Below, piece after piece: positions 1 through 64,000 of a DNA stretch of 64,000 bases. The translations under genes were made by a program, and so were the position numbers. Positions within the stretch are counted from its first letter, which is position 1; every line of letters begins with the position of its first letter. The stretch is from Escherichia phage vB_EcoM-LTH01. The stretch is from the sequence record PP430345; one strand, 5' to 3'. The notes under the pieces were generated by a model. That model saw only the letters and a list, made by a program, of their open reading frames with translations. It was not told where the DNA came from and searched no databases.

Positions 1-224
1 GCTCGCCTAAAATTTACCGAAAAATATTTTTAAAATGTTGTTGCTTTCGAATCAAAAACGGTGCTATTATATATTCATGGTGATGAGGACGGTTTCACGA
101 GGCAATCACCACCCCTGCCCGCTATTTTGCAAATGAGAATAATTCTCACCCCCCTGAAAAATTTCTTATCAAAGACCTTGACAAGCCTTATATTTTTGTG
201 CATATAAAAAATTTTTCAATTTTG

Positions 225-700
225 AAATGAAACTGAAATTTGAAAAACCCCTCAAGTATCTGGCCTGTAGCTCAAGTTCTCAATTTAAAATGCAAACTCA
301 AAAATGAAAAACCTCTCAAGTTCCTAATCTCTGTATCGAAAAACCTCTCAAGTTCTCGTGCACAGCTTTCAGGTTACGATCTGAAAAATGAAAAACCCCT
401 CAAGTTCTCAAATTATTTTGGTCACTGGTGTTGTATGTTTGCTTTGTATCATAGGTATACTGGAACAGTAACGTATTGAATCTGGATGGTGAGTCTGTAA
501 GAGGGGCATCAACTAAGTTGATCTAGTGGTGCAGGTATGCAGGAATGACACAGTATGGATGGGGCACGGTGGCAGGAGTCTTAAATTTATCTCAAATAGA
601 ATTTCAAATTGAAATCTGAAAATCCCCCATGAAACAAATATCACAGGGAAATATCTCAAATAGATTTTGGATCTGAAATCTGAATTTGTTTCAGCGAGCA
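225..700. repeat. Repeat-rich non-coding region: four copies of GAAAAACC(C/T)CTCAAGT (241-260, 306-324, 338-357, 390-410) and two copies of ATCTCAAATAGA...ATCTGAA (589-624, 653-688); candidate origin, packaging or regulator-binding array
   Basis: Direct repeats read in the sequence; no convincing ORF; lies beyond the 3' end of the minus-strand block. Confidence 0.6.
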
Positions 701-704
701 AATA

Positions 705-1523
705 TCACTCGTTAAAGAGTGTGTACAGGTCGAACGAAACATCCCCATTCACAGCTTTGAATAGTTGGATCTCTTCTTCTGTTGGGGAAAGCCAGTCTTC
801 AAAGAAAGTTTTAAAGTCCTCCTCTTTAAATGACTTACCCATTTTACTATCCCCTGTTGCGAAACGGATATAGTTTACTAGTTTAAATTTCTGATCTCTT
901 TCTTTACCAAAGAGGATGCTCTCTTTTGTCCAGTTGTTATGGACCATCAAGGAACCATCACAAAAGATATTTAACGTAACTGAAGTATCTTTCTTACCTA
1001 CCCGATTGATGTAACGAGTAAGGGAATCTTTCTCATACTCCCAGACAAAAGCCAGACTACCGAATGCTTTTTTGGATTTAAGATAGGCTAAAGGAAACTG
1101 ATCTACACAGGTATGATCAGCCCTTACAAAACCAGGGTCCATGCTGTCAGTAGCGTCAGCTATTTGGCTGAGTAAGGTTATTGCCTTGTCATCATTTATC
1201 GGGTCTTTTGATGAAGGATCAAAAGCTTCATCAAGAATACGCGATACCTTAGTGCGGTACTCATGAAACTTCGTGATTAGCGCCTCTGACTTTTCAATAT
1301 ATTCTTGAACAGAATCATCAGTATCAAGTTCACGGATCAAGTCTTTCAATCCGTGCACAGCACTTTCAATCTCCTCATTCTCTAGATCTCTTAAAGTGTA
1401 CTCTGCATTCCTGATCATTGTTTTATGATCAAGTGGAGTAGGTGATTGCAAACCATGAGGATTGGTAATATTCATCGGGACAACTTCATAAATGATTAGT
1501 GGGTCAAATTTACGGTAGGCCAT
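705..1523 (-). CDS. hypothetical protein (272 aa)
   Basis: Long ORF in the minus-strand block; no recognisable motif. Confidence 0.65.
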   Translation of the reverse strand: MAYRKFDPLIIYEVVPMNITNPHGLQSPTPLDHKTMIRNAEYTLRDLENEEIESAVHGLKDLIRELDTDDSVQEYIEKSEALITKFHEYRTKVSRILDEAFDPSSKDPINDDKAITLLSQIADATDSMDPGFVRADHTCVDQFPLAYLKSKKAFGSLAFVWEYEKDSLTRYINRVGKKDTSVTLNIFCDGSLMVHNNWTKESILFGKERDQKFKLVNYIRFATGDSKMGKSFKEEDFKTFFEDWLSPTEEEIQLFKAVNGDVSFDLYTLFNE

Positions 1524-1628
1524 GTAAGCTCCTGTATGCGTTTGTGAAGACCTTTTATGCTTGGCAAGGTCATTTATCGTCTTGTGTTTGTTTATGCTTA
1601 CAGGGGCCTGTTTAGGCCCCTTCTTTTG

Positions 1629-1856
1629 TTACTGTCTAATCTCAATAAGGGAAAGCTCGTGTTTTGGAGTGGGGCTGTAGCCTTCCCCATCATCATTGCC
1701 CCAAAATTCGAGAACATTCTTTAAGTTCATCTCTCCCATATCCCCTTCGTACCATTCAAAACCATAAAACTCTTCTGTCTCTAAATTCTCGACAAACAGC
1801 ACAGTCTTTAATTTCAGGTCACGATAGAATCGAAAGTTCTTTGGAAGCTTGTACAT
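1629..1856 (-). CDS. hypothetical protein (75 aa)
   Basis: ORF abutting its neighbours in the same operon. Confidence 0.5.
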   Translation of the reverse strand: MYKLPKNFRFYRDLKLKTVLFVENLETEEFYGFEWYEGDMGEMNLKNVLEFWGNDDGEGYSPTPKHELSLIEIRQ

Positions 1857-2170
1857 TACATCACCTCCAGGTCATTGTCATCACAGTATTTAAGAATCCA
1901 GGCCAATGCCGCATTGAATTCTTGTTCGTGATCAGTGTCCGCAGTTAATGTAAAAACTAACCACATGTCTTTGTTCGTTTCTACCCGAACGTAGTCGGTA
2001 AAACCCTGCTTCATAATTTTACGTAGGAAGTCTTCTTCCGTCAAGGGGTAGTTTACAGAAGTATCAATACCCTCTTCGGTCATACGCTCAAGACTAATGT
2101 CTGCAACGATATTTTTACGTACACTGAAAGTCTTGTCAATAACTACTTGCGTTCTTTCATCGATAATCAT
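1856..2170 (-). CDS. hypothetical protein (104 aa)
   Basis: ORF whose stop overlaps the next start. Confidence 0.55.
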   Translation of the reverse strand: MIIDERTQVVIDKTFSVRKNIVADISLERMTEEGIDTSVNYPLTEEDFLRKIMKQGFTDYVRVETNKDMWLVFTLTADTDHEQEFNAALAWILKYCDDNDLEVM

Positions 2171-2173
2171 CTT

Positions 2174-2794
2174 TTATTCTCCTTTAACCAGTTTAGTAAG
2201 CTGTGCAATGAATTGATCCAGATTGTCCTCTGTGACTTCCGCATCCTTAACTCTGACTGTGCGCTTAATGTTCACTTCAAAAACATCCGTATCTACAACT
2301 TCCTGTTCTTTTTCTACAGGTGCAGGAGTGTAATTATCAAACTTAGCCAATGCTTTCTTTAAGCTATCTTCCTGCAAGGTGAAGTATTTTTCCAAATTAC
2401 TTTGCTTAAGCATAACATAATCGTCAGGATTATCGGAGTTATACAGTCGCCACATATTTGGATGACTTGTTTTGATCTTGTAGTCACCCCATTTATCCCC
2501 CAGCAGATACTGATCATCAATAGCCACTTCACCCCTTGGGATCGCTAGGTTAACGATGTATTCTGCCGACTCCGCTGACCATTGAGGGAAGAATGTGAAA
2601 TACTCTTCGATATCTCTGGATGTTAAGAACTGACCCTCAATACGTGGACCCACCGGACGTAAGTAAGAATCGTTATTCTCAGAAGGTCGAACAATGAATC
2701 GATCACCATGATTTTCAATCATACGTCGGTTAGATGGGTCCATTGAAATAAAATAACTTTTCTTACTTTCTTTCAGTTTTGCATATATAGCCAT
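2174..2794 (-). CDS. hypothetical protein (206 aa)
   Basis: ORF in operon context. Confidence 0.6.
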   Translation of the reverse strand: MAIYAKLKESKKSYFISMDPSNRRMIENHGDRFIVRPSENNDSYLRPVGPRIEGQFLTSRDIEEYFTFFPQWSAESAEYIVNLAIPRGEVAIDDQYLLGDKWGDYKIKTSHPNMWRLYNSDNPDDYVMLKQSNLEKYFTLQEDSLKKALAKFDNYTPAPVEKEQEVVDTDVFEVNIKRTVRVKDAEVTEDNLDQFIAQLTKLVKGE

Positions 2795-2864
2795 TTCTTT
2801 CTCCTCTTTGTTTTGATAACTGAAGTTTAGCTCAAGGGGTGACTCTCGTCAACCCCTTTTGTGA

Positions 2865-3386
2865 TTAATTTGGCTTTATAACTTTACGAACAACATCCAA
2901 AATCTCACTTTGATGCGTATATTCAGTATTGATTTTTGTGGGCCAGTCCAGATACCAAGGTTCTTCTAACTCCCTCAGGGGTTGAAGCGCAAAAGGAACC
3001 CCATGAAGGATGTGATCACGGTCAGGGGCAAACGTCTCCGTATAATCCCAAGCCCATCTCGCCTGCCCTTTAGTTATTGAATCGGCCCGGCGTTGCTTCA
3101 AGATCATCTTCTTAATGAAAACAGGATCTTCATCCTTATCTTCAATAAATTTAGGCGCTCGACCCATACATCCGATAAGGTAGTCATTATCTACACGTTG
3201 GATGAAGGACTCTACACTACCTCCCATTGCATTCCATTGGCCTACCCAAGACTTGCCACTTGAGGTGACTATAAGCTTACCTCTGCCATTCTCGTAGTTC
3301 TCAATGATAACCTCGATAGGGTCGAGCCTTTCTTCCTGGAGTTCTTCTATTCGAACCTTTTTAACTAAGCTTTCTGTGACTTTCAT
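2865..3386 (-). CDS. hypothetical protein (173 aa)
   Basis: ORF in operon context. Confidence 0.6.
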   Translation of the reverse strand: MKVTESLVKKVRIEELQEERLDPIEVIIENYENGRGKLIVTSSGKSWVGQWNAMGGSVESFIQRVDNDYLIGCMGRAPKFIEDKDEDPVFIKKMILKQRRADSITKGQARWAWDYTETFAPDRDHILHGVPFALQPLRELEEPWYLDWPTKINTEYTHQSEILDVVRKVIKPN

Positions 3387-3527
3387 TTCTTTTCCTTACG
3401 CTCTGGAAACTTCCACGCGAAGTACGCCATGTTTCGATTATGCTTCACACCATAATACACTTCATGACCGTATCCGAAAAGATATCCAGCAACAACTAGC
3501 GCGTATTCCCAAAACTTCCACTTGATT

Positions 3528-3935
3528 TTACGGATTGCATTTCCCATGTTTTCTCCCTATTAAGACTTTGTGACGTTTCTGAACGGCTCGCTCTAAAGGA
3601 TTAACCCATTTGGTATTAGTCTTCTTAAGCTTACGTGTAATGTTCCAGACAATGATCTTCTTACCAATATCAGTTCCACTCACCTTTAAAAGAACGGCTT
3701 GTTTGATAGCGCCCCCTCTTACCACAATGTTTGCAATAAGGAAAGACAACAAAGCTAAAGGACCCATCAGGATCACAACAATAAACATGAAGTAGTCCAT
3801 CCCACTTACTTTGCCAGTACCTGCCAAAAGGTCAATGTAAAACCAGATCACAAAAGGAATACACAGTAGATAGATACCGATAAATACCCAATCAACCACT
3901 GTCAGTGCAAACACCATACTCAAAAAAGCATCCAT
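3528..3935 (-). CDS. small membrane protein (135 aa, about three hydrophobic helices)
   Basis: ORF with hydrophobic segments (VFALTVVDWVFIGIYLLCIPFVIWF, FMFIVVILMGPLALLSFLIANIVV). Confidence 0.55.
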   Translation of the reverse strand: MDAFLSMVFALTVVDWVFIGIYLLCIPFVIWFYIDLLAGTGKVSGMDYFMFIVVILMGPLALLSFLIANIVVRGGAIKQAVLLKVSGTDIGKKIIVWNITRKLKKTNTKWVNPLERAVQKRHKVLIGRKHGKCNP

Positions 3936-3944
3936 AATAACCCC

Positions 3945-4046
3945 TTAATGACGACCATAGACATAGGTTTGTGCGACTGCACGTTTACCATCACCACCTG
4001 CATTATCATTTGCAGGAACTACAAACAACCACCATTTAATACCCAT
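3945..4046 (-). CDS. possible tiny ORF (33 aa)
   Basis: GAGGTG ribosome-binding site before ATG, stop immediately before the next gene's binding site; not in the supplied track. Confidence 0.25.
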   Translation of the reverse strand: MGIKWWLFVVPANDNAGGDGKRAVAQTYVYGRH

Positions 4047-4055
4047 ACTCACCTC

Positions 4056-4298
4056 TTAAACAGGATGTTGATCACAATAACCAAATACACCAAATCCATC
4101 AATTAGGATCAGATGGTTGTTCCAGTTGATACGCTCATCAACTCCCTTTTCCACAATACTGATCGAATCAACAGAGAAATTAAACGGCTTACCTAACTCT
4201 TTGTTGATATGATCTACAAGAGATTGTTTTGTACCTTCAATCTGTTTAACAGTTTTCAAACTTTCGATCAATGTACCACGATGTTGACGTACTCTCAT
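4056..4298 (-). CDS. hypothetical protein (80 aa)
   Basis: ORF preceded by GGAGG ribosome-binding site. Confidence 0.55.
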   Translation of the reverse strand: MRVRQHRGTLIESLKTVKQIEGTKQSLVDHINKELGKPFNFSVDSISIVEKGVDERINWNNHLILIDGFGVFGYCDQHPV

Positions 4299-4534
4299 TA
4301 CGACCTCCTCTTAATAAATTCCAAAACTATTGAGTAAAACTTTACCCACTGATCCAACAATCATGAAGATCAATCCCAATGTTAGACAGTATATGTAAAA
4401 CTTATCCAATTGACTTTCCTTCTCTTGTTAACTCTACATCTGTTTCATTGTGGTGTCAACACAATTTTGTGGTGACTTAAAAAATTAAGTACCGAACGAA
4501 TGTGAGTGTGGTTAATTTTTTAATAGATATATAA

Positions 4535-4580
4535 ACCCCGTCGAAGCAACCGAGCAGGTTGAGGGGTTTATCATCTAATA
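4535..4580 (-). terminator. possible stem-loop terminator downstream of the 4619-4990 gene
   Basis: AAACCCC ... GGGGTTT inverted repeat with a long loop and a T/A-rich flank; weak. Confidence 0.3.
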
Positions 4581-4618
4581 TAGTATTGTATGCCTAAATG
4601 GGCATAAAGGAAATGTTG

Positions 4619-4990
4619 TTACTTAGACCAACGTTTCAACGTATTCCTTACCATCGTGTGCATACTTTCCTCATCATGACCTGCTGACCACATTGCCGTA
4701 AGTAACGAGAGCAACCTTACAATATCTGGCTCCTCATCTAACAGACTACCAACCGTAGCGGACAGGAAATCAATATCTTCATCAGCAATACGATCAGGAT
4801 ACAGGAAAGTGTCTTCCTTTACAAGATCTATCGGCTTTCCTGATCCAATCTTATGGCGAGATAAAGTAAATCCTTTCCCGTTAAAGGTGGAGGCCCACCA
4901 TTTTACAGCCTCCGCACTTTCATTAATCATGTTGATAGTCATAACCACACCACGCCTACCAACTGATAACTTGTAAGTATACTCGCTCAA
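4619..4990 (-). CDS. hypothetical protein (123 aa)
   Basis: ORF in operon context. Confidence 0.6.
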   Translation of the reverse strand: MSEYTYKLSVGRRGVVMTINMINESAEAVKWWASTFNGKGFTLSRHKIGSGKPIDLVKEDTFLYPDRIADEDIDFLSATVGSLLDEEPDIVRLLSLLTAMWSAGHDEESMHTMVRNTLKRWSK

Positions 4991-5001
4991 AGATCCTCCC
5001 C

Positions 5002-6540
5002 TTATTTAAGATACTTGTCAAAATCAATTGCCTTGCCAAAAGGCGGGGTGAACGAAGACCCGCGACCTAGGATGATCCAAAGAACATTCTTACCATACTT
5101 TTTGGCCCAATCTTTCTTTTGAGATACATCAGCAAAGTAACCGTCAGTATAGATGATGATCTGATCCATAGGGTCTTTCATTTCATCTAATGCTTCAAAC
5201 ACACAAGAAACATCCGTACCAAATGTGGTCTTGATCTTATAGTTAGCAATCTCATTCACATTCTTCTTCGTATACGTTTCAATGTTACCAACCTTTGTTG
5301 ACCAGCAGGCCATCGTGACCTCAAACTCGTCGTAAAGATTACACAATCCACGAATCTCACGCATTGTTGGTCTTAACAGTTCATCGTTAAATGATCCCGA
5401 CACATCAAAGAAAACACCTGCACGGATAGTCTTCTGTTTATTCTTTGATGGTAAACCAATTGTTTGTCGTCCAGACAAGTAACCTGAGCTACGGAGAGTC
5501 CGAGTTAACGAGTGACTACGGCGTGACAAACGACGATATGATACATCATCTTTAAACAGGCGTTCAATAGTTTTACGCAACAAACGAAGATAGTTAATCT
5601 TTGGTTTACCTGCCGCTTCTACAAAACGTCGTGCATCTTCCGGCGCACCGCTTCCTGCTGCCTGTACGGCATTCTCAATAGCTCGACGCATAACCCCATC
5701 GTTGTACTGGCGTTCTTCTGCTGTTTGCTTGGGCTTCGCTTTACGGTCGATTCCCAGTGCATCTTCGATATCATCACCTTCTGAATCTTCTGGATCACCA
5801 TTCTGGTCCATGTGCTGATCAACACCTTTACGACCTTGACCACCTTCTTCACCATCACCCTCTCCACTTCCAGAACCAGAACCTTTCCCTTTGGATTTTT
5901 CTTTATCATCTTGCTCTTTATTCAGTATTTCATAGATCTGCTCAGTATACATATCTTTGAATCGGAAATCACAGTAAGACCAGGCCATAAATCCAAATTC
6001 AGCATTTTTATCAAATACCGTTCTCTCTCCGGCAGGGAACCAGGCTTTACCTAGCTCATCCCCTTTCTGGTGAATAAGCACAGCCGTTGTATTGATACGG
6101 TGATCCGCTGCAATGTTGTAAAGTTCATGATTAAATCCTTTACCACGAGAGGCGTGATCAGAGATCACATGATCACATTCATGCTCAAGAATAAGAGCAA
6201 GCTCACGAGCAGTCTTTCGACGATAGAAGACATTGATAAACTCAATACCCTCTTTCAGCTTTTTAGGATCTTTCTCAGATTTGGAAAGTCGATCAAGTAC
6301 CAATTTTTTACGTTCTTCTGTCATACCTGCAACGAACTCTGGATGGTAATACAGGTTACGTCCATCAGTCGCCATTGTACTACACCACTCCGTCGCCTTT
6401 TTAACAGGCATAGACGAAAGCATCACCCCGTAGAAGGGTTTAAAACGCATCAGTTGTAGACTAGCAGCCTCAATGATACGTTCTGCTTCAGAGACTTGCA
6501 TTTCAATCATGTTGCTTTCTTCAATCGTCAGTTTTGCCAT
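5002..6540 (-). CDS. metallopeptidase-like (HExxH) plus VWA-like domain protein, partner of the adjacent MoxR-like ATPase
   Basis: N-terminal HECDH (HExxH-type) motif, acidic Gly/Ser-rich linker, C-terminal VWA-like FFDVSGSF (DxSxS) motif; sits directly downstream of the AAA+ ATPase. Confidence 0.7.
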   Translation of the reverse strand: MAKLTIEESNMIEMQVSEAERIIEAASLQLMRFKPFYGVMLSSMPVKKATEWCSTMATDGRNLYYHPEFVAGMTEERKKLVLDRLSKSEKDPKKLKEGIEFINVFYRRKTARELALILEHECDHVISDHASRGKGFNHELYNIAADHRINTTAVLIHQKGDELGKAWFPAGERTVFDKNAEFGFMAWSYCDFRFKDMYTEQIYEILNKEQDDKEKSKGKGSGSGSGEGDGEEGGQGRKGVDQHMDQNGDPEDSEGDDIEDALGIDRKAKPKQTAEERQYNDGVMRRAIENAVQAAGSGAPEDARRFVEAAGKPKINYLRLLRKTIERLFKDDVSYRRLSRRSHSLTRTLRSSGYLSGRQTIGLPSKNKQKTIRAGVFFDVSGSFNDELLRPTMREIRGLCNLYDEFEVTMACWSTKVGNIETYTKKNVNEIANYKIKTTFGTDVSCVFEALDEMKDPMDQIIIYTDGYFADVSQKKDWAKKYGKNVLWIILGRGSSFTPPFGKAIDFDKYLK

Positions 6541-6552
6541 TTCATTTTCTCC

Positions 6553-6585
6553 AAATTAAAAAAGGACACCTCTTTCGAGATGCCC
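6553..6585 (-). terminator. stem-loop with GAAA loop followed by U6, between the MoxR and VWA genes; overlaps a TTGACA-N17-TAATAT promoter-like element (6588-6616, minus)
   Basis: Minus-strand reading GGGCATCTC-GAAA-GAGGTGTCC then TTTTTT. Confidence 0.4.
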
Positions 6586-6620
6586 TTATATTAAGTTAAC
6601 TGTTTTTCGTTGTCAAGAGA

Positions 6621-7850
6621 TTATTCGAATTCTTTAATCAGTTGACCATATCGAGTCATGTATTCCATAACTGCGGCAGAAACAGTCGGGCAACTCTTAC
6701 GCATCAGCGGAATCATTTTCTGACGTTTCGGGTTAACAGTTAGGATAGATGGCTTATCGTTTGGACCACGGAACACGCCCAAGATCAAAGCAATCATCGT
6801 ATCCTTGTTGTTTGCATAATAGTTATTGTACATGAACGTAAGGAAGTTACCTGCACGCTCAAGGAACTTATCATCCGTCATGTCATTATCCATAACCTCA
6901 TCTTCCATGCGACGAAGGCCAGTTTGTGCCAGTACGTAAACAAGGTCGTTCTTACTACGATCAAGTTTATGTTCTTTCACTGCCCCACTAAAGATATCTT
7001 CAATCGGTGGAAGTTCTTTAGCACGTAAATGATAAGCAAGGATCTGTACTTCCAGGCCTTCACCAACTGTACCTGCAAGAGCAACCTCTGCGATAAATTC
7101 ATTAATCTCACCTGCATCATACTTGTACAGAATGTCAGATGCTGTTTTCCATTGACGAGGAGATGAATAAACCGGAGTACTTCGGTTTTCTACGTCACCA
7201 GTATAGAAATGCTCTGGAAACTGCTTCAAGAAACCAATAATGTTCGGGTGCAGACGGAACGGAATCGCATAGTCTTCGATCCACACATCCAGATTATAAT
7301 CAACTTCTGCAATAATCATACGGTTAACCAATGGGCCAGGCATAGAAGTAGTCCCTGCTCCATCAGTATCACGGTTACCTGCACCTACAAACACAGTACC
7401 TTTCGGGAACTTATGCTCACCTGCAACGTGATCAAGAATAACCTGATATGCAGAGTGCTGAGTGCCCAATGGTGCATTTGGCAGTTCATCCAGGAACACG
7501 ATACCTTCCCAATCAGGATCAGTAGGCCAAAAGTTTGGAACTGCATATACGGTACGAGTGACTTCTTTACCAGTTTTCGGATCTGGATAAGAGATCGGAA
7601 TCGGAATACCTGCGATATCTTGTGGCTCTTTATCCGACAGACGAACATCACAAAGGTTATTGCCTACACGATGTGGGAACATGGAATCAGCGATCTGTTT
7701 TACTTTTTCAGACTTACCAAGACCAGCACCACCAAAAAAGAATACGGTCTTTCCGATGGAAGCCCCCAGGCGAATCAGTGGTTCCATATCACGGATACTG
7801 ATACGTTTTTTGAACATGGTTTGGTCCATACGTTGATAAGTTGCTTGCAT
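6621..7850 (-). CDS. MoxR-like AAA+ ATPase
   Basis: Walker A FFFGGAGLGKSEK, Walker B IVFLDELPNAP; adjacent to the VWA protein. Confidence 0.7.
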   Translation of the reverse strand: MQATYQRMDQTMFKKRISIRDMEPLIRLGASIGKTVFFFGGAGLGKSEKVKQIADSMFPHRVGNNLCDVRLSDKEPQDIAGIPIPISYPDPKTGKEVTRTVYAVPNFWPTDPDWEGIVFLDELPNAPLGTQHSAYQVILDHVAGEHKFPKGTVFVGAGNRDTDGAGTTSMPGPLVNRMIIAEVDYNLDVWIEDYAIPFRLHPNIIGFLKQFPEHFYTGDVENRSTPVYSSPRQWKTASDILYKYDAGEINEFIAEVALAGTVGEGLEVQILAYHLRAKELPPIEDIFSGAVKEHKLDRSKNDLVYVLAQTGLRRMEDEVMDNDMTDDKFLERAGNFLTFMYNNYYANNKDTMIALILGVFRGPNDKPSILTVNPKRQKMIPLMRKSCPTVSAAVMEYMTRYGQLIKEFE

Positions 7851-7920
7851 TTTATATCTCCTCTTGTTTTTGATGTGATAAGTATATCTTTTCTATTTCT
7901 TAAGTCAACAAGTTTTTAAA

Positions 7921-8454
7921 TTATTTTGAAAAATTTTTACTTCCCCAACGACCAGTAAACATAAAACCCGCATCTTCAAAAACACCATCAGGATTTTCTT
8001 TGAAGAGTTTAAGGTAGTGTTCTAGAACACCGTCCCACTGCTTTTTATCGAAGTATACAACAGATTCACCTGTCAATACAACACCTTCGTCATAACCATC
8101 TTCCTTTTTACCCATGACCATCACGGTATTCTTTTTACGTCGAATAACCACATTATCATGATAGCCTGCACAACCCCCATGACCACAGCTACAAGTAAGG
8201 AATGATGCAAAAGAAAAACCAAATTGCCGATCTCCCTTGTACGTTGGGTTCATAGCTTCAAGGAAAGAAAACATGGTGTAAACACCTTTCGGTTCAGATC
8301 CATTGATCTTACAACCGAGCTTTGTAATGTCACCTTTTGTTTCTTCAGGGAATTCTTTCCAACCATCAGCGTCTTGTACCCCATAATCACCGTAACGTTC
8401 CAAATCGTCAAAGTATGTTGTTGTGAACGGTTCAATACTCAATACCTTTTTCAT
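7921..8454 (-). CDS. hypothetical protein (177 aa), Cys/His-rich segment
   Basis: ORF; CSCGHGGCAGYH cluster. Confidence 0.6.
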   Translation of the reverse strand: MKKVLSIEPFTTTYFDDLERYGDYGVQDADGWKEFPEETKGDITKLGCKINGSEPKGVYTMFSFLEAMNPTYKGDRQFGFSFASFLTCSCGHGGCAGYHDNVVIRRKKNTVMVMGKKEDGYDEGVVLTGESVVYFDKKQWDGVLEHYLKLFKENPDGVFEDAGFMFTGRWGSKNFSK

Positions 8455-9014
8455 TTAAACTCCTTCCACTTTTTAATAAGTTTCTGAACAAATTCTTTAC
8501 GTTCGTCGAGATAGCTACAATAGGCAAAAGAATCACAATAATCGAGATACCTTCCGATACTTTCATACCAACCAACCATCTCCGTAATCAACAAGTGCAT
8601 TGTTACATACTTCCTGATCCGTTGCAAGTCTTTTTCTGTGGTGCTACAAGTTCGCAGAATATCTAAGTTGTGTTTAAGATCCGCAAGCTTAACATGACAA
8701 GCACCCTCACTCTCTAAAATCCCCTCTAGGTAATCAGATGAAGATTGCTTACGTTTCTTTGTCACTGCATCGACAATCACTAAGGTTCTTTCTGAAATCC
8801 CCTTTTTAAAGAGGTGTTCCATAGTGATTTCAGTATCTTCAATCACATCATGCAAAACTCCTGCTGCCATTAAATCTTCCCTTCCCTTTTGCTGCAATGT
8901 TTGCATCACCTGCAAAGGATGAAGAATATAGATATTCCCCCCTTTATCTACTTGGTCAACATGGGCAGAAGCAGCTACGGATATCGCAATGGCTAACTCT
9001 TTATCTTGACTCAT
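8451..9014 (-). CDS. HD-domain small alarmone hydrolase-like protein (RelA/SpoT-type (p)ppGpp hydrolase fold)
   Basis: HPLQV...AAGVLHDVIEDT and KLADLKHNL, matching the SpoT/Mesh1 hydrolase signature (HD...LHDxxEDT...KLADRLHN). Confidence 0.7.
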   Translation of the reverse strand: MSQDKELAIAISVAASAHVDQVDKGGNIYILHPLQVMQTLQQKGREDLMAAGVLHDVIEDTEITMEHLFKKGISERTLVIVDAVTKKRKQSSSDYLEGILESEGACHVKLADLKHNLDILRTCSTTEKDLQRIRKYVTMHLLITEMVGWYESIGRYLDYCDSFAYCSYLDERKEFVQKLIKKWKEFK

Positions 9015-9076
9015 TTGTTATCTCCTTCTCATTTTAGATGTGCACAGTATAATGAAAATAAAATGCAAATCAAGTA

Positions 9077-9105
9077 TTGATCTTCTCCTCAAGTTCTCGT
9101 ATAGT
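9077..9105 (+). promoter_or_regulatory. sigma70-like promoter (TTGATC-N17-TATAGT) for the plus-strand block, in the divergent intergenic region
   Basis: Hexamers read in the sequence about 30 nt upstream of the 9135 start; spacer contains the CTCAAGTTCTCGT 13-mer. Confidence 0.45.
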
Positions 9106-9134
9106 TAGCACATACAAACGACGAGGGGTTAAAA

Positions 9135-9623
9135 ATGAAACATTTCAATACACGAACTTTACATATGCTCGAAGATCACGTCGATGAAAGAGCCTACGAA
9201 TTCTTTATGTCTGATTACCAGGGCAAAAAGACTTGGCATTCTCAAGCAGAGGGAGCCAAACCTACATTGACAGTAGATGCACGAAACTCTGGTGGTTCTA
9301 TTCTTTGTGGGTATTGCGGTAGAAAAGCATTACCTATACAAAATCATATTTTAAGAGTTGTGGGCCACTGCTGTGTTTGTAAAGATGCAATGGACCAATT
9401 AGAGATAGAAAATGAGGAAGAAAAAGTAAAAGAAGAAATGGAAAAACTTCTTGACAAGCTCCGTGAAGTTAAGCCAAAATTAAACAAAGAAATCCTTAAA
9501 TTAACGATGCAGGAAGTGATGAAAGAAGAGATTCGCCGCATCGAAAATGGTTTCTTTTCAACTAATGAAAATCGTTTCGGTATCCAAATAAATAATGGGG
9601 AAGATTATGTTGAAGAAGATTAA
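9135..9623 (+). CDS. Cys-rich (zinc-ribbon-like) plus coiled-coil protein; first gene of the plus block
   Basis: CGYCG ... CCVC motifs, Glu/Lys-rich coiled-coil C-terminus; GAGGGG ribosome-binding site. Confidence 0.6.
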   Translation: MKHFNTRTLHMLEDHVDERAYEFFMSDYQGKKTWHSQAEGAKPTLTVDARNSGGSILCGYCGRKALPIQNHILRVVGHCCVCKDAMDQLEIENEEEKVKEEMEKLLDKLREVKPKLNKEILKLTMQEVMKEEIRRIENGFFSTNENRFGIQINNGEDYVEED

Positions 9624-9945
9624 AAAGATTAGTAACAAAGTTCTTGACAAGATTGACCGTTTTTGGGATAAAGTTATGGGATGGGAAGATGATGTAGAAA
9701 TTGACACTTCACCAACCCAATTCAATAAATATTTTGAAGAAAAAGTATCAAAAGGGTTGCAAGGTGGAAAAGAAATGTATACACTGGCTATGCAAGGCGG
9801 CAATGGAATACCAACAATAGGTAAGGATCACTACTTCTATGGCGACATTAATGACGCAATTGAAAAAAGAAATAGACTTCAAGGCTCTAATAAAGTAAGA
9901 TTAGAGGTACGAAAAGTTAAAGTATTTATGATGGAGGTAAAATGA
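9607..9945 (+). CDS. hypothetical protein
   Basis: ORF; start taken at the second ATG, which follows a GGGGAAG ribosome-binding site (track start 9595). Confidence 0.55.
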   Translation: MLKKIKKISNKVLDKIDRFWDKVMGWEDDVEIDTSPTQFNKYFEEKVSKGLQGGKEMYTLAMQGGNGIPTIGKDHYFYGDINDAIEKRNRLQGSNKVRLEVRKVKVFMMEVK

Positions 9946-10208
9946 AAAAGATTATTGCTGCGATTTTTATGATATGTTTCATTTCCGGTTGTGATCAAAA
10001 GGGCGTTGTCGATAAAACTACTAATTACATTTTACCGCAAGAAATGAAAGAGGCAGGTTGTAAGATTTATCGTCTCAAAGCTAACCCAGGAGATATGAGT
10101 CTGAATGTGGTGTATTGTCCTCATGCAGATACTCATATCAAGACTTCGAACGGCAAGACAAAGAAAAGCACTTCAGTAGTTACAGGAGATGTTGACTATG
10201 GGTACTGA
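9942..10208 (+). CDS. putative lipoprotein (88 aa)
   Basis: Signal peptide with lipobox ISGC; ATGA start/stop overlap with the upstream gene. Confidence 0.6.
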   Translation: MKKIIAAIFMICFISGCDQKGVVDKTTNYILPQEMKEAGCKIYRLKANPGDMSLNVVYCPHADTHIKTSNGKTKKSTSVVTGDVDYGY

Positions 10209-10464
10209 TTTTGAGAATAATCTTTGTCCACTAGAAAAGTTCTTTGGGAGGGATGTTTACAAAGTTGATCGTGAAGCAATTTCAAAGCACGGTATGCCTA
10301 AGTTTGCAAGTGACACCGTAGTTAAAGTCACTGACCCTGTAAGCCAGTTTGCAAATAAAACTTACAGGGTAAAAGGAATTATGTATTCTTGTACTTTTAA
10401 CACCTGGGCTTATAGAGTTTTACCAGGTATCTATGTCGTAGAAGCTGATTTGGAGGAAATTTAA
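10189..10464 (+). CDS. hypothetical protein (91 aa)
   Basis: ORF in operon. Confidence 0.55.
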   Translation: MLTMGTDFENNLCPLEKFFGRDVYKVDREAISKHGMPKFASDTVVKVTDPVSQFANKTYRVKGIMYSCTFNTWAYRVLPGIYVVEADLEEI

Positions 10465-10721
10465 TGTTAGATCTTATTGTTGGTGTTTTTAGTGCTGACG
10501 TACAGTTTTCAGTGTTTGTTGTGGTTCTTACTGGATTAGGATTGATCGGTTTTGCATTTGTAAGAACTCTTTATAAATATTTCAAAATCGCCTCTGATTT
10601 TTACAAAGGTAAACGTACAAAGCTGAAGGCTTATCACTTTATCTCAGGGTTTGTTGATCTATACTTTCTGATCATTGTTCCTCAGGTAATTTATCACGTT
10701 GTTTCTTTAATTTTTAGTTGA
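10464..10721 (+). CDS. small membrane protein (85 aa)
   Basis: Two hydrophobic helices. Confidence 0.5.
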   Translation: MLDLIVGVFSADVQFSVFVVVLTGLGLIGFAFVRTLYKYFKIASDFYKGKRTKLKAYHFISGFVDLYFLIIVPQVIYHVVSLIFS

Positions 10722-10746
10722 CACCATATCAAGGGTCATGTAATAT
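10718..10746 (+). promoter_or_regulatory. sigma70-like promoter TTGACA-N17-TAATAT, followed by the CCTATCAAAACAAA element
   Basis: Hexamers read directly upstream of the 10777 gene. Confidence 0.5.
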
Positions 10747-10776
10747 GGCCCTATCAAAACAAACAAGGGGAAATAA

Positions 10777-11139
10777 ATGACTAAATCAAACAAGCATCCA
10801 GTAATCTTTAAAATTGCAGATCTTATTAAAGACGAGGCAGAATGGCAGCGATTCAAAGAATACGTTGAACGAGATATCAAATTGTACGGCCTTGATGCAA
10901 TATTTATCGAGCAAATGTCAGCAGTGGAGTATGTTAAGATCTCCAACGAAGAAGTTGAAAGCAAAATGGTAGAGATTTATAAACTGTCAAAACAGAACGG
11001 TATCACAGGGCATTATTATGGTAAACGTGCAGCTTTGAAAACGGCGCTTTATACTTTTATGTATACTAGAAACATCGATCCTAAAATTATTGAAGAGATT
11101 ATTGTTAAGCCACATGAAGAAGAAAAAGGTAATAAGTGA
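10777..11139 (+). CDS. hypothetical protein (120 aa)
   Basis: ORF with AAGGGG ribosome-binding site. Confidence 0.6.
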   Translation: MTKSNKHPVIFKIADLIKDEAEWQRFKEYVERDIKLYGLDAIFIEQMSAVEYVKISNEEVESKMVEIYKLSKQNGITGHYYGKRAALKTALYTFMYTRNIDPKIIEEIIVKPHEEEKGNK

Positions 11140-11297
11140 TGAAGTATTATGCTATACTGTGTCTACATTGCGGAGAGGATGCTCAAATTCATCCGACCTT
11201 ATTTGAAGACAAAGAAAAAGCAGAGGAAATCCGAGCAGAGATTGCCAGTTCCTCTGAAACATTAATTGCAGAAATACAAGAGGTATATACAAAATGA
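11139..11297 (+). CDS. small ORF (52 aa), translationally coupled
   Basis: Fills the gap; TGATG overlap upstream and ATGA overlap downstream; not in the supplied track. Confidence 0.4.
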   Translation: MKYYAILCLHCGEDAQIHPTLFEDKEKAEEIRAEIASSSETLIAEIQEVYTK

Positions 11298-11518
11298 TGA
11301 CATTCCAGGATATTGGCGTAGATTATCAGGCAGAAATTAATATTACACCTTCAACTGAAAAAGGTAAAATCCTAATCGGTATTGACTATTGCGATCGCGA
11401 AGGTTGTGATTCTGTTGGTATTCGTGTTACTCGTGAACAAGCTCGCAATCTGGCAGAAAGTTTAAATAATCTTGCTGATGAGTTGTTCTTGCAGGAACTG
11501 AAAGAAAGACGGGGTTGA
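11294..11518 (+). CDS. hypothetical protein (74 aa)
   Basis: ORF. Confidence 0.55.
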   Translation: MMTFQDIGVDYQAEINITPSTEKGKILIGIDYCDREGCDSVGIRVTREQARNLAESLNNLADELFLQELKERRG

Positions 11519-11522
11519 TGAT

Positions 11523-11723
11523 TTGAAAGATTTAATGGGTATAGAGATCAAAGTTGGTGACAAAGTGGCTTTTACTTATGACGATCGTAAAACCATATTT
11601 AAGGGGATTATCACCAGAATCATCCCGAGTAAGGGTCTGGCAGAAATAGAGTATGTTGACCCAACTTGGACAAGGACCCAAAGAATCCGAAGAACTTCTA
11701 AATACATTGTAAAAATAAAATAG
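11523..11723 (+). CDS. hypothetical protein (66 aa; start uncertain, TTG at 11523 or ATG at 11534)
   Basis: ORF. Confidence 0.45.
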   Translation: MKDLMGIEIKVGDKVAFTYDDRKTIFKGIITRIIPSKGLAEIEYVDPTWTRTQRIRRTSKYIVKIK

Positions 11724-11731
11724 GGGATTTT

Positions 11732-12427
11732 ATGAGAAACGTAATGAAACCCGAAGTAAAATTGTCTGAATCTGGCGTATTTGAGCGTGTAATCCAGACA
11801 CACCCAGCCTATGGGTTGGCATCAATCACTCACCCAACTGGTGGGAATGTGGAAATGTTCGGATCAGACACGACCCATAATCAACGTGTTTGTTTACGTA
11901 TTGATACCGCATACCAGGAGATCTCTTATGGTTTGCCGTCTTATTATACGTCACGAAACTCTCGTGTCATTGAGATTGAATTAACATCTTACCAATGGGC
12001 AGAGTTAGTGGCATCCCACAGTGGACAAGGCGTACCAATCACATTAAGATATATCAAGGGCGATGGATATGTTCCTGGCATTGAGGGACAACAAAATAGT
12101 TCTGACATGATCGGCTTGAACGTGGATAAAGACTTAAAAGATCTTTTAAAGGACCACTTGGAAGCAGTAATTGAAGTCCAGCAACTTATTGAGAAAGGTA
12201 AGGCAACAAAGAAAGAATTGACTGAACTTAAGAATAAGATCACTCGTGTTCATTCAAAGCTGCCGGATATCACTCAACATGCGATCAACGTGTTTAAGGA
12301 AAACTCCGAGGTTGTTAAGGCGAAAGCACAAGCAGAGTTCGAAGCTTCTGTAAATCGTAAGGTTGTAGAGGCAGGCTTGGAAGCTTTAGGTATTGTACCA
12401 TTACAAATAGGGAGTACCGATGATTAA
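11732..12427 (+). CDS. hypothetical protein (231 aa)
   Basis: ORF with GGGGA ribosome-binding site. Confidence 0.65.
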   Translation: MRNVMKPEVKLSESGVFERVIQTHPAYGLASITHPTGGNVEMFGSDTTHNQRVCLRIDTAYQEISYGLPSYYTSRNSRVIEIELTSYQWAELVASHSGQGVPITLRYIKGDGYVPGIEGQQNSSDMIGLNVDKDLKDLLKDHLEAVIEVQQLIEKGKATKKELTELKNKITRVHSKLPDITQHAINVFKENSEVVKAKAQAEFEASVNRKVVEAGLEALGIVPLQIGSTDD

Positions 12428-12647
12428 TGTTAAGCTGATCAAAGCCCGTGATGTAAAGAAAGGCCAAAAGTTTAAATATATTGTTGATTGTGACTTTACA
12501 GGCCAGCCAATTTATAATAAAGTATACGCAACCTCTGATGCAGTTGTGTCTGGGGATGCTGTTTTCATAGAGGTCGCGGTCGCAGAAACTCTGAGACTGT
12601 TTTATAAAACTGATATCAATTCTGACGTGGAGATTATTAATGACTGA
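12420..12647 (+). CDS. hypothetical protein (75 aa)
   Basis: ORF overlapping its neighbours. Confidence 0.55.
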   Translation: MINVKLIKARDVKKGQKFKYIVDCDFTGQPIYNKVYATSDAVVSGDAVFIEVAVAETLRLFYKTDINSDVEIIND

Positions 12648-12957
12648 CTTTCTGAAAAATGCTGAAACTACTCTTGTGTTTGCTATTCGTGATAATGATG
12701 CAGGTCACAACATTCCGAGCATGAGTATGGGACAAACTGAAGACGGTAAAGCAATTGTCGCAAAAGCTGTATTTGCTGATCAAGAAAGTGCAGACCTGAT
12801 GGCAAGCCACATGAATAAACAACCTGGTGCTCACGAAAATCGTTTTGATGTGGTTATGGTTGAATTGTGGCGACCAACCGATATCGAACTCTACGTTCGT
12901 GAACGCCTGCGTCAAGCAGAAAAAGAAAAAGGTCCAAAAATCCAACTTATTTCTTAA
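12640..12957 (+). CDS. hypothetical protein (105 aa)
   Basis: ORF. Confidence 0.55.
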   Translation: MTDFLKNAETTLVFAIRDNDAGHNIPSMSMGQTEDGKAIVAKAVFADQESADLMASHMNKQPGAHENRFDVVMVELWRPTDIELYVRERLRQAEKEKGPKIQLIS

Positions 12958-12967
12958 GAGGTAATAC

Positions 12968-13357
12968 ATGGAAAAAGAATATGAAGTCTGGATCAAGTGG
13001 GAAGGTGAAGTTTTTAAATTTTTCAAGGGCTATGATAGTGAACAAGAAGCGCAGCATACAGCTTTGAAAATACAAAAGGAATTTCCTGCGTTGGTCAAGG
13101 TCTATAAGGTATCTCGTGAAGAAATTTCTTATGAAAAGGGATACATTATTGAATGTGTTCGATCAGAAACTAACTCCATTAAGGTAGGTAAGAAACTCCG
13201 TGCACAAATCATCTATAATGAGTATAACAATGTTGAGTTTAAACTCCTAGAAGATTTGCCTAACGAAAATGATCTTTATGACGAAATGATATTTGTTAAA
13301 GGTTCCACTATGCCTAAAGATGGTTATCTTTGGAGTTGGAAAGTTGTTGACGAGTAA
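12968..13357 (+). CDS. hypothetical protein (129 aa)
   Basis: ORF with GAGG ribosome-binding site. Confidence 0.6.
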   Translation: MEKEYEVWIKWEGEVFKFFKGYDSEQEAQHTALKIQKEFPALVKVYKVSREEISYEKGYIIECVRSETNSIKVGKKLRAQIIYNEYNNVEFKLLEDLPNENDLYDEMIFVKGSTMPKDGYLWSWKVVDE

Positions 13358-13444
13358 ATAACTGATAATAGGTTCTATCTTAATCAATAGGGGTTTTACT
13401 CTATGAAGCCCCTATAGAGAAATTTCTTATGAAAGGAGTATGTA

Positions 13445-13639
13445 ATGGAGCATATTATTGAGTTAAAGCCGGAAGATTTTGCTGCTGTTGTTAAGCAGTT
13501 TTCTGTTAAATCTGGCTGGAAACATTCCAATGATATTGGATCATTTAACCCTGTGGACCGCACCCACAAAGGTGACAACCGCCGTAAGCTGAAATATGGT
13601 AACATTATCTTTGTTGAAACGGTTGACTCGGTAGAGTAA
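13445..13639 (+). CDS. hypothetical protein (64 aa)
   Basis: ORF with AGGAG ribosome-binding site. Confidence 0.5.
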   Translation: MEHIIELKPEDFAAVVKQFSVKSGWKHSNDIGSFNPVDRTHKGDNRRKLKYGNIIFVETVDSVE

Positions 13640-13682
13640 GTCATGTATTCTGCCCTCATTGGAAACAGAGAGGGCTTTATAG

Positions 13683-14114
13683 ATGAAATTTGAAATCGGT
13701 AAATATATGGTAACAGTACGGGAAGGTAAGAGTCGCAACAAGATTGAGGTCAGCTTAAATCACCACCCTGGGCTTACTCGTGTGTATGTAGATGCCCCTG
13801 AGGACCTTATCCACCCCGTGTTTCGGAAGTTGTTCGAGTTGAAGGTAAAGGGTATTATTGATGAGGTTCAGAAGCGACTTAGTTATGCCTCTGTTTCCAA
13901 CTACATCCCTACTCGTCATCGTTCTGTCAAGTGGTCTGTGCGCGAGTTCAAAAATGAGTTCACGAACCTACATGGTGATATTGACGAGGCCAAAGATAAC
14001 TGGGATTATAACAAAGCCCCAGCAGGTTCTGCGTTTACGGAAACTAAGTTTGGAGATCTCAAAGCCTTTCTTGAGATGCGGAAAGGTGACAAATTAAATT
14101 TGACAGGAGAATAA
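13683..14114 (+). CDS. hypothetical protein (143 aa)
   Basis: ORF. Confidence 0.6.
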   Translation: MKFEIGKYMVTVREGKSRNKIEVSLNHHPGLTRVYVDAPEDLIHPVFRKLFELKVKGIIDEVQKRLSYASVSNYIPTRHRSVKWSVREFKNEFTNLHGDIDEAKDNWDYNKAPAGSAFTETKFGDLKAFLEMRKGDKLNLTGE

Positions 14115-14115
14115 T

Positions 14116-14367
14116 ATGAAGAAGCCAGTACCCCGTGAAGATATTTATGATTACCTAGCAACAAAAACAAAAGGCTCTGATAATCCAGATGTTCTATTCC
14201 TCCAAAAAATCCCTTATGACAAGGATGGCTGCTTTAAGTTAGACAAAGATGCGAAGGTTCTTGATCTTCCTAAGTTATTTGAAGAGATCGGGATGGATAT
14301 TAAGAATATAGAATACGAAGATTTCTTATGCATCTGTGAAGCTTTCCTTCAACGCTGCGGGGCATGA
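14116..14367 (+). CDS. hypothetical protein (83 aa)
   Basis: ORF with GGAG ribosome-binding site. Confidence 0.55.
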   Translation: MKKPVPREDIYDYLATKTKGSDNPDVLFLQKIPYDKDGCFKLDKDAKVLDLPKLFEEIGMDIKNIEYEDFLCICEAFLQRCGA

Positions 14368-14368
14368 T

Positions 14369-14605
14369 ATGACAGATCGTGATTACTTTGATAAAATAGC
14401 AGATCAAGTTGAAGCATCTGTTTACCATGACCTTCGTATTCTTGTTGAAAAGGACTACGAAAATAAGTATCATGTAGATGTAGAAGAAATTGACGAGGAT
14501 TATGACCCAAGTGACGACTGGAGTTCAGAATACACAGGTGTTGCTTACAAGGTGTTTGACAACTTGAAGGAGGCTGCGGAATGGTTGAAGGAAAAGTACC
14601 TTTAG
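14369..14605 (+). CDS. hypothetical acidic protein
   Basis: ORF; start moved to the ATG just after the upstream stop (track start 14336). Confidence 0.5.
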   Translation: MTDRDYFDKIADQVEASVYHDLRILVEKDYENKYHVDVEEIDEDYDPSDDWSSEYTGVAYKVFDNLKEAAEWLKEKYL

Positions 14606-14772
14606 ACGAGTTAGAGTTTGCAAGAACTGTTCTACACCTTGCAAGATCGGGTGAGTATAAAAGTGGAAGAAGTTTACTTATTAAACTTGTTGAAATTTTT
14701 CCTGAGGTGGATAAGAATGAAATTCTTATTCGTATGAAAGATGTTATTCTTCGTAGCATGGGAGGTTTATAA
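14581..14772 (+). CDS. hypothetical protein (63 aa)
   Basis: ORF. Confidence 0.45.
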   Translation: MVEGKVPLDELEFARTVLHLARSGEYKSGRSLLIKLVEIFPEVDKNEILIRMKDVILRSMGGL

Positions 14773-14966
14773 TGTTCGTAAAAGCAAATTTGTCAGGTGA
14801 GGGTGGTCTTAAAGTTGCTCTGCGTGTAGAAGAGATTCTTCTCTTTCGTGAAGGTAATCATTTTGGTGAAGAAACTACCGTTGTTGTCTTCCGTGATGGA
14901 AGTACAGCACATATCACCCAGGATGTTGAAACTTTTGAACAACTGATCAAGGAAAGTGTAAAATGA
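14772..14966 (+). CDS. hypothetical protein (64 aa)
   Basis: ORF with GGAGG ribosome-binding site. Confidence 0.55.
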   Translation: MFVKANLSGEGGLKVALRVEEILLFREGNHFGEETTVVVFRDGSTAHITQDVETFEQLIKESVK

Positions 14967-15349
14967 CAGCGCACGATAAACTGGCAGCTAAGTATGGCCT
15001 AAAATTCGGTGGTAACTTTGCACTGGAAGGGGTTAGTACGATTTCAGAAGACCTCGAAAAGAAATGCGGGTTTGCAATTGATGGAACTCAAAATCTGGTA
15101 AATCTGATAGGTTATATTGAACACTCCGAACTGGAATACCAAAAGACAGGGTTTGCGGGTCGTCGTGTAACAACCTCTCTTGTACGGGGTCTTGCTGTAC
15201 GTGATGGAAGTATCTATGCGATCACAGATGACTACGTATACCGCCTGTATGGCCCCTGGTTGGGCGAAGTCATCACAAGCAACCCTTTCCTTAATGGTTT
15301 GTGGAAAGGTATTGCTGATCAAATTCAGAAGCATATCGAAGGTAGTTGA
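14963..15349 (+). CDS. hypothetical protein (128 aa)
   Basis: ORF. Confidence 0.6.
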   Translation: MTAHDKLAAKYGLKFGGNFALEGVSTISEDLEKKCGFAIDGTQNLVNLIGYIEHSELEYQKTGFAGRRVTTSLVRGLAVRDGSIYAITDDYVYRLYGPWLGEVITSNPFLNGLWKGIADQIQKHIEGS

Positions 15350-15374
15350 CAAGAGGGTGACCCAGTGATAAGCT
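15346..15374 (+). promoter_or_regulatory. promoter-like TTGACA-N17-TAAGCT overlapping an inverted repeat GACCCAG-N7-CTGGGTC
   Basis: Read in the sequence upstream of the hydrolase gene. Confidence 0.35.
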
Positions 15375-15395
15375 GGGTCCTCAATTGGAGGTAAA

Positions 15396-15911
15396 ATGAA
15401 AAAATTAGTTTTATGTGGTTTGATTTGTACTCTGTCTCTGGCACCAGGCGTCACTTATGCCAAAGAGAGAGCACAGAAGGTTATTCATAAATGTACGAAA
15501 AAGGATAATTCTGTAAATGCCTTAGCCTGTAATGTCTATATGGAGTCCCGAGGCGAGACGATAAATGGTCAAATGGCTGTTGCCTTCGTTACAATGAATC
15601 GGATGAAAAATGATAAATTCCCGAGAACAATGAAAGGAGTTGTGTATCAAGCCTCTCAGTTTTCATGGACATTAACTAAATCCTCTTATAGCATAACAGA
15701 TAAAGACTCCTGGGAGGGCGCTCTAAGCATCTCCAAGTTTGTACACAAGATAAAAAATAATGAGGTTTTGTATAAAAGGTTTGACCCAACACATGGATCT
15801 CTGTACTATCATACTAAGAAGGTTAAACCTGTTTGGCGTAAACTTCTAAAAAGAACAGTCACCATAGAAAATCACATTTTTTACAAAGACAAAGAGGAGA
15901 AAAAGAAATGA
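15396..15911 (+). CDS. secreted cell-wall hydrolase, SleB/CwlJ-like (Hydrolase_2 family); candidate endolysin
   Basis: N-terminal signal peptide (MKKLVLCGLICTLSLAPGVTYA); NVYMESRGE...GQMAVAFVTMNR matches the SleB-type hydrolase motif. Confidence 0.6.
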   Translation: MKKLVLCGLICTLSLAPGVTYAKERAQKVIHKCTKKDNSVNALACNVYMESRGETINGQMAVAFVTMNRMKNDKFPRTMKGVVYQASQFSWTLTKSSYSITDKDSWEGALSISKFVHKIKNNEVLYKRFDPTHGSLYYHTKKVKPVWRKLLKRTVTIENHIFYKDKEEKKK

Positions 15912-16120
15912 TAAAACGCATGATACTGACATTTGCTGTAGTTATGACATTTTGGCTAGTAGGTGTCAGATATGTAAAGAATGCTTACTTTGATCATGTA
16001 GCCGACGAGGTTTTCATCCAGATCAGTGTGACTTCCATTGTAATGTATATGGCAATGATCTTATCCCTTGTAGCAGCGGAGATGTTATATGAAAAACGTA
16101 AAAATAAAACTACTAGATGA
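15908..16120 (+). CDS. small two-helix membrane protein (70 aa); holin-like candidate
   Basis: Two hydrophobic helices and a charged C-terminus, immediately after the hydrolase gene. Confidence 0.45.
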   Translation: MIKRMILTFAVVMTFWLVGVRYVKNAYFDHVADEVFIQISVTSIVMYMAMILSLVAAEMLYEKRKNKTTR

Positions 16121-16286
16121 TTTCAGTGATCGCGATGACCATCCAAAGAAAGGTGATATTCTTATAATTGAAGAAATTCACTATGATGATGATTTTTACC
16201 TTGAGAGTGTTATAGCCGTAGCACTAAAAGACAACAAAGGATATCTACTCTACCCATATGAATATGAGGAACTAAATAATGACTAA
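16089..16286 (+). CDS. hypothetical protein (65 aa)
   Basis: ORF. Confidence 0.45.
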   Translation: MKNVKIKLLDDFSDRDDHPKKGDILIIEEIHYDDDFYLESVIAVALKDNKGYLLYPYEYEELNND

Positions 16287-17637
16287 GACAGTGATCGGTA
16301 ACGAAGCAGCGATGCAGGCAATCATGAATGGTGAAAACGTTTTTATCACCGGACCTGGTGGTAGTGGTAAAAGTATGATGATCGCTGCATTGCGTGACTT
16401 CTTTGCCGATAGTTTTCTGTTTGTTGGTCCTACAGGTGTAGCATCATTAAACATCCGTGGTGTTACTGCCCACAAAGCATTTGGTTTGACATTTGGGGTT
16501 ACAACATCTGAAGATTACAAAGCCAAATCCAAAAAGGCATCTATGCTTATGGCATCTGACGCATTAGACGGTATTGTATTTGATGAGATCGGCATGACTC
16601 GAAGTGACAAGCTGAAAGAGATCGATATGAAACTTCGTCACCATCGTAAGTCTGACAAACCTTTTGGTGGCCTACAGGTCATCATGTTTGGTGATGGTTT
16701 CCAGATCAAGCCTGTACTTAAGAAAGAAGAAGTCCCTCTGTTTCGTGAACTACACGGCAAGGAAATCCCTTTTGGATGTGAAACTTGGGAATCTTTGAAT
16801 TTGACCTATGCCTACCTTCCTAAAGTGCATCGTCAAAGTGACCCTGTGTTTGCAGAACACCTGAATAATATCCGTATCGGGAAAAACATCCCTGATGCCG
16901 TTAACTTCTTTAACCAGCGTTGCTTTGGTCGTCCACTTGACGGGGCAGTAACTTTAACTACCACAAACAAGCTGGCAGAAGAGATTAACAACAAAGAGTA
17001 CGCAAAGATTAATGCTGAACAGCATGAATTTAATGCCCGTATTACTGGTGAGTTTGTTGAACGTCCAGTTAATGAAAAACTCTTTCTCAAGGAAGGTCTT
17101 AAAGTAATGATTGTTGTTAACGACAATGATCAGAAGAAGAAAGTGCCTGATTATGTCAACGGTACAGTCGGCATTGTTCGTCGTATCGCAAAAACCTTTG
17201 TTGTTGTAGATATTGATGGCAAGATGGTCCCAATCGGCCCTGCAACATGGAACAACGTCGCTCAAGTACCTGAGAAAAAGATGATGCTTGAAGAGGAAGA
17301 GGTTGATATGCCTGACGGGACTAAAAAGATGATCAAGAAGATGGTTGAAAAGACTGTTCTTGTTGATAAATCTATTGGTGAATACATTCAATACCCATTC
17401 AAGTTGGGCTATGCGATCACTGGTCACAAGGCACAAGGTTTAACTTTAGGTAAGGTAAACATCGATCTCGGCTTTGGTACTTTCACACCTGGTCAAGCAT
17501 ATGTTATGCTTTCCCGTGCCACGAGTGTAGAAGGTCTTCGCCTTTTGAAACGCTTACGAGTAAAAGATATCATTGTTGACCAAGATGTTGTAAACTTCTA
17601 TCACGAGAAGTTCCCCAGTATCTTCAAGGATCAATAA
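16279..17637 (+). CDS. SF1B DNA helicase (Dda/PIF1/RecD-like)
   Basis: Walker A ITGPGGSGKS, Walker B IVFDEIG, C-terminal ITGHKAQGLT motif. Confidence 0.75.
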   Translation: MTKTVIGNEAAMQAIMNGENVFITGPGGSGKSMMIAALRDFFADSFLFVGPTGVASLNIRGVTAHKAFGLTFGVTTSEDYKAKSKKASMLMASDALDGIVFDEIGMTRSDKLKEIDMKLRHHRKSDKPFGGLQVIMFGDGFQIKPVLKKEEVPLFRELHGKEIPFGCETWESLNLTYAYLPKVHRQSDPVFAEHLNNIRIGKNIPDAVNFFNQRCFGRPLDGAVTLTTTNKLAEEINNKEYAKINAEQHEFNARITGEFVERPVNEKLFLKEGLKVMIVVNDNDQKKKVPDYVNGTVGIVRRIAKTFVVVDIDGKMVPIGPATWNNVAQVPEKKMMLEEEEVDMPDGTKKMIKKMVEKTVLVDKSIGEYIQYPFKLGYAITGHKAQGLTLGKVNIDLGFGTFTPGQAYVMLSRATSVEGLRLLKRLRVKDIIVDQDVVNFYHEKFPSIFKDQ

Positions 17638-17719
17638 ATAATTCAAAAAGATGCAATAAACTTGTTGCATCTTTCTCTCAAAGTGATAAAGTAACTGAAC
17701 ACAAACAAGGAGATTAAAC

Positions 17720-17944
17720 ATGAGTTTCAAAGTTGATGATTTTTCTGTAGACTTGTCTGTACTCAATCGTGCACAACTGCTAAGTCTTCGTGACATTAGT
17801 GCCGATCATATCAAAAAGTGCAAACAAGAAGTTAAGGAATCTGAAGAATTTTATGATTCTGTCATTAAAGCGTTAAAAGTTGTTGAGGAGAAGGCGACAA
17901 CTCTGTATACTATTAACGGTAAGCTCGAAATTATTGAGGGATAA
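17720..17944 (+). CDS. hypothetical protein (74 aa)
   Basis: ORF with AGGAG ribosome-binding site. Confidence 0.55.
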   Translation: MSFKVDDFSVDLSVLNRAQLLSLRDISADHIKKCKQEVKESEEFYDSVIKALKVVEEKATTLYTINGKLEIIEG

Positions 17945-17947
17945 ATA

Positions 17948-18157
17948 ATGATGTTTGATATTGTTAAGTTTGAGGAGAGTGGAAAGTGGTACTTTATCAA
18001 TCGTGATAATTCACAGCCCGAAGTGTTCCGCGCGGTCGATGGCATACTGCTGCAATCTTCATCTGTAAATTTCGAAACTGTCGATCTTGCGTTACAATCT
18101 GGCAGTGCAGAGGTAATTGGTCAAGCTAAAGTCACAATAGAGATTTCACTAACTTAG
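17948..18157 (+). CDS. hypothetical protein (69 aa)
   Basis: ORF. Confidence 0.5.
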   Translation: MMFDIVKFEESGKWYFINRDNSQPEVFRAVDGILLQSSSVNFETVDLALQSGSAEVIGQAKVTIEISLT

Positions 18158-18166
18158 GGGAATGAT

Positions 18167-18535
18167 ATGGATCAACTCGGAAAGTTAAAAATCCCACCTC
18201 ACCTATTCAGTAAGCATATTGGTGAGATCATGGAGACTTTTTCAAAATATGGTCATACACAACAATTACGGGAACGTATTGTTAAAGTAATCAATAAACA
18301 CGTTGTTCCTGACCACAAGGGGGAAAGACTGATGAAAAAGATGGTTCGTTGTTTAGTTAAGAAAGAAAACGGTGATTTTGAACGAGCAGCTAAACTTGGC
18401 TATGGTGTCAATGTTTATTGTGCTGAAGGCTATATGTGGTTGCACAGAAACATAGAAGAAGGTAATATCGGCTTTGTTAAGACACTGATCCAAAATGATG
18501 GTTTTGAAATGATCAGTGAGGTTGAATACGCATGA
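18167..18535 (+). CDS. hypothetical protein (122 aa)
   Basis: ORF with GGGGAA ribosome-binding site. Confidence 0.6.
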   Translation: MDQLGKLKIPPHLFSKHIGEIMETFSKYGHTQQLRERIVKVINKHVVPDHKGERLMKKMVRCLVKKENGDFERAAKLGYGVNVYCAEGYMWLHRNIEEGNIGFVKTLIQNDGFEMISEVEYA

Positions 18536-18723
18536 ATAATGTGTTCAAATACGCAATCAATGATGATGTAAGCTTCGATCAGATTGGCGAAAAGTACGGT
18601 AAGAAAGGTGATGGTAAGATCTTGATGCTGCAAGAATACATTCTTTGCAATGCCTACCTTGTCGAGATGAAAGATGGCACTAAGCTTCAAGTTCGTGAAG
18701 AACATATCATTTCCAAAAAGTAA
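18532..18723 (+). CDS. hypothetical protein (63 aa)
   Basis: ORF with ATGA overlap. Confidence 0.5.
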   Translation: MNNVFKYAINDDVSFDQIGEKYGKKGDGKILMLQEYILCNAYLVEMKDGTKLQVREEHIISKK

Positions 18724-18759
18724 GCAGTAAATAAATATAAATTATCAGGAGAAAATAAA

Positions 18760-19035
18760 ATGCGTACAGTAAACTTCGAATTCACACATTTTCATAAAGC
18801 GATCGGTAAAGAGGTAGTAGTTGAGGCCGAGGTTATTATGTACAAGGGTATTCCAGATGCAGAATCAGATTGGGATGCCGAAGATTACTTAGATATTTTT
18901 TCAATCACTGTTTATGAAGATGGTGAAGAAATTGCTCTTGATATCCCTTATGAAGTGGTGTATCGTTGTATTGAAGAACGTGTCCGTGATGCACAAGTAC
19001 GTCAGGTATTTAATGAAGAAACTGGAGGTTTTTGA
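18760..19035 (+). CDS. hypothetical protein (91 aa)
   Basis: ORF with AGGAG ribosome-binding site. Confidence 0.55.
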   Translation: MRTVNFEFTHFHKAIGKEVVVEAEVIMYKGIPDAESDWDAEDYLDIFSITVYEDGEEIALDIPYEVVYRCIEERVRDAQVRQVFNEETGGF

Positions 19036-19193
19036 TGGACGTTAAGATCTTATCATATACAAATCTATTGGCTCTTCAAAAATTTATACTGAAGCATTAC
19101 GATTACGGTTATAAATTGATTGGTCCTGTAACAACAGGTATTAATTCAAACGGTAACACTATTTATTTGGCGACAATGATCAAGGAGCAGTAA
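19035..19193 (+). CDS. small ORF (52 aa), translationally coupled
   Basis: TGATG overlap upstream, TAATG overlap with the primase start; not in the supplied track. Confidence 0.4.
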   Translation: MDVKILSYTNLLALQKFILKHYDYGYKLIGPVTTGINSNGNTIYLATMIKEQ

Positions 19194-21238
19194 TGAGCAC
19201 TATTGGCGAAAGTCTGTTTGGCGGTTATAAGTTTGGACATAAAAATCCTAAAGCTTCAGTAGCACGTAATTATGGTGGTGGTGTGTCTCGTGTGGAAGAA
19301 ACAGTTGAAGACGTATTGACTTATCCGTGTAAAAGTATCCCTGAGCGTGGTATCGACGAAAAGACAGCTAAACGATTTGGTATTCGTACCAAGTTGTCAG
19401 CTAAAGACGGTATGACACCAGAGGCGCATTATTTTCCGTACACATTGGAAGGTAAGGTTGTAGGTTTTAAGAAGCGTGATCTTACGATCCCTAAGCAACA
19501 GAAAGGTCACTTTACAACTATTGGTTTCCAATCTGTGGCTTGTGATATGTTTGGGCTGGAAGGTGCAAATAAGTCTTCCAAACGTATGATCTTTATCACT
19601 GAAGGTGAATACGATGCTGCAATCTTGTGGCAGGTATTGACAGAGAAGTACAAACCGAAGGATGGTTCCACCCGTAAACCAAACTTCACAGTTGTATCTA
19701 TCTCTAACGGTACATCAAATGCCGTGCAAAACTTATCACAGAAGAATAACTATAAGCTTCTGAGTAAGTTTGAAGAGATTATCGTAGCTTTCGATGCTGA
19801 CCGTGCGACAGAAGCAGAGAAGGCCAAAGGGATCATGAAAGGTAAAGATGCAGTTGCAGCGGTATACTCTGTAATTCCACAAATGAAGGTCGTGGATATT
19901 CCAGAAGATATGGACCCTTGCGATATGTATAACAAAGGTCTTTCTGATCAGTTGTTTTGGGCTGCAATGAAGCCAAAAGAATATGTGCCTGATGGTTTCT
20001 CGACTTATTCACAGTTCCGCGAAAAGGCACATGAGATCCCTAAACTCGGCAAGAAGTTCCCTTGGCCCACCATGACCAAGCTTACTTTAGGCCGTCGCCC
20101 AGGTGAAGGTTACTTTATCGGGGCAGGGGTCAAAATGGGCAAGAGTGAACTTCTTAACCAGATGGTAGAGCACATCACAGGTATTGAGAAGTCAAAGGCT
20201 GCGGTGTTTAAGTTCGAAGAAGAGAACGAAATTACCTGTAAAAAGATCGCAGGTAAGCGTTATCATAAAGACTTTGTTAACGCAGAAAAGGTAATGATTC
20301 CTCAAGAAGATGGAACTTTCCGTGACATTTGGGGTAATGAAGTATTTGAAGGGCAACGTGGCTACTTTAAGCAAGAAGAACTGATCAAAGCTACAGATGA
20401 GGTTGGTGATAGTGTCATCTATTATAACAACTATGGTCGTGCAGTATGGGATGAACTGAAAGGTGCTATCCGTCACGCAGTGATTGTAGAAGGTTGTGAA
20501 GATATCTTTATTGACCCGATCACTCGTCTTGTGCAAGGTATGAGTGCTTCCGAAGCTAACCAGGAGCTGGAACGATTCTCGGATGAGATCTCTAAACTGG
20601 CAAAAGAGCTTGGCTTTACTTATTATTGCTTCTGTCACCTTAACAAGCCTGAATCTGGTAAGCCTCATGAATTTGGTGGTCAAGTCCAGTCGGCACAGTT
20701 TGCTGGTAGCCGTGCAATGATGCGTAACACTTATTACATGTGGGGTATTGAACGTAACAAAGATCCAGAACTCCCGATGAAACAACGTAACACTTCTTAC
20801 TTTGTTATTCTAGATGACCGTAAACACGGTCGTGCTGGTAAATTCCCTGTATTCTATGACATTGATACAGGTGATTATCTGGAACCGCCAGAGGGCTTCT
20901 TAGAGAGTCCTTATGAAACTCTTCGTGAGTGGTATGCCGCTCATCCAGAAGATGATCATCGTTCTCCAGACTTCAAGCCTAAGGCAGCAGAGATTCAACC
21001 CCTATCTGAACAAAACAGTGATCTCACTCGTTCAGATATTAAAGAGGAAGATATTCCTGAGCCGGATGATAACTTCCTGCGTGAGCAAGAGGAAGAGATC
21101 AAGAAGGTTATGGAAGAAATGGAACAACCCTCAGAAGAACCTACATGGGAGCAACAAAGTATCGTTGAATCCGCAGGTGATATTCCTGATGTGCCGGACA
21201 CAGAGCCGGATGATTGGGACGACAACGCACCTTTCTGA
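19193..21238 (+). CDS. bifunctional DNA primase/helicase (T7 gp4-like: Toprim primase plus DnaB-family helicase)
   Basis: Toprim-like IFITEGEYDAAILW; helicase Walker A GAGVKMGKSEL; 681 aa. Confidence 0.75.
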   Translation: MSTIGESLFGGYKFGHKNPKASVARNYGGGVSRVEETVEDVLTYPCKSIPERGIDEKTAKRFGIRTKLSAKDGMTPEAHYFPYTLEGKVVGFKKRDLTIPKQQKGHFTTIGFQSVACDMFGLEGANKSSKRMIFITEGEYDAAILWQVLTEKYKPKDGSTRKPNFTVVSISNGTSNAVQNLSQKNNYKLLSKFEEIIVAFDADRATEAEKAKGIMKGKDAVAAVYSVIPQMKVVDIPEDMDPCDMYNKGLSDQLFWAAMKPKEYVPDGFSTYSQFREKAHEIPKLGKKFPWPTMTKLTLGRRPGEGYFIGAGVKMGKSELLNQMVEHITGIEKSKAAVFKFEEENEITCKKIAGKRYHKDFVNAEKVMIPQEDGTFRDIWGNEVFEGQRGYFKQEELIKATDEVGDSVIYYNNYGRAVWDELKGAIRHAVIVEGCEDIFIDPITRLVQGMSASEANQELERFSDEISKLAKELGFTYYCFCHLNKPESGKPHEFGGQVQSAQFAGSRAMMRNTYYMWGIERNKDPELPMKQRNTSYFVILDDRKHGRAGKFPVFYDIDTGDYLEPPEGFLESPYETLREWYAAHPEDDHRSPDFKPKAAEIQPLSEQNSDLTRSDIKEEDIPEPDDNFLREQEEEIKKVMEEMEQPSEEPTWEQQSIVESAGDIPDVPDTEPDDWDDNAPF

Positions 21239-21246
21239 TCCTAAAA

Positions 21247-21274
21247 ATAAACCGCCTTCGGGCGGTTTATTTCT
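21247..21274 (+). terminator. rho-independent terminator after the primase-helicase gene
   Basis: AAACCGCC-TTCG-GGCGGTTT hairpin followed by a T-tract. Confidence 0.7.
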
Positions 21275-21275
21275 A

Positions 21276-21304
21276 TTGACACCCTCATCAAACTCCCCTA
21301 TACT
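21276..21304 (+). promoter_or_regulatory. sigma70-like promoter TTGACA-N17-TATACT
   Basis: Hexamers directly after the terminator and upstream of the 21336 gene. Confidence 0.5.
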
Positions 21305-21335
21305 TCTCCCATACCAAACAGAAAGGAGAAAACAA

Positions 21336-21599
21336 ATGCACTACTCACAAAATGACAAAATCGAATTTGAAGTTGGCGACCTGATTGTAAATCGCTCTTA
21401 CGATAATACTCCATTCGTAGAGGTTGTTACCTTTGTTGGTGAAGAAGGTGTTGTTGTGCATTCCATTGGTGGTGTTGTCGGTATGCTTGAGCGATACATC
21501 AAATACGGCAAAGTAACCGACAGCTATCCTCAGATTTATCATAAACGAAATGCAGAATCTTATATCGAATTCGTATCCACACTGAACAAAGGAGAATAA
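21336..21599 (+). CDS. hypothetical protein (87 aa)
   Basis: ATG preceded by AAAGGAG; the track ORF 20913-21599 is a 5' over-extension through the terminator. Confidence 0.6.
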   Translation: MHYSQNDKIEFEVGDLIVNRSYDNTPFVEVVTFVGEEGVVVHSIGGVVGMLERYIKYGKVTDSYPQIYHKRNAESYIEFVSTLNKGE

Positions 21600-21600
21600 A

Positions 21601-21897
21601 ATGACCAAACTTATGACTACTGTTGTTAAAGATGATATGGCAGATGAACAACAGAATACTGCTGGCGACGAGGTAGAGGTTCTTGTCAAGGTTCCTGCAT
21701 ATACAACATTGACCTTCGTCGAAGGTCACCGTACAACAAAAATAAATACTCGTCGTGAAGTTTATTTGGTAAACTCACCACGACCACGTACCCGCCGGAG
21801 CGGACCGACAGGAGAGATTGTCAAAGATATTCTGATCTACTACAAAGGTTATGAAGGTAACGATATTTACAGTGCAAAAGAACTTGGTATTAAATAA
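21601..21897 (+). CDS. hypothetical protein (98 aa)
   Basis: ORF. Confidence 0.55.
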   Translation: MTKLMTTVVKDDMADEQQNTAGDEVEVLVKVPAYTTLTFVEGHRTTKINTRREVYLVNSPRPRTRRSGPTGEIVKDILIYYKGYEGNDIYSAKELGIK

Positions 21898-21923
21898 AAT
21901 TTCTTGACCTCAAGGAAACACAA

Positions 21924-22136
21924 ATGATACAATCAAAGACAGTTACAAGATGGTACGTTAAATGCCAAATGAGTGTTGATGAAATAGCACATACCGCAGG
22001 TTGGGGTGCTGATGAGGAACAAATGAGAATCCTCGTTGAGAACCTTAAAAAGACGTGGCGTTATGTAACACCGATCAGTTATCAACAAAAAGTTTGCGAT
22101 GTAAAACCTGAGAAAAAGGAGAAAGTTAAAAAATGA
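21924..22136 (+). CDS. hypothetical protein (70 aa)
   Basis: ORF with AAGGAAA ribosome-binding site. Confidence 0.5.
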   Translation: MIQSKTVTRWYVKCQMSVDEIAHTAGWGADEEQMRILVENLKKTWRYVTPISYQQKVCDVKPEKKEKVKK

Positions 22137-22537
22137 AACCTGTATATCGTTACGACTTGGTTGGTGATATGGACGGCAATTGCAATATCAATGAAGCCCG
22201 TATGGAAAAATCAGAGGACGGCCTTTATGTGAAATATCGTGAATACAAAGAATTACTGCGGGCATTTAAAAGGGCAACTGGTCACCGTGACGATATTGTG
22301 ATTTTTAAGGAACAAGCTGTTCAGTTACCGACTGGTTGGAAATTACGAGAAACTGAGCGGGTTGAACTTATTAATCCGAAAGGAGAGTGTGTTGCCTACC
22401 TTTCCGAAATTGAAAGCATTGATTATTGGCAAGTTATTTACAAAGACAAGGCTGTTTTTAATAGCCATAATGTTCAATGTGAATGTATTGAATACATGAC
22501 TAAGATTGCATATGCAGAGGAGGAAAGTTCCCAATGA
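22133..22537 (+). CDS. hypothetical protein (134 aa)
   Basis: ORF with ATGA overlap. Confidence 0.6.
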   Translation: MKPVYRYDLVGDMDGNCNINEARMEKSEDGLYVKYREYKELLRAFKRATGHRDDIVIFKEQAVQLPTGWKLRETERVELINPKGECVAYLSEIESIDYWQVIYKDKAVFNSHNVQCECIEYMTKIAYAEEESSQ

Positions 22538-22788
22538 AAAATCCAGATCCTTGCTTACCTTATGAGGATAAGCTTTACGATGGTTGCCTTGCAATGGTCC
22601 ACAGCCATGAAGATGCCGGACTATCGGTAAGGGTTAAAATGGTTTGCAAAACAACATGTTTAGTAGAAACAAGTTCCGGCAATCTTTGCTATTATTTTAA
22701 AGAACATCTGATGCCACTGACAGTAGAAGGTTCAGACGACAGTAAAGATCTTGATGAATTCTTATATGAAGCGAGGTATGGTTTATGA
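22534..22788 (+). CDS. hypothetical protein (84 aa)
   Basis: ORF. Confidence 0.55.
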   Translation: MKNPDPCLPYEDKLYDGCLAMVHSHEDAGLSVRVKMVCKTTCLVETSSGNLCYYFKEHLMPLTVEGSDDSKDLDEFLYEARYGL

Positions 22789-23108
22789 TCGAAGCAATCA
22801 TTAATGTTTTTGTTTTTTGGGAGGCGTTTAGCCGTCAATTTGTAACCGCACCTTGGTTGATTGGTATATTTTCTGTAGGTTCTATTGCTGGATTGTTTTT
22901 AAAATTGCGGCATAATTATATCAATTACTCAAAGATGTGGCTAGGCACAGAATTCCTGTTTGCTAGTGCTTTTGGGCTGATGGTTATGGTTCTTATTTAT
23001 GGGTTTCCTTTTACAGTCTTTGCTCTCCTTTTGGCAGGGATTGGGAAGTTTATTGTGTGTCTGGTCGAAAAGGCTGTTATTGCATCTGTACCGAGGAAAA
23101 CTGAATGA
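22785..23108 (+). CDS. membrane protein (107 aa)
   Basis: Several hydrophobic helices. Confidence 0.55.
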   Translation: MIEAIINVFVFWEAFSRQFVTAPWLIGIFSVGSIAGLFLKLRHNYINYSKMWLGTEFLFASAFGLMVMVLIYGFPFTVFALLLAGIGKFIVCLVEKAVIASVPRKTE

Positions 23109-23413
23109 TTGAATTCTACAACATGTGGTTTGATATGGTTAAGTCACACATGACTTTATTTCCTTGCATTTTGTACTTTTTATTCTGGCTCGTCCTTAGC
23201 TCCGTAGTAATAACATGGGACAACATTAAAAAGGCAAGAGATCCATTTCACTATTTCGTGCCGGATCTTATTGCAAGCATAGGTATTTCAGTCTTTGCAG
23301 TGATTATGACGATATTCTTACCTATAGCATTGACTTGTGTTATTACTCTTGCTACACTGATCGGGATTTTCTGGTGTATTTGTAAATTAACCACTATATG
23401 GATGCTACGATGA
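23105..23413 (+). CDS. membrane protein (102 aa)
   Basis: Several hydrophobic helices. Confidence 0.55.
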   Translation: MIEFYNMWFDMVKSHMTLFPCILYFLFWLVLSSVVITWDNIKKARDPFHYFVPDLIASIGISVFAVIMTIFLPIALTCVITLATLIGIFWCICKLTTIWMLR

Positions 23414-24114
23414 ATAAAAAGATTATCTGGAGTCTCTTTTCTGGCTCAGGGATTGATGTTCTTCCCTGGGCGAAGGCAGGGCACAAATGCTACTGCTTCA
23501 ACTATGATGATGCTGATCACGGGGATTATGAAGGCGTAAAGGAAATTCATCCAAACATCACTTACGTTAACGCCTTTATCGATATGGAATGGATGGAGAA
23601 TGTAGAGAACTTAGGATTGCCTGCGCCGGACCTGATCCTTGCCTACCCACCATGTACGGATATGGCTGTTAGTGGTTCTCGTCACTTTGCATCGAAGAAA
23701 GCAAAAGATCCTTTCTTCCAGATCAAGGCGGTAAGAACTGCAAAGATTGCAGCCTGGCTTGCGGAATTTGTTTTTGATTGTCCGTACATGATCGAGAACC
23801 CTGTTAGTGTTTTAGCTGGACAATGGCGAAAGCCTACGGTATATTTTAACCCTTGGGAATATGGTGGTTACCTTCCGGTAAATGATGTTAACCCTTATTT
23901 CCCCCAGTACATTAAACCACGGGATGCTTATCCTAAAAAGACTGGACTTTGGACAGGGAATGGGTTTATAATTCCAAAAACCTCTCCGGTCCCTGTTGCA
24001 CCTGGTTGGTCAGATCAGCAGAATAAGTTAGGAGGTAAGTCAGCAAGAACTAAGATGATCCGGTCACTAACTCCACGGGGTTTAGCTGAAGCAATTTATC
24101 AATACAACAAATAA
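23410..24114 (+). CDS. minimal C5-cytosine DNA methyltransferase-like protein (about 235 aa)
   Basis: Motif I LFSGSG (FxGxG), motif IV AYPPCTDMAVSG (PC dipeptide), motif VI-like IENPV, in canonical order; too short for a normal target-recognition domain. Confidence 0.45.
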   Translation: MNKKIIWSLFSGSGIDVLPWAKAGHKCYCFNYDDADHGDYEGVKEIHPNITYVNAFIDMEWMENVENLGLPAPDLILAYPPCTDMAVSGSRHFASKKAKDPFFQIKAVRTAKIAAWLAEFVFDCPYMIENPVSVLAGQWRKPTVYFNPWEYGGYLPVNDVNPYFPQYIKPRDAYPKKTGLWTGNGFIIPKTSPVPVAPGWSDQQNKLGGKSARTKMIRSLTPRGLAEAIYQYNK

Positions 24115-24126
24115 GAGGGTAAATAA

Positions 24127-25344
24127 ATGAAACAGATTAAATTGAGCATCACTGAAAATTACGTCAGTCACTGGTCATGGTGGCAAGGTGCTCGTGAACT
24201 CATGCAAAACGCTATCGATACGGAAGATTTCAATATTTATTTTGGCAACGACGACAGTAATCAAGGTAAGATCACAATCATCTCTCGTGGTGGCGTTGTT
24301 CCTGTCTCCGGCCTTTTGATGGGTGTTTCAACCAAACGTGATGATGACAGTAAGATCGGTAAGTTTGGTGAAGGTCTGAAAGTGGGTCTTCTGGTGCTTG
24401 TTCGTGAAGGCGCAGATATCGTTATCGAAAATGGTAATGATCTTTGGATTCCAAATATGGTTTACGATACCACATACGAACAGAACATTTTGGCGGTGGA
24501 TATCCATGAAAACGCCTTATCGGGTCGTGATTCAAATACTGTGACCGTTATCATTGAAAACATCCCTCAGTACGCTATGTCGGAAATTATGGATAACTAT
24601 GCACCAACTACTGAACGTACAGTCGTTATTCAGAATGATCGCGGTAAAGCTTATACTAAGCTGTACAATGCTGCGGACGAATACCAAAATGAAGAAGAGG
24701 ATGGCTCTATCACAGGTGGCGACTGCAACCTGTTTGTAAATGGACTGTTCGTTACTCGTGTCCCAGGCAATTTTAAATTCGATTATGACTTTAAGCCGGA
24801 AGCTTTTACTCTCGACCGTGATCGTGACAGTGCAAATACTTTTGAGGTTAAGTATGAAGCAAACCGACTACTGTCAGAAAGCGACGATATCGAGCTTCTG
24901 GCGCGTTTAGCTCTTGAGCAGTACGATGACCTTGCTTTGTTCTCAGAGCGTCGTGCTAAGACCTCTGGTGGCTATTATTGGGGTCAAAGTCGGTCACAAG
25001 AAGATCAGGATGACTTGACAAAAACAGCAGTTAAGTTATTCTCTGAAAAATACGGCAAAGATTCTTTCCCGATCGATGACTCATGGACCGATGGCAAGAA
25101 GCGTGTTGTTACCCAAATGGCGATCAGTAAGGGTTATACTCCTGTAACTGTAAAAAATCCGGTTTATCGTATGGTCCAGAAAGAGTATGCTGTTGACGAA
25201 TCAGTACAGGAAGTGTTATCCTTTAAACCGTTAGAGTTCTTAGAAGGCTTCCTGAAGCGACACGAACGTCGTTTAGTTGCCAAACCTCGTAAAGAACTGG
25301 AGAAAACTATCCAAATGTTACGCATCGCAGGGGGTAAAGAGTGA
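24127..25344 (+). CDS. hypothetical protein (405 aa) with possible GHKL/Bergerat-fold ATPase-like motifs
   Basis: N-box-like RELMQNAIDT (ExxxNxxD) and G2-like IGKFGEGLKVG; no clear DxGxG G1 box, so assignment is tentative. Confidence 0.3.
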   Translation: MKQIKLSITENYVSHWSWWQGARELMQNAIDTEDFNIYFGNDDSNQGKITIISRGGVVPVSGLLMGVSTKRDDDSKIGKFGEGLKVGLLVLVREGADIVIENGNDLWIPNMVYDTTYEQNILAVDIHENALSGRDSNTVTVIIENIPQYAMSEIMDNYAPTTERTVVIQNDRGKAYTKLYNAADEYQNEEEDGSITGGDCNLFVNGLFVTRVPGNFKFDYDFKPEAFTLDRDRDSANTFEVKYEANRLLSESDDIELLARLALEQYDDLALFSERRAKTSGGYYWGQSRSQEDQDDLTKTAVKLFSEKYGKDSFPIDDSWTDGKKRVVTQMAISKGYTPVTVKNPVYRMVQKEYAVDESVQEVLSFKPLEFLEGFLKRHERRLVAKPRKELEKTIQMLRIAGGKE

Positions 25345-25673
25345 GTGACAACCGATTGACTATTGGTGTTATTGCAAAGCTTGAGCCGGATTCTCCGGCT
25401 ATTGCTTGGGAAAATGATCCCCATATCCAACTCACCTACGATGGTAAGATGGTTGTGTATGTTCACGATGAGAAATCTCTCCACGATGCTTACGGGGTGA
25501 ACTTGCTGGATGATTACATCTTACAATCTTTCTTCAAGGGGATTGAAAGAGCAGGGGCAAAGATCGTGAAGGATTCCCAAAAGGTTTTCGTAGAAGTGTG
25601 GTATGATGGTAGCGATCCTGGATACCTCAGTTCAAAAATTAAAGATATTTACGGAGAAGATTATGAAATTTAA
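25341..25673 (+). CDS. hypothetical protein (110 aa, GTG start)
   Basis: ORF overlapping the upstream stop. Confidence 0.5.
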   Translation: MSDNRLTIGVIAKLEPDSPAIAWENDPHIQLTYDGKMVVYVHDEKSLHDAYGVNLLDDYILQSFFKGIERAGAKIVKDSQKVFVEVWYDGSDPGYLSSKIKDIYGEDYEI

Positions 25674-25989
25674 CAAATCGCCCAGTGGATTTTATGGTCA
25701 TGTCAATGTAGAAAAGAAAGATCAAGACACCCTTGTGTTATTCCACGATGGAGATAAACCGTGGGAATACGTGGAGCTTAAACGTGAGCACTGGAAAGCT
25801 TTTGGGTTGGGTTTTTCAGAATCCGATCCCCTGGTTGAAAAAATTACTTACGGAAATTGCTTTTTAGAGAAAATAGAGCATAATTATGGACTTGATGCTG
25901 AAAAGGGATATGTTGCATTTGGTAATGATCATGAAGAAATTTTCAAGTATATTCGTAGCCTAGCTGAAGGAGATGATTCAAATGTTTAA
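25663..25989 (+). CDS. hypothetical protein (108 aa)
   Basis: ATG after GGAGAAG; track start 25603 over-extends. Confidence 0.55.
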   Translation: MKFNKSPSGFYGHVNVEKKDQDTLVLFHDGDKPWEYVELKREHWKAFGLGFSESDPLVEKITYGNCFLEKIEHNYGLDAEKGYVAFGNDHEEIFKYIRSLAEGDDSNV

Positions 25990-26461
25990 AGATTTAAGTA
26001 AGCGTAAATACCCTGCGGTATTTAATGATAACGGTAAATGGTTTACTGGTTGGGATAAGGATGCTCTTTCTACCGAAGAGATCGAAAAGCTGAAATTAAA
26101 GCATCCACATTATTCCGAAGAATACTTCGAAAATCGGAAAAAGATGAAGACGAATGAACATGAACATCGCCATTTACGTTTACAGTTTCGTCAATTCACC
26201 CAAGGACGTAGCTCTGTTGTTGCAGTTATGGAGGACGAAGATGGTTTCTGTTACAACATGACGTTGGCAGATTTTGAGCATATTTTGTTAGTGACCCAAC
26301 GGTCAGACAATAATCTTGCTGATCTGATCCTTGTTCATGAAGAAACTTTCATCAACATGGATATTGGTACTTGGTATGTTGGAACTTTCAATCAGTGTAA
26401 GCGGGGGCAGAATTACTTCATCACCCCTTCCGAGTATGAACAAACAGAAGAGGATTGGTAA
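25973..26461 (+). CDS. hypothetical protein (162 aa)
   Basis: ORF. Confidence 0.6.
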   Translation: MIQMFKDLSKRKYPAVFNDNGKWFTGWDKDALSTEEIEKLKLKHPHYSEEYFENRKKMKTNEHEHRHLRLQFRQFTQGRSSVVAVMEDEDGFCYNMTLADFEHILLVTQRSDNNLADLILVHEETFINMDIGTWYVGTFNQCKRGQNYFITPSEYEQTEEDW

Positions 26462-26466
26462 TACCT

Positions 26467-26700
26467 ATGAAAGATAATTCTGTATACTCGGAGATCAGCA
26501 GTGTTCGAATAATCAATGCTGAAAATAAAGATATCAATAACAAAGACCTACAAGCTTACGGTGTAAAAGTTGGTGACATTTACGAAGCGAGGGTGTACTA
26601 TCTATCTAGGAATGGCAAACCTACAACTGCCCGATTGAACATGGGCTACGGTGAGACTATTGTAGCTTTTAGTAGTGAATTTGAGGTAATAGAAGACTGA
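26467..26700 (+). CDS. hypothetical protein (77 aa)
   Basis: ORF; start at the ATG after the upstream stop. Confidence 0.5.
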   Translation: MKDNSVYSEISSVRIINAENKDINNKDLQAYGVKVGDIYEARVYYLSRNGKPTTARLNMGYGETIVAFSSEFEVIED

Positions 26701-26792
26701 TGCCTACTTTACTGGGTTTAATCTTCTTAGGTGGGGTATTCGCTATTTTAGTTATGCTTTACTTTATTGATGAAGGATACCTGCACTTTTGA
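26700..26792 (+). CDS. possible 30-aa hydrophobic peptide
   Basis: TGATG-coupled ATG; MPTLLGLIFLGGVFAILVMLYFIDEGYLHF; followed by a hairpin; not in the supplied track. Confidence 0.3.
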   Translation: MPTLLGLIFLGGVFAILVMLYFIDEGYLHF

Positions 26793-26865
26793 TAACCTAG
26801 CCGAAGGGTAATACCTCCGGCTGGGCTTTGTTTTAGTCTAGTTGGAGTTTAAAGAAGGAGAAAAA

Positions 26866-29202
26866 ATGAAAGGCTTATTTATTGGAGATGCGGAAGCTAA
26901 CGGCCTGTTGACAGAGGTTGATCTCATTCACTGCGTCCTGTTTAAAGAGTATAAAAAAGATAACTGGAACATCTTTCTTGATCCCCAACGGGAAGGTTAC
27001 GATCAAGCTGTTAAATTTATCCAATCTAAAGGTAAAAACTTTAAGATTCGCACTATTGAAGAATTAAACGAATGGTTTGTCACAGAGCCTAAGGCAATTG
27101 CTATCCACAACATCTTCGGCTATGACCTCCAGTTGTTTAAGAAGATGCTAGGAACAACTTACGATATGTTTGCAGACCCTGGTTGCATGGGGACGATCAA
27201 TGGTAAACAAGTAACCATCTTCGATACACTTTCAATGTCCCGTACATTGTATCCAGATCGCCCTCTGCCTCGCGGTTGTCCTGAGATGGTAAAGAACCCC
27301 GTCACAGGTAAAATGAAGCCTGTAGGGCCACACGGGCTTGAAGCTTGGGGTATGCGAGTAGCCAACCAGAAAGTGGCGATTGAAGATTGGCGTGGCCTTC
27401 CACTTTGGAAGTATTGCGATCGTATTATTGAAGACGTAATTATCAACGAAATGGTGTGGGATGCTCTGATGAAAGAGATCTCTTGTGAATCTATGCCGGA
27501 TGATAAACGCTTCATGTATAAGGATGAAACAGACAAAGATCAGAAGAAGTATAAAATGATCAACTGGAAGAATGCCCTGCGTCGAGGTATGTTGACTGAC
27601 TACCTGATGATTGAGCAAGAAATTCAAGGTGTTTCATTTGATGAAGAAAAAGCACTCAAGCTTCGTGATCGTATCGATAAGATGATGACTGACATTGAGT
27701 TAGAGGTTGAACCTAAGTTGCCGAAGAAAGAGATGTCGAAATCAGCACAACCGACATTCCCATCCAAACCTTTCAAGGGCGATGGCTCTCTTTCCGGTAC
27801 AGGTTGGAAATGGTTAGAGAAGTTAGGTTATAATATCAATTGGGAAGCCTTGGAATTTAAAGGTGCACCAAGTAAGCCGTTTAAGGCTGACGGATCTCTT
27901 ACTGCCGCCGCGATCAAGTATTGTGTTGAACACGGTGTAGAAGATGAATCCAAAATGGGTGATTTTATCCGTGCACAAAACGTTAAGCAGCAAGGGCTTG
28001 TTCCTTTGCCGCCGGAAGATATGGCTCGTGCTTTGATGGATATCAAAGAACAAAAGATGCCGGACATTATGATCCCGATGCGTATTGGTAACCAGGACGA
28101 CGTTAAGAAGTTCCTGATCCGTGATGCAGGGTGGATTCCAACAATTTGGCGTACAAAGGATGCAACTAAAGATCAGTTCAAGAAACAACGTCCAGATAGT
28201 GAGGTTGACCTGATTGTTCGTCAATATATTGAAGATTTGGATCAGACAGAGTATCGGGATTTGATTCTGAAAAGCTTATCGATCACCCCTAAACAGTGGT
28301 CCGATAAAGAAAAGATGTTCAAGTTCTTCCGTAAGAAAGCCCGTGCATTACCAACATCTCCACAACTTAAGGATCAGCAGGGTCTTTGCCCTAACCTTGA
28401 GCGAGTAGATGGTGAAATGGCTAAACAGATTGTTAAATGGCTGTCTTTACGTAACCGACGATCTGTTCTTGACCCACTGAAAGAAGAGAAGGTTGATACC
28501 GGATGGCTTAACCATCCACGTCTACGAGTTGACGGTAAACTTCCGGCCCGTTATAGTGGAATAACTAACACAGGTCGTCGTAAGCATACGATCGTAGCAA
28601 ACGTACCTAAGCCGGATGAGAAAGTTCTTCTCGGTAAAGAGATGCGTGAACTGTTTAGAGCCTCCGAGGGTAAATATCAGGTAGGTATCGACGGTTCAAA
28701 CTTGGAAGGTATGATCGCGGCATGGGGCGCGTATGATTTCGATGGTGGCGCTTATCTTCGTATCATGGAATCTGGAGATGCTCACTCCCGAAACGCAGAA
28801 GCGTATACCAAAGCGGCAGGGAAGAAGGTTTCTCGTGGTGAAGGTAAAGGTGTGACATACGGAATTATGTACGGGGCACAGGCAGCGAAGATTGCATCAA
28901 TGCTGGGGATCACTCTTGAGAAGGCCCAGGCAGTAATCGACGCATTCTGGGATAGCAACATCGGCTTGAAAGGTCGTAAAGAAGCATTAGAGAAGTTTTG
29001 GGAAGCTAACGGTAAGCGATTCATCTACGGTCTTGATGGACGTAAGATCTACACTCGTTCCAAACACTCATTGCTTAATGCTTATCAGCAGAATGGTGGT
29101 GCTGCACTGTTTGACTTGGTGGGTATCCTCCTGCACTGGCAGTTGGTCAAGAAAGGTTGGTATGATGAAGGCGTTAGACGTATTATCTATTACCATAAGT
29201 AA
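26866..29202 (+). CDS. family A DNA polymerase (T7 gp5 / Pol I-like), 5' exon; the ORF runs into the intron and stops at 29202, true splice junction unresolved
   Basis: AAGGAG then ATG at 26866; exonuclease-like FIGDAEANGL; motif B RGEGKGVTYGIMYGAQ; ...GLDGRK...LLNAYQQ..RRIIYYH aligns with the pre-motif-C region of Pol I/T7 polymerase (recalled from memory). Confidence 0.75.
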   Translation: MKGLFIGDAEANGLLTEVDLIHCVLFKEYKKDNWNIFLDPQREGYDQAVKFIQSKGKNFKIRTIEELNEWFVTEPKAIAIHNIFGYDLQLFKKMLGTTYDMFADPGCMGTINGKQVTIFDTLSMSRTLYPDRPLPRGCPEMVKNPVTGKMKPVGPHGLEAWGMRVANQKVAIEDWRGLPLWKYCDRIIEDVIINEMVWDALMKEISCESMPDDKRFMYKDETDKDQKKYKMINWKNALRRGMLTDYLMIEQEIQGVSFDEEKALKLRDRIDKMMTDIELEVEPKLPKKEMSKSAQPTFPSKPFKGDGSLSGTGWKWLEKLGYNINWEALEFKGAPSKPFKADGSLTAAAIKYCVEHGVEDESKMGDFIRAQNVKQQGLVPLPPEDMARALMDIKEQKMPDIMIPMRIGNQDDVKKFLIRDAGWIPTIWRTKDATKDQFKKQRPDSEVDLIVRQYIEDLDQTEYRDLILKSLSITPKQWSDKEKMFKFFRKKARALPTSPQLKDQQGLCPNLERVDGEMAKQIVKWLSLRNRRSVLDPLKEEKVDTGWLNHPRLRVDGKLPARYSGITNTGRRKHTIVANVPKPDEKVLLGKEMRELFRASEGKYQVGIDGSNLEGMIAAWGAYDFDGGAYLRIMESGDAHSRNAEAYTKAAGKKVSRGEGKGVTYGIMYGAQAAKIASMLGITLEKAQAVIDAFWDSNIGLKGRKEALEKFWEANGKRFIYGLDGRKIYTRSKHSLLNAYQQNGGAALFDLVGILLHWQLVKKGWYDEGVRRIIYYHK

Positions 29203-29917
29203 CATTGTGGCTTTGTGAGGTAACTCACATCGAAAACTCCTTTAATTGCTGGAAGACTAAGGTTGATATTAATTCAAGTGTGAGTTAGTATGAGACTATG
29301 TTAATCAGCAGCGAAGAGGATCATGTGGAATATAAAGATTATTTCGGTTACAAGGTTTATGAAGACGGGACCATTATAGGTCGTCGAGGGAAACCAATGG
29401 CGGCAGTTGATAATGGACGTGGGTATCTTATTGTAAGTCTGTATCTCAACAAAAGGACGACTACAAAGGCTGTTCACGTTTTGGTGGCAGAGTGTTTTGT
29501 ACCAAACCCTGAAGGTTTGCCGGAGGTTGATCATAAGTGGCCTGACAAAAGGAATAACCACTATTCAAACCTCCAATGGACAACTCGTGGTGGAAATATC
29601 AAGAAAACCTTTGCTGATAAATGTCGTTCAGCAACAGGGGTTGATAACGCCAGAAGTATAGTTACCGAAGAAGAGGTTAGAGAGATTTGCAACTTCCTGG
29701 GGCAAGGTTATGGAAGTGCACAGATTCGGGATATGGGTTATCCTTACAACGTGGTAAGGTCCATAAAAATCCGTAAAAACTGGACACACATCTCTTGTGA
29801 CTACACATGGTCCTAACGTTCAGAGACTAGCCGAGAGGCGTAGGCGAGCAAGTGCCGTCGAAATGGGGAGCATCCTGAAAAGGATGGTGATATAGTCCGA
29901 TCCATACGTGAAAACGT
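29203..29917 (+). mobile_element. group I self-splicing intron carrying an HNH homing-endonuclease ORF, inserted in the polymerase gene at or near motif C (boundaries approximate; the 3' end may lie as far as about 30116)
   Basis: After the HNH stop: GTTCAGAGACTA (J6/7-P7) ... GATATAGTCC (P7 3' strand) and a P9-like hairpin CCATACGTG-AAAA-CGTATGG, matching the conserved group I core as I recall it from the Tetrahymena and T4 td introns. Confidence 0.65.
29298..29816 (+). CDS. HNH homing endonuclease (intron-encoded)
   Basis: YKDYFGYKVYEDGTIIGRRGKP...GYLIVSLY...AVHVLVAECFVPNP..LPEVDHKWPDKRNNHYSNLQWTT is the typical free-standing HNH homing-endonuclease pattern; different frame from both polymerase segments. 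Confidence 0.75.
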   Translation: MLISSEEDHVEYKDYFGYKVYEDGTIIGRRGKPMAAVDNGRGYLIVSLYLNKRTTTKAVHVLVAECFVPNPEGLPEVDHKWPDKRNNHYSNLQWTTRGGNIKKTFADKCRSATGVDNARSIVTEEEVREICNFLGQGYGSAQIRDMGYPYNVVRSIKIRKNWTHISCDYTWS

Positions 29918-30268
29918 ATGGCAACATGTAATGATGTGGGCGAGAGTAACGACCTCGTTAAACTTTTGGATGAATACCAGCTTGAAGTGCCGCACAAGTT
30001 CAAAAAGACTTGGACCTTTGACAACGAAGCTGACGCGAAGAAATTTGTAGAAGCTTGCTTGGCTAAGAAAATGATCTTGGATGGTCATTGTGTGAAAGAA
30101 GGGAAGTTTAAGTGTGATCCTGATGAGAATGGAATCTACACGATCATGTATTGTCCAGTTGGAGAGATGGTTGTTCGTTGCGTAGAGCAAGCAGCACGAA
30201 TGATGAAATCTCCTGTACACATAACAGGTGAATACCTCACAGGGATGAACTGGGGGGCGTGCCACTGA
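29918..30268 (+). CDS. family A DNA polymerase, 3' segment (C-terminal palm region); real exon start unresolved (between about 29930 and 30117)
   Basis: C-terminus ...CDPDENGIYTIMYCPVGEMVVRCVEQAARMMKSPVHITGEYLTGMNWGACH aligns with the (H)DE...NW..AH C-terminus of Pol I and T7 gp5, including the terminal His. Confidence 0.6.
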   Translation: MATCNDVGESNDLVKLLDEYQLEVPHKFKKTWTFDNEADAKKFVEACLAKKMILDGHCVKEGKFKCDPDENGIYTIMYCPVGEMVVRCVEQAARMMKSPVHITGEYLTGMNWGACH

Positions 30269-30274
30269 TAATTT

Positions 30275-30304
30275 AAACCACCCTTCGGGGTGGTTTTCTT
30301 TTAT
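30275..30304 (+). terminator. rho-independent terminator after the DNA polymerase
   Basis: AAACCACCC-TTCG-GGGTGGTTT then TTCTTTT. Confidence 0.7.
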
Positions 30305-30317
30305 GTGCAAAAAGTTA

Positions 30318-30347
30318 TTGACAGGACATACCCACATCAACTAAGAT
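30318..30347 (+). promoter_or_regulatory. sigma70-like promoter TTGACA-N18-TAAGAT
   Basis: Hexamers directly downstream of the terminator, upstream of the paralog array. Confidence 0.5.
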
Positions 30348-30376
30348 GTATCCATCAACTGAAGAGGAGAACAAAG

Positions 30377-30748
30377 ATGGAAATCGGAAAGACTTATATT
30401 CTTAATAAAGACTTAGAAAAAGCTTTTATTAGTATGGACCCTAGCTACAATCAAGAATTGGCTGATCTTCTTTATAAACACGGTCCTAAATTTGTTGTCA
30501 ACACCACCCACGTTTATGATAATGTTACATACGTTAACAATGTCATATTTGAAGATGGTACTTTAGGTAGTGACAGTCTTCACGGCTGCGAAGGTAACAA
30601 GGGTGTATACTTTGAACTTGCAGAGAGTGAATTTCCCTTCTTTAAGGAAGTCGGGGAAGATGAAGACCCTATTATCCAGGTTGCCGTTTCTCGTGGTAAT
30701 GCACAAGAAACCGTAGACCTGATTAAAGCTACCTTTAACCTAGTATAA
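30377..30748 (+). CDS. small protein, paralog family member 1 (MEIGKTYILN...QETVDLIKATFNL)
   Basis: GAGGAG ribosome-binding site; shares N- and C-terminal motifs with the next two genes. Confidence 0.65.
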   Translation: MEIGKTYILNKDLEKAFISMDPSYNQELADLLYKHGPKFVVNTTHVYDNVTYVNNVIFEDGTLGSDSLHGCEGNKGVYFELAESEFPFFKEVGEDEDPIIQVAVSRGNAQETVDLIKATFNLV

Positions 30749-30759
30749 GGAGGACAAAA

Positions 30760-31119
30760 ATGCAAGTCGGTAAAACTTATAAACTTAATCCAAAATTCGT
30801 GGAAGAATTTATTAAGGCTGACCCAAGTTACAATCACGAGATTGTTTCTTTTCTGGATGAGCACGGGCCGCGATTTATTGTTAACAACATGAGCATGATT
30901 GAAGGTGATGAGTATGTTAATAACATCACAACAGAAGATGGTGCTGTAGGGTGTGATTCATTCAGTGTGGGCTGCGGGGCAATGTACTTTGAACTTCGTG
31001 AATCTGAGTTCAAATACTTTGAAGAGGTCAGCGACCTTAAAATTATTCAGGTATCTGTGTCAGACCGCAACGCACAAGAAACTATTGACCTGATCAAATC
31101 CACATTTAACTTACCATAA
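30760..31119 (+). CDS. small protein, paralog family member 2 (MQVGKTYKLN...QETIDLIKSTFNL)
   Basis: AAGGAGG ribosome-binding site; paralog of the flanking genes. Confidence 0.65.
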   Translation: MQVGKTYKLNPKFVEEFIKADPSYNHEIVSFLDEHGPRFIVNNMSMIEGDEYVNNITTEDGAVGCDSFSVGCGAMYFELRESEFKYFEEVSDLKIIQVSVSDRNAQETIDLIKSTFNLP

Positions 31120-31129
31120 GGAGATTGTT

Positions 31130-31519
31130 ATGATGCAAGTAGGAAAAACTTATATTCTCAACCCTCTGTATAAAGATGATTTTACCCGCAAGTACCTCGC
31201 AAACGACAAGATTTCAGATTTGCTAGAGCGGCATGGTCCCAGTTTCGTTGTAGACGAGTTAAAAACCTACAATCTTGAGAATAAATTTGTAGCCCGTGTA
31301 ACTCTAGAGGATGGTACTGTATCTTCTAGCAATATTGAAGATGATTTATTTTTTGAGGTTTATCCTGATGAATTCGAATACTTCACCGAGGTAACTTTAG
31401 AACAGCCCCAACCTATTGCCGAAGATACAGTTTCAGGTGTAGCAAAAGTTCATTGTGTTGTGGATGAAAACAACGTCGATGAAATCATCAAACTTTTGCA
31501 AAAAACTTTTAAAAAGTAG
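31130..31519 (+). CDS. small protein, paralog family member 3 (MMQVGKTYILN...)
   Basis: AAGGAG ribosome-binding site; N-terminal motif shared, C-terminus more diverged. Confidence 0.65.
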   Translation: MMQVGKTYILNPLYKDDFTRKYLANDKISDLLERHGPSFVVDELKTYNLENKFVARVTLEDGTVSSSNIEDDLFFEVYPDEFEYFTEVTLEQPQPIAEDTVSGVAKVHCVVDENNVDEIIKLLQKTFKK

Positions 31520-31530
31520 TATACAAGCGG

Positions 31531-31566
31531 ATAGGACTATGTTATAGTAGTCCTATCAAAACAAAT
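31531..31566 (+). promoter_or_regulatory. perfect 10-bp inverted repeat GATAGGACTA-N8-TAGTCCTATC followed by CCTATCAAAACAAA; operator or stem-loop upstream of the 31579 gene
   Basis: Palindrome read in the sequence; the same CCTATCAAAACAAA 14-mer follows the promoter at 10741-10765. Confidence 0.45.
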
Positions 31567-31578
31567 GAGGAGAACAAA

Positions 31579-31905
31579 ATGAAAAGCAGCCCACAACTTC
31601 TGAATTTCTACCAAGAATATAAAAAATGGTTAGATATCGGTGCACCAAAAGATGGTGCTTTTTACCGAGGCGCTGGCCTTTGTTTTAATTTGTCCTCATT
31701 CCTGGGTAAAAATGATCCAGACATGAAAGTGCAATTCGAAATGAAGAATCAATTCTTTGATGCGGGTCTTAACACCGAAACACCTTTTGATTTTGATTTT
31801 GACGAATATGCCCATCATGGTTCAAAAGGTAAATCTTACCTCAACATTTATCGTCGTGGTTGGGTAGAAGATCGAATTCGCGACATGGAGAATACACATG
31901 AGTAA
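31579..31905 (+). CDS. hypothetical protein (108 aa)
   Basis: ORF with GAGGAG ribosome-binding site. Confidence 0.6.
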   Translation: MKSSPQLLNFYQEYKKWLDIGAPKDGAFYRGAGLCFNLSSFLGKNDPDMKVQFEMKNQFFDAGLNTETPFDFDFDEYAHHGSKGKSYLNIYRRGWVEDRIRDMENTHE

Positions 31906-32164
31906 TCTGGCAGTTACAGCGATTGTTAAATATGACTTGTTTCCTCGTTATCGGGTGATCAAAGGCCGACTGCTGCCAAATGGTAATGTTCAACTTATCG
32001 GATCAACGTCCTACATGAAGGCAGAGCACATTATTCGTATTCTTCCACTCGACCAGTTCGATGAAGAAGAAAAGAAAAAGGATAAACTTGTTTCCGATTA
32101 TCGTGAAAAAGAACTTAAATTAAGACTTGACTTGTTGGAACAAGCTGGTGTAGACTATATCTAA
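31898..32164 (+). CDS. hypothetical protein (88 aa)
   Basis: ORF. Confidence 0.55.
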   Translation: MSNLAVTAIVKYDLFPRYRVIKGRLLPNGNVQLIGSTSYMKAEHIIRILPLDQFDEEEKKKDKLVSDYREKELKLRLDLLEQAGVDYI

Positions 32165-32187
32165 CTTGAAACGAAGAGGATAATATA

Positions 32188-32454
32188 ATGTCAGAAAAAA
32201 CTTTAGTTGGTATTGAAAAAGCTTTCATCGAATCTTTTGATGGGTGGGATGAAATTGATTGTGGGGTGATGTATTTTTACGACGTTGTGTTAAAAGAAGA
32301 ATATAAGCATCTCGTACCAGAAGGAACTGCCTCTGTAGGTATGGCTGTTAGTTCGACTGAGAGCTATGTCCAATTTAATTTCTTCGACAAGGACGACAAA
32401 GCTACAACAAAAGCTTTCGAGATTAATCTTACTTTAGGTAAAGAAAAGTTATAG
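32188..32454 (+). CDS. hypothetical protein (88 aa)
   Basis: ORF with AAGAGGA ribosome-binding site. Confidence 0.55.
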   Translation: MSEKTLVGIEKAFIESFDGWDEIDCGVMYFYDVVLKEEYKHLVPEGTASVGMAVSSTESYVQFNFFDKDDKATTKAFEINLTLGKEKL

Positions 32455-32475
32455 ACTACCGAGGGGAATAAATAA

Positions 32476-32733
32476 ATGAAATTTTACTCAGCAAAACATA
32501 AATTTAGCGGTGAATTTGTTTCATTTTGGCAGACTGCCGACGATGATGGTTTTGTACATACAAAATTAAGTCTTTCTAATAACGAAAGGGACACACCTTT
32601 TGTGACCTCGTTAGAACAGGTAGCCAAACTGATCAAAGGTAATCTTAACAATGATTGGTCTATTATTGTATACGATGAGCTTAAGGAAGCTGTTGAAAAT
32701 TCAATGCTTGAAATCGTAGTAATTGATATCTGA
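32476..32733 (+). CDS. hypothetical protein (85 aa)
   Basis: ORF with GAGGGG ribosome-binding site. Confidence 0.55.
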   Translation: MKFYSAKHKFSGEFVSFWQTADDDGFVHTKLSLSNNERDTPFVTSLEQVAKLIKGNLNNDWSIIVYDELKEAVENSMLEIVVIDI

Positions 32734-32915
32734 TGAAAGTCAAAATCTTAGAATCAAAGACCAAACTGCTTGAGCAACTTAAGTATTACGGTGTCCAAAA
32801 AGATTCAATTCTTTTCGTGACAAAAGAAAGCGCGTCTGGTACTATTATTGCGAATAAGGGCAAGGGCTATCAATTTATGCTCTTGAAAGATGAATACGAA
32901 ATAGTTGAAGAATAG
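32733..32915 (+). CDS. hypothetical protein (60 aa)
   Basis: ORF. Confidence 0.45.
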   Translation: MKVKILESKTKLLEQLKYYGVQKDSILFVTKESASGTIIANKGKGYQFMLLKDEYEIVEE

Positions 32916-32923
32916 GAGTCACC

Positions 32924-33160
32924 ATGTGGCCTTTTAAAAAGAAAGAAACTGAAGAAAACAAACCAAGTTGTAAACATGATTTTGTCATTACTCAATGTAA
33001 TCAAGTTACAAAGGTAATGTCTCGCTTCTACGATACAGAAGAGATCAAGACAACAGTTGTGTCACGTATTTGTCGGCAATGCCTTGTACAAGAGGCTCAC
33101 ACTGTTCCAGGTCACATTGATTATTCTAAAGCTTTAAATATTTTTGGAGGTACTCGATGA
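32924..33160 (+). CDS. hypothetical Cys-containing protein (78 aa)
   Basis: ORF with AGGAG ribosome-binding site. Confidence 0.5.
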   Translation: MWPFKKKETEENKPSCKHDFVITQCNQVTKVMSRFYDTEEIKTTVVSRICRQCLVQEAHTVPGHIDYSKALNIFGGTR

Positions 33161-33543
33161 GTTTATCAAAAAATAGAAAAGAGTTTAATGAATTTATTGA
33201 CAGCTTGGCAGGAAAGCCTTATATTAATGCCATCGTCTCTAAATATCCTTTGGCGCATCTGACCTTTGTTCCAGAAAAGCGATTGTACCAACTGGAAGAG
33301 GATGAAGTATTTTGCTGTACGTGCGGTTGTGGTGAGGTAAAACCTATTATGGTCCCTTACCCAACATTGAGTGTTGTATCACATACCGACGGACTGGAGG
33401 AGGCAGTAATCCACGGTTTTTGGGTATCACCTTGTAAACAAAAAAGTTCTTTTGATGATGAAGGTATTGTTGAATACTATGACATTGAAGTATTCAATGA
33501 TAAAACTGGTGAAATTGTTAAAGTGGAGATCAATTACGAATGA
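33157..33543 (+). CDS. hypothetical protein (128 aa) with CCTCGCG cluster
   Basis: ORF. Confidence 0.55.
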   Translation: MSLSKNRKEFNEFIDSLAGKPYINAIVSKYPLAHLTFVPEKRLYQLEEDEVFCCTCGCGEVKPIMVPYPTLSVVSHTDGLEEAVIHGFWVSPCKQKSSFDDEGIVEYYDIEVFNDKTGEIVKVEINYE

Positions 33544-33857
33544 AAATTGTATGGGGTTTTACTAAAATAATCTTTATGATCCTGTGCCTTGCTGTACTAA
33601 ACCCACATCGTTTACTGCTGGCCTTGATTCACCTTTTAGCTGCAATATTTAGTTTTATCGCTTGGCGACTAGAAGACCTCGCGGGCTTTATGGGGAAGTG
33701 CGTTAAGAAAGGCATGAAGAAATTCTGGCTTTTTGGTGAGAAGTTATTATCTGAGCCTTTACATAAGGAAATCGAAAAGCTGGATATTATTTTGAAGGCC
33801 GCAGAAAAGAAACTCAATCCGAATAATGTTGACAAGGAAAAGGATGATGGTGTATAA
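33540..33857 (+). CDS. membrane protein (105 aa)
   Basis: Hydrophobic N-terminal helices. Confidence 0.55.
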   Translation: MKIVWGFTKIIFMILCLAVLNPHRLLLALIHLLAAIFSFIAWRLEDLAGFMGKCVKKGMKKFWLFGEKLLSEPLHKEIEKLDIILKAAEKKLNPNNVDKEKDDGV

Positions 33858-34050
33858 AGTATTCTGCGAATGGGATATTGGTCAAGAAGGTATTGCATTT
33901 GTTTCAGAAAAGGCAGCACTCAATTGGATAGAGGGTCAAAAAGATATTCTTCTGTCTGACATTGATGAGACTATAAAAAGTCTTATGAAGCAACGTCTTT
34001 TAGTTATTGAGCCACTAATTGTTATTGATGAAAAAGGAGAAAGAGTATGA
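33826..34050 (+). CDS. hypothetical protein (74 aa; start uncertain)
   Basis: ORF. Confidence 0.45.
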   Translation: MLTRKRMMVYKVFCEWDIGQEGIAFVSEKAALNWIEGQKDILLSDIDETIKSLMKQRLLVIEPLIVIDEKGERV

Positions 34051-34655
34051 TCAAGAAGTTTGTTGCTTGGGTAAAATCGCTGTTTATTCCTCTGGAAGTA
34101 GAAACTGCGGCGATCGACAAGTATATTGCAAAGCAGGCCGAACAGCGTAAGGAGACTGAAAGCGTTAAATTCGGCCCAGTTGAAACACGCGATCTGGAAG
34201 AACCATTAAAAGAAAATGAGGTATTGGTTGGGGTAAACATCAAAGATAAGACGATGAAGGTTGTTGATATCTCTGTTGAACGACCAAAATCACAGGCTAC
34301 GCCGCCGAAACCGTTGGATGAACAACTGAAGGGTGTTGAATTACCGTCCTATGCTCAAGGTAAGAAATTACCACCGAAGGCAAAGCGACAGTATATTGAT
34401 CAGGCCCGTCGGGCAGCACCACGTAAGATGAGCGACTCTCCAAATGGGTATGGAACTAGCCAGGTTGATCCTCAGGTGGCAGCTTTAGGTGGTGTGGCAA
34501 CGTATACTGCTGTAATGTCCTCCAGTGAAGATCGTACAAGTAGTTCAAGTTCTCACTGTTCTTCAAGTCGGTCAAGTTCGTATGATAGCTCATCATCGTA
34601 TGATAGTTATTCTTCTGATAGTAGCAGCAGTAGTTCTTCAAGCAGTTGTGATTGA
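34047..34655 (+). CDS. hypothetical protein (202 aa) with a Ser-rich low-complexity C-terminal tail
   Basis: Last ~46 residues (from SSSEDRTS to SSSSSSCD) are about 70% Ser, with Tyr/Asp interspersed. Confidence 0.6.
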   Translation: MIKKFVAWVKSLFIPLEVETAAIDKYIAKQAEQRKETESVKFGPVETRDLEEPLKENEVLVGVNIKDKTMKVVDISVERPKSQATPPKPLDEQLKGVELPSYAQGKKLPPKAKRQYIDQARRAAPRKMSDSPNGYGTSQVDPQVAALGGVATYTAVMSSSEDRTSSSSSHCSSSRSSSYDSSSSYDSYSSDSSSSSSSSSCD

Positions 34656-34722
34656 TATTTAAGAGAGGGGCCGAAAGGCTCCTCACATCGGGAGTAAGAG
34701 TTTTAATTAGAGGAGTGATGAA

Positions 34723-35124
34723 ATGCGTAAAGTATACCCTAAGAAGCCAAATGCCACTAAAACCCCACGCTACGGTTCTGAAGAATGTCCGCGAATCACG
34801 GATGAAGAATCTCGTATCGTTAAGGAAAATTTTGCAGAAATATTTTTGTTTGGTCCCACTAATAATGATCCGTACACTCTGTTGGCTGAACGTTTAGGCT
34901 CAGATCGCAATCGAGCAAAAACTGTATACTATGCTTGGGTTTATCGACAGAAAGGTCATTATTTTCGTCATGTTACTCGGGAGCGTCAAGTTCGTTCACG
35001 TTTAGTCTGTCGTATCAAAAAGTACACAGAATTCTTAAACAATCCAGAAACTATCTATCAGATTATGTGTCGTGCAGAAGATGAGGTTGACGAACTGATT
35101 GCTAAGGGGACTATCAAACAATGA
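34723..35124 (+). CDS. hypothetical protein (133 aa)
   Basis: ORF with GGAG ribosome-binding site. Confidence 0.6.
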   Translation: MRKVYPKKPNATKTPRYGSEECPRITDEESRIVKENFAEIFLFGPTNNDPYTLLAERLGSDRNRAKTVYYAWVYRQKGHYFRHVTRERQVRSRLVCRIKKYTEFLNNPETIYQIMCRAEDEVDELIAKGTIKQ

Positions 35125-35276
35125 TGATTTCTCCAGAGATTTTTGTAACGTTTTTCATTATGGTTTCTCTTGCAGGATCAAGGTTTTTACCTTTCAACGT
35201 ACTAAGTGCGACATGGTTCATACTTGGGACAATATTTGCAGTAGAGACTACAAAATATTTTGGAGGTAGCTATTGA
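35124..35276 (+). CDS. possible small membrane protein (50 aa)
   Basis: TGATG-coupled start, hydrophobic; not in the supplied track. Confidence 0.35.
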   Translation: MISPEIFVTFFIMVSLAGSRFLPFNVLSATWFILGTIFAVETTKYFGGSY

Positions 35277-35572
35277 AAAGGTTAATCATTTTATGTATAC
35301 TTCTTCTTGTTGGTTGCGGAGAGGGTGAAGATGAGCAGACAAAGCGATACAAAAATCTACCTTCTCTGATGCCAACAGAGGTTAAGGAGTTACACGAATT
35401 TTGCAAGAAGCAACACAATTATTACAACAGTTATGCGGTTGTTGTTGATGGTGAAGCAAAATCTGTAATTTGCAAGTTCAAAGATAGTGAACGTGAAAAA
35501 GGTATCTCCTCAGGTTATACGTGGGATGCTCAAAGTTTAAGAGATAAAATGAAGGGGGTTAAAAATGAGTAA
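35273..35572 (+). CDS. putative lipoprotein (99 aa, TTG start)
   Basis: GGAGG ribosome-binding site; signal peptide with lipobox LVGC. Confidence 0.55.
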   Translation: MKRLIILCILLLVGCGEGEDEQTKRYKNLPSLMPTEVKELHEFCKKQHNYYNSYAVVVDGEAKSVICKFKDSEREKGISSGYTWDAQSLRDKMKGVKNE

Positions 35573-35753
35573 TGATCTTAGTTCACATGCGGTAATGGGA
35601 CCTGGTGGTGCACTGATCGGGATCGCAATCACAAAAGGTATTGCAAATGAAATTATCATGGAGTTTCAAAAGAAAGGTCGAACGGGTTACTATGCAACCC
35701 CTGTAGAAAGTTGGATGTTAGATTACTTTAAAGACGATACCGAGGAGGCTTAA
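35565..35753 (+). CDS. hypothetical protein (62 aa)
   Basis: ORF. Confidence 0.5.
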   Translation: MSNDLSSHAVMGPGGALIGIAITKGIANEIIMEFQKKGRTGYYATPVESWMLDYFKDDTEEA

Positions 35754-36340
35754 TGGAATACATTAGTTGGTTGTTTATCTTATCTGCGTGGGTTATCTTT
35801 GCTATCTGGTTAGCCCCTGTGATCATCGCTTTCCGTCGTAATCACAAGAACAAGGTTGTAATTTTAGCTTTGTCATTCTTTACTTCAATGATCCCTTACC
35901 CGCTTGCATTGTTTGCTTGTTGGATAGTTCTGTTGGCTTGGTCATTGTATAAAGTTTCAGTGGTCAATGATGGCTCAAAGTCTGCATATTTAGATTCTAA
36001 GTATCTTGAGTATGCAAAAGGACCGCAAGGTTTACCTGGTCCAATGGGTCCCCGTGGAGAGTCTGCTTATGAAACATACCTGAGAATTCTTCGTAAAGAA
36101 GATCCTAGCGCTATCCCACTAAATGAGAAGGATTGGCTGGATAGTTTAAAAGGGTTGGATGGTGACAAAGGTGATCGAGGGCCATCTGCATACGATCTGT
36201 ATTGCTTATCTGTATGGTCCAAAGGTGATGGTAAAGTACCTCTGTCTTTAGATGAGTGGCTAGAATCTCTCCGTGGTAAAGATGCAGACGAATTACCTTT
36301 ATCTAAAAAAGGTGTCGTTAGTCCACCAAAACGTCCTTGA
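35753..36340 (+). CDS. membrane-anchored protein with a tail-fibre-like repeat domain
   Basis: N-terminal hydrophobic helices; then GPQGLPGPMGPRG and two repeats of the SAYE/D.Y...(D/E)WL(D/E)SL(K/R)G type. Confidence 0.6.
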   Translation: MEYISWLFILSAWVIFAIWLAPVIIAFRRNHKNKVVILALSFFTSMIPYPLALFACWIVLLAWSLYKVSVVNDGSKSAYLDSKYLEYAKGPQGLPGPMGPRGESAYETYLRILRKEDPSAIPLNEKDWLDSLKGLDGDKGDRGPSAYDLYCLSVWSKGDGKVPLSLDEWLESLRGKDADELPLSKKGVVSPPKRP

Positions 36341-36394
36341 CAGAAAGTTAAGTGTGGGGCATAATGGCCCCACTTAAACAACAGAGGAAAGAAG

Positions 36395-36775
36395 ATGAGT
36401 ATTTTTGACGGTAAAGATTATTTGGTTGCTGATTGGATTCCTATCTCTGCGACACGTAACATTCACATTTACGATGGTGTTAAGAATTTGAATACGACGA
36501 TCATCTACACAAACAGTGAAGAAGACCGTGAAATGCAAATCATGAGTGTCTTCGGTATTGATGATGAGAATAAGATTGAAAAAGGTCGTGCTCGTATTGG
36601 TATCGACATTTTCGACCTGTCTGGTGACCAAAGTGCAGATCCCGTAAACATTGACCGTTCTCGTGTGTTTGCTCACAAAGAAGAACAATTTACGGAAGAA
36701 CTTATTAAAGACTTGCAGATGATCAACACTTTGTTTGATAATGTTCATGAAAAAGTTAAGCGAGTTTATCTCTAA
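36395..36775 (+). CDS. hypothetical protein (126 aa)
   Basis: ORF with GAGGAAAG ribosome-binding site. Confidence 0.6.
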   Translation: MSIFDGKDYLVADWIPISATRNIHIYDGVKNLNTTIIYTNSEEDREMQIMSVFGIDDENKIEKGRARIGIDIFDLSGDQSADPVNIDRSRVFAHKEEQFTEELIKDLQMINTLFDNVHEKVKRVYL

Positions 36776-36858
36776 AAGTTGTTTGCAATTCAAATAAGTT
36801 AGTTGTAATATAGTTTCTCGGCCTTAAGTGGTGTGTTCAATAGTTAAAGGAGATTTAA

Positions 36859-38034
36859 ATGTCTGAAGTTAAAGTTATCAATGCTGTATACGATGCTGTT
36901 TCCGATACCACAGTAAACATTGCAGCAGGTACGATTGAACGTATCCTCATTAAACGTATTAATGAAGATGGTAGTCCACGCGTTACCACCTTTAAAGATA
37001 AGAATACAGGTCAGCAAAAAAGCATTAACAATACCCACCGCTATGCAGTTCTTCTGAAAGAAGGTGAAGACCAGGCTTGGATTTCTTTTGGTGAAGGTGA
37101 AGTTAAAAACCTGAAGTATGAGAATCAGTTCCAGATTAAAAATCCTGAAGGTGGTTACACTGATCTTAAAGAAGGTATGAAAATTCGCTTACCTGTTGTT
37201 ATCAAGACCTACACCAAACAAGATGGTAGTCAGGGTTCTTCTACGGAAGGTAAGAAAGCACGTATCAAGATTACTGACGCATCCGGTGCTCGTGAGCCTC
37301 GTCAGCAACAGCAGCAATCAAGTGGTTCCCAACAGCAGCAAAAGCCGTCTGGTGGTGCAGCTAAGAAGATTTATGGTGATATCACATCTATCGAAGGCAA
37401 TAAGGTAGTTGTTAAGCTGGAAGACGGCACAGAAGTTACTGTAAACCTCACTGATGAACAGACGGGTCAGATTACAGAAGGTGGTCGTATTGCAGGTGTT
37501 CGTTCAGATGATGGTACGGTTACAAGCTTTAAAGCTTACGGTCCAAAAGGTGCAAATACTGGAACAGGATCACGTTCAGGTAAAGGTAAAGACGATCTGC
37601 CTATTCGTTTAGGTAATGCACTGTCTATCACAGATGCGATGTTCCCGAATGAAACGATCGCAAATCAGGGTATTGTTGTAGAGCAAGTTCTTGCAGCGAT
37701 GGACTCCATTAAAGCAAAACTTCGCGAAGAGTTTAAATCTATGGATGATTATTCTTTTGGTGCTCGTTTAGGCCAGTGTGGTATTCTTTCTGCCCGTTGG
37801 GGAAGTAATAACATTGAAACGTTTATTGCTAAAACAGAAGAGAATTTCCGATTTATCTGTCAGTTGGAAGATAAGATCCGTAACGGGGCTTCAACCCCTA
37901 AGCAAGAAGAAAAGAAATCTGAGCCGGAACCGCAGTTAACTCCGTCAGCAGAAGATTCACCTACACCTGATATCGAAGGCCATGTGAATATGTCTGTAGA
38001 TGATATGGATTTTGACGACGATATTCCGTTTTGA
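36859..38034 (+). CDS. ssb: single-stranded DNA-binding protein (unusually long, 391 aa, Gln-rich linker)
   Basis: C-terminal acidic tail DDMDFDDDIPF matches the conserved bacterial SSB tip (DDDIPF); AAGGAG ribosome-binding site; last gene of the plus block. Confidence 0.7.
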   Translation: MSEVKVINAVYDAVSDTTVNIAAGTIERILIKRINEDGSPRVTTFKDKNTGQQKSINNTHRYAVLLKEGEDQAWISFGEGEVKNLKYENQFQIKNPEGGYTDLKEGMKIRLPVVIKTYTKQDGSQGSSTEGKKARIKITDASGAREPRQQQQQSSGSQQQQKPSGGAAKKIYGDITSIEGNKVVVKLEDGTEVTVNLTDEQTGQITEGGRIAGVRSDDGTVTSFKAYGPKGANTGTGSRSGKGKDDLPIRLGNALSITDAMFPNETIANQGIVVEQVLAAMDSIKAKLREEFKSMDDYSFGARLGQCGILSARWGSNNIETFIAKTEENFRFICQLEDKIRNGASTPKQEEKKSEPEPQLTPSAEDSPTPDIEGHVNMSVDDMDFDDDIPF

Positions 38035-38048
38035 TCGTAAAATTTAGA

Positions 38049-38084
38049 TAAAAATAAAGGCGCTCATTTGAGCGCCTTTTCTTT
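38049..38084. terminator. bidirectional rho-independent terminator between the convergent plus and minus blocks
   Basis: AAAGGCGCTCA-TTT-GAGCGCCTTT flanked by an A-tract and a T-tract. Confidence 0.7.
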
Positions 38085-39318
38085 ATGCTGGAATAACTAT
38101 ACCTTCCAAGTTAAACTTCTGAGCTATCGTATTAGAGGCCGTAAAGTCAGCAGGGTACATAGCCCCTGTGTAACCTCTCCCTGTCCAGTAAAGATTACCA
38201 TTGCCACTAACAATTACTTTAAAAGTGTCAGCCAATGAGCCAGTCATATGGAGAATGCCGCCATCATCTATAATATCTTGATGTATGCTTTCAAAAGATG
38301 TTGCGTTGGTGGTTATAGGAAGATCTCTAAATAAGGAGTATGTGTATCCACCTTGTCCACCTGTCGATTGATAAACTCCATTAACCCTGTCAGAGATGAA
38401 TACTTGCAGTGCTGCCCTAGTGCTCACACTTGCGTTTGTATAACTGATCTGGTTAGTTAGGTAAACTTCAACTCCAGCAGGAATGCTTGCCATAGGTGCT
38501 AAATTAGGACCGAGGACGTTGGTTGAGTTTATCCCTGCTCTTGCTGCCGATCCAACTGCATCCCATGACCCATCTTCCCTCTGTGCAACAATAAGTATAA
38601 TAGATTGAGCACCTGAACCGCCAGCCGTGTTAGCCACTTGACCACGAGCACATTTTGCCCTAATATATCTTACAGAAGGGTCCCCAATAGTTGTCCAAGT
38701 TGATAATATTGTTCCGGCAGAAGTACCTGCTACTTGATCTACACCATTGTCGCCTCGGTATTTTAAAGTCCCATCAACCTCGACACGAATAGCATTATAG
38801 TTTGCAAAATACAGATATTTTGTTTTTTCACCCCAAGCTATTTGGGGTCCGTCTGGAAGAAGTCTATAAACAGTGCCGTCAGGTTGGATCGCATATGATC
38901 TAGCTATTTGTATTGCGGAAGATAAGATATTTACGCCGTCAACAATGTATGCAGATTCAGGCAAGACGTTCCAACTGTTTTGGAGAGTTGTGTCAACAGC
39001 GGGGAAGATTACGGCAGAGATATATTCATAGTGGTTATTATTTTTCTTAACCCATACACCGCCGTACAGTGTACTGTCTGTGCCTGCCTCATAAACTTCT
39101 TCGACACCCGTGTTAGTGAGTGTCCATCCAGAAGTTGCATTATTTGTGGTCCCTGTTTTACCAAGCCCGTTTAAATAATTAGATCCGGTTACATACAGAT
39201 GCCCATTAGTAAGCAAAATAAAAATATTTCCTGTACTGGTGCTTACGGCATATTTGATTGTAACGCCTACAGGCAGCGGAACACCGCCGCCGAAGTTAAT
39301 AATTGGAAAAGGGATCAT
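38083..39318 (-). CDS. putative distal tail fibre / receptor-binding protein (411 aa)
   Basis: Last gene of the structural operon, next to the 1077-aa fibre gene; Gly/Thr/Asn/Tyr-rich beta-type composition. Confidence 0.4.
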   Translation of the reverse strand: MIPFPIINFGGGVPLPVGVTIKYAVSTSTGNIFILLTNGHLYVTGSNYLNGLGKTGTTNNATSGWTLTNTGVEEVYEAGTDSTLYGGVWVKKNNNHYEYISAVIFPAVDTTLQNSWNVLPESAYIVDGVNILSSAIQIARSYAIQPDGTVYRLLPDGPQIAWGEKTKYLYFANYNAIRVEVDGTLKYRGDNGVDQVAGTSAGTILSTWTTIGDPSVRYIRAKCARGQVANTAGGSGAQSIILIVAQREDGSWDAVGSAARAGINSTNVLGPNLAPMASIPAGVEVYLTNQISYTNASVSTRAALQVFISDRVNGVYQSTGGQGGYTYSLFRDLPITTNATSFESIHQDIIDDGGILHMTGSLADTFKVIVSGNGNLYWTGRGYTGAMYPADFTASNTIAQKFNLEGIVIPA

Positions 39319-39356
39319 TTATCCTCCTAAAAAGAAAAGGCCCCGAAGGGCCTCTA

Positions 39357-42300
39357 TTAGCGACGAGTGATGAATACGTCAATCAATGGGCCTTTGCCAC
39401 GATAAACCATGTTAACTACCGATACAGTGTTTGCATCTGTGTTGATGGTTTCAGTACCGTGTACAACAAACTCCGATCCGAATGTTACCGCATGTCCACC
39501 TGTACCATCCTGTTCAAAGAAGAGGAACACTGACTCACCTTTTCCTGAACTCAACAGGCCAATCGGTGCTTTCACTTCAACATCATTTATAACGTTTACG
39601 TTATATATGCTCGTTGAGCCGTCTGGGATATAAGAAGAAGAGGTGGTGCTTACTTCTTTTGGTGTGGTGCTGAACTTGCTTGCGGAAATGGCGTTTTCAG
39701 AACTAAGGGATTGAACATTTAACGGTACAGTCGGGATATTAAACTGACCAGTTACAGTCAGGTCTGTTATGTTCGCCGTCGTTAACGTAGCTGTCGTGGT
39801 AGACAAAGATGCAGGCTCGATCGCCTTTCCAGACAAGTCGATATTGCCAGAGATGTTACCAACAACAGTCAGGTTTCCACCAACTCGAAGGTTCTTGTTG
39901 ATGTTTGCACCGGAAAGAGAAGTTATCCCGTATGTAGGTGCACCTTCATAATCTTCACCGAATGTACCAGATAATCCAGTTACCGATGTACGAGACTCAA
40001 TGGAAAGGGCACTTACTGTTCCCGTTGAGGTCATAGAAGCAACGTTAACGTCTTGAGAGCTAAGGTCAATGTTGCCAGTTACAGTTCCTGTTACGTTAAG
40101 GTCGCCCTGAATCTCACCTGGTCCACGAACTTCAAGAGCAGGATCACTAGACCCGACAGTACGAGTGATAACCGTGTTACCTGAAGTTACTTTACCAGCA
40201 CGGATATCATCGGTGATGACTTGATCAATGTTGCCTATCCCTGAAACCTCTAAGCTTCCTGCCATTACTTGTCCAGTTGAAATCAAAGAACCAACTTCAG
40301 CTTGACCTGTGGCAACAATTGCAGTAGTCTGAATCTCAACTTGAGCGGTTACGCTACGGGGAGAGATATCTTTACCGTTTATGCTTTCCGCTGTCCCTAA
40401 GGCGTTACCATTCGCGTCCAGAAGAGATCCAAATACCTGTACGTCATTGAAGCTTGCTTGACCTTGAACAGATGTGATATTACCAGCGGTGATAGTCAAA
40501 CCATCATTTAAGGTAACAGCACCTTCCAAGAGGCTAGTCTCTTCGACACGTAGCGTTTTAGTTCTCACAGACGTTGCAGACTGCACACTATTTGGAAGAA
40601 TGTCTTGACCAGTGACGTTTGCAAAGAATTGCTCACCATTGGCATTTGTCAGGTTTCCAGTTACCTGAAGATCTACCGTAGTAATCTTTTGATTGTTGGT
40701 TATGTTATTAGCAGTAACCTCGTCAAAAGTTGATCCACGAGTAACCGTCAGGGTATTAACCTGAATGTCCCGCCCAGTGAGGTCTACTTCAAAACCTGTT
40801 ACAGTTCCCGTGATTGTCAGGTTATTTACCTGAGTTTCTCCAGTGGCTGTCAGGTTTGCCGTTGTAACGCTCTCAGAAGCTTCTACAGACGTTGTTTCCA
40901 CAGAGGATGGGAGAATGTCTTGTCCGTCAACATTTCCCGTTACAGTGATTCCTGTGGTGGTTCCTGTGACTACAAGATTGTTAACCGTTGTGGTCGAAGT
41001 TGTTCCTGCGGTAATGTCGCCACTAACTGAGAGGCTCGCACCATCAATTGCAGCAGCCGTTATGTCCCCAGTATCTAAGCTTTGGATACTTAACTCACCG
41101 TCTAGAGTAATATCACCACGAACACGCATGTTGTTACCAACATCGATGTTTCCTGTGGTTGTCACCGAAGAAGGAGAGATTGCTTCACCATCAATAGAGA
41201 CTGTAACTCCCGTCAGGTTTCCAGTGATCTCAAGATCCTTGATCGTTGCCTTGTTAGTCACTGTCAGATCTTGGAATTCAACAGCAGAAGTTCCAAAGTC
41301 GATATCGGCCCTGAGTGTTCCATTAACCGTCAGGTTGTTTACCGTAACATCGCCGGAAGCAGTAGTAGGTCCAGTAATGTTTAAGCTCTCTGCCACAGTA
41401 ACAGATGTTGCACTCACATTACGAGGGGAAATGTCTTTCCCGTCAACACCGATTCCAGCACCCGTGAGAGTACCTTCGATTCTTACATTTTTCAATACTG
41501 TATTGCCAGCAACGGCAAGATCTGCACCGAGAGTTGTATTTCCCTTGACCTCCGCAGTTCTTTCAACCACAATGCTGTTAGGATTAATATCCAGACCTTC
41601 AACGTCAGCCTTCAATCCTTCAATGGTGTTCGTCACACGAAGAGTATTTATTTCCGCAATACCGTCAACGATCAGCTGTGGGCGGTCTTCTGCGTTATTG
41701 GCATTACCCTCTAAGTGAAGATAGTCACCTTGCATGAATCCATCAACATCAAGAGAATTCGTGGAAACAGAGGTATTTCCAACCTTGATCTCTCTCGCAG
41801 TTATATTATCGCTATCAACAACACCAGTGGTGACTTGGAAAGGCTTTATATTTGTTCTTTTGGTTAACCCTGCCTGGGGTGGAACGCCATTTTGTTCAAA
41901 TGCGATTTCTGCGTCTGTGCCTGTCATTCGTAATCTTTTTAAAGATAATTCGGCATCAAGAGCAGCGATCCTGTCGCCAGTGAAGATGGTTTCTCCACTT
42001 ACATAGAGATCTTTCAGACTCGCATCATCTGCAACGATAATGTTTTGGAATTCACCTTTGGACTCTTCAAGAACCTCACCACGTACTTTTTCTATTTCTC
42101 GGCTAACCCAAGCGGTGTTCGCGATAGTAAATGAGCTATCACCTTCAGCAGCAAGAGGTACAGTAGGGTTTCCACGGAAGACAGGGGAAAGGATAGGGGC
42201 GTAAGTTTCTTGAATGTTACCTTTATCGAAGAAAGGTCTGAACTTCCCGTCGTTGATCGGACTGTCTCGCATAACGACAGGGGTACTAGTAGTTGCACCT

Positions 42301-42590
42301 GGGGCATACCACCAAGTTACGTTGCCATTTACATCGGTAAAGGCATACAACTGATTGAATTCAATAACTGAACTTCCATTTCTCCACGGTAACGGTGGAG
42401 TTTTGAAATAAAAGTTATCAATTATTGCTTTACGTACACTCGGGATTAAGCTACCATCTTCTGTAACAGCTTGTTCAGTTGCTGTGCCGTTGACGATCAA
42501 ATGAAGTCTTCGAGAGTCTTCGATGATCTGATCAACAGCAAGGTCTGCTTCGGTGCTTACCAGTGCCAATATATCAGTATTAGACGACAC
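39357..42590 (-). CDS. large tail fibre / spike-like protein (1077 aa) with internal Thr/Asn/Val/Gly-rich repeats
   Basis: Long ORF in the tail module; repeated NLT(V/I)(T/N)G..TG and VTV motifs. Confidence 0.55.
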   Translation of the reverse strand: MSSNTDILALVSTEADLAVDQIIEDSRRLHLIVNGTATEQAVTEDGSLIPSVRKAIIDNFYFKTPPLPWRNGSSVIEFNQLYAFTDVNGNVTWWYAPGATTSTPVVMRDSPINDGKFRPFFDKGNIQETYAPILSPVFRGNPTVPLAAEGDSSFTIANTAWVSREIEKVRGEVLEESKGEFQNIIVADDASLKDLYVSGETIFTGDRIAALDAELSLKRLRMTGTDAEIAFEQNGVPPQAGLTKRTNIKPFQVTTGVVDSDNITAREIKVGNTSVSTNSLDVDGFMQGDYLHLEGNANNAEDRPQLIVDGIAEINTLRVTNTIEGLKADVEGLDINPNSIVVERTAEVKGNTTLGADLAVAGNTVLKNVRIEGTLTGAGIGVDGKDISPRNVSATSVTVAESLNITGPTTASGDVTVNNLTVNGTLRADIDFGTSAVEFQDLTVTNKATIKDLEITGNLTGVTVSIDGEAISPSSVTTTGNIDVGNNMRVRGDITLDGELSIQSLDTGDITAAAIDGASLSVSGDITAGTTSTTTVNNLVVTGTTTGITVTGNVDGQDILPSSVETTSVEASESVTTANLTATGETQVNNLTITGTVTGFEVDLTGRDIQVNTLTVTRGSTFDEVTANNITNNQKITTVDLQVTGNLTNANGEQFFANVTGQDILPNSVQSATSVRTKTLRVEETSLLEGAVTLNDGLTITAGNITSVQGQASFNDVQVFGSLLDANGNALGTAESINGKDISPRSVTAQVEIQTTAIVATGQAEVGSLISTGQVMAGSLEVSGIGNIDQVITDDIRAGKVTSGNTVITRTVGSSDPALEVRGPGEIQGDLNVTGTVTGNIDLSSQDVNVASMTSTGTVSALSIESRTSVTGLSGTFGEDYEGAPTYGITSLSGANINKNLRVGGNLTVVGNISGNIDLSGKAIEPASLSTTTATLTTANITDLTVTGQFNIPTVPLNVQSLSSENAISASKFSTTPKEVSTTSSSYIPDGSTSIYNVNVINDVEVKAPIGLLSSGKGESVFLFFEQDGTGGHAVTFGSEFVVHGTETINTDANTVSVVNMVYRGKGPLIDVFITRR

Positions 42591-42602
42591 AGTTTTCTCC
42601 TC

Positions 42603-42863
42603 TTACTTGTTTTCGTCGGAAGGGTCTTTATCTTTTTTCAAAGATAATCCCCAACGGAGGTTGATGAGGTCACTCAACAGGTGTGGGGCCACTACCGTAG
42701 GGGCATAAAGCCATACGTACCATTCAGGCAATGTATTGTTGAATCCATACCAGAGAAAGACGGCAGTCATAGCAGCCATACCTACGTTAGACCAAAACTT
42801 CGTATGAGAAGCTTTATCTGGTTCCACCGCAGAGGTCACTAGGTCTTTGAGAAATTTTAACAT
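42603..42863 (-). CDS. small membrane protein (86 aa)
   Basis: Two hydrophobic helices. Confidence 0.5.
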   Translation of the reverse strand: MLKFLKDLVTSAVEPDKASHTKFWSNVGMAAMTAVFLWYGFNNTLPEWYVWLYAPTVVAPHLLSDLINLRWGLSLKKDKDPSDENK

Positions 42864-42885
42864 AGATCACCTTCATTATCAATGT

Positions 42886-43344
42886 TCATACCATGTGGGC
42901 AATGAGCACTAGAAATATCACTACTGCTGTTCTTATCCATTCCGGTACGGTATTATCCTTCCAAGAATAAACGAACACAAAGGTTTCTATGAAATATTTG
43001 TGAGCGTCTCTAAGAGCGAATTCGTAAACCCATAAGGGGAACAATTCTGGATATTGGATTGCAAACACTTGAATAAGCATGAACGGAATACTTAGGCATA
43101 CGATAAGTTTTTGTCGTAATCCTTTCACTGTACAACCCATAGTGAAAAGCAGTATCGAATCCAATGTCCAGACGACATTAAAATAAAGAGTGATATCGAA
43201 ATTGATTTGCGTAGAGAAGAACCAAAGGATCAGGTTCTCCAATACGAGATAGGCCAGGCAAAGCCCAGCCATTATCTTTGTTCCACTCTCTTTTCGAGTA
43301 GCAAGGATTACGAAACAAATGCCATATATTATGGCTGTAATCAT
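42886..43344 (-). CDS. polytopic membrane protein (152 aa)
   Basis: About four hydrophobic helices. Confidence 0.55.
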   Translation of the reverse strand: MITAIIYGICFVILATRKESGTKIMAGLCLAYLVLENLILWFFSTQINFDITLYFNVVWTLDSILLFTMGCTVKGLRQKLIVCLSIPFMLIQVFAIQYPELFPLWVYEFALRDAHKYFIETFVFVYSWKDNTVPEWIRTAVVIFLVLIAHMV

Positions 43345-43706
43345 TTGCGGTTCTCAATAATTTTGTTTAGTAATTCTCGAATATCCTTCTGTAGAGCGTG
43401 GTTTTCTTCTTTTGCTTCCTTTCGCATATCTGTGATATCGGTCCTAATATCTTGGATCGTATCGGTGATATGTTTTATCTTACGGTCAAGAATGGCATCG
43501 ATACTATCCTTAGTAACCGCAGATTCCTTCAAGCGAAGAACATCTTTTTCAAGCTCACTTTGACGTGACTCTAATTTTTTAAAGTCGGTGTAAAAGATCT
43601 TTAATGCACCCAGCAAAATGAATGTTAAAAGACCCCAAAGTGCTTTCAGAACTGCCATTATATCAACAATCATAAGTCTCCATAGTCGGGCCGAAGCCCG
43701 ACTCAT
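43341..43706 (-). CDS. membrane-anchored coiled-coil protein (121 aa)
   Basis: N-terminal helix (IVDIMAVLKALWGLLTFILLGALKIF) then heptad-like charged region. Confidence 0.55.
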   Translation of the reverse strand: MSRASARLWRLMIVDIMAVLKALWGLLTFILLGALKIFYTDFKKLESRQSELEKDVLRLKESAVTKDSIDAILDRKIKHITDTIQDIRTDITDMRKEAKEENHALQKDIRELLNKIIENRK

Positions 43707-43712
43707 CTAAGG

Positions 43713-44225
43713 TTAAAAGGTGAACTCTGACCAGTCGATATCACCAGGGGAGGTGCTATCAGGGATACGCATGACTTTAACTCTCATCTTGCGAAGATCG
43801 TTATATCTCTCAAGCTCATCGTCTGTAGCATCTCCCAATTCAACAGCATCCTGAAGCGGAACGATAACAGAACCGATCACTTGCAGAATGCCAGCCTTTC
43901 TTGCAGCGGTGCTAAAAGCAGGGTCATAATCTGCCTTAACTACCTGTTTACCGTTGAATGACCAAACACCGCCTTGCAAAGAAAAATCTTTGGGAAGTGT
44001 ATTAAGATCCACAACAGACAAACCACCTGGGTGAAGACGAGTAACCTCTTCACTCTTTGCCCAGCCACGGACAATACTATGTTCATCAAAGAAAACAACA
44101 TATTTCTTTTTGAACAGTTCGCGAGAGTCGTAGAAATCACGACCTTTATCGTCCTGAAAATACTGAACACCTTCTCCAAAAGCTTTAACTTCCGGTGTAT
44201 AAAGCTTGAAGTTATTCATTCTCAT
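43713..44225 (-). CDS. tail fibre assembly protein (Tfa-like chaperone)
   Basis: C-terminal LQDAVELGDATDDELERYNDLRKMRVKVMRIPDSTSPGDIDW resembles the Tfa motif; start moved to the ATG after GGAGGG (track start 44333 overlaps the fibre gene). Confidence 0.65.
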   Translation of the reverse strand: MRMNNFKLYTPEVKAFGEGVQYFQDDKGRDFYDSRELFKKKYVVFFDEHSIVRGWAKSEEVTRLHPGGLSVVDLNTLPKDFSLQGGVWSFNGKQVVKADYDPAFSTAARKAGILQVIGSVIVPLQDAVELGDATDDELERYNDLRKMRVKVMRIPDSTSPGDIDWSEFTF

Positions 44226-44227
44226 AA

Positions 44228-45862
44228 TTAGCCCTCCACCGTTACCCATACGCCAGACATACGCTTCTGGATTGGTTTGTAATAACCTTGGTTTAATCCA
44301 AGTCCCGCTGAAACAACACCAGTGATTACGCAACCTGCCGGAGCACGTACAGGACTGGTATAGTTGTCCCCATTCATTGTCGTTTGTTGCTCAATACCTA
44401 AACGAACATCTTCGATAGTTTGAACAACTACGGCTGGAATAACTGTAACCTGCCTTGTTGCTTGGATTCCCGTAATAGATCCACGAACAGTAATAACAGC
44501 AGTACCTGGAGCAACACCCGATACATATCCACTTTGTGTAACGACAGCAACGTTAGCATTACTGGTGGAATACACTAGCGGCTCGTTGGAGTTGGCAGGT
44601 GTTCTGTTAACAGGGATCACTTCAGAATCGTTAACTTCCACACTAGGGATGCTGCCGATACTGATCGCTGTCAATGGTGTGTATGAAACTATTTTAACCT
44701 GTGCCGATATACCTGTGGAGATAGAGGCAATGATGTTAGTTTCACCTGGTCCAGTCAATCTTACATTACCAGCGCTATCCACGGTTGCAACATTACCATT
44801 CTGAGAGGTCCAAGTAACAGGATATTGGCTCGCCAAGTTTGCAGGGAGAACTTGAGCAGATATCCCTTGGGTAAAACCTACACGATTTGTAATGCTATCT
44901 GGTGTAGTAACAAGTGCAGTTGGTGACAGACTTCCAGTACCTTGTGCCTGATCAGTCTTGATAATGTACATCACTGCGACGTTCTTAGGTCTGTTTTCCG
45001 GTGCAGTCGGAACTACACGGCTTGCATCGAATCGAACATCACCTGCTGGGTTTTTACGATCGTGGTCAGGACCCGAGTTTGAGTTATATTGCGTATAAAG
45101 CGCACCTTGTTCACGATAACCGTGATCAGTACGGATACTTTCGTAACCCATTACACCCGTAATGTTTCGAATCGCATCACCTTGAATAGAACCTAAAGCA
45201 CGACCAGAGTCAGGGTCGTAAGCTCCAGATCCGTGCGCCCATCCACGAAGGAACAATCCACGATAATCAGGGACTACGTTTCGTCCTAAAACTTGGTACA
45301 GTCGTGGGTTCTGAGATGTACTGAATACTTGCCCGTTACACTCCAAGAATCCCGCCGGAGGAACTTGACCAGCCCAAGTAAGAATTGCACCAATCGGAAC
45401 CAGACGAGGCTCAAGCTCATCAATACGTGCGTTTAATCGGGAAACTGCATTATCTAAGTCTTGAGATAAACGAGTAACACGCTGATCAACCGCAGTGATC
45501 TCACGACGAAGATCTGCAACAGTCTGCTCTACATAAGTTCTTAAAGTTGCAACAGATTGTCTTACGTTCGCAACATCTTCACGAATAACTTCCAGTTGAT
45601 TGTTTACTCGTGTTTCGAGTTCCTGAATCAGTCGCTTGTATTCTTCTTCAACCTCTGGAAACTTCTCTTCTACGATCCAATTAAGCCAAGCACCAGACTG
45701 GTGAAGAATATAGTTGAATTCTTCTGCCGCTGGTTTTTGCCCTTTGTCATAGCCCTTTGCTAAAAGGTCATCAATCGGTTTTGATTTGTTAGGTCTTCCA
45801 GTACCAGGAAGGTTAACATCTTGTGCCGCAAAGACAACAATCGGTGTTGTTGGTCTAGCCAT
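44228..45862 (-). CDS. tail fibre protein with coiled-coil, phage tail collar domain and two BIG2-like Ig domains
   Basis: PIGAILTWAGQVPPAGFLECNGQ...NPRLYQVLG...VPDYRGLFLRGW (collar-domain pattern); TSQNGNVATVDSAGNVRLTG and SNANVAVVTQSGYVSGVAPGTAVITV (BIG2-like). Confidence 0.7.
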   Translation of the reverse strand: MARPTTPIVVFAAQDVNLPGTGRPNKSKPIDDLLAKGYDKGQKPAAEEFNYILHQSGAWLNWIVEEKFPEVEEEYKRLIQELETRVNNQLEVIREDVANVRQSVATLRTYVEQTVADLRREITAVDQRVTRLSQDLDNAVSRLNARIDELEPRLVPIGAILTWAGQVPPAGFLECNGQVFSTSQNPRLYQVLGRNVVPDYRGLFLRGWAHGSGAYDPDSGRALGSIQGDAIRNITGVMGYESIRTDHGYREQGALYTQYNSNSGPDHDRKNPAGDVRFDASRVVPTAPENRPKNVAVMYIIKTDQAQGTGSLSPTALVTTPDSITNRVGFTQGISAQVLPANLASQYPVTWTSQNGNVATVDSAGNVRLTGPGETNIIASISTGISAQVKIVSYTPLTAISIGSIPSVEVNDSEVIPVNRTPANSNEPLVYSTSNANVAVVTQSGYVSGVAPGTAVITVRGSITGIQATRQVTVIPAVVVQTIEDVRLGIEQQTTMNGDNYTSPVRAPAGCVITGVVSAGLGLNQGYYKPIQKRMSGVWVTVEG

Positions 45863-45874
45863 TAAATTCTCCCA

Positions 45875-46516
45875 TTAAAAGCCCCAAGGGTCTTCGTCGT
45901 CAGATACATAAACTAAAGTTGCAAGTCCACCCGCGCCAGTACGATCAGTGTCGTAGACGGATGCCCACCCAAATGCTTGTTCGTCACCCTCAAATCCAAA
46001 CGGGTATCCCTGATTCTCCACAACTCGCAAGTGAGTCACCAGAGGGAGCATATCAAGTATTTGGTCAAGAATAAGCTCAACTTCCACACAGGTATTGAAG
46101 ATGTTAATATCCATACGGTAATTTCTACCCTTATAGGTAGTCACACCCTCCTCACCGAATAATTGCTTCAGTGTGGATATAATTTCAGATCTTGTTCCAC
46201 TTTTAGATCCAATAGCTGTAAGGATTATAATAACAGCCCTGTACTCAGGATCATTCAATCCGTTACGGAAGATACCGTTTTGTCTGCCTATTTCGTCGAG
46301 AGTGTCGCCCTCTGCATTGATGATTGTTCTCATCTCTGCCAGTTCAACAGCTTTCTGATCTATGAGTTCAAGACGTTTCAAGAAGATCTCAAGGACCTTT
46401 TGGATGTTATCTTTATTCTCAAAGATCTCAGGGGGTAAATAATCAATACCCCCTTTGACGAAATCAGGCAGAGGATGGATGTGGTTAACATCCTTCTTTT
46501 CTGTAACCTCTGCCAT
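45875..46516 (-). CDS. putative baseplate / tail fibre attachment protein (213 aa)
   Basis: Position between the baseplate genes and the tail fibre gene. Confidence 0.4.
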   Translation of the reverse strand: MAEVTEKKDVNHIHPLPDFVKGGIDYLPPEIFENKDNIQKVLEIFLKRLELIDQKAVELAEMRTIINAEGDTLDEIGRQNGIFRNGLNDPEYRAVIIILTAIGSKSGTRSEIISTLKQLFGEEGVTTYKGRNYRMDINIFNTCVEVELILDQILDMLPLVTHLRVVENQGYPFGFEGDEQAFGWASVYDTDRTGAGGLATLVYVSDDEDPWGF

Positions 46517-46525
46517 TCTTTCTCC

Positions 46526-48010
46526 TTAAACTATCTGACGGAATTCAATATTCTCTGCGGACAGGGCGAATACTTCAGTAACATCGGCAGATACATCTGT
46601 TCCAACATAGGAAGACTCAGGTTCTTCTACGTTCTTAATCTCAACAAAAACTTGAGTGAAACGAGATGATGCCGTTGAACTGATAACTGTACCTACCAAC
46701 TGAACGTTGTACAGAGTTCCGGCTATAATAGTCCCATTTATCGCAGTAATCAAGCTATTTGAGATAGTTGTTTCTTCGACAACAGAAAGAGGTCTTCCAC
46801 GATAGCTGATTCTCATACTCAGGTTACGAGCTTGGGCCTTCGTGTGCCAGATTGTTTCTACTTGGTCATCTTCAGTGGTGATGTTGTAGAAAGTACTCCC
46901 TGACGTATTGTTGGAACCAGCGATAGTGTCGTAAAGTACCTGACTGATTTCAGCAGTGTTACCACCGTAAACAACAGGCATGAAGGAGTAAGGAGGCACA
47001 CCAACAGAGTTTGTCTTGTCGGTATTGTTTGCAAAGATCCTTACCTTCTCTATACCCTCAACTTTGTTCAGCAGTGCAGAAAGGATCGCTGCACGAGTGG
47101 CCTTTCCTGTGTTAACTGCATCAATTGCACGGAGACGGTATTCATTATCTGATTCTACGTCTGACCCTGGGGTGAATGCAATCAGGTTCGTCAAGTCAAG
47201 GAAACCCGCCGGAACCGGACTTATTCCACGAACACTGAAAGCATCACGAGATGTTAAACCAGGCTCCGTAGCTCTAACATCCATTGTGATAGTTCTAGTA
47301 CCTGCCAATGGTTGAGTACGGAAATCGATTCTGCTTGACAAGCCGATAAGGTTCTTGTTACTATCATACCCAATGTGGATAGAGTTGGCTACGGAATCAA
47401 TAATGATTTTATCACGGTTGGACAGGATAGTGTTCTCCACAATGAAATCTTTAATTGCAGAGAAGAATGCGATAACAGGCGCACCAGTGGTGGCTGTCAA
47501 TTGATATGTCATGGTCTTGATCGATTGATCATTGATGTTCTGGATCTGTAATCGGTAACTTCCGACAGAAAGATCCGAACCACGGATGACCTGAGCAAAA
47601 ATGTTTCCTGCAACCTGAACATCGTTAGATAGACGATAATCGTTGTCGATGGTGTATGCAGAGGCAGAGTAAATCATGTTGTAAGGGATAGTGGAATCAA
47701 TGGTCAACTGAACCTGACCTGTGCTTCGAGTCTTCCCGTTACGATAAATACCACGCTTAGATAAAAGGTCGTCAAGGTAAATACCTTCTGCACCTTGCAT
47801 TGTCTGTGCGTAATAAACAGAACCCATCAACAACCAGAGTTGATATTCACGTTCGTTAAAGATAGAAATGAGTTTGTCAGCAACTGAGTTACTTTCGGTA
47901 TTGAAATCTTCACCAAATTCATTCTTGAAAGTTTTCTTCGTTTCCTGAATCAAGTCTTCCATCGGCGGGAGGTTAAATCCACTACCCGTTAGACCGTAAT
48001 TGGACGCCAT
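46526..48010 (-). CDS. putative baseplate protein (J-like by position, 494 aa)
   Basis: Size and position in the baseplate cluster; no motif verified. Confidence 0.4.
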   Translation of the reverse strand: MASNYGLTGSGFNLPPMEDLIQETKKTFKNEFGEDFNTESNSVADKLISIFNEREYQLWLLMGSVYYAQTMQGAEGIYLDDLLSKRGIYRNGKTRSTGQVQLTIDSTIPYNMIYSASAYTIDNDYRLSNDVQVAGNIFAQVIRGSDLSVGSYRLQIQNINDQSIKTMTYQLTATTGAPVIAFFSAIKDFIVENTILSNRDKIIIDSVANSIHIGYDSNKNLIGLSSRIDFRTQPLAGTRTITMDVRATEPGLTSRDAFSVRGISPVPAGFLDLTNLIAFTPGSDVESDNEYRLRAIDAVNTGKATRAAILSALLNKVEGIEKVRIFANNTDKTNSVGVPPYSFMPVVYGGNTAEISQVLYDTIAGSNNTSGSTFYNITTEDDQVETIWHTKAQARNLSMRISYRGRPLSVVEETTISNSLITAINGTIIAGTLYNVQLVGTVISSTASSRFTQVFVEIKNVEEPESSYVGTDVSADVTEVFALSAENIEFRQIV

Positions 48011-48049
48011 TGTTCCTCCTGCTCCAAAATTAGACGATAAGCGTATTTT

Positions 48050-48084
48050 ATCATAATATCCAGAGAATTAAAAGAAAAGGGAGC
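48050..48084 (-). terminator. internal terminator or attenuator in the tail operon
   Basis: Minus-strand GGGAGC-CTCGT-GCTCCC followed by TTTTCTTTTAATT. Confidence 0.5.
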
Positions 48085-48101
48085 ACGAGGCTCCCTTGAG
48101 G

Positions 48102-48626
48102 TTATTTCCAGGTATTGACCCAAGTAGAGTCACCATATTTCGGTAATCTGAAGTTAATCAGGTAGTAAAGCTTGTTCTTGAATTCAATTAAAGAACCTTC
48201 GTCACCACACAGTTCAACGTTACCTTCCGGCGGTGTTGGATACTCATAAGTATCATCACCTAAGAATGCGAAGTTAATCTCTTCACCCTCTGACGTTACA
48301 ACCGTAAAGAAGCATTTATAACTACGGCTGTAAATCTCTACAGAGGAATTGAAATCTTTTATCGCGATCACATCCGGCTCTTGACGAACCTCTTGCTTTA
48401 TCCTATTATCCAGTACAGTTTTTGATAGTTTCTTGGCAATAAACATTCCGTAAGGGAAGCCTATTGTTTCATCGAAATACCAAGTTCCCTGCCAGATCCC
48501 GAAGCGAAGATAAAGCCTTTGACGTAAACTCATCTGGTTAGAGGTAACAACCTGCAAAGTCCTTGTCGAGAAATCAAGATCCCCTGTTAAGGGATCTAAA
48601 AGGAAGTCTTTAAATACTGTAGCCAT
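48102..48626 (-). CDS. putative baseplate protein (174 aa)
   Basis: ORF in the baseplate cluster. Confidence 0.45.
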   Translation of the reverse strand: MATVFKDFLLDPLTGDLDFSTRTLQVVTSNQMSLRQRLYLRFGIWQGTWYFDETIGFPYGMFIAKKLSKTVLDNRIKQEVRQEPDVIAIKDFNSSVEIYSRSYKCFFTVVTSEGEEINFAFLGDDTYEYPTPPEGNVELCGDEGSLIEFKNKLYYLINFRLPKYGDSTWVNTWK

Positions 48627-49318
48627 TATACTTTAACCCCACTGGTATCACCACCTCTTTCAACGCCACTATGTCTATGGTTGAGGTAGTCGGCATAAAA
48701 ATCTTCCAGATCAACACCGGAAGCTGTGATCACGTTACCGGAGGTTGTTATGGTGCAACCATTCACCCTTACCATTCCAGACTCCATCACTTCTATGTTG
48801 GCAGGACCATTCGAAAACGTCATCTTACCACTTTGCTCAATCTTTAGATTGGCAGCAGGATTCTGAAACGTCATCGTCCCATCAGGCATCAGTGTCATAA
48901 CACCTTTATCGTTCTCAAGAACAACGTTGTCGGGATGAGCAGCCTTTCCATTACCTTCGGTAAATATCTGCGTCACAGCCCAACCAGGGAATAATTGATG
49001 GGTATTCACATCCTTAAAGTCACCTTCGTTCCTTTCAGAGAAAGCAACACCCACCAAATCTCCGACTTTTATAGGCATAGATAATCTTGCCTTTCCACCT
49101 GCGCCGGAAGGGAAGTTAATCGGAACATCGTAAATAACTGGATAAGCTTCTACTGTTCCGTTATCAAATTCCGTTTGTGCCATAGGTTTAACATCGACAG
49201 AGGGGATGGCGTAATTAACGCCAACCACTGTTCCTCGGATGTTAGTATGCACGTTGTTTCGCAGATATCTTCCGACAAAGACAGATAGTGCTGCATCATA
49301 ACGATCTACGTAAGCCAT
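48626..49318 (-). CDS. putative baseplate protein (230 aa)
   Basis: ORF; stop overlaps the downstream start. Confidence 0.45.
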   Translation of the reverse strand: MAYVDRYDAALSVFVGRYLRNNVHTNIRGTVVGVNYAIPSVDVKPMAQTEFDNGTVEAYPVIYDVPINFPSGAGGKARLSMPIKVGDLVGVAFSERNEGDFKDVNTHQLFPGWAVTQIFTEGNGKAAHPDNVVLENDKGVMTLMPDGTMTFQNPAANLKIEQSGKMTFSNGPANIEVMESGMVRVNGCTITTSGNVITASGVDLEDFYADYLNHRHSGVERGGDTSGVKV

Positions 49319-49321
49319 AAG

Positions 49322-50278
49322 TTATCTTATCAACTCCCCTCGTGTTTCTGCAAGACCTAATTCGGTTACCCAGTCGCCTGTTTCGTAACCGCCCCTGTGT
49401 GTCAACTCAATGACTTTGTAAAAACCCTTAATGTATCGAGTGTTCAGGTATACTGTAGACTCAGGAAGGATCGCACCATTAAGGAGTGTAGTCACTGTCA
49501 AACCAACGTCCTCCTTTACATTCTTCTCCTTCTTCTTTGAAGTCTCTTTTGTATCTTTTTTCTTTTTCTTCTTCGAGATGTTTGGTTGCTTTAACGTTGG
49601 AGTGCCAACCATCCCGCCTTCCTCGGAGATCTCGAACATCACATTTGCAAACCTGGAGCCTTCTTTTGTCCAATAAACAGCACCATCCTGTATGGAAAAG
49701 GTAGATCCAGTATTTTTTGCAAGGTTTTCTAAGTTCTGTGCCGCATTACCAGTAAATGCCATAGAACTCTGCAATGTGTCAGCACTAAAAGGAACAACAC
49801 GCCCTTTGGGTAGCTTAAGATCAGAGATAAGGTCATTAAGAACCTGATTCACAGGCGTTCCCTTTCGGTAAGATCGGGAGGTTGTGGCGGTAGTCAAGTT
49901 TAGCGTTCCATCACCAAAAATAAACTTAGTCTCTCGTGTTTCCTCTGAGAAAGTATCCTCTACAAACTCGATTGTTCCAGAAAAGATAAGTTTTTCGTCA
50001 CCATTGTACCCCGCTTTTAAAAGGACAGCGAGGGATTCTCTTTGGTTTATACTGAGGTAGTTAACAACGTCATCGGAAAGGTTAAATACACTTACGTATC
50101 CCTTGTTAGGTTCCTTTGAGTTGTCTTTCTTTAACTGAAAGGTAATATGAAGATCCTTGATCTCATATGCTTCACCTTGGTTACTGTTACTGGCGTAGCG
50201 CTCAATGTTGACGGGCTTTTCACCAATATAAACAGGTCTTCCGATAACTAAAGTATATGTCCTTTCCAATGCCTTCAT
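49322..50278 (-). CDS. putative baseplate / tail protein (318 aa) with an internal Lys-rich tract
   Basis: ORF; KKKKKKDTKETSKKKEK segment. Confidence 0.5.
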   Translation of the reverse strand: MKALERTYTLVIGRPVYIGEKPVNIERYASNSNQGEAYEIKDLHITFQLKKDNSKEPNKGYVSVFNLSDDVVNYLSINQRESLAVLLKAGYNGDEKLIFSGTIEFVEDTFSEETRETKFIFGDGTLNLTTATTSRSYRKGTPVNQVLNDLISDLKLPKGRVVPFSADTLQSSMAFTGNAAQNLENLAKNTGSTFSIQDGAVYWTKEGSRFANVMFEISEEGGMVGTPTLKQPNISKKKKKKDTKETSKKKEKNVKEDVGLTVTTLLNGAILPESTVYLNTRYIKGFYKVIELTHRGGYETGDWVTELGLAETRGELIR

Positions 50279-50646
50279 TAATTAATCGCCTCCACATCTT
50301 CCTCTCTGGATGCATAAATCATCTGGACACCAGAAAGAGGTCCAACATTATAACGACCCACACGAGTAGCAATATCTCGCAATGGGAATAAATACAGGTT
50401 ACCATCGGGAACATTATCCAAATAACGATAAGGTCCGATAATATCACTATAGCAAGTCAATTTGGTAGTTATCGTAGGAGAAACACCGATATCACCTAAA
50501 GAGAATAACCAAGACTCATCCCTTTCATTCCATGTAAAACGAACCTCGTAAGTTACGGAGTCGAGGACCACACGGAATGTTTCGTCAGGGTATCCAGTCA
50601 ATTCAAAATCGAATGTTCTCACATATTTCTTGTTAAGATCAATCAT
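50278..50646 (-). CDS. putative tail protein (122 aa)
   Basis: ORF with overlapping boundaries. Confidence 0.5.
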   Translation of the reverse strand: MIDLNKKYVRTFDFELTGYPDETFRVVLDSVTYEVRFTWNERDESWLFSLGDIGVSPTITTKLTCYSDIIGPYRYLDNVPDGNLYLFPLRDIATRVGRYNVGPLSGVQMIYASREEDVEAIN

Positions 50647-50648
50647 TA

Positions 50649-51524
50649 TTACCTCTTCAAAGATGCTGGATCAAATTCATATTTCTTACCTGCCTCTCCA
50701 GAGAAATCTGTCGTTCCTGTAAGTGCGTTTTCGATTCGCTCTTTTGCAGCAGCATTCTTTCCGAGATACGGTGTTTTACGCTTACCTTGAGCGTTGTCGC
50801 TAACAGAACCATTCTCTGCGGTCTGTTTAGTGCCAGAGTTTACATTCTTAGCTTTCTTAGGATCAGCAGTAGTTCTTGCTAAAACTGTTTTAGAAATATC
50901 ACGGAAACGGAACTCTTCTAGGGTCAAACTAACAGCAATGCTACCTCCCTGACCATTGTCACGAGTAACAGAGAAGTTTGTGATCACATAGTTCGTCAGG
51001 ATATCATCTTCTGTTACCAAGGTAACAAGTTGATGACCATCACCAATTTGCTTAAGGATCTCTACAGCTTTTGCTGGACGCTTGGATTGTAACGGGTTAT
51101 TTTTGTCTGTATCGAAATCAATATAGTTTCTCTCGTTTATAATTAAAGGAGAGTCAGTGATGACTGCCGAAAAACTAAATTTACCATCTTGAGTTACAAC
51201 ATGATCAGATGCTTTAGCTTTTGACTCTACAGCATAGCTGGTCTTGTTATAATCCTTTGTGTAGGTGTGGGTAGTAACAACGTCAAACAGGATAGCAATA
51301 TCGTCTGTTTGGTTCTTGTCGTAAAGAAGTGGTGCTCTACCTGTATTTATACCAGAAGCGAAGAGTGTGTATTGAACATCTTCACGCAACTTGGTATTCT
51401 GTGCCGTCTGTTTTTGACGGGCCTCTTCAGCTTGACCTTGCTGATACGCCTTGTCGATAGCAGCAATCTGCTCAGGTGAATACGTACCCATTTTGTAAGT
51501 GCTAGGTTTTAAATCAGTAGCCAT
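50649..51524 (-). CDS. putative tail protein (291 aa) downstream of the tape measure gene
   Basis: ORF with AAAGGAGG ribosome-binding site. Confidence 0.5.
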   Translation of the reverse strand: MATDLKPSTYKMGTYSPEQIAAIDKAYQQGQAEEARQKQTAQNTKLREDVQYTLFASGINTGRAPLLYDKNQTDDIAILFDVVTTHTYTKDYNKTSYAVESKAKASDHVVTQDGKFSFSAVITDSPLIINERNYIDFDTDKNNPLQSKRPAKAVEILKQIGDGHQLVTLVTEDDILTNYVITNFSVTRDNGQGGSIAVSLTLEEFRFRDISKTVLARTTADPKKAKNVNSGTKQTAENGSVSDNAQGKRKTPYLGKNAAAKERIENALTGTTDFSGEAGKKYEFDPASLKR

Positions 51525-51561
51525 AAGTTTCCTCCTTTCAGTATTTTAACACGAATAAGTA

Positions 51562-51590
51562 CAATAAAAAAGGGGGCCGAAGCCCCCTGT
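51562..51590 (-). terminator. rho-independent terminator or attenuator after the tape measure gene
   Basis: Minus-strand GGGGGC-TTCG-GCCCCC followed by TTTTTTATT. Confidence 0.6.
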
Positions 51591-51592
51591 AA

Positions 51593-54016
51593 TTATTGGT
51601 TACCACCCTGAGTGAGCAGGTTGATATTGAATCCGTTCTCTTCATCCACAATTGCACGGATATATTGACGAATCTCTCCACTCTTGATCTCAACGGTGAT
51701 CTTACCTTCAGGTGGTGCTGCTGGAGTTTCCAGAGGAAATCCGCTAGGGCGAATACCAGATGGAGTCGAGATAGTGTTAGGATCTACAGTTATGTCACGA
51801 GAGCCACCAAACAACTCTCTGAACACATCAGTTAACCCGACAGGTTGTGGAGTTACACCATATTGCTGCTGGAAAGCTGTTGCGTCAAGCCCTGCTCCAG
51901 CCAATCGGCTCTCTCCACTTTGGATAAAGCGGTCATTGATTTCTGACCCTGCTGAATAAAGCGTACCAAGGCCAAAAAGATTACCAAGCTTACCAAGTTG
52001 ACTGAATCTTCCAGCTACACTTGTCTTACCTGGGGTAGTTGCGCCACCAGAGGCTGTGGTGTTTGCACCAGTTGTGGTTTTTCCACCCGTAGCTAAATCT
52101 CCACCAAGGGTTCCACGAATCTCCTTAAGTGCACCTTTTAATCCTGCAATCTTAGCTAGGATATTAAACACTTTAGTTAGACCGCCGAGGAACAATCCGA
52201 TACCAAGGAGATAAGAACCCCAATCAAACACTTGACGAAGAGTATCACCTTCAACACCTATTTTCTTGAAGTAATAAGACACCACACGATCCAAAAGGAC
52301 AAGGTTATCATGTATTTCAAGAACCATGTCTGTAAATCCTTCAATTACGTTACCGAAGAATCTACCGATGGTGCTTGCAACGTTACCATTACTTGATAGG
52401 ATTGTAGCTAAGTTATTGAAAACTCTTGTCAGTTGTTCACCAAAGCCACCTTGGAATATTCTGTTTTGAAACTCTGCAAAAGTCTGAGTTAAACGCTGGT
52501 AAGCAACACGGTTACTTTCCAAAGCTTTATCCAGTGCACCACCTTTGTTAGCAGCCTCTGCATAGTATTTACCAACCAAAGGTATGATCTTGGAGGCTTT
52601 CAATTCACCATCTTCCATCAACTTCAACAATTTTGCAATGTCGATAGAGGTGTCGCCGAATGCTTCTTGAGTTGCTTTCAAGAATACCTGTAAAGAACCA
52701 GGAATTGCTTCAGCCAACTGACCCTTTAGTTCTTCAGCCATTACTTGACCTTTACCAAGGATCTGTTGAATTGCTGTAATGCCACGCTGATATCTTACAG
52801 GATCGACCTGAAGTGCGGTGGAATATTCAGAAAATGCACTAAATAATTCGTCTGTTTGAGATTTACTAATAACACCATCAGCAGAGATCGCTAACTGGGT
52901 AAATCCCTGCGATGCAGTTTTCAGATCCAAACCTAAACGGTATGCTTCGTCACGAACAAACTTAACACGCTGACCAGCTTCTTCTGCCGAATCAGAGATC
53001 AACAGAGATGTTGCATTGATTCCTTCGAAGAATTGACCTTGACGAGTTATTGATGCACCTGCTGAGAAAACTCCATATGCGGCAGTAGCACTTACCAAGC
53101 TGGAACGAACATCTTTAAGTGTGGAAGAGAAAGATCCAGCACTTGACTGTGCAGCACGGAATTGTCTTTCTAGCGCCTGTATGCTTTGACGATACTGCCC
53201 AGATGATAACGTACCAGCACGAAATTGTCTATTAAGATCTTCAATCCCACGACCTTCCGAGTCACGACCCAAAGCACCTGCATAACCACGACCATATCGA
53301 GAGGATAGACGAATACGTTGTTGTGCTGTAACATCATCAATACGGGCAGCAGCACGAGCAGCGCGGACACGTTCACGTTCCTGTTCTTGAGTTTGTTGCT
53401 TCTGCATTCTCTCTTTGATACGAGAACTACGTTGCATCGCTCTGTTTTGTGCAGCAATTAAATCAGGGTTGAATCGGCTATTAGGATCTCCAACAATACC
53501 TGACCCTGGCTCTCTGTTACCGCGAGATAATAATTGATTTGCAGCTTCCACACGTTGGATGTTGAAAGGCGGTAAAGGTGTCGCTGTACGGTTTGCAGAT
53601 CTTGCAGCAGCACGGGCAGCTTTCTCCTGTTCCTGATAGAACTTTCTCATCTCAGCAGAACCAGGGGATGCAGCCGTCAGGCTTTTAACCTGTTGTCGTA
53701 TTCTTGCAGCAGAAACCTTCTGAATTGCCTCTTTTGCCTTGGCTTCTTTCTTTGCCAGAGCAATACGATAATCAGTGGCCTTCTTCTCCTCACGCTTCCG
53801 AGTTTCTTCCAGACGTTTACTGACTAGTCTCATTTCACGAGCGGATTGTTTATAAGCCTCAGCAGGAGAATTCTTTCCGGCAGCGGTAGCCTCTGTTGAA
53901 GCCTTTTTCCATTCGTTGGAGAGTTTTCGGATCTCCTCACGAGCTTTTCGATAGGAACCTTTGTCAGTTTCAAATATGACTCGGTTCTTTGTTGTTGCAA
54001 TTACTTCAACAGCCAT
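51593..54016 (-). CDS. tail tape measure protein (807 aa)
   Basis: Long Ala/Gln/Arg-rich ORF immediately downstream of the frameshifted chaperone pair; Gly-rich C-terminal half. Confidence 0.7.
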   Translation of the reverse strand: MAVEVIATTKNRVIFETDKGSYRKAREEIRKLSNEWKKASTEATAAGKNSPAEAYKQSAREMRLVSKRLEETRKREEKKATDYRIALAKKEAKAKEAIQKVSAARIRQQVKSLTAASPGSAEMRKFYQEQEKAARAAARSANRTATPLPPFNIQRVEAANQLLSRGNREPGSGIVGDPNSRFNPDLIAAQNRAMQRSSRIKERMQKQQTQEQERERVRAARAAARIDDVTAQQRIRLSSRYGRGYAGALGRDSEGRGIEDLNRQFRAGTLSSGQYRQSIQALERQFRAAQSSAGSFSSTLKDVRSSLVSATAAYGVFSAGASITRQGQFFEGINATSLLISDSAEEAGQRVKFVRDEAYRLGLDLKTASQGFTQLAISADGVISKSQTDELFSAFSEYSTALQVDPVRYQRGITAIQQILGKGQVMAEELKGQLAEAIPGSLQVFLKATQEAFGDTSIDIAKLLKLMEDGELKASKIIPLVGKYYAEAANKGGALDKALESNRVAYQRLTQTFAEFQNRIFQGGFGEQLTRVFNNLATILSSNGNVASTIGRFFGNVIEGFTDMVLEIHDNLVLLDRVVSYYFKKIGVEGDTLRQVFDWGSYLLGIGLFLGGLTKVFNILAKIAGLKGALKEIRGTLGGDLATGGKTTTGANTTASGGATTPGKTSVAGRFSQLGKLGNLFGLGTLYSAGSEINDRFIQSGESRLAGAGLDATAFQQQYGVTPQPVGLTDVFRELFGGSRDITVDPNTISTPSGIRPSGFPLETPAAPPEGKITVEIKSGEIRQYIRAIVDEENGFNINLLTQGGNQ

Positions 54017-54073
54017 TTCGACTCCTCATAATAAAAATAAAGGCCAGAGTCTTTCGACTCCAGCCCTATTTAT

Positions 54074-54460
54074 TTACTTTCTCCGTTTTAACTGGGCCTC
54101 TTGTTGTTCCATTCGCTGGCGTTCGTATTCCTTCTCTTTCTCTTGAACACCTTCCAAATATTCTTGAATATCTATATATTCATTTTTCTTAAGAAGGTCT
54201 TCCATGTCCCCACTTTCAATAGAAAGTTCATTAACTCCCTTGAATTTCTCCATGACACGGAAATAAAGATAGTCATACCATTTCAGACTGGAGTTTTTCC
54301 TACAATACTCCAAGGCCCTTTCCACCGTACTCAGCGGCCTCAGGCTTCCGTCTGATCCAGTTGGTCCACCTTGCGAACCAGACCGAACTTCTGAAGGAGA
54401 TTTTCGATTGTCCCGAAACCGCTCTTGCCGAAAAAACAGCCGTAGTTCACCTGTATGATT
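54074..54460 (-). CDS. tail assembly chaperone, -1 frameshift extension (T-like part); the annotated GTG start at 54325 is probably not used independently
   Basis: Reading frame is open upstream to 54460 and overlaps the upstream chaperone ORF in the -1 frame; slippery T-TTT-TTC lies in the overlap. Confidence 0.55.
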   Translation of the reverse strand, partial: NHTGELRLFFRQERFRDNRKSPSEVRSGSQGGPTGSDGSLRPLSTVERALEYCRKNSSLKWYDYLYFRVMEKFKGVNELSIESGDMEDLLKKNEYIDIQEYLEGVQEKEKEYERQRMEQQEAQLKRRK

Positions 54461-54810
54461 TCAGCAAGTAACTTGAACAAATCTTCTACGTGACCATCAA
54501 ACACTTCATCGATATCAATCGGGCCGCCCATGTTGTCTACTTCAACGCCTTCCAGTAAAAGGTTGATAATTTCCAGACCACCTTCATCGATACGATCCAG
54601 AATATAAAGAATTGCGGTTGGGACAGCATCTTGAAAATCTTGTCCACCGGAAATAGCAGAGCCTGCCATTGTACCCAAAGGAACAGCTACCAGCTTGCCA
54701 ATTTTAGGCATATTACGGATAACTTGAGTAGGCGACCAATGATAAATCGTGAATCGCTTACCGCCGCAGAGAGTGATCTCTGTAGTCTTTTTAAATTTAA
54801 AACCTTGCAC
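54340..54810 (-). CDS. tail assembly chaperone (G-like, 156 aa)
   Basis: ORF between the tube and tape measure genes; contains the slippery heptamer. Confidence 0.6.
   Translation of the reverse strand: MQGFKFKKTTEITLCGGKRFTIYHWSPTQVIRNMPKIGKLVAVPLGTMAGSAISGGQDFQDAVPTAILYILDRIDEGGLEIINLLLEGVEVDNMGGPIDIDEVFDGHVEDLFKLLAEIIQVNYGCFFGKSGFGTIENLLQKFGLVRKVDQLDQTEA
54430..54436 (-). other. candidate -1 programmed ribosomal frameshift site (T TTT TTC)
   Basis: Heptamer in X-XXY-YYZ register of the upstream chaperone frame (codons TGT TTT TTC), inside the two-frame overlap. Confidence 0.55.
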
Positions 54811-54889
54811 GTTTACACTCCTGTGTCCACTTTGTTAATATAAATATGTCCATAGCGTGAGAAGGGCCTCATCCTTGAGGCTCACGTAA

Positions 54890-55372
54890 TTATTGATCCA
54901 GTCCGAGTATTCCACCGATACCAGCAGCAACGCCTTGAATCTGATCAGCGCTCAACTGTGCATCGACTACGCCAATTTCCCAGTCCATCTGACCTACTTC
55001 AGAACCGTAGGTCAGGTCTGGTTGACGTTGAATCCATCCGAAGGTGTTCAGAGATAGACCCTGAGAACCTTCAATCTGAATCGGGAAGTAAACAAGTCCG
55101 GTAAGACGGGCTTGCAACTGCCATTGAGAGAGATAACCGTTCCATACAGAGGTATTCTGCAAAGAGATGGTCACTACGCCGGAGTTATCACGGACGATAG
55201 CAGAACTCACTTCACCATCTACACCCGACAGCGGAGTAATGTTATCATTGTTACGAGAAACAACGACTTTCGTATCAGCGGCGAATCCAGAAACACGTTG
55301 ACCACCGATAAAGATCAGGACTTTGGCTGGGTCATACGCCTGGAGACTAATTAACTTAGGATTCAGTGCCAT
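54890..55372 (-). CDS. putative tail tube protein (160 aa)
   Basis: Size and position directly downstream of the putative sheath gene and upstream of the chaperones. Confidence 0.5.
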   Translation of the reverse strand: MALNPKLISLQAYDPAKVLIFIGGQRVSGFAADTKVVVSRNNDNITPLSGVDGEVSSAIVRDNSGVVTISLQNTSVWNGYLSQWQLQARLTGLVYFPIQIEGSQGLSLNTFGWIQRQPDLTYGSEVGQMDWEIGVVDAQLSADQIQGVAAGIGGILGLDQ

Positions 55373-55375
55373 CTA

Positions 55376-56791
55376 TTACACCCCTACAGAAGAAGTAGTG
55401 AAAGAAGTCTGAGTGCTTTGGGTCGTAGTTTGAGGACGATCCAGAACAACAGCAGCGCGAATTTTAACGTAGTGCAGGGAGTTGTTGTAAACTACTTCAA
55501 CTTTAACATCACGCAGGATACGGTTAGCCAAGTCGTTGCTTGGAATTTCAGCACGACGAGGAATAGTAATGATTGGATCGTAGCTCACACGGTTCACTGT
55601 ATCATAACCAGTCAGAATACCACCGTTACGAATACCGATGTTGATTGGATTATTGAACAGGATAGAACGCAGAACCGGAAGATCTTCATCACTCATCTTC
55701 ATGGACTGGCCTTGATCAGAACGACGCTTCATGTATCCGAATACAGATTCTTCCATGCGGAATTTCAGCCAATGGGAGAAACGAATAACGTCAACATACT
55801 GACCGCTGGAGGTACGACCTTCGATGTAGCTGTTAGTGCCGTACATTGCACGATAGATGTTTGCGTTACGTCCCCAAGCGTTGCTACGCTGAGTTTCGGA
55901 GATGGTAGAAGGCTTCATGCCAGGCATTGTCTTCAGGTGAATAGAGTCACCGTAAGAAGGATCGTTGGCAGCCATTGCACCGATAACAGAACCTTCGGTG
56001 AATTCTACATCCGCTTCTTTGTCGTAAGTACCCAGAGAGTTGTAACCCAGAGCTTTCAGTGTATCAAACACGGAAGCGCTTTGGTTAGCTGCTGCCAGAG
56101 CATCGCTGTCACTGGAATTATATACGTGCAGTTTATAATTGGCTTGTGCAAATTCAGCCGCTGCAACGATATCTGCATCAGAACGTTGTTCGTGAGACAG
56201 GAAGTACCAGTTGTGGTTTTCAGCAAGTACCTGCGGAAGAACAGTTGCAACAGTTTCAACAGAGGTGTTTACAATCTTGTAATTACCTTCGCCTTTTCCT
56301 ACGCTGATAATTTCTGCGGATTGTACAACAACGACGACACCACCTTCAACAGTTGCAGTAACGCGACCAGCCAAATCCGCATCGTTGTTAATGCCTTCTG
56401 CCAGAGCGGTTGCGATCTGACCAGGGGTGTTTCCAACGTTAACCAAAATGGTGATTGCTTTAACAACCTTATTGATGGTAATATTTACAACAACACGTTC
56501 GGTATTGGTAGTGCCAGTAAAGTCGATTCGAGAACCCGACATAGACATACGACCAATAGCCACCAGTTGCGGAGCAAAAGAACCGCCAAATGCATTGGAT
56601 GCAAACTGATGCGCTGCGGAACCAACTGCAAATCCATCACCAACCAGACTTTCCAAAGACCCGTACAGACGGAGACGTTCAGGGAAGTTGTTGTGTACTG
56701 CTAAGAACATTGGGGTTTCAAACCCTACGGTATCAATAGGTTGAGTGCCAAGAGTTACCTCGACGTCAACTACCTTATCTTCATAAGCCAT
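55376..56791 (-). CDS. putative contractile tail sheath protein (471 aa)
   Basis: Size and gene order (sheath, tube, chaperone pair, tape measure); AGAGGA ribosome-binding site. Confidence 0.55.
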   Translation of the reverse strand: MAYEDKVVDVEVTLGTQPIDTVGFETPMFLAVHNNFPERLRLYGSLESLVGDGFAVGSAAHQFASNAFGGSFAPQLVAIGRMSMSGSRIDFTGTTNTERVVVNITINKVVKAITILVNVGNTPGQIATALAEGINNDADLAGRVTATVEGGVVVVVQSAEIISVGKGEGNYKIVNTSVETVATVLPQVLAENHNWYFLSHEQRSDADIVAAAEFAQANYKLHVYNSSDSDALAAANQSASVFDTLKALGYNSLGTYDKEADVEFTEGSVIGAMAANDPSYGDSIHLKTMPGMKPSTISETQRSNAWGRNANIYRAMYGTNSYIEGRTSSGQYVDVIRFSHWLKFRMEESVFGYMKRRSDQGQSMKMSDEDLPVLRSILFNNPINIGIRNGGILTGYDTVNRVSYDPIITIPRRAEIPSNDLANRILRDVKVEVVYNNSLHYVKIRAAVVLDRPQTTTQSTQTSFTTSSVGV

Positions 56792-56902
56792 GTTTATCCT
56801 CTGCTTCTAGACGATTATTGACTAGCACCGGAAGTGCCAATTGATTAGGGGCCGAAGCCCCTCATTTGTCACTGATAAGCGTGGGCCTATCAATAACCGG
56901 AT

Positions 56903-57562
56903 TTACTTCTCGTTTACAGTAACGATAGTATCGATGTAAGTGAAAGGAATATCCGGTTCTGGCGGGATACTAGGACCATCACCACCTGGTTTGACGTTGA
57001 TATCGATAAGGGCTTCATTTTCGATCTTGTTTCCAGAGGGATCTGAAACACTAGTGTCGATAATGATGCTTTCGATATTTTCAAACTGACCGAAGTCACT
57101 TTCAACGAATGTAACGTTAAAGGTAATCAGTACCCTTGCCCTGTTTTCGTAATATTGCTCATTAAGGGGAATTCTTAATCTTGCAATAGAAGAAGTGGAC
57201 GAGTAAGCATAAGGTGATCCGACAGGGAAGTATTTATCTCTTATCCATGCAAGGCTCAATGCCTGATGAAAACGAGTCAATGCCCAGTGAGGTTTTCCAC
57301 GATATGCGGTGAGTGTGTATGTTGCAGTGTAGTTGTGAACAGTGTGGGTGATACCATTCTCAACAATCTGATTTGTTTCCCAATCGAGAGGGCTTAAATC
57401 TGATAGGTCTACGAGGATGAATGGTCCCTCAACTTTAGGGATTGTTTCACCAGCTTCAACCACCTTGTAAGTGGTTACGTCTTTCAAGAGACGACCGATA
57501 ACCTTTGTGAGATTGCCCATAATCTCGTCGGAGTTTGTAAACTCATTAGGCAATTGATCCAT
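56903..57562 (-). CDS. putative neck / tail completion protein (219 aa)
   Basis: ORF upstream of the sheath gene. Confidence 0.45.
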   Translation of the reverse strand: MDQLPNEFTNSDEIMGNLTKVIGRLLKDVTTYKVVEAGETIPKVEGPFILVDLSDLSPLDWETNQIVENGITHTVHNYTATYTLTAYRGKPHWALTRFHQALSLAWIRDKYFPVGSPYAYSSTSSIARLRIPLNEQYYENRARVLITFNVTFVESDFGQFENIESIIIDTSVSDPSGNKIENEALIDINVKPGGDGPSIPPEPDIPFTYIDTIVTVNEK

Positions 57563-58002
57563 TATAATCCACCCTCTGTTCCAACAGGTACAGCGATCAG
57601 ATAGTAACGATATCTCATGTTGCCTGCACTTGGATAACGGTCAGCTTTCATTACTGTAAACCAACTGTTCTCACCAACAGAATTGGGAAGCCACAATTGA
57701 TCAGAAAGTTTATCCGTTCCTTCTTGTGCACGATACAATACAGTTTCTGAATACACAGTATAGGAGTCGTAATCTTCCTCACCTGCTGTAGTCAGTTGGT
57801 TGTTTTGATCACGAAGCGCTTTGCCTCGGATTGGTTGAATGACACACTCAACAGCCGTGAATGGTGTGTATTCAATTTCCAGACCACCGTTGTCGAATGG
57901 GTCATCCAAATCAACCTTTTTATAAGAACGTCTGCGACCTTCAACCTCGATACGAGGGATAAGCTGGTTGCGACGACTTAACAATAAATAGCCACGAGAC
58001 AT
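57562..58002 (-). CDS. putative neck protein (146 aa)
   Basis: ORF with overlapping stop/start. Confidence 0.45.
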   Translation of the reverse strand: MSRGYLLLSRRNQLIPRIEVEGRRRSYKKVDLDDPFDNGGLEIEYTPFTAVECVIQPIRGKALRDQNNQLTTAGEEDYDSYTVYSETVLYRAQEGTDKLSDQLWLPNSVGENSWFTVMKADRYPSAGNMRYRYYLIAVPVGTEGGL

Positions 58003-58011
58003 TATGCCTCC

Positions 58012-58473
58012 TTAGTCTTTCGTAAGAGGAACAATCTTAAACTTCGCTGCATCTGAAAGATCGCCGTAATGGATCATTGCATCACTGAATCCTTTATAGC
58101 TCGCCCATGCAGTGGATACTCGGTTATTGGAGAACGTACCTTGATCAATTGTAAAACGAATGCTGTCAGCGTAGTCCTTACCGATTTTCTTGAGTGCAGG
58201 GCTATATGACTTACCTTTCAGCAAATCATCATTAAGCCTTTTGAGGTTCTTGATGAGTCCACCGCGATAATGAATCGAAGTAGAAAGCATGAAGTTACGT
58301 TCAGGAAGATTGTTCCATCCTAATTCGTGAATTGCTGCAAGAGTCGCCATATTTAGACCAGAATAGTGAGCCTCATCAAAGAAGCCCACCTCAATCTCTT
58401 TTGTTTCCAATTCAGAGAGTTGGTCGAAATAGTGATCCATGACAGAAAAATCAACTGTTGATGTTTTCTTCAC
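58012..58473 (-). CDS. putative neck / head-tail joining protein (153 aa)
   Basis: ORF. Confidence 0.45.
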   Translation of the reverse strand: MKKTSTVDFSVMDHYFDQLSELETKEIEVGFFDEAHYSGLNMATLAAIHELGWNNLPERNFMLSTSIHYRGGLIKNLKRLNDDLLKGKSYSPALKKIGKDYADSIRFTIDQGTFSNNRVSTAWASYKGFSDAMIHYGDLSDAAKFKIVPLTKD

Positions 58474-58536
58474 GGTTATTTCTCCATGAAAGTTATTTTA
58501 CCACAATAGATGAGCAAAAGCAACAAAGTCAAAGCT

Positions 58537-59094
58537 TTAGTTGACCATCCAAGGATTACGCTTTCTTACACCAGTTCTTGTACCCACAGCAGGGAAAATA
58601 CCTGGTTCCATGAATCCATTGAAGGAATCCCGATTTCTTTTAACTCTCGCAAATTCACCATTCCTTGTTCCACCGATAATGATCAAACCGAGGCCAGAAC
58701 CTACGGCGTTGTCTTTAAGGCACGGGTCAATATACTCAGGATGCTCAGTCAACCAGTCGAGAAAGTCTTGCCAGTTTCCAGAGTTAGACCCGTATTTCAC
58801 AGATATGGTTTCATCGCCAACTTTTTCGAATCGTTCACGAATTGAAGAAGCACCACTTGAAACTTCCTGAACAATAAGCCAACGTACACAATCAAGAACG
58901 GTATTGTAAAGAATGATGGAGAACTGATCCGGCCTGTTTTCTAGGTCGTAACAAATCTTCCATTTATTATAGAAAAACAGAATCATGCTGTCAGGCATTT
59001 CATCTTCAGTAAGTCCACCTAAAAAGTTACGGACAAGTTGTACTACTTCTTCATCAGTCATGTTATCCTCCAGTGTATTAAAACATATTATCAC
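58537..59094 (-). CDS. putative head-tail connector-associated protein (185 aa)
   Basis: ORF. Confidence 0.45.
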   Translation of the reverse strand: MIICFNTLEDNMTDEEVVQLVRNFLGGLTEDEMPDSMILFFYNKWKICYDLENRPDQFSIILYNTVLDCVRWLIVQEVSSGASSIRERFEKVGDETISVKYGSNSGNWQDFLDWLTEHPEYIDPCLKDNAVGSGLGLIIIGGTRNGEFARVKRNRDSFNGFMEPGIFPAVGTRTGVRKRNPWMVN

Positions 59095-59153
59095 AAAATA
59101 AAGAGAAAGTCATTTGTATAAAAATAAAGCCACCCGAAGGTGGCCTTATACAT

Positions 59154-60851
59154 TTAATAGACATTACCGGTTTGAATAGTTTGTGTAGCTCCGTCAAAAA
59201 TACAAATAGAATATATTGACAATCTCCCACCTGTGTCACTTGAAGAAGATTTATTCATCGTTGCTGTTATCCAAACCCTCCAACAACTTCCGTCGTTATT
59301 GTCTGTAACAACAAGGTGCATTGTATCTGGATACCCTACAGTCGCCGACGCATTTTCAACATAAGCAACAGTATTGCTCAATGTTGCATTACTTACCCTC
59401 CCTGTTTTTATTCTATTAATATCCGTGTAGTTAGCCGTCAAGTACCATCCAAAATTTATTTGTCTGGAAGAAGACGATGTTCCTGCGGAGAAACCTACCT
59501 TAACTTGACTAGCCAAACCTGCGGCGTCAATAATAAGCCTTACATTACCATTATTAGTACCGGGTAAAGGTAACCACATTTTTTTAGTCCCAGTAGGTGT
59601 ATTATAAACCCCAGCTAAGGTAGGAGTAGCAGCTGGACCTACATCTCCTTTATCCCCTTTGTCCCCTTTCTCGCCCTTAGGACCTTGAGGGCCTATCATA
59701 CCTGCCGGACCTTGTGGTCCAATAGCACCTGTCTCCCCCTGAGGGCCAGTCGGACCCCTGATACCCTGAGGGCCAGCTATGCCTTGAGTGCCTTGAGGGC
59801 CTGCTGGGCCGATATCTCCTTTATCTCCCTTAGGACCTTGCGGACCCTCTGGGCCAGTTGGTCCTGCATCACCCTTCACTCCCTGGGGACCTTGTGGACC
59901 TTGAGGACCAGTCGGACCTATATTACCTTGAGGGCCAGTTGGACCCGTTGCACCAATTGGACCTTGAGGACCTTCAGGGCCTGCTGGACCTTCAGCGCCT
60001 ATATCCCCTTTAGGTCCTTGTGGTCCCATAGGACCCTGAGGTCCTTCAGCACCTTGATCACCTTTGGGACCAACAGCGCCTGCAATCCCCTGAATACCCT
60101 GGGGACCCTGAGGGCCTGTTGGCCCTTGTTCCCCCCTTGCACCTTGATCACCTTTTGGACCCTGCGGTCCTTGTGGACCTGTTGGCCCTTGAGATCCTTC
60201 TAAGGCTAAGATAACCCAATCTTCATTTGTACCAGGTTCTGAGCCAATACTGGCAGAACTGGCAAAATACGTTGAACCATTGTAAGAAACCGAATCATTT
60301 TCAGAATAAGATTCCTCAGCGTCCCAAGTACCTTTGAAAGTCAAACCAGCAGGGCCAACCTCACCTTTTTCCCCTTTAGGGCCTGTAAGTCCGATCGGTC
60401 CTTGCGGACCTTCTGCTCCAGTCTCACCCTTAGGACCTTCAGGGCCAACAAGTCCCTGAGGACCTTGCTCACCTTTTTGTCCTTGTGGCCCTTGCGGACC
60501 CATAGGTCCTTGAGGGCCAACAATACCAGCTGCCCCCGCTATACCTGCGGGACCTTGTTCTCCTTTATCACCCTTAGGACCTGTAAGGCCACGGACACCT
60601 TCATCTCCTTTGGGACCAATAGGACCTTGCGGTCCAATATCCCCTTTTGGACCCTGAGGGCCAGCAGGTCCAACTGGACCTTGTTCTCCCTGAGGTCCGC
60701 GAGGACCAGTGTTACCAACATCACCTTGTTCTCCGACACGGGAAAACAAATCTTTAAACAAATACCTCTTTCTTGCATTAAGATCGTAAACGGCAGTCCC
60801 GAAATAAACCCCGCTGTGATCTCCCGTAATACCTTTAGCTGTAGAAGGCAT
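59154..60851 (-). CDS. collagen-like fibre protein (565 aa) with an embedded carbohydrate-binding-like module and a C-terminal globular domain
   Basis: Long Gly-X-Y tracts ([20 protein letters not shown]...), interrupted by [39 protein letters not shown] (W...Y..GD.V.YNG..Y...W pattern), then ~150 aa without collagen repeats. Confidence 0.7.
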
Positions 60852-60863
60852 AGATTACTCCTA

Positions 60864-61502
60864 TTAAACAGTGCGGAAAGATTCAGGTACGGAAGGAAGT
60901 TCTTCAATATTTTTTGCAATATTCACTTCTTTAATAAAAGTCCCCATATTATTGTAACTTTCTACATAAACGGAGATTATTTCTTTGATAAGTTCGATTA
61001 CATCTAGACGAAGATGCTCGATCACTTTATTATCATAAGTTAACAGACTAAATAATTGATCGTCTTCAGCCAGTTCTGCAACAGAAAGAATGGAGTGATA
61101 AAGAGACAGTGAATTTGAATCTACAGAATAGAAACTACCATCAACCTCTACGCCGCCCATGTTTTCATTTTCGAAATTAGATTTGGCAGAGTAGATTAAT
61201 TGTTCTTTTTCACGAGTCAAGTTATCAGCTAACTCTTCCTCGGTAAAATCCCTAACGTTCCAAGTTCTGTACCAGAAACCGTCTTCTCGCAATTCTGGAA
61301 GTCCTTCCGTCACAACATCCCCTTGCGGCATCGGTACATCATAAACCGCATGATATCCAACTTCAGCCATACCGACAGCGTAAACAAAGCTACCAATAGA
61401 TACGTTAGGATATTCAGCACGGTAGTCGGCCAGGTATACCGGATAACGCATGTCAGACATGCGGATCATGGGGGTCCAGCCATAAATCTTATCGATCACC
61501 AT
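60864..61502 (-). CDS. hypothetical protein (212 aa) between the two collagen-like genes
   Basis: ORF. Confidence 0.55.
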   Translation of the reverse strand: MVIDKIYGWTPMIRMSDMRYPVYLADYRAEYPNVSIGSFVYAVGMAEVGYHAVYDVPMPQGDVVTEGLPELREDGFWYRTWNVRDFTEEELADNLTREKEQLIYSAKSNFENENMGGVEVDGSFYSVDSNSLSLYHSILSVAELAEDDQLFSLLTYDNKVIEHLRLDVIELIKEIISVYVESYNNMGTFIKEVNIAKNIEELPSVPESFRTV

Positions 61503-61509
61503 ATTAATT

Positions 61510-61540
61510 CCTTTCTGAAAGAGGGGGCCTAAGCCCCCAT
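61510..61540 (-). terminator. GC hairpin GGGGGC-N4-GCCCCC, possible attenuator
   Basis: Same hairpin family as at 51572 and 56847; weak U-tract. Confidence 0.35.
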
Positions 61541-61547
61541 TTAAAAA

Positions 61548-64000
61548 TTAACCTATAGTCATTGCTTGAGTACCCGTCAGGAACTCACCATCCCAGAACA
61601 AGGTCAGGATAGTGCGAGTAGCCCCGAGAGTAGGTGCTGTTCCGTTAGACCAAGCGATCTGGCTATCCCAGTTAATCTGACCACCGTTACCAGTGAATCG
61701 TAAGACTATGGTTTTAGCCCTTCCTGCTGGCAATCCGGTGATGACTAAGGATTTGTTGGTAGTCCCATCTAAAGTCCAAGCGTTACCTGTGCTTGCATCA
61801 ATTGCCCCTGTAGAAGCAACAACACGCAAATCGTACTGGTCCAGCTTAACCCATGCGCCGTTTTCACGAACATAGAACCCACCTTCCAGCGGTGCTTCCA
61901 GAACTGGAACCGTCAATGTAGACCAAGCACCATCTTTACGGACGTACTGGTTACCATCACGAGGTGCTTCCAGAACTTCTGCGGTAGGCAGTTCAGTCCA
62001 ATCACCGTCGGTACGGACATACAGCTTTCCGTCCCCTGGTGCGTCATACACGTTACCACCACCTAAGAATCCGAGCAGTGCCCAGTTCGTTGCGGAAGTT
62101 TTACGGTAATATTCCAGAGTGGAAGAGTTCAGGTACAAATCGTTAAGACGACCATCGCTAACCATCGGTGCACGAGGGAAAACAACCCACAATGTACCTT
62201 GATCACCTTTAGCACCTGTCGGACCAGAAGGGCCTTGCGGACCTTGGTTACCCGTTGGACCAACTGGTCCTACTGGACCTTGGATACGTCCTAAGTTTTC
62301 GTATGCTGCACCAGTCCAACCCCAGAAGTCACCTTGGATAAGATAACCTTGACCCAAAGTACCAGTTGAAGGTAATTCATCAGAGGTATCAAATCGACCA
62401 ATGATCTCTACACCAGGACCAATATCTCCCTGAGGACCTTGCTCACCCTGTGGGCCTTGGTCGCCTTGTGGTCCTACTTCACCACGTTCACCCTGAGGAC
62501 CTTGCTCCCCTTGTGGCCCTGTGGCTCCAGTATCACCTTTGTCACCTTTAGCGCCAGTCAATCCCTGAGGGCCCTGAGTACCCTGAGGACCTTGCTCCCC
62601 TTGTGGGCCACGGGCAACCCCAGCCTCTACAAAAGCAGTTCCGTCGAAAGCGTAACCGATCCCAGTGTCGTCTGTGACATAGAAATCACCTACAGCACCA
62701 GTTTGAGGAAGGTCTGCTTGAGATGGTACAGTTCCTTTAGGGATCAGGCCAGAGCCAACATCCCCCTTGTCGCCTTTGTCTCCTTTTGCACCAGTTTCAC
62801 CAGCAGGTCCTTGTGGTCCTTGGTCACCCGTAGAACCTTTCTCACCTTGTGGACCTTGAGGACCAACTTCTCCTTGAGGGCCGACCTCACCCTGCGGTCC
62901 GCGAACGGTTCCGGCAGAAACGAATTCCACGCCATCCCAAGCGTAACCGATCCCAGTGTCTTCAGCTACGTAGAAGTCACCTAATTCAGCAGTAGAAGGA
63001 AGTTCAGCGGAGGTTGCAACCAAACCTTTCAGCTTCAGTGCATCACCTGCGTCGCCTTTGTCTCCTTTGTCTCCTTTCTCACCAGTGTCGCCTTTGTCGC
63101 CCTTCAGACCCTGAGGTCCACGAGTAAGACCAGTCAGTACCCATGCAGTGCCATCCCAAGCATAACCATTACCTTCAGACTCTACAACGTAGAAGTCACC
63201 AGTGGTGGCATCGGCAGGAAGTGCTTCTTGAGTTGCAACAATACCACGAGCAACGATACCAATTCCAGTATCACCCTTATCACCCTTATCGCCCTTGTCA
63301 CCTTTTTCGCCAGTCTCACCCTGTGGACCAATACCACCTTGTGGACCAGTCTCACCTTGGGGGCCAGCAGGACCTTGTGCCCCTGTTGCACCCTGCGGTC
63401 CTTGTGCACCAGTCAGACCAATAGGACCTTGTGGACCTTGTGGTCCTACATCCCCTTGGGGACCTTTGATGTTACCAACGTTAGTCCACTGACCGCCAGT
63501 AAAGATATAAAGATCAGCTTCAATCAGATAAGCATCACCTTCACTAATACCAGTCTGAGGCAATTGGTCTTCGGAAGCTACTGAGCCAAGGATATTCAGA
63601 CCCGCACCAACAGGACCTTGTTCACCTTGTGGACCAGTTAATCCACGAGGGCCAGTTGCACCCACGTCACCTTTTTCACCCTTCAAGGTTGCAAGGTATT
63701 CATTAACTGAACCTTCGAAACCGTTAGCAACCGCGATAGTGTAGTTGTCGTCTCCTTTATCGCCTTTATCGCCTTTGTCCCCTTTATCGCCTTTATCACC
63801 CTTAGCACCAACTGGGCCTTGTGGGCCTTGGAAAGATCCCAAATCTTCCCAGTTACCAGTACCATCAGAAACGAAGACATTAGTTCCGATCAGGTAAGCA
63901 TCACCCGCATCAGCACCTGCTGGCAAACTTGCTTCATCGGCAACAGAACCTAAGATATTAATAGCGTTAGCATTCTTACCGTCAACACCAGGTTCACCCT
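61548..64000 (-). CDS. collagen-like modular fibre protein, 5'-partial (N-terminus lies beyond the window end)
   Basis: Frame stays open to position 64000; at least five repeats of a ~25-aa module (LP.TG..GD.Y......Y.W.G..W...G...GP.G) alternating with Gly-X-Y tracts; non-collagen C-terminal domain. Confidence 0.7.

Follow-up and report, generated by a model that had tools for sequence, protein, structure and literature searches.

The three consecutive genes downstream of the DNA polymerase gene of Escherichia phage vB_EcoM-LTH01 are true paralogs and members of the already catalogued Frd.2 family (PF03197, PHROG 622, T4 frd.2). As a whole, the array is probably best explained as three Frd.2-family genes of a Septuagintavirus that were acquired horizontally and would encode early, acidic binding modules. 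It is located in a variable early region directly 3' of the intron-split polA of this Septuagintavirus (Vequintavirinae) coliphage; the last DNA polymerase exon spans 29918-30268 and copy 1 begins 109 nt past the polymerase stop. The preliminary description had placed three ORFs here, and their lengths were confirmed (coordinates and strand in Table 1). As had also been described, each gene has its own ribosome-binding site: Shine-Dalgarno sequences were found at all three starts (GAGGAG at 30364-30369 for copy 1, AAGGAGG at 30747-30753 for copy 2 and AAGGAG at 31118-31123 for copy 3), with a spacing to the start codon of 7-8 nt in every case. A GTG start at 30290, which would extend copy 1 to a 152-aa ORF, was rejected since the family alignment favours the ATG at 30377, and an ORF on the - strand (30580-30864) that overlaps copies 1 and 2 was treated as spurious. 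An HMM of the three copies, run against the 526 ORFs of the window, did not detect any further Frd.2 paralog, and an Rfam scan inside the array found no RNA family.

Table 1 Features of the Frd.2 array and its flanks in the window (the whole 64-kb stretch of DNA that was analysed)
Feature	Position	Strand	Properties or basis
Intrinsic-terminator-like hairpin AAACCACCC-TTCG-GGGTGGTTT with a trailing T run	30275..30296	+	terminator scan
Sigma-70-type promoter-like site TTGACA-18 nt-TAAGAT	30318..30347	+	promoter scan, 10/12 matches
Copy 1, Frd.2-family protein	30377..30748	+	123 aa, pI 4.4
Copy 2, Frd.2-family protein	30760..31119	+	119 aa, pI 4.4
Copy 3, Frd.2-family protein	31130..31519	+	129 aa, pI 4.5
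T-even similarity island (about 81% nucleotide identity)	31296..31582	+	megablast, blastn, alignments
Conserved intergenic element	31520..31578	+	promoter scan, RNA fold, conservation

Copies 1 and 2 are about 52-53% identical (BLASTP, E = 2.6e-41), copy 3 is about 32% identical to copy 1 or 2 (BLASTP, E = 4e-18), and both values exceed the limit of about 20% identity that had been set for paralogy. Local alignment scores among the copies lay 24-51 sd above those of 500 shuffles. The motifs from which the relationship had been noticed were found again, HGP(K/R/S)F(V/I)V in all three copies and NAQET(V/I)DLIK(A/S)TFNL in copies 1 and 2. The N-terminal motif (M)QVGKTY(I/K)LNP is shared as well, with a small departure in copy 1, which reads EIGKTY...LNK (N-termini of copies 1, 2 and 3: MEIGKTYILNK, MQVGKTYKLNP and MMQVGKTYILNP).

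Membership in the Frd.2 family was evident from profile searches. PF03197 ("Bacteriophage FRD2 protein", Pfam gathering score 29 bits) matched copies 1, 2 and 3 with 62.6 bits (E = 5.8e-17), 72.5 bits (E = 4.9e-20) and 97.3 bits (E = 8.8e-28), respectively, and was the sole Pfam match at E <= 0.1; NCBIfam gave no matches to the copies. PHROG 622 was matched with E-values of 5.5e-20, 6.3e-20 and 1.5e-31 over nearly its entire profile. The copies have the full-length architecture of the family, with its length class of 112-138 aa and its motifs, an N-terminal GK-x-Y, a central G-x-F-x-V, YFE-x-x-x-x-EF-x-x-F and a C-terminal N-x-x-E-x-I-x-L-I-x-x-x-F. In an alignment of 35 family members Y7, N25, F39, E83, F87, N104 and F116 were invariant and M1, F17, G36, Y76, F77, E78, F84, V100 and I109 nearly so. 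The family is small: an exhaustive HMMER search of 1.84 billion proteins recovered only 40 clusters at 50% identity. This search was required to find the family, as copy 2 had retrieved nothing but its ortholog in phage A73 when a word-indexed protein search was used. T4 Frd.2 (NP_049852) has the Pfam and PHROG family, length class, motifs and acidic charge in common with the copies, as well as the predicted architecture of an SH3/LSm-like barrel, a linker and a C-terminal helix. Overall identity of the copies to T4 Frd.2 is only 33-37%, but at the C-terminus copy 3 and T4 Frd.2 are almost the same over ~28 residues (SGVAKVHCVVDENNVDEIIKLLQKTFKK and SGVTKIHCIVDENNVDEIIELLRKTFKK, respectively). 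T4, a member of the Straboviridae, carries a single frd.2 after gene 32 and frd.3, whereas in this member of the Vequintavirinae three genes follow polA. The position between gene 32 and frd that is typical of T4-like phages is thus not found here; it is a feature of the context and has no bearing on family membership.

The preliminary description had called the array a tandem triplication. A tandem paralog array it is, but a simple triplication was rejected, because a neighbour-joining tree (without bootstrap, of proteins of about 120 aa) and the identity matrix both paired copy 1 with copy 2 and put copy 3, which belongs to another Frd.2 subclade, with the Mosigvirus type. Judged from these alignments, copies 1 and 2 are sister duplicates. 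They probably arose when a unit of one gene and its ribosome-binding site was duplicated once in tandem at this locus; an 82-nt repeat comprising the 3' end and the ribosome-binding site is 73% identical between them (family D10). Copy 3 is probably a distinct paralog type, part of which was replaced in LTH01 through recombination with an allele of the T-even type. Its identity to the counterpart in the five closest relatives is only 50%, against 55-60% to Mosigvirus-type Frd.2, and its sequence combines Septuagintavirus-type with T-even (Mosigvirus)-type segments, which makes it a mosaic allele. The island of T-even similarity spans its 3' half plus the downstream intergenic element; megablast matched this range to >200 T4-like records and blastn to phage G53. 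Since no T-even DNA similarity was detected further downstream (31583-34050), the island that was transferred comprises no more than copy 3 and its 3' element.

All five of the closest genomes (A73, W70, UPEC06, A5-4 and A7_1, about 94% nucleotide identity) contain the three-gene array. Copy 1 orthologs in A73, A5-4, UPEC06 and A7_1 are 90-95% identical, and the copy 3 protein matched a vB_EcoM-LTH01 protein with 100% identity. In Certrevirus CR9 and CB7 the split polymerase is present but FRD2 genes are absent from the syntenic site after it; absence from other Vequintavirinae was judged from these two genomes plus sampled hit lists. The other matches listed or evenly sampled (548-866 matching records in a collection of 50,697) came from T4-like genomes or fragments, and in T4-like phages frd.2 is always located between gene 32, encoding the single-stranded DNA-binding protein, and frd/td/nrd. 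Tandem pairs occur there too: Dhakavirus JS10 has frd.2a and frd.2b, and a search of metagenomes with the three-copy alignment found only three IMG/VR loci, and IMG/VR locus L011 carries two copies. Like the array described here, those of JS10 and L011 consist of diverged tandem Frd.2 paralogs with short spacers, but they have two copies instead of three and lie downstream of gene 32 in T4-like genomes. Copies 1 and 2 are nearest to the frd.2a type (42-45% identical), and in L011 a Mosigvirus-type copy is followed by one whose C-terminus resembles copy 3 of A73. Taken together with the relationships among the copies, we are fairly confident that Septuagintavirus received Frd.2 from T4-like coliphages by horizontal transfer, that copies 1 and 2 are tandem duplicates and that copy 3 is separate and partly overwritten. 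The direction of transfer is suggested only by the distribution, and no donor for copy 3 closer than 60% amino acid identity was found.

Both flanks of the array carry hairpins and promoter-like sites, and these coincide with breakpoints between close relatives. The upstream hairpin is predicted to terminate transcription of the DNA polymerase unit. The same hairpin occurs in A5-4, similarity to which breaks off at 30297, and it marks the left breakpoint of an indel between the two phages; in A5-4 and A7_1 an insertion between 30297 and 30362 adds three or four ORFs after the polymerase gene and ahead of copy 1. The promoter-like site that follows has an equivalent in A5-4 (TTGACA-16-TATGAT, 11/12 matches). 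Promoters and terminators were called from consensus matches only, and promoter-like sites were not more numerous in the region than in shuffles, so that the upstream site alone is not strong evidence. The same scan detected no terminator-like sites within the array. The hairpin and the predicted promoter could form a stem-loop/early-promoter unit that drives the array, and co-transcription of the three genes from this sigma-70-like promoter past the polymerase terminator would make them early genes, like T4 frd.2.

The intergenic element downstream of copy 3 contains a promoter-like site (TATACA-17 nt-TATAGT, 31520-31548) and, overlapping with it, a hairpin with a perfect 10-bp stem (GATAGGACTA/TAGTCCTATC, 31530-31557); the hairpin is followed by CCTATCAAAACAAATGAGGAG, which carries the ribosome-binding site of the next gene (ATG at 31579). 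The predicted RNA fold has an energy of -16.9 kcal/mol (z = -4.0). The element is kept in A73 and A5-4, and it is also found downstream of frd.2 in T4 and G53, where the G53 hairpin shows one compensatory pair change from A-T to G-C. An additional ORF is located immediately before it in A5-4. In the window only one further similar element was found (10717-10777). The element is the right breakpoint of the copy 3 replacement, which ends at about 31501-31520, and the right-hand junction of the overwriting event would thus fall inside a promoter/hairpin element common to T-even phages. Recombination at the flanking elements is inferred from these coincidences.

Such an arrangement resembles the PeSL (promoter-early stem-loop) cassettes known from T4-type phages (PMC2839356, PMC4122927), in which a stem-loop stands beside a sigma-70-like early promoter, a Shine-Dalgarno sequence and a start codon. 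Both array flanks match this description, and each falls precisely on a breakpoint at which close relatives differ by an indel or a replacement. PeSLs, however, have been described only within T4-like genomes, the hairpin of the 3' element lies across the -10 hexamer instead of preceding the promoter, and dispersed similar copies amount to only two in the window. The Frd.2 genes and their flanking stem-loop/early-promoter elements may be viewed as one mobile cassette that recombines between Straboviridae and Vequintavirinae, with the paralogs as specificity variants of a host-takeover or anti-defence binder for a variable E. coli target; we regard this as rather improbable. If true, modular shuffling of the PeSL type would reach beyond T4-like phages.

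To describe the proteins themselves, structures were predicted with AlphaFold2. The models of copy 2 (pLDDT 91.6, pTM 0.78) and copy 3 (pLDDT 87.7, with a disordered linker at residues 94-100) predict a fold of an SH3/LSm-like barrel, a linker and a C-terminal helix that matches the published Frd.2 architecture. Frd.2, GoF and MotB.1 have been described as a T4 early-protein family with LSm-like N-terminal domains (Kim et al. 2025, PMC12152347). Indeed, a Foldseek search of BFVD retrieved 53 viral proteins at E <= 1e-3, among them T4 MotB.1 (P39415, E = 5.8e-4) and a GoF (E = 7.1e-4), and hhalign over residues 1-92 gave probabilities of 72% for GoF and 68% for MotB.1. GoF and MotB.1 resemble the copies in a related N-terminal barrel and in being acidic early proteins, but they are separate sequence families with C-terminal domains different from that of Frd.2, and the sole functional datum for them, RNA stabilisation, was obtained with a gain-of-function mutant of GoF, not with Frd.2. 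A search of PDB by sequence gave chance matches only (none better than E = 0.5) and Foldseek found nothing below E = 0.1 there. The best PDB neighbours were FeoA and the C-terminal SH3-like domains of DtxR/IdeR, together with the Tudor-like RNA-polymerase-binding domains of CarD and UvrD/PcrA, which have the topology of a small five-stranded SH3-like barrel in common with the copies. None of these structural matches is strong enough to assign a function. Each of the 40 family members examined was acidic (median pI 4.5, net charge -2 to -19), the three copies having net charges of -11 to -12.

Neither an activity nor a partner has been demonstrated for any Frd.2-family protein and, therefore, a mechanism can be argued from fold, charge and analogy only. 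On these grounds we tentatively propose, at somewhat less than even odds, that the copies are small, acidic, non-enzymatic binding modules. The SH3/LSm-like beta-barrel with the invariant YFE-x-x-x-x-EF-x-x-F, the linker of variable length and the C-terminal helix would form the module, which early in infection would bind a host or phage protein of nucleic-acid transactions and not RNA directly; the paralogs would differ in partner specificity or simply raise the dosage. In T4, a frd.2 amber mutant plates normally (PMC12152347), and in a CRISPRi-ART screen frd.2 was the sole "Fit" gene of unknown function (PMC11879866), with a marginal score of 0.83 (p = 0.027).

The preliminary description had suggested that such arrays are often diversifying host-interaction or anti-defence genes. 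Diversifying selection was rejected: ortholog dN/dS was 0.04-0.31 for all three copies (pairwise Nei-Gojobori, five genomes), well below 1, and the orthologs are under purifying selection. That the paralogs inhibit variable host defences or host factors and are swapped among co-infecting coliphages to track their hosts is unlikely, although several observations fit. These are accessory genes, located in a variable early region and exchanged between unrelated lineages with E. coli as host; phages differ in having one, two or three copies, and a mosaic allele has replaced copy 3 in this phage. The dN/dS values of copies 1 and 2 are somewhat above those of most neighbouring genes (0-0.12). The proteins are small and acidic, as are several known protein or DNA mimics. 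The absence of a plating defect of the frd.2 amber mutant on laboratory strains would fit a conditional need (PMC12152347), but the CRISPRi-ART result points to a small fitness cost in the laboratory host. Neither the sequence nor the fold searches linked the copies to a known anti-defence protein; no match to a defence-related or any functional family was found in PADLOC or NCBIfam, and PADLOC, a library of defence proteins, yielded nothing meaningful, its single match being at chance level.

For the three copies to act as LSm/Hfq-like RNA chaperones, their N-terminal barrel would have to bind RNA directly, with the paralogs stabilising or remodelling particular phage or host transcripts. The LSm-like fold predicted for Frd.2, GoF and MotB.1 (PMC12152347) was reproduced in our models, weak Foldseek matches included the Edc3 LSm domain and ribosomal small-barrel proteins, and GoF(D25Y) causes post-transcriptional stabilisation of a gene 41 leader-reporter RNA (PMC12152347). 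Yet this reporter assay showed no effect of wild-type GoF or MotB.1 and is not reported for Frd.2 (PMC12152347), and the family is strongly acidic (pI of the copies about 4.4). Pfam gave no LSM or Hfq profile match, and a close Sm-fold structural match and a basic RNA-binding surface were not found. From Pfam, fold neighbours and acidic charge, a bona fide Hfq/Sm protein was rejected, and direct action on RNA by a barrel of this type seems decidedly doubtful.

Gene neighbourhood might suggest accessory factors of replication or nucleotide metabolism, with the phage replisome or the complex for dNTP synthesis as binding partner: frd.2 keeps its place between gene 32 and frd/td/nrd in T4-like phages, the array described here adjoins the DNA polymerase gene, and acidic proteins could bind DNA-binding partners. 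But both sites are variable regions, bounded by regulatory elements, in which unrelated small ORFs come and go, and the linkage to replication genes may therefore be incidental. Furthermore, the array has its own predicted promoter past the terminator-like hairpin, the structural matches do not carry a function and the T4 amber mutant shows normal plating (PMC12152347); a role of this kind is very unlikely. Finally, that the motifs are shared by chance or the ORFs are non-coding, so that they would not be related functional genes, is practically impossible and was refuted by alignment (E-values of 4e-18 to 3e-41, with scores as far beyond shuffles as given above), by Pfam matches above the curated cut-off, by conserved orthologs under purifying selection in five other genomes and by confident fold predictions, with no support found in its favour.

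In sum, the locus is apparently a tidy case of gene exchange between T4-like and unrelated E. coli phage lineages and not a new kind of system. The array leaves knowledge of how the family works unchanged and, therefore, its practical value is modest. Frd.2 is among the most conserved T4 early genes still without a function, and the presence of three diverged copies outside T4-like phages, under purifying selection, indicates that the protein can function without the genetic background of T4. The Septuagintavirus phages, together with the natural allele variants of copy 3, offer a second and simpler system for a partner search, and the shared promoter/hairpin at the junction is a small, concrete case of regulatory elements as exchange points between unrelated phage families.

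The three ORFs of 123, 119 and 129 aa, each with its own ribosome-binding site, that the preliminary description had placed just downstream of the DNA polymerase were indeed found at 30377-31519 on the + strand; the polymerase gene ends at 30268 and copy 1 starts at 30377. The spacers amount to 11 nt (copy 1 to copy 2) and 10 nt (copy 2 to copy 3). The motifs quoted for the three proteins were all recovered, the sole correction being the N-terminus of copy 1, which reads MEIGKTYILNK. BLASTP revealed 52% identity between copies 1 and 2 (E 2.6e-41) and ~32% between copy 3 and either of them (E 4e-18), both above the ~20% below which the shared motifs were to be put down to chance, and the pairwise alignment scores were 24-51 standard deviations over those of 500 shuffles. 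All three copies matched Pfam PF03197 "Bacteriophage FRD2 protein" above the curated threshold (63-97 bits, cut-off 29) and PHROG 622 end-to-end; they belong to the catalogued family that includes T4 frd.2. A protein of Escherichia phage vB_EcoM-LTH01 matches copy 3 with 100% identity. Searching the window with an HMM of copies 1-3 gave no additional paralog.

Features of the Frd.2 array, its surroundings and further elements of the window
Feature	Position	Strand	Remarks
Clustered short direct repeats	233-407, 588-708	+	non-coding, near left end
Second promoter + hairpin element	10717-10777	+	TTGACA-17-TAATAT; AGGGTCAT/ATGGCCCT stem overlaps -10 hexamer
Family A DNA polymerase gene (polA)	26842-29202, 29918-30268	+	5' of array
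Group I intron splitting polA	29187-29920	+	Rfam RF00028, full-length match
HNH endonuclease ORF	29298-29816		in 497-nt insertion of the intron
Terminator-like hairpin	30275-30296	+	directly 3' of polymerase
Promoter-like site	30318-30347	+	TTGACA-18-TAAGAT, near-consensus sigma-70; between hairpin and copy 1
Copy 1	30377-30748	+	123 aa; Shine-Dalgarno present
Copy 2	30760-31119	+	119 aa; Shine-Dalgarno present
Copy 3	31130-31519	+	129 aa; Shine-Dalgarno present
Promoter-like site		+	TATACA-17-TATAGT, 3' of copy 3; overlapped by 10-bp hairpin
Perfect 10-bp hairpin	31530-57	+	-16.9 kcal/mol, z = -4.0; followed by ribosome-binding site of next gene
Serine-tailed ORF	34047-34655	+	202 aa
Collagen-like-repeat proteins	59154-60851, 61548-63926	-	565 and 792 aa

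The array is not the simple triplication initially described. A neighbour-joining tree (40 members, no bootstrap) placed copies 1 and 2 as sisters with the frd.2a type as nearest relative (42-45% identity) and copy 3 with Mosigvirus-type (T-even) Frd.2, to which it is 55-60% identical. A direct-repeat search recovered the 5' ends of all three genes, and copies 1 and 2 share an 82-nt repeat comprising the 3' end and the ribosome-binding site, which fits a duplicated unit of gene plus spacer. Between this phage and its relatives, identity is 90-97% for the orthologs of copies 1 and 2 but only 50% for copy 3, in each of the five. Codon-window comparison demonstrated that copy 3 is a patchwork: codons 1-10 and ~36-55 follow the relatives' allele (73-100% nucleotide identity), and codons ~11-35 and 61-129 follow the T-even one, with identity reaching 93-97% at the 3' end. 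Nucleotide similarity to the relative A73 ends at 31320 and restarts at 31501, and 31296-31582 matched >200 T-even records at ~81%. Both allele types of copy 3 occur side by side in one T4-like phage, the IMG/VR contig L011 (641-1451): its first Frd.2 gene belongs to the Mosigvirus type, as does the C-terminus of copy 3 in the window, and the C-terminus of its second resembles copy 3 of A73 (...FEVTTENARDVIAEIKEIFGIK).

The repeat search was dominated by 9-nt periodic families because of two proteins with abundant collagen-like Gly-X-Y repeats, which are presumably tail fibres or fibre-like proteins. The left-end repeats comprise four copies of ~27 nt (CTSAAAAATGAAAAACCYCTCAAGTTC) and two of 57 nt; they may represent iterons, promoter arrays or terminal-repeat features.

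The Frd.2 family is small: HMMER, run exhaustively against 1.84 billion representative proteins, yielded only 40 clusters. Within the phage collection, the genomes closest to the window are A73, W70, UPEC06, A5-4 and A7_1 (~94% nucleotide identity); they are assigned to Septuagintavirus, subfamily Vequintavirinae (PMC12942863), and in all five the three genes recur in identical order. In the Certrevirus phages CR9 and CB7 the polymerase is likewise split, with unrelated small ORFs 3' of it. By tblastn, each copy matched 548-866 of 50,697 phage records; besides the five relatives, the matches listed, even samples down the ranking included, were only T4-like genomes or fragments. T4 has a single frd.2, between gene 32 and frd. 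Dhakavirus JS10 carries frd.2a and frd.2b in tandem and L011 two Frd.2 genes in tandem 3' of gene 32, and thus Frd.2 arrays are an already known feature of T4-like phages. Since Frd.2 is near-universal there and apparently restricted to one genus within Vequintavirinae, transfer from T4-like phages to Septuagintavirus appears the parsimonious reading.

Putative regulatory elements flank the array on both sides, and no terminator-like site was found within it by the scan; judged from these signals, one early transcript would cover the three genes. The promoter/hairpin element 3' of copy 3 is kept in A73 and A5-4 and also 3' of frd.2 in T4 and the T-even phage G53, whose stem has one compensatory base-pair change; the genes behind it have no DNA in common with T-even phages. 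Small ORFs, three in A5-4 (locus L002, 3452-4403) and four in A7_1 (locus L007, 1828-3353), are inserted exactly in the interval from the polymerase terminator to the copy 1 ribosome-binding site, and A5-4 has an additional ORF between copy 3 and the shared element (L002, 5552-5794). Whole small ORFs are therefore gained or lost among close relatives, which locates the array in a hyperplastic region. With stem-loop/promoter elements and ORF insertions or junctions, both flanks resemble the PeSL (promoter-early stem-loop) cassettes, for which a role in the modular shuffling of T4-type phages has been proposed (PMC4122927). The only similar element elsewhere in the window, at 10717-10777, is followed by the same leader as 3' of copy 3 (CCTATCAAAACAAA...GG..A..AAATG) and may be part of a small family of early regulatory cassettes.

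The RF00028 match to the polymerase intron (E 2.3e-9, 42.9 bits) is under the gathering score of 50. The same interruption is found in A73, A5-4 and CR9; the polymerase is uninterrupted in UPEC06 and A7_1, and that of CB7 is split into three pieces, each of the two gaps containing an HNH gene.

All three copies are under purifying selection, with ortholog dN/dS of 0.04-0.31 (pairwise Nei-Gojobori; synonymous sites are saturated between paralogs), so the diversifying evolution suggested earlier found no support at the whole-gene level. Against A73, copies 1 and 2 gave 0.18 and 0.31; most neighbouring genes evolve somewhat slower (0-0.12) and one similarly (0.26). The 202-aa ORF at 34047-34655, whose C-terminal tail is extremely rich in serine (...SSSSSSHCSSSRSSSYDSSSSYDSYSSDSSSSSSSSSCD), is kept in A73 with a dN/dS of 0.06.

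AlphaFold2 with the family alignment gave confident models of copy 2 (pLDDT 91.6, pTM 0.78) and copy 3 (pLDDT 87.7; linker residues 94-100 disordered). The predicted order is strand, two helices, small beta-barrel, short helix bearing the conserved E-x-EF residues, linker and C-terminal helix. Foldseek found no significant match in the PDB; among viral models it found 53 proteins at E <= 1e-3, including T4 MotB.1 and a GoF, and all named ones were from T4-like phages. By hhalign, the N-terminal 90 residues matched T4 GoF with 72% and MotB.1 with 68% probability. These results reproduce the published description of GoF/MotB.1/Frd.2 as a family whose N-terminal domain is LSm-like, with SH3 topology (PMC12152347).

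T4 frd.2 is an early gene whose amber mutant plates normally (PMC12152347), and its CRISPRi-ART knock-down scored marginally for fitness (0.83, p = 0.027; gene 32: 3.3) (PMC11879866). Copies 1-3 would act as early, non-enzymatic binding modules. Every one of the 40 members examined is acidic (median pI 4.5; net charge of copies 1-3, -11 to -12) and the nearest folds are protein-binding SH3/Tudor-type barrels, not Sm rings, which favours protein binding; binding to a nucleic-acid-metabolism protein of host or phage is tentatively preferred over three other roles. Anti-defence is unlikely, if the best placed of these. Direct RNA chaperoning is rather less probable: reporter RNA was stabilised by the mutant GoF(D25Y) only, not by wild-type GoF or MotB.1 (PMC12152347), and the acidity and barrel type just named speak against it. 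A replication accessory role is the most doubtful.

GenBank already lists the genes of the relatives as hypothetical proteins, and tandem frd.2 paralogs are annotated in T4-like phages. Modestly new are the presence of the Frd.2 family outside T4-like phages, as three conserved copies, the mosaic of one copy with T-even sequence, and the mosaic junction inside a regulatory element common to different phage families.

Follow-up and report, generated by a model that had tools for sequence, protein, structure and literature searches.

What is the function of the perfect 10-bp palindrome that lies in front of a small gene of Escherichia phage vB_EcoM-LTH01? The inverted repeat GATAGGACTA-tgttatag-TAGTCCTATC occupies positions 31530–31557 of the 64 000 nucleotides analyzed here (sequence record PP430345; hereafter the window), and leads through the 14-mer CCTATCAAAACAAA and a ribosome-binding site to a gene beginning at 31579. 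An earlier note on this DNA had described this arrangement correctly, its start at 31531 being one base inside the left arm. It had also found an exact second copy of the 14-mer in front of the gene at 10777, downstream of a TTGACA-N17-TAATAT promoter, and both of these are confirmed (Table 1). The palindrome and the 14-mer were taken to be a shared operator or 5′ UTR element for coordinated control. We arrive at a different answer, and consider it probable that the segment 31497–31581 is an early promoter cassette of T-even type with the architecture published under the name PeSL (promoter-early stem-loop), the hairpin being proposed to act on read-through RNA. The type of element is already known. 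What is unusual is the genome that houses it, that of a Vequintavirinae phage, and its place beside a T-even gene.

By the definition given in two papers (PMC2839356; PMC4122927), a PeSL comprises an AT-rich region that includes the upstream stop codon, then a sigma-70 promoter whose −35 or −10 box is overlapped by a stem-loop, or has the stem-loop between the two, and lastly a Shine-Dalgarno (SD) sequence and an ATG. PeSLs are numerous within a genome, cluster in variable regions and are found where close relatives differ by indels. The experiments of these papers demonstrate promoter activity, together with terminator activity of one stem-loop; this is the sole stem-loop for which they give an assay, and it is G/C-rich and comes from RB49/phi1. 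The legend for the PeSLs of T4/PST places the stem-loops ‘just upstream of the promoter’ (PMC4122927), so that the stems meant by the authors in those phages may differ from the stem 31530–31557. To judge from its sequence, the cassette 31497–31581 fits each point of the definition that can be read at that level.

RESULTS

The palindrome encloses the −10 element of a predicted promoter

A promoter scan of the window returned TATACA-17-TATAGT with TG, placed so that the loop of the inverted repeat coincides with the extended −10 element (Table 1). The TATACA agrees with TTGACA at four of six positions. Relative to the T-even consensus the −35 region has A in place of T at the third position, GTATAC thus matching GTTTAC at five of six. 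From the −10 hexamer at 31543–31548 transcription is predicted to start at A31555, and the 14-mer CCTATCAAAACAAA then extends from −3 to +11. The CC at −3/−2 agrees with the preference for C at −3 to −1 in phage RB69 (PMC1524935).

Table 1. Features of the cassette 31497–31581, its flanking genes and the native promoter cassettes of the window
Feature	Position	Strand	Remarks
FRD2-family gene, 129 aa	31130..31519	+	Pfam PF03197, E 8.8e-28
A-rich UP-like tract tgcaaaaaacttttaaaaagtag	31497..31518	+	read from sequence
Stop TAG of FRD2-family gene	31517–31519	+	inside A-rich tract
−35 region GTATACA	31519..31525	+	T-even consensus GTTTACA
5′ arm of inverted repeat GATAGGACTA	31530..31539	+	inside 17-bp promoter spacer
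Hairpin loop tgttatag	31540–31547	+	extended −10 of promoter
Extended −10: TGt 31540–31542 and TATAGT 31543–31548	31540..31548	+	TGtTATAGT is the RB69 consensus
3′ arm TAGTCCTATC	31548..31557	+	last −10 base, discriminator, +1 to +3
14-mer CCTATCAAAACAAA	31552..31565	+	end of discriminator and A/C-rich leader
Predicted transcription start A	31555	+	7 nt past −10 hexamer, sigma-70 geometry
Shine-Dalgarno GAGGAG	31567–31572	+	6-nt spacer to ATG
ATG of 108-aa gene	31579–31581	+	3′ end of cassette
Downstream gene, 108 aa	31579..31905	+	homologues in phi92-, phAPEC8- and N4-like phages
Native early promoter cassette 2	10718..10779	+	TTGACA 10718–10723, N17, TG-TAATAT 10741–10746
Cassette 2 hairpin AGGGTCATG/TATGGCCCT	10732–10740/10744–10752	+	−11.5 kcal/mol, around 3′ part of −10
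Cassette 2 14-mer; SD; ATG	10750–10763; 10765–10770; 10777	+	
Native early promoter cassette 3	2792..2856	−	−35 TTGACG 2852–2847, N17, −10 TAAACT 2829–2824
Cassette 3 hairpin GGGGTTGAC-gaga-GTCACCCC	2856–2836	−	over −35
Cassette 3 leader: tca, GTTATCAAAACAAA; SD GAGGAG; ATG	2820–2807; 2806–2801; 2794	−	
Native cassette TTGACA-N17-TAAGCT	15346..15388	+	ATG 15386
15346 hairpin GACCCAGT/GCTGGGTC		+	8 bp, overlaps −10; −20.3 kcal/mol, z −3.9
Native cassette TTGACA-N17-CATAAT	36337..36397	+	ATG 36395
36337 hairpin GTGGGGC-ataatg-GCCCCAC	36354–36360/36367–36373	+	−10 in loop; −16.3 kcal/mol, z −3.5
Native cassette with stem after −10	13623	+	
Native cassette with stem after −10	6616	−	
	

Homologues in T4-like phages

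The relatives of the window are the Escherichia phages UPEC06, A7_1, A5-4, A73 and W70 (Vequintavirinae; 93–95% identity), whose clade has been described as Septuagintavirus in a paper that contains nothing on promoters (PMC11370258). A blastn search with 31500–31600 found these five relatives and, beyond them, hundreds of T4-like genomes, where sensitive blastn matches ∼86 nt at 84–92% identity in about 10 places per genome. The 87-nt element is conserved in the five relatives and in T4-like phages alike.

The early promoters of T4 have UP, −35, TGn and −10 elements together with additional consensus regions (PMC2988021). In RB69, 57 early promoters have been predicted, which have GTTTAC at −36 to −31, C at −3 to −1 and, at −40 to −44, a stretch rich in A (PMC1524935). 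Searching the whole RB69 genome by nhmmer, with the 87-mer of the window as the only query, yielded 13 copies (best E 1.3e-9), every one of them on the early-gene strand and directly 5′ of a start codon. Their consensus reads aaaa-GTTTACA-...-GATAGGACTA-TGtTATAGT-AGTCCTATCAAAACAA-...GAGGAG...ATG, and both the palindrome and the 14-mer therefore belong to the early promoter consensus of Mosigvirus. Seven of the 13 copies contain the first 11 bases of the 14-mer, CCTATCAAAAC, and most of the remaining copies deviate from these at one base. On this comparison the 14-mer is no separate regulatory box, but positions −3 to +11 of the T-even-type early promoter consensus. Of the earlier reading of the 14-mer, what stands is a leader element common to promoters of one class; a shared operator does not, given its place in the start region.

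An HMM of the RB69 copies matches the window at 31497–31583 with E 6e-19, the window element itself being among the 14 sequences of the training set. By the same means we find a single T-even-type copy in the window and a single one in the whole genome of A7_1, aside from a weak second match in the window at 10715–10780 (E 4e-4).

Significance of the palindrome and the 14-mer

Random sequence of 64 kb with matched composition should contain 1.7 ± 1.5 inverted repeats of 10 perfect base pairs around a loop of 3–20 nt, at least one appearing in 80% of simulations, and ∼12.5 repeated 14-mers are expected by chance per 64 kb. By count alone, then, neither the palindrome nor the repeated 14-mer goes beyond chance. 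The counts are compatible with a chance origin, but the comparative data rule it out. Both exact copies of CCTATCAAAACAAA start 3 nt after a −10 hexamer, and the probability of any in-register match of 14 nt among 100 leaders is estimated at ∼3e-5. A search for further copies added those of RB69 and a third leader in the window, GTTATCAAAACAAA on the minus strand, whose register is identical to that of the other two. Each copy lies between a sigma-70 −10 element and a ribosome-binding site, which makes shared early expression plausible.

The cassette at 10718, to which the weak HMM match corresponds, is native to the clade, its conservation being limited to the five Septuagintavirus relatives. 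The inverted repeat CCATAT...ATATGG that had been remarked upon near the 10777 gene is present, but AGGGTCATG/TATGGCCCT forms the better stem, the pairing of which is retained in A7_1 via G-U changes.

Folding and covariation of the hairpin

As RNA the inverted repeat folds with −16.5 kcal/mol (z −6.8), and as a DNA hairpin with about −7.7 kcal/mol (z about −6) on both strands. RNA that begins at 31555 has an MFE of 0 and no structure; the 3′ arm ends at +3, so the promoter's own transcripts would contain just 3 nt of that arm and lack the hairpin. Read-through RNA from the FRD2 gene carries the full hairpin just before the leader. Four of the ten base pairs of the A/T-rich stem are G-C, and the stem is followed by AAAACAAA. 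An intrinsic terminator of the FRD2 gene was considered and rejected: the element is absent from the terminator scan, and with no U-tract after the hairpin (CCUAUCAAAACAAA) it is not a canonical intrinsic terminator, making classical termination unlikely. Rfam gave no relevant match in 30000–33000 at E values up to 1, and a literature search for inverted repeats in T4 early promoters produced nothing useful.

We scanned IMG/VR with two patterns in which only GTTTAC, TGnTATA(G/A)T and TCAA are fixed and the arms are unconstrained. The distribution of in-register pairs is bimodal, with 3–5 of 10 in most sequences, against a random expectation of 3.75, and all 10 in 10 unique sequences. The latter have different stems, namely GATAGGACTA/TAGTCCTATC, GATAGGGCTA/TAGCCCTATC, GGCAAGRTTA/TAATCTTGTC and GATAGGTTCA/TGGACCTATC. 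In the first IMG/VR set the covariation score is 0.345, compared with at most 0.196 for slid controls, and none of 500 shuffles reaches it. With the register left free, a hairpin that encloses the −10 and reaches −9.7 kcal/mol or better is found in ∼24 of the 122 unique sequences, and the stems among these are of many kinds; about one-third of the sampled T-even promoters fold significantly better than their shuffles (z ≤ −2). Compensated variants of the stem occur in RB69 too (GGGCTA/TAGCCC and GGTCTAT/ATAGACC). The mismatches in the sampled stems, G-T in seven cases and A-C in four, accommodate pairing in either sense-strand RNA or DNA. It is the pairing, rather than the sequence, that is conserved in the stem. 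The arms change together with pairing kept, which fits a nucleic-acid hairpin and speaks against a fixed protein-binding sequence. The notion that the in-register stem is universal in T-even early promoters was rejected, as most of those sampled pair at the random level.

The FRD2 gene and the boundaries of the cassette

The stop codon within the A-rich tract is that of an FRD2-family gene, the protein of which is 57–60% identical to FRD2 of Mosigvirus and T-even phages, and 46% identical to the copy in UPEC06. Otherwise the family PF03197 is virtually restricted to T4-like phages (866 records). In the Mosigvirus FP43 the element 31497–31581 also follows a homologous FRD2 gene, with 92% identity over 88 nt for the cassette and 76% over 464 nt for gene and cassette together. 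The stretch aaaaaacttttaaaaagtag at 31500–31519 is the same as in FP43 base for base, and the A-rich tract is near-identical to the RB69 frd.2-frd.1 spacer.

The homology with FP43 runs from the FRD2 gene through the SD sequence, where T-even homology stops. A homologue search found no T-even counterpart of the 108-aa gene, and neither the 108-aa nor the 120-aa downstream protein has a Pfam family. The Septuagintavirus relatives align with the window only as far as ∼31320 and then again beginning at the −35. In A5-4 an extra ORF of 243 nt lies upstream of the −35, of which UPEC06, A7_1 and A73 have a deletion remnant, and there are three configurations of this region among the six related phages. 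The gap in the relatives' alignment and the non-T-even gene downstream therefore place breakpoints at either side of the cassette, as expected under the PeSL model. We infer from these sequence comparisons that horizontal transfer lies behind the cassette and FRD2 gene held in common with Tevenvirinae.

There are three tandem FRD2 paralogues at 30377–31519 (+), of which 30760–31119 and 31130–31519 match PF03197; the first most likely starts at ATG 30377, not GTG 30290. In A7_1 three adjacent ‘anti-restriction nuclease’ genes at 131.3–132.3 kb resemble the T-even arn.1-arn.3 block, and are possibly a second T-even gene block in the clade. The DNA polymerase gene of the window (26866–30265, +) is interrupted by an insert of ∼770 nt that UPEC06 lacks, residues 1–777 of the UPEC06 polymerase mapping to 26866–29196 and residues 778–876 to 29969–30265. 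The insert gives a match to the complete Rfam model of group I introns (RF00028) at 29187–29920, with E 1.9e-9 and 42.9 bits, short of the gathering score of 50, and it carries an HNH_3 endonuclease ORF at 29298–29816.

Native promoter-plus-hairpin cassettes

While T-even-type copies number one in the window and one in A7_1, the window contains at least six native promoter-plus-hairpin cassettes (Table 1). Placement of the −10 within a hairpin as in 31497–31581 recurs at 10718, 15346 and 36337. The candidate promoters at 21276 (+), 7908 (−) and 4459 (−) have no hairpin. With one T-even-type copy per genome, recombination between copies within a genome is impossible; it could occur only with T-even phages or through the short shared leader.

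The region 74.9–88 kb of A7_1 holds ∼25 small ORFs, most of them behind one repeated cassette. This has ∼20 repeats of the form aaaaagtaGTTGACA-N17-TAnnnT, with a G/C-rich stem-loop in the leader, an SD sequence and an ATG. The array is a native PeSL-like repeat family of Septuagintavirus.

Elsewhere in the window a terminator is followed by a promoter without overlap. At 30275–30347 (+) the hairpin AAACCACCC-ttcg-GGGTGGTTT with a T-run precedes TTGACA-N18-TAAGAT, and at 21245–21305 (+) AAATAAACCGCC...GGCGGTTTATTT is directly followed by TTGACA-N17-TATACT. A perfect G/C-rich 10-bp palindrome with T-runs on both strands, AAAGGCGCTC-attt-GAGCGCCTTT at 38056–38079, is reminiscent of a bidirectional terminator. 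Toward the left end of the window, at 241–392, there are several copies of GAAAAACC(C/T)CTCAAGT, ∼30–150 bp apart and close to a divergent transcription boundary in A7_1. Many repeated 14-mers, GGACCTTGTGGACC for example, fall in 59.6–63.8 kb, with tandem repeats of period 9 and period 18 at 62428–63803; the repeats of 59.6–63.8 kb look like the collagen-like Gly-X-Y repeats of a minus-strand fibre gene.

DISCUSSION

How might the cassette function? Host sigma-70 RNA polymerase would bind three elements: the A-rich UP-like tract, GTATACA as the −35 and TGtTATAGT as the extended −10. Transcription beginning at about A31555 would provide an A/C-rich, unstructured leader of 24 nt with a strong SD sequence, and so immediate early expression of the 108-aa gene. 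The sequences show the homology, the multi-copy consensus, the covarying stem, the geometry and the breakpoints at the cassette; promoter activity in LTH01, the start site and the part played by the hairpin are all predictions. The hairpin would act on read-through RNA, whether as an attenuator, as protection of a 3′ end or as an insulator between cassettes. The cassette as a whole would supply homologous sequence for gene exchange. A role of the hairpin in recombination would be a second and compatible function; we favour the effect on read-through RNA.

Could the palindrome be an operator after all? A dimeric DNA-binding protein bound to it, and so seated on the −10, might shut the promoter off, and the 14-mer would belong to a common control box. 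The palindrome, which is perfect, overlaps the −10, conservation among the RB69 copies is strongest in the outer half-sites GATAGG/CCTATC, and as AsiA does not explain the shut-off of T4 early transcription (PMC2988021), an unknown repressor is conceivable in T-even phages. Yet the paired arms diverge widely with pairing kept (GGGCTA/TAGCCC, CAAGRTTA/TAATCTTG, GGAAG/CTTCC, AGAGC/GTTCT and others), which a sequence-specific protein would not tolerate. Moreover the palindrome is not found in both leaders of the window; it exists as a single copy there and in A7_1, the site before the 10777 gene having a different stem, and the 14-mer lies downstream of the start site. We regard an operator as very unlikely, and the proposal of a shared one has to be given up. 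Still less credible is coincidence, by which both the palindrome and the repetition of the 14-mer would have arisen by chance in A/T-rich intergenic sequence. It draws on the random-sequence counts, but these are set against base-for-base conservation in five relatives and in Mosigvirus phages, a consensus of 13 copies in RB69, arms that covary and the estimated rarity of the in-register match. We give it practically no weight.

A function at the level of DNA is improbable, though less so than an operator, and is in part compatible with the promoter cassette and its proposed action on read-through RNA. In supercoiled or single-stranded DNA the repeat might extrude as a hairpin or cruciform, and thereby offer the −10 in single-stranded form to sigma-70 and speed opening, or else be a preferred site of recombination or template switching. 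The DNA hairpin is predicted for both strands, a crossover in RB49 has been mapped inside the stem-loop's loop and stem-loops blocked sequencing of a single-stranded template (PMC2839356). The breakpoints fall at the cassette, and A-C mismatches are not clearly rarer than G-T. On the other hand a 10-bp stem with an 8-nt loop makes a weak cruciform, and sigma-70 promoters endowed with UP, TGn and −10 elements need no help from a hairpin. Many T-even early promoters lack such a stem, most of the 122 sampled having 3–5 of 10 pairs.

Reading 31497–31581 as an early promoter cassette explains the odd palindrome by a known class of very strong phage promoters, and spares the hunt for a repressor that probably does not exist. 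A T4-family FRD2 gene with a T4-type early promoter in an rV5-like phage connects two phage families. Conservation is higher in the promoter than in the gene, and differences in gene content between close relatives begin exactly at the edge of the cassette. This is evidence at the sequence level that such cassettes travel between phage families with a common host, and it documents the sharing of a gene together with its promoter. It lends support to the idea that the cassettes may be hot spots for the shuffling of small early genes. The covariation of the stem in T-even promoters is documented here, and offers an experimental handle on the hairpin around the −10. A bolder suggestion, which we put forward as possible but doubtful, is that promoter-plus-hairpin cassettes are a common linker for the exchange of early genes between Tevenvirinae and Vequintavirinae, that their recurring geometry, in which the loop holds the −10 and the 3′ arm stops at the start site, is under selection, and that the FRD2 cassette is one exchange caught in the act. 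If that were so, early genes would move between unrelated families of virulent coliphages with their expression signals ready made; the mRNA of each cassette would itself be hairpin-free, and the read-through RNA coming from the previous cassette would be marked, attenuated or stabilized.

How does the cassette compare with known systems? The early promoters recognized by the N4 virion RNA polymerase, a phage enzyme, have a stem of 5–7 bp and a loop of 3 nt. Presentation of a promoter element in a DNA hairpin is common to both, but the cassette has ordinary sigma-70 elements that are recognized without a hairpin. Overlapping terminator-promoter units and 5′ hairpin insulators occur in phage early operons. 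These would share with the cassette a hairpin found in read-through RNA only, a fresh start of transcription and an unstructured leader, and the likeness is a functional analogy only.

The resemblance to the PeSL is closer. As in the definition of Arbiol 2010 (PMC2839356) and Comeau 2014 (PMC4122927), there is an upstream stop codon in an AT-rich region, a sigma-70 promoter, a stem-loop overlapping the −10, an SD sequence and an ATG. The surroundings are likewise a variable region made up of small ORFs, in which the cassette sits at the boundary of an indel or replacement between close relatives. It differs in that PeSLs have been described only in T4-like phages, and we found no paper linking them with rV5-like phages in the literature searched; in addition the stem 31530–31557 is A/T-rich and without a U-tract, in contrast to the polyG/polyC of PeSLs. 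With the T-even early promoters the cassette shares the UP-like A tract, G-T(T/A)TACA at −36 to −30, the 17-bp spacer, TGn, the −10 TATAGT/TATAAT, C at −3/−2 and the leader ATCAAAACAA. It departs from them in its −35 GTATAC, with A for T at the third position, in being the sole copy in a Septuagintavirus genome, and in serving a downstream gene that has no T-even homologue. Among these promoters the nearest counterpart is the one in the frd.2-frd.1 intergenic region of Mosigvirus, to which the cassette 31497–31581 is homologous in position.

What the first reader, a model, noticed from the sequence alone, without database searches (positions are those of the whole stretch)
34505..34655. Ser-rich low-complexity C-terminal tail on a 202-aa early protein
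The last ~46 residues (SSSEDRTSSSSSHCSSSRSSSYDSSSSYDSYSSDSSSSSSSSSCD) are about 70% Ser with Tyr and Asp interspersed. Such tails can be phosphorylation or glycosylation substrates or disordered interaction regions, and the DNA repeat is prone to slippage.
Basis: seen in the sequence. Interest (0 to 1): 0.35.

Follow-up and report, generated by a model that had tools for sequence, protein, structure and literature searches.

The report
Conserved Cys-capped serine-rich phage protein tail
The serine-rich tail is real and under selection: it is the disordered end of a non-virion phage protein of unknown function, it almost always finishes in Ser-Cys-Asp, and the same tail module turns up in several unrelated groups of phages.

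Summary
ORF 34047-34655 (+) encodes 202 aa, and residues 158-202 contain 30 Ser out of 45.

- **Origin:** the window is a Septuagintavirus (Vequintavirinae) coliphage.
- **Not an artefact:** five isolates from Uganda and Ireland all have a 202-aa protein. In the tail, 10 of 13 variable codons are synonymous.
- **No DNA repeat:** all six Ser codons are mixed and Tandem Repeats Finder finds nothing. Even so, tail length changes by in-frame indels between related phages.
- **More than low complexity:**
  - 79 of 83 family members end in exactly SCD.
  - 76 of those 79 have exactly two Cys, which bracket a tail of median 46 aa.
  - That tail almost never contains Lys, Arg or hydrophobic residues.
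  - Tyr recurs every 4-6 residues in S-Y-D/S motifs.
- **Wider distribution:** the C-terminal module (short hydrophobic helix, VEExK/RSS, S/Y/D tail, SCD) also occurs in other phage proteins (hhalign 98.5%). It is linked to Pfam DUF7206 of Karamvirus. Its genes usually sit among replication or nucleotide-metabolism genes.
- **Structure and location:** AlphaFold2 predicts the tail as disordered. The W70 virion proteome does not list the protein.

Function is unknown. My best guess is a membrane-proximal flexible tether that presents a C-terminal binding tip. Modification, export and metal binding remain untested. Interest is moderate.

The parts
34047..34655 (+). Complete CDS (202 aa plus stop) of the Ser-tail protein; PHROG 13005, annotated 'hypothetical protein' in relatives
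   Evidence: PHROG 13005 E=4.7e-43 over the full length; orthologs 94-98% identical in UPEC06, A73, A5-4 and A7_1, with W70 matching by tblastn only
34050..34082 (+). N-terminal amphipathic helix (residues 2-12, IKKFVAWVKSL), a putative membrane-binding helix
   Evidence: AF2 helix 2-12, pLDDT about 81. Hydrophobic moment 0.55-0.59. M1, K3, K4, K10, L12 and F13 are nearly invariant. Some distant module-bearing proteins have a true N-terminal TM helix at this position.
34335..34397 (+). Most conserved linear motif of the family (residues 97-117, VELPSYAQGKKLPPKAKRQYI); it lies within a segment (residues 86-128) of net charge +7
   Evidence: Invariant P100, Y102, L108, P109, P110, A112, K113; charge calculation
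34467..34514 (+). Short hydrophobic, small-residue segment (residues 141-156, DPQVAALGGVATYTAV); first element of the conserved C-terminal module
   Evidence: Aligned by hhalign to DNFLTGAMVGYLFADSL of a separate phage clade. Too weakly hydrophobic for a TM helix: the best 19-residue Kyte-Doolittle mean here is 0.88. It is predicted helical in the compact clade.
34515..34652 (+). Ser/Tyr/Asp-rich disordered tail (residues 157-202)
   Evidence: 30 of 45 residues are Ser. AF2 pLDDT below 50 over most of it. 10 of 13 variable codons are synonymous and the other reading frames are not conserved.
34557..34559 (+). Cys171, the first of the two family-conserved cysteines, at the start of the tail
   Evidence: 76 of the 79 CD-ending members have exactly two Cys, one 25-52 residues upstream of the penultimate Cys
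34644..34652 (+). C-terminal tip Ser200-Cys201-Asp202 (SCD-COOH)
   Evidence: 79 of 83 family members end in SCD. S200 and D202 are invariant and C201 at least 90% conserved in alignment A2. SCD or TCD also occurs in the A5 clade and in the Karamvirus DUF7206 protein.
33847..34050 (+). Upstream small gene (67 aa from the start annotated in relatives; the longest ORF starts at 33826). Its stop overlaps the start of the tail gene (ATGA). PHROG 9656.
   Evidence: conserved and overlapping in Certrevirus, adjacent in SSBI34
34665..34684 (+). GC-rich 8-bp hairpin with a GAAA tetraloop, 10 nt after the stop codon, with no U-tract
   Evidence: RNAfold. Relatives carry a hairpin at the same position with a different sequence (UUCG loop in Certrevirus).
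34723..35124 (+). Downstream syntenic gene (133 aa, PHROG 12333, unknown function)
   Evidence: a gene of about 120-142 aa follows in all Vequintavirinae relatives examined

Best explanation
The tail is the functional, intrinsically disordered C-terminal module of a non-structural phage protein. The protein is made from the replication (early or middle) gene block.

Proposed working model:
1. The N-terminal amphipathic helix holds the protein at the cytoplasmic face of the inner membrane.
2. A basic, highly conserved linear motif (VELPxYAxGKxLPPKAKR) contacts a partner.
3. After a short hydrophobic helix, a flexible polar tail follows. It has a net charge of -4 and almost no Lys, Arg or hydrophobic residues. 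It carries regularly spaced S-Y-D/S 'sticker' motifs.
4. The tail ends in a strictly conserved Ser-Cys-Asp carboxy-terminal tip. This tip acts as a docking or ligand-binding element, either in trans on a host or phage partner, or in cis on the protein's own basic segment.

What is shown: the reality of the tail, purifying selection on it, predicted disorder, motif conservation, the spread of the module across phage lineages, and absence from the published virion protein list.

What is inferred: membrane association, cytoplasmic location, and the tether-plus-tip mechanism.
For: - **Real and selected.** Five isolates share an identical length and 94-98% identity. In the tail, 10 of 13 variable codons are synonymous, while the overlapping frames change or carry stops.
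- **Position-specific conservation.** 79 of 83 members end in SCD, and 76 of those 79 have exactly two Cys.
- **Tail composition.** Between the first Cys and the end (median 46 aa) there is at most one K/R in all 74 tails examined, and no L/I/V/M/F/W in 63 of them. Tyr is preceded by Ser in 84% of cases against 54% expected, and followed by Asp in 40% against 10% expected. Tyr-Tyr spacing peaks at 5.
- **Ser content itself is not fixed.** It ranges from 26% to 71% across the family, so the pattern is conserved rather than poly-Ser.
- **Disorder.** AF2 pLDDT is below 50 over most of residues 127-202, while the N-terminal part reaches about 85. A second clade gives the same picture, though from a low-confidence model (mean pLDDT 52).
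- **Module homology.** hhalign between the Vequintavirinae family and a separate clade of 120-155-aa proteins gives probability 98.5% and E=1.7e-15 over hydrophobic helix to SCD. Distant homologs P0080 and P0082 carry Pfam DUF7206 over the same region.
- **Membrane hint.** The N-terminal helix is amphipathic. Several distant module-bearing proteins have an N-terminal TM helix followed by basic residues instead, or a TPM domain plus a TM helix.
- **Context.** Eight neighbourhoods were examined. Most are phage replication or nucleotide-metabolism blocks, and no modifying enzyme recurs among them.
- **Not in the virion.** The protein is not among the 28 W70 virion proteins listed.
- **Charge layout.** Residues 86-128 are +7 and the tail is -4.
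Against: - No experiment or homology ties the family to any function. Pfam, NCBIfam, PDB sequence search and fold searches all returned nothing.
- Membrane binding is inferred only from helix amphipathicity and from distant relatives whose homology is limited to the tail module. hhalign did not align the N-terminal helices.
- A lineage found on 48 contigs carries a clean in-frame deletion of the hydrophobic segment and the whole tail, keeping only ...GSPSCD. The tail is therefore dispensable in at least some phages.
- The first Cys is absent from the compact clade, which has SCDSGC instead. The 'Cys bracket' is therefore not universal.
- AF2 disorder predictions for low-complexity sequence are weak evidence.
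Confidence: 0.45

Rival explanations
1. The tail is mainly a substrate for post-translational modification. Candidates are Ser or Tyr phosphorylation (which could make a polyanionic nucleic-acid mimic or a kinase/phosphatase decoy), O-glycosylation, or another modification of Ser, Tyr or Cys.
For: The composition is dominated by hydroxyl residues. The conserved S-Y-D and D-S-G-S-S contexts put acidic residues next to Ser and Tyr. Disordered tails are typical modification sites. The conserved Cys-Asp tip could be an enzyme recognition or attachment site.
Against: No kinase, glycosyltransferase, radical-SAM or other maturase gene recurs next to the gene in any of the eight neighbourhoods examined. 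The Septuagintavirus genome paper mentions no kinase, glycosyltransferase or radical-SAM enzyme (0 occurrences). From general knowledge, E. coli has few Ser/Thr/Tyr kinases and no general cytoplasmic O-glycosylation. No modification data exist.
Confidence: 0.2
2. The tail is exported. The weakly hydrophobic segment before it would act as a membrane span. The Lys/Arg-free acidic tail would be translocated to the periplasm, where the two cysteines form a DsbA-dependent disulfide that closes a 30-50-residue Ser-rich loop. This would suit an envelope or superinfection-exclusion role.
For: Exactly two Cys bracket the tail in 76 of 79 members. The tail almost entirely lacks positive charges while a strongly basic segment precedes the hydrophobic patch, which fits the positive-inside rule. 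One distant member, P0105, has a 20-residue hydrophobic stretch at this position. Neighbouring genes in the window encode a lipoprotein, an Imm-like membrane protein and a protein with two TM-like segments.
Against: The hydrophobic patch is only about 14 residues, rich in Gly, Ala, Thr and Tyr, and flanked by Asp. The best 19-residue Kyte-Doolittle mean there is 0.88, and 1.33 anywhere in the protein, both below the usual 1.6 TM threshold. There is no signal peptide. The compact clade lacks the first Cys. In the TM-anchored distant members, the positive charges after the N-terminal TM place the rest of the protein in the cytoplasm.
Confidence: 0.1
3. The two Cys with their adjacent acidic residues (EEC...SCD, SCDSGC, SCD...TCD) form a metal or redox site. 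This could be Zn, Fe or Fe-S bridging two chains, or a redox-sensitive switch. The Ser-rich stretch would be only a spacer.
For: A count of two Cys is strongly conserved in proteins otherwise free of Cys. Each Cys sits next to Asp or Glu. The SCD unit is duplicated in several branches: P0080 has SSCD...SSCD, EnC15_0023 has SCD...TCD, and the A5 clade has SCDSGC.
Against: No known metal-binding motif such as CxxC pairs is present in most members. The Cys-Cys spacing varies from 9 to 53 residues. Some distant tails replace Cys with Trp, Phe or Tyr (SWD, SFD, SYD), which argues for a docking residue rather than a ligand. Nothing was measured.
Confidence: 0.1
4. The tail is a functionally neutral low-complexity expansion produced by slippage or unequal recombination, or an assembly artefact.
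For: Tail length differs in 38% of family pairs that are at least 95% identical before the tail. A tail-less lineage exists.
Against: The sequence and length are independently reproduced in five isolates from two continents. Synonymous changes dominate. There is no tandem DNA repeat. The SCD end is invariant, the S-Y-D motifs are conserved, and the module is conserved across distinct phage groups.
Confidence: 0.05

Closest known systems
PHROG 13005 (Vequintavirinae 'hypothetical protein', e.g. A54_257, CR3_041, phiTE_004, CR9_041)
   Same: Full-length homology (E=4.7e-43). Same gene order: a small upstream gene (PHROG 9656), overlapping the start in most relatives, and a downstream gene (PHROG 12333). 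Same tail ending in SCD.
   Different: Nothing essential. The window's protein is an ordinary member. Its tail is among the most Ser-rich (67%, against 26-71% in the family), and its first Cys lies a few residues further into the tail.
Pfam DUF7206 (PF23836; Karamvirus/CC31-like T4-type phages, e.g. EnC15_0023, 130 aa)
   Same: An N-terminal helix that looks similar by eye (MIMNFVRGLFG). A Ser-rich C-terminus with SCD...TCD at the very end. A position among early genes next to the RNA polymerase ADP-ribosylase gene. Bridging proteins P0080 and P0082 combine the N-terminal half of the query family with a DUF7206 C-terminal half.
   Different: The query itself does not match the DUF7206 model (no Pfam hit at E<=1). 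DUF7206 has a YMGDGMMEEVIV core that the query lacks. Function is unknown for both.
Acidic disordered C-terminal tails with a terminal docking tip in replication proteins (E. coli SSB ...DDDIPF, T7 gp2.5, the Ser-rich acidic A-domain of T4 gp32); comparison made from general knowledge
   Same: A disordered linker ends in a conserved carboxy-terminal tip. The chain also has a basic region that the tail could contact. The gene lies in a replication block. Some distant relatives end in an aromatic residue plus Asp (SWD, SFD, SDF).
   Different: AF2 predicts no OB fold. The tip is Ser-Cys-Asp, not acidic residues followed by a terminal hydrophobic residue. The linker is Ser/Tyr-rich rather than Gly/Pro/Gln-rich or Asp-rich. 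No ssDNA-binding evidence exists. This is an analogy of mechanism only.
Tyr/Ser-rich low-complexity 'sticker-spacer' domains (FUS-like [G/S]Y[G/S] regions); comparison made from general knowledge
   Same: Tyr every 4-6 residues in a Ser/Gly matrix, almost no aliphatic or basic residues, and predicted disorder.
   Different: Only about 45 residues with 3-8 Tyr. Asp follows Tyr in 40% of cases. Conserved Cys residues and a fixed terminus are present. The setting is bacterial and viral. Self-association was not tested.

Membership tests
PHROG 13005 | Full-length profile match | tested here: met
   E=4.7e-43, residues 1-200 against profile positions 1-217 of 230
Pfam DUF7206 (PF23836) | Score above the gathering threshold (25.6 bits) against the Pfam model | tested here: not met
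   The query has no Pfam hit at E<=1. Distant homologs P0080 and P0082 score 65 bits, and EnC15_0023 scores 85 bits.
Shared C-terminal module (hydrophobic helix, VEExK/RSS, S/Y/D tail, SCD), defined here | Profile-profile homology over the module, and an SCD tip | tested here: met
   hhalign A2 against A5: probability 98.5%, E=1.7e-15, 62 aligned columns ending in SCD
Tandem-repeat / slippage-prone coding microsatellite | Head-to-tail DNA repeat or homocodon run | tested here: not met
   Tandem Repeats Finder gives 0 rows at minimum score 30. Six Ser codons are interleaved and the longest homopolymer is 2 nt.
Integral membrane protein | A hydrophobic segment long and hydrophobic enough to span the bilayer | tested here: not met
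   The best 19-residue Kyte-Doolittle mean is 1.33 (N-terminus) and 0.88 (residues 140-158)
RiPP precursor or class IIb (siderophore) microcin with a Ser-rich C-terminus | Short precursor with a leader peptide, plus an adjacent maturase, export or modification gene | tested here: not met
   The protein is 202 aa with a partly folded N-terminal part. None of the eight neighbourhoods holds a recurrent enzyme gene. The terminal residue is Asp, not Ser.
Serine-rich-repeat / SD-repeat surface glycoproteins | Signal peptide, cell-wall anchor, and dedicated glycosyltransferases or an accessory Sec system | tested here: not met
   No signal peptide or anchor is visible in the sequence. No glycosyltransferase is mentioned for the genus.
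SSB-type acidic C-terminal tip | OB-fold DNA-binding domain and a carboxy-terminal acidic stretch plus hydrophobic tip (DDDIPF-like) | tested here: not met
   AF2 gives two helices plus a three-stranded sheet, with no fold match in PDB or BFVD. The tip is SCD.
Virion (structural or internal) protein | Detection in purified particles | tested here: not met
   The 28 W70 virion proteins listed start at W70_106 and none lies in this gene block (PMC11370258). This is published negative evidence, not an experiment done here.
Phosphorylated or glycosylated tail | Covalent modification detected on the protein | not testable with these tools
   Needs mass spectrometry of protein from infected cells

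The most novel reading that the evidence does not exclude
The tail belongs to a previously undescribed, phage-specific protein module, found in Vequintavirinae, Karamvirus and many uncultured phages. In this reading the module is a membrane-tethered, Lys/Arg-free Ser/Tyr/Asp tether capped by a Cys-Asp tip. That tip would be covalently modified, bind a metal, or dock onto a specific host factor. Phages would use it from their replication gene block to hijack or block a host process, for example by anchoring or shielding replication complexes, or by acting as a decoy for a host enzyme or defence sensor.
Probability: 0.15. Interest if true: 0.7.

Novelty: new variant of a known kind. Interest (0 to 1): 0.38.

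Why it matters
Low-complexity tails in phage 'hypothetical proteins' are usually dismissed as noise. This one carries a strictly conserved carboxy-terminal tripeptide, a conserved cysteine count and a regular Tyr pattern. The module recurs in several otherwise unrelated phage groups, usually beside replication or nucleotide-metabolism genes. That makes it a defined, testable element, with an obvious peptide for pull-downs and point mutants to make, in a family that currently has no function. If a partner or modification is found, it would annotate PHROG 13005, its DUF7206 relatives and well over a hundred metagenomic proteins at once. As it stands, it is a moderately interesting, well-delimited unknown rather than a surprise.

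Tried and rejected
**Searches that found nothing**
- Pfam and NCBIfam scans of the query and both syntenic neighbours gave no meaningful hit.
- PHROG hits were all 'unknown function'.
- The PDB sequence profile search returned 0 hits at E<=1.
- Foldseek against BFVD and PDB found only the protein's own ortholog, then noise.
- Literature searches for 'Vequintavirinae' with 'serine-rich', for 'DUF7206' and for 'YDSGSS' returned 0 papers. A broader phage/disordered-tail search found nothing relevant.
- An IMG/VR scan added no further Septuagintavirus relatives, only four Certrevirus-type loci.

**Checks that did not reach significance**
- Tandem Repeats Finder found nothing.
- The sigma70 and terminator scan was no better than shuffled sequence (24 promoter-like sites against 23.0 expected).
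- The Certrevirus early-promoter consensus gave 6 matches against 2.8 expected. The one near the gene overlaps the upstream gene's start codon.

**Ideas considered and rejected**
- An alternative-frame ORF inside the tail (34525-34662, hydrophobic 45 aa): rejected, because it changes non-synonymously wherever the main frame changes synonymously.
- A RiPP or microcin precursor: rejected, no partner enzyme.
- A transmembrane topology: rejected on hydropathy.
- An assembly artefact: rejected on five independent genomes.
- A Wzc/Etk tyrosine-kinase decoy and an SSB-tip mimic: kept only as untested analogies.
Full report
**1. The observation**

ORF 34047-34655 (+) starts with ATG behind an AAGGAG ribosome-binding site and encodes 202 aa. 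Residues 158-202 are SSSEDRTSSSSSHCSSSRSSSYDSSSSYDSYSSDSSSSSSSSSCD. That is 30 Ser out of 45 (67%), plus 4 Asp, 3 Tyr and 2 Cys.

Among 391 six-frame ORFs of at least 40 aa in the window, this is the only one with more than 14 Ser in any 30-residue stretch (it has 22). It is also the only one ending in CD.

**2. What the window is**

The region matches five Escherichia phages at 92-95% nucleotide identity: UPEC06, A73, W70, A5-4 and A7_1. These are Vequintavirinae, and NCBI names the A5-4 ortholog's source Septuagintavirus sv54.

The gene lies on the same strand as a PIF1-like helicase, a DnaB-type helicase and DNA polymerase A. It sits in a run of small ORFs that ends where the tail-fibre genes begin on the other strand.

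The published W70 virion proteome lists 28 proteins, starting at W70_106, and none lies in this gene block (PMC11370258). In the sister genus Certrevirus, sigma70-like promoters mark such regions as early or middle (PMC7344957). 'Early' is therefore plausible but unproven. 'Non-structural' has published negative support.

**3. Artefact or slippage?**

- The four orthologs aligned are 202 aa, and all five records hold the same 609-nt gene. The aligned proteins are 94-98% identical and their tails have identical length.
- Thirteen codons vary in the tail. Ten of those changes are synonymous.
- The +1 frame through the tail, a hydrophobic-looking 45-aa ORF, changes non-synonymously at those same sites. 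The other frame is full of stops.
- All six Ser codons are interleaved (AGT 11, TCA 6, TCT 5, AGC 4, TCC 2, TCG 2). The longest homopolymer is 2 nt.
- Tandem Repeats Finder reports nothing at score 30.

So this is not an assembly artefact, and the DNA is not a repeat. The tail is still indel-prone over evolutionary time across the wider family. The table shows how often the Cys-to-end length differs between pairs.

| Identity of the pair before the tail | Pairs with different tail length | Largest difference |
|---|---|---|
| at least 95% | 38% | 17 residues |
| 90-95% | 86% | 18 residues |

**4. The tail carries position-specific information**

A search of 5.8 billion proteins returned 82 relatives. 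The tail statistics below come from 74 members that start with Met, have two Cys and end in CD.

- 79 of the 83 sequences, counting the query, end in exactly S-C-D. The four exceptions are two truncated or frameshifted sequences, one ending in SSCSSD, and one that stops two residues short.
- 76 of those 79 contain exactly two cysteines in the whole protein. One is at the start of the tail, usually in VEECRSS. The other is the penultimate residue.
- From the first Cys to the end, the median length is 46 residues.
- Tail composition is S 53%, Y 13%, D 10.5% and G 5%.
- No tail has more than one Lys or Arg, and that one sits in a conserved position.
- 63 of the 74 tails have no L, I, V, M, F or W.
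- Ser content ranges from 26% to 71%. CR9-type tails read PSYTPSYDSTPSYSSPSYDSPSSYDGGYSGGSCD. Poly-Ser is therefore not the conserved property.
- Tyr is preceded by Ser in 84% of cases (54% expected) and followed by Asp in 40% (10% expected). Tyr-Tyr spacing peaks at 5.

**5. The rest of the protein**

The family alignment and AlphaFold2 (mean pLDDT 63) give the following layout:

- an N-terminal helix, residues 2-12 (MIKKFVAWVKSLF), nearly invariant and amphipathic, with hydrophobic moment 0.55-0.59;
- a second helix, residues 20-35;
- a three-stranded sheet at residues 39-78, with block-mean pLDDT about 76-86. This part is variable and deleted in some members;
- the most conserved stretch of the family, VELPSYAQGKKLPPKAKRQYI, with P100, Y102, L108, P109, P110, A112 and K113 invariant. 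It lies in a segment of net charge +7;
- a short small-residue hydrophobic segment, DPQVAALGGVATYTAV;
- the tail, with pLDDT below 50.

No segment reaches transmembrane hydrophobicity. There are no Pfam, NCBIfam, PDB-sequence or fold matches. PHROG 13005 matches over the full length and is labelled 'unknown function'.

**6. The tail module occurs in other phage proteins**

An exhaustive profile search of 1.84 billion cluster representatives found only 37 clusters. The weaker hits share only the C-terminal part. Their N-termini differ:

- P0099, P0100, P0101, P0102 and P0105 have a true N-terminal TM helix followed by basic residues.
- P0104 has a TPM domain plus a TM helix.
- Some of these tails end in SWD, SFD, SDF or DSW instead of SCD.

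A second search, using a profile of the module alone, found 118 proteins. Most belong to a compact clade of 120-155 aa with this architecture: MGIFKKIWHWLFGKKEVE ... DLPKYASGGY ... DNFLTGAMVGYLFADSLNDN ... VEETKSSNYESSYTPSSSSSYDSGSYSSSYDSGSSSSSCDSGC.

- hhalign between the two alignments gives probability 98.5% and E=1.7e-15 over the hydrophobic helix, the VEE-x-K/R-SS motif and the tail up to SCD.
- The resemblance of the N-terminal helices and of the 'LPxYAxG' motifs is visible by eye, but hhalign did not align them.
- AF2 of this clade also gives three short helices and a disordered tail, though at low confidence (mean pLDDT 52).
- Distant homologs P0080 and P0082 combine the query-type N-terminal half with a C-terminal half that matches Pfam DUF7206.
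- DUF7206 itself is a 130-aa early-region protein of Karamvirus (CC31, PG7, EnC15). It ends in ...TSCDTGGGFTCD.
- The query does not reach the DUF7206 threshold.

**7. Genomic context**

Within Vequintavirinae the gene is preceded by a 67-74-aa gene (PHROG 9656). That gene's stop overlaps the tail gene's start in Septuagintavirus and Certrevirus, and it lies just upstream in SSBI34. A gene of about 120-142 aa (PHROG 12333 in the window) follows.

Five of the six neighbourhoods of distant module-bearing proteins contain replication or nucleotide-metabolism genes. These include:

- a primase-helicase, a UvrD-type helicase and DNA polymerase A;
- ThyX;
- DNA and RNA ligases with NAD-salvage genes;
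- DpdA with a nucleoside deoxyribosyltransferase;
- RecT with GroEL/ES.

The sixth holds sigma70-region-4-like regulators and a PAPS reductase. No kinase, glycosyltransferase, radical-SAM enzyme or peptidase recurs in any of them. The Septuagintavirus genome paper mentions none either.

**8. Interpretation**

Shown:
- The tail is a real, translated, purifying-selected C-terminal module with predicted disorder.
- It has a conserved terminal tripeptide, a conserved Cys count and a regular S-Y-D/S pattern.
- It is shared among several phage lineages, and the protein is absent from the published virion protein list.

Inferred:
- The N-terminal amphipathic helix, replaced by a true TM helix in some distant relatives, places the protein at the cytoplasmic face of the inner membrane.
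- The basic conserved motif binds a partner.
- The Lys/Arg-free and hydrophobe-free tail acts as a flexible tether with Tyr 'stickers'.
- The tail presents the Cys-Asp carboxy terminus as a docking or ligand-binding tip.

Mechanistically this resembles the disordered acidic tails with terminal tips of SSB, T7 gp2.5 and T4 gp32. That comparison comes from general knowledge. None of the defining features of those families is met, so it is an analogy only.

I put 0.45 on this general model. The rivals are:
- a modification substrate (0.2; no partner enzyme found, untestable here);
- an exported, disulfide-closed periplasmic loop (0.1; it fits the Cys pair, the charge distribution and the membrane-protein neighbours, but the hydrophobic patch is too short and too polar);
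- a metal or redox site (0.1);
- neutral slippage junk or an artefact (0.05 or less).

Against any essential role: a lineage seen on 48 contigs has a clean in-frame deletion of the hydrophobic segment and the tail, keeping only ...GSPSCD.

**9. Novelty and score**

The gene is already deposited as a hypothetical protein and is catalogued as PHROG 13005. Ser-rich disordered tails are a familiar kind of feature. I found no description of several specifics (0 literature hits). These are the invariant SCD tip, the two-Cys rule, the S-Y-D periodicity, and the recognition that the tail belongs to a module shared with DUF7206 relatives and with well over a hundred metagenomic phage proteins.

I rate it a new variant of a known kind, with interest 0.38. 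It is a clean, testable unknown rather than a surprise.

Noticed in passing
window 34665-34684: An 8-bp GC-rich hairpin with a GAAA tetraloop lies 10 nt after the stop codon and has no U-tract. The same position holds GGGGGC-TTCG-GCCCCC in Certrevirus (CR3, phiTE, CR9, L007) and GGGGCG-TTATA-CGCCCC in SSBI34. The hairpin is conserved in position while its sequence differs, so it may be an mRNA-stability or processing element.
   Followed up: partly
window 35273-35572 (+): A 99-aa ORF with a lipoprotein signal and lipobox (MKRLIILCILLLVGC). It matches PHROG 15849, function unknown, and could be a superinfection-exclusion-type lipoprotein.
   Followed up: no
window 35753-36340 (+): A 195-aa ORF with an odd combination of features. 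It has an N-terminal membrane segment weakly matching the Imm superinfection-immunity domain (E=6.5e-4, below the Pfam cutoff). It also has collagen-like G-X-Y runs and weak hits to tail-fibre PHROGs.
   Followed up: no
window 33540-33857 (+): A 105-aa ORF with two hydrophobic, TM-like segments (PHROG 5603, function unknown). With the two ORFs above, it shows that this block encodes several predicted membrane or envelope proteins.
   Followed up: no
window 19193-21238 and 20913-21599 (+): The DnaB_C-type helicase ORF overlaps a 228-aa ORF carrying a Phage_tudor domain by about 326 nt in another frame. The start of the second gene may lie further downstream, or the overlap may be real.
   Followed up: no
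L007 3001-3387 (Logan SRR15674971 contig; protein P0039): A natural tail-less variant of the family (128 aa) is indexed on 48 contigs. It is a clean in-frame deletion of the hydrophobic segment and the whole Ser-rich tail, and it still ends in ...GSPSCD followed by the conserved hairpin.
   Followed up: partly
L013 2543-2935 (Enterobacter phage EnC15, Karamvirus, EnC15_0023): The Pfam DUF7206 prototype in T4-like phages lies between soc and the RNA polymerase ADP-ribosylase gene. It has an N-terminal helix that looks similar by eye, and it ends in ...SCDTGGGFTCD. The [ST]-C-D end is therefore shared between two different myovirus groups.
   Followed up: partly
window 33827-33858 (+): A one-mismatch match to the Certrevirus early-promoter consensus TGTTGAC-N19-TATAAT. 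It overlaps the annotated start codon of the upstream small gene. It is not significant window-wide (6 matches against 2.8 expected).
   Followed up: no
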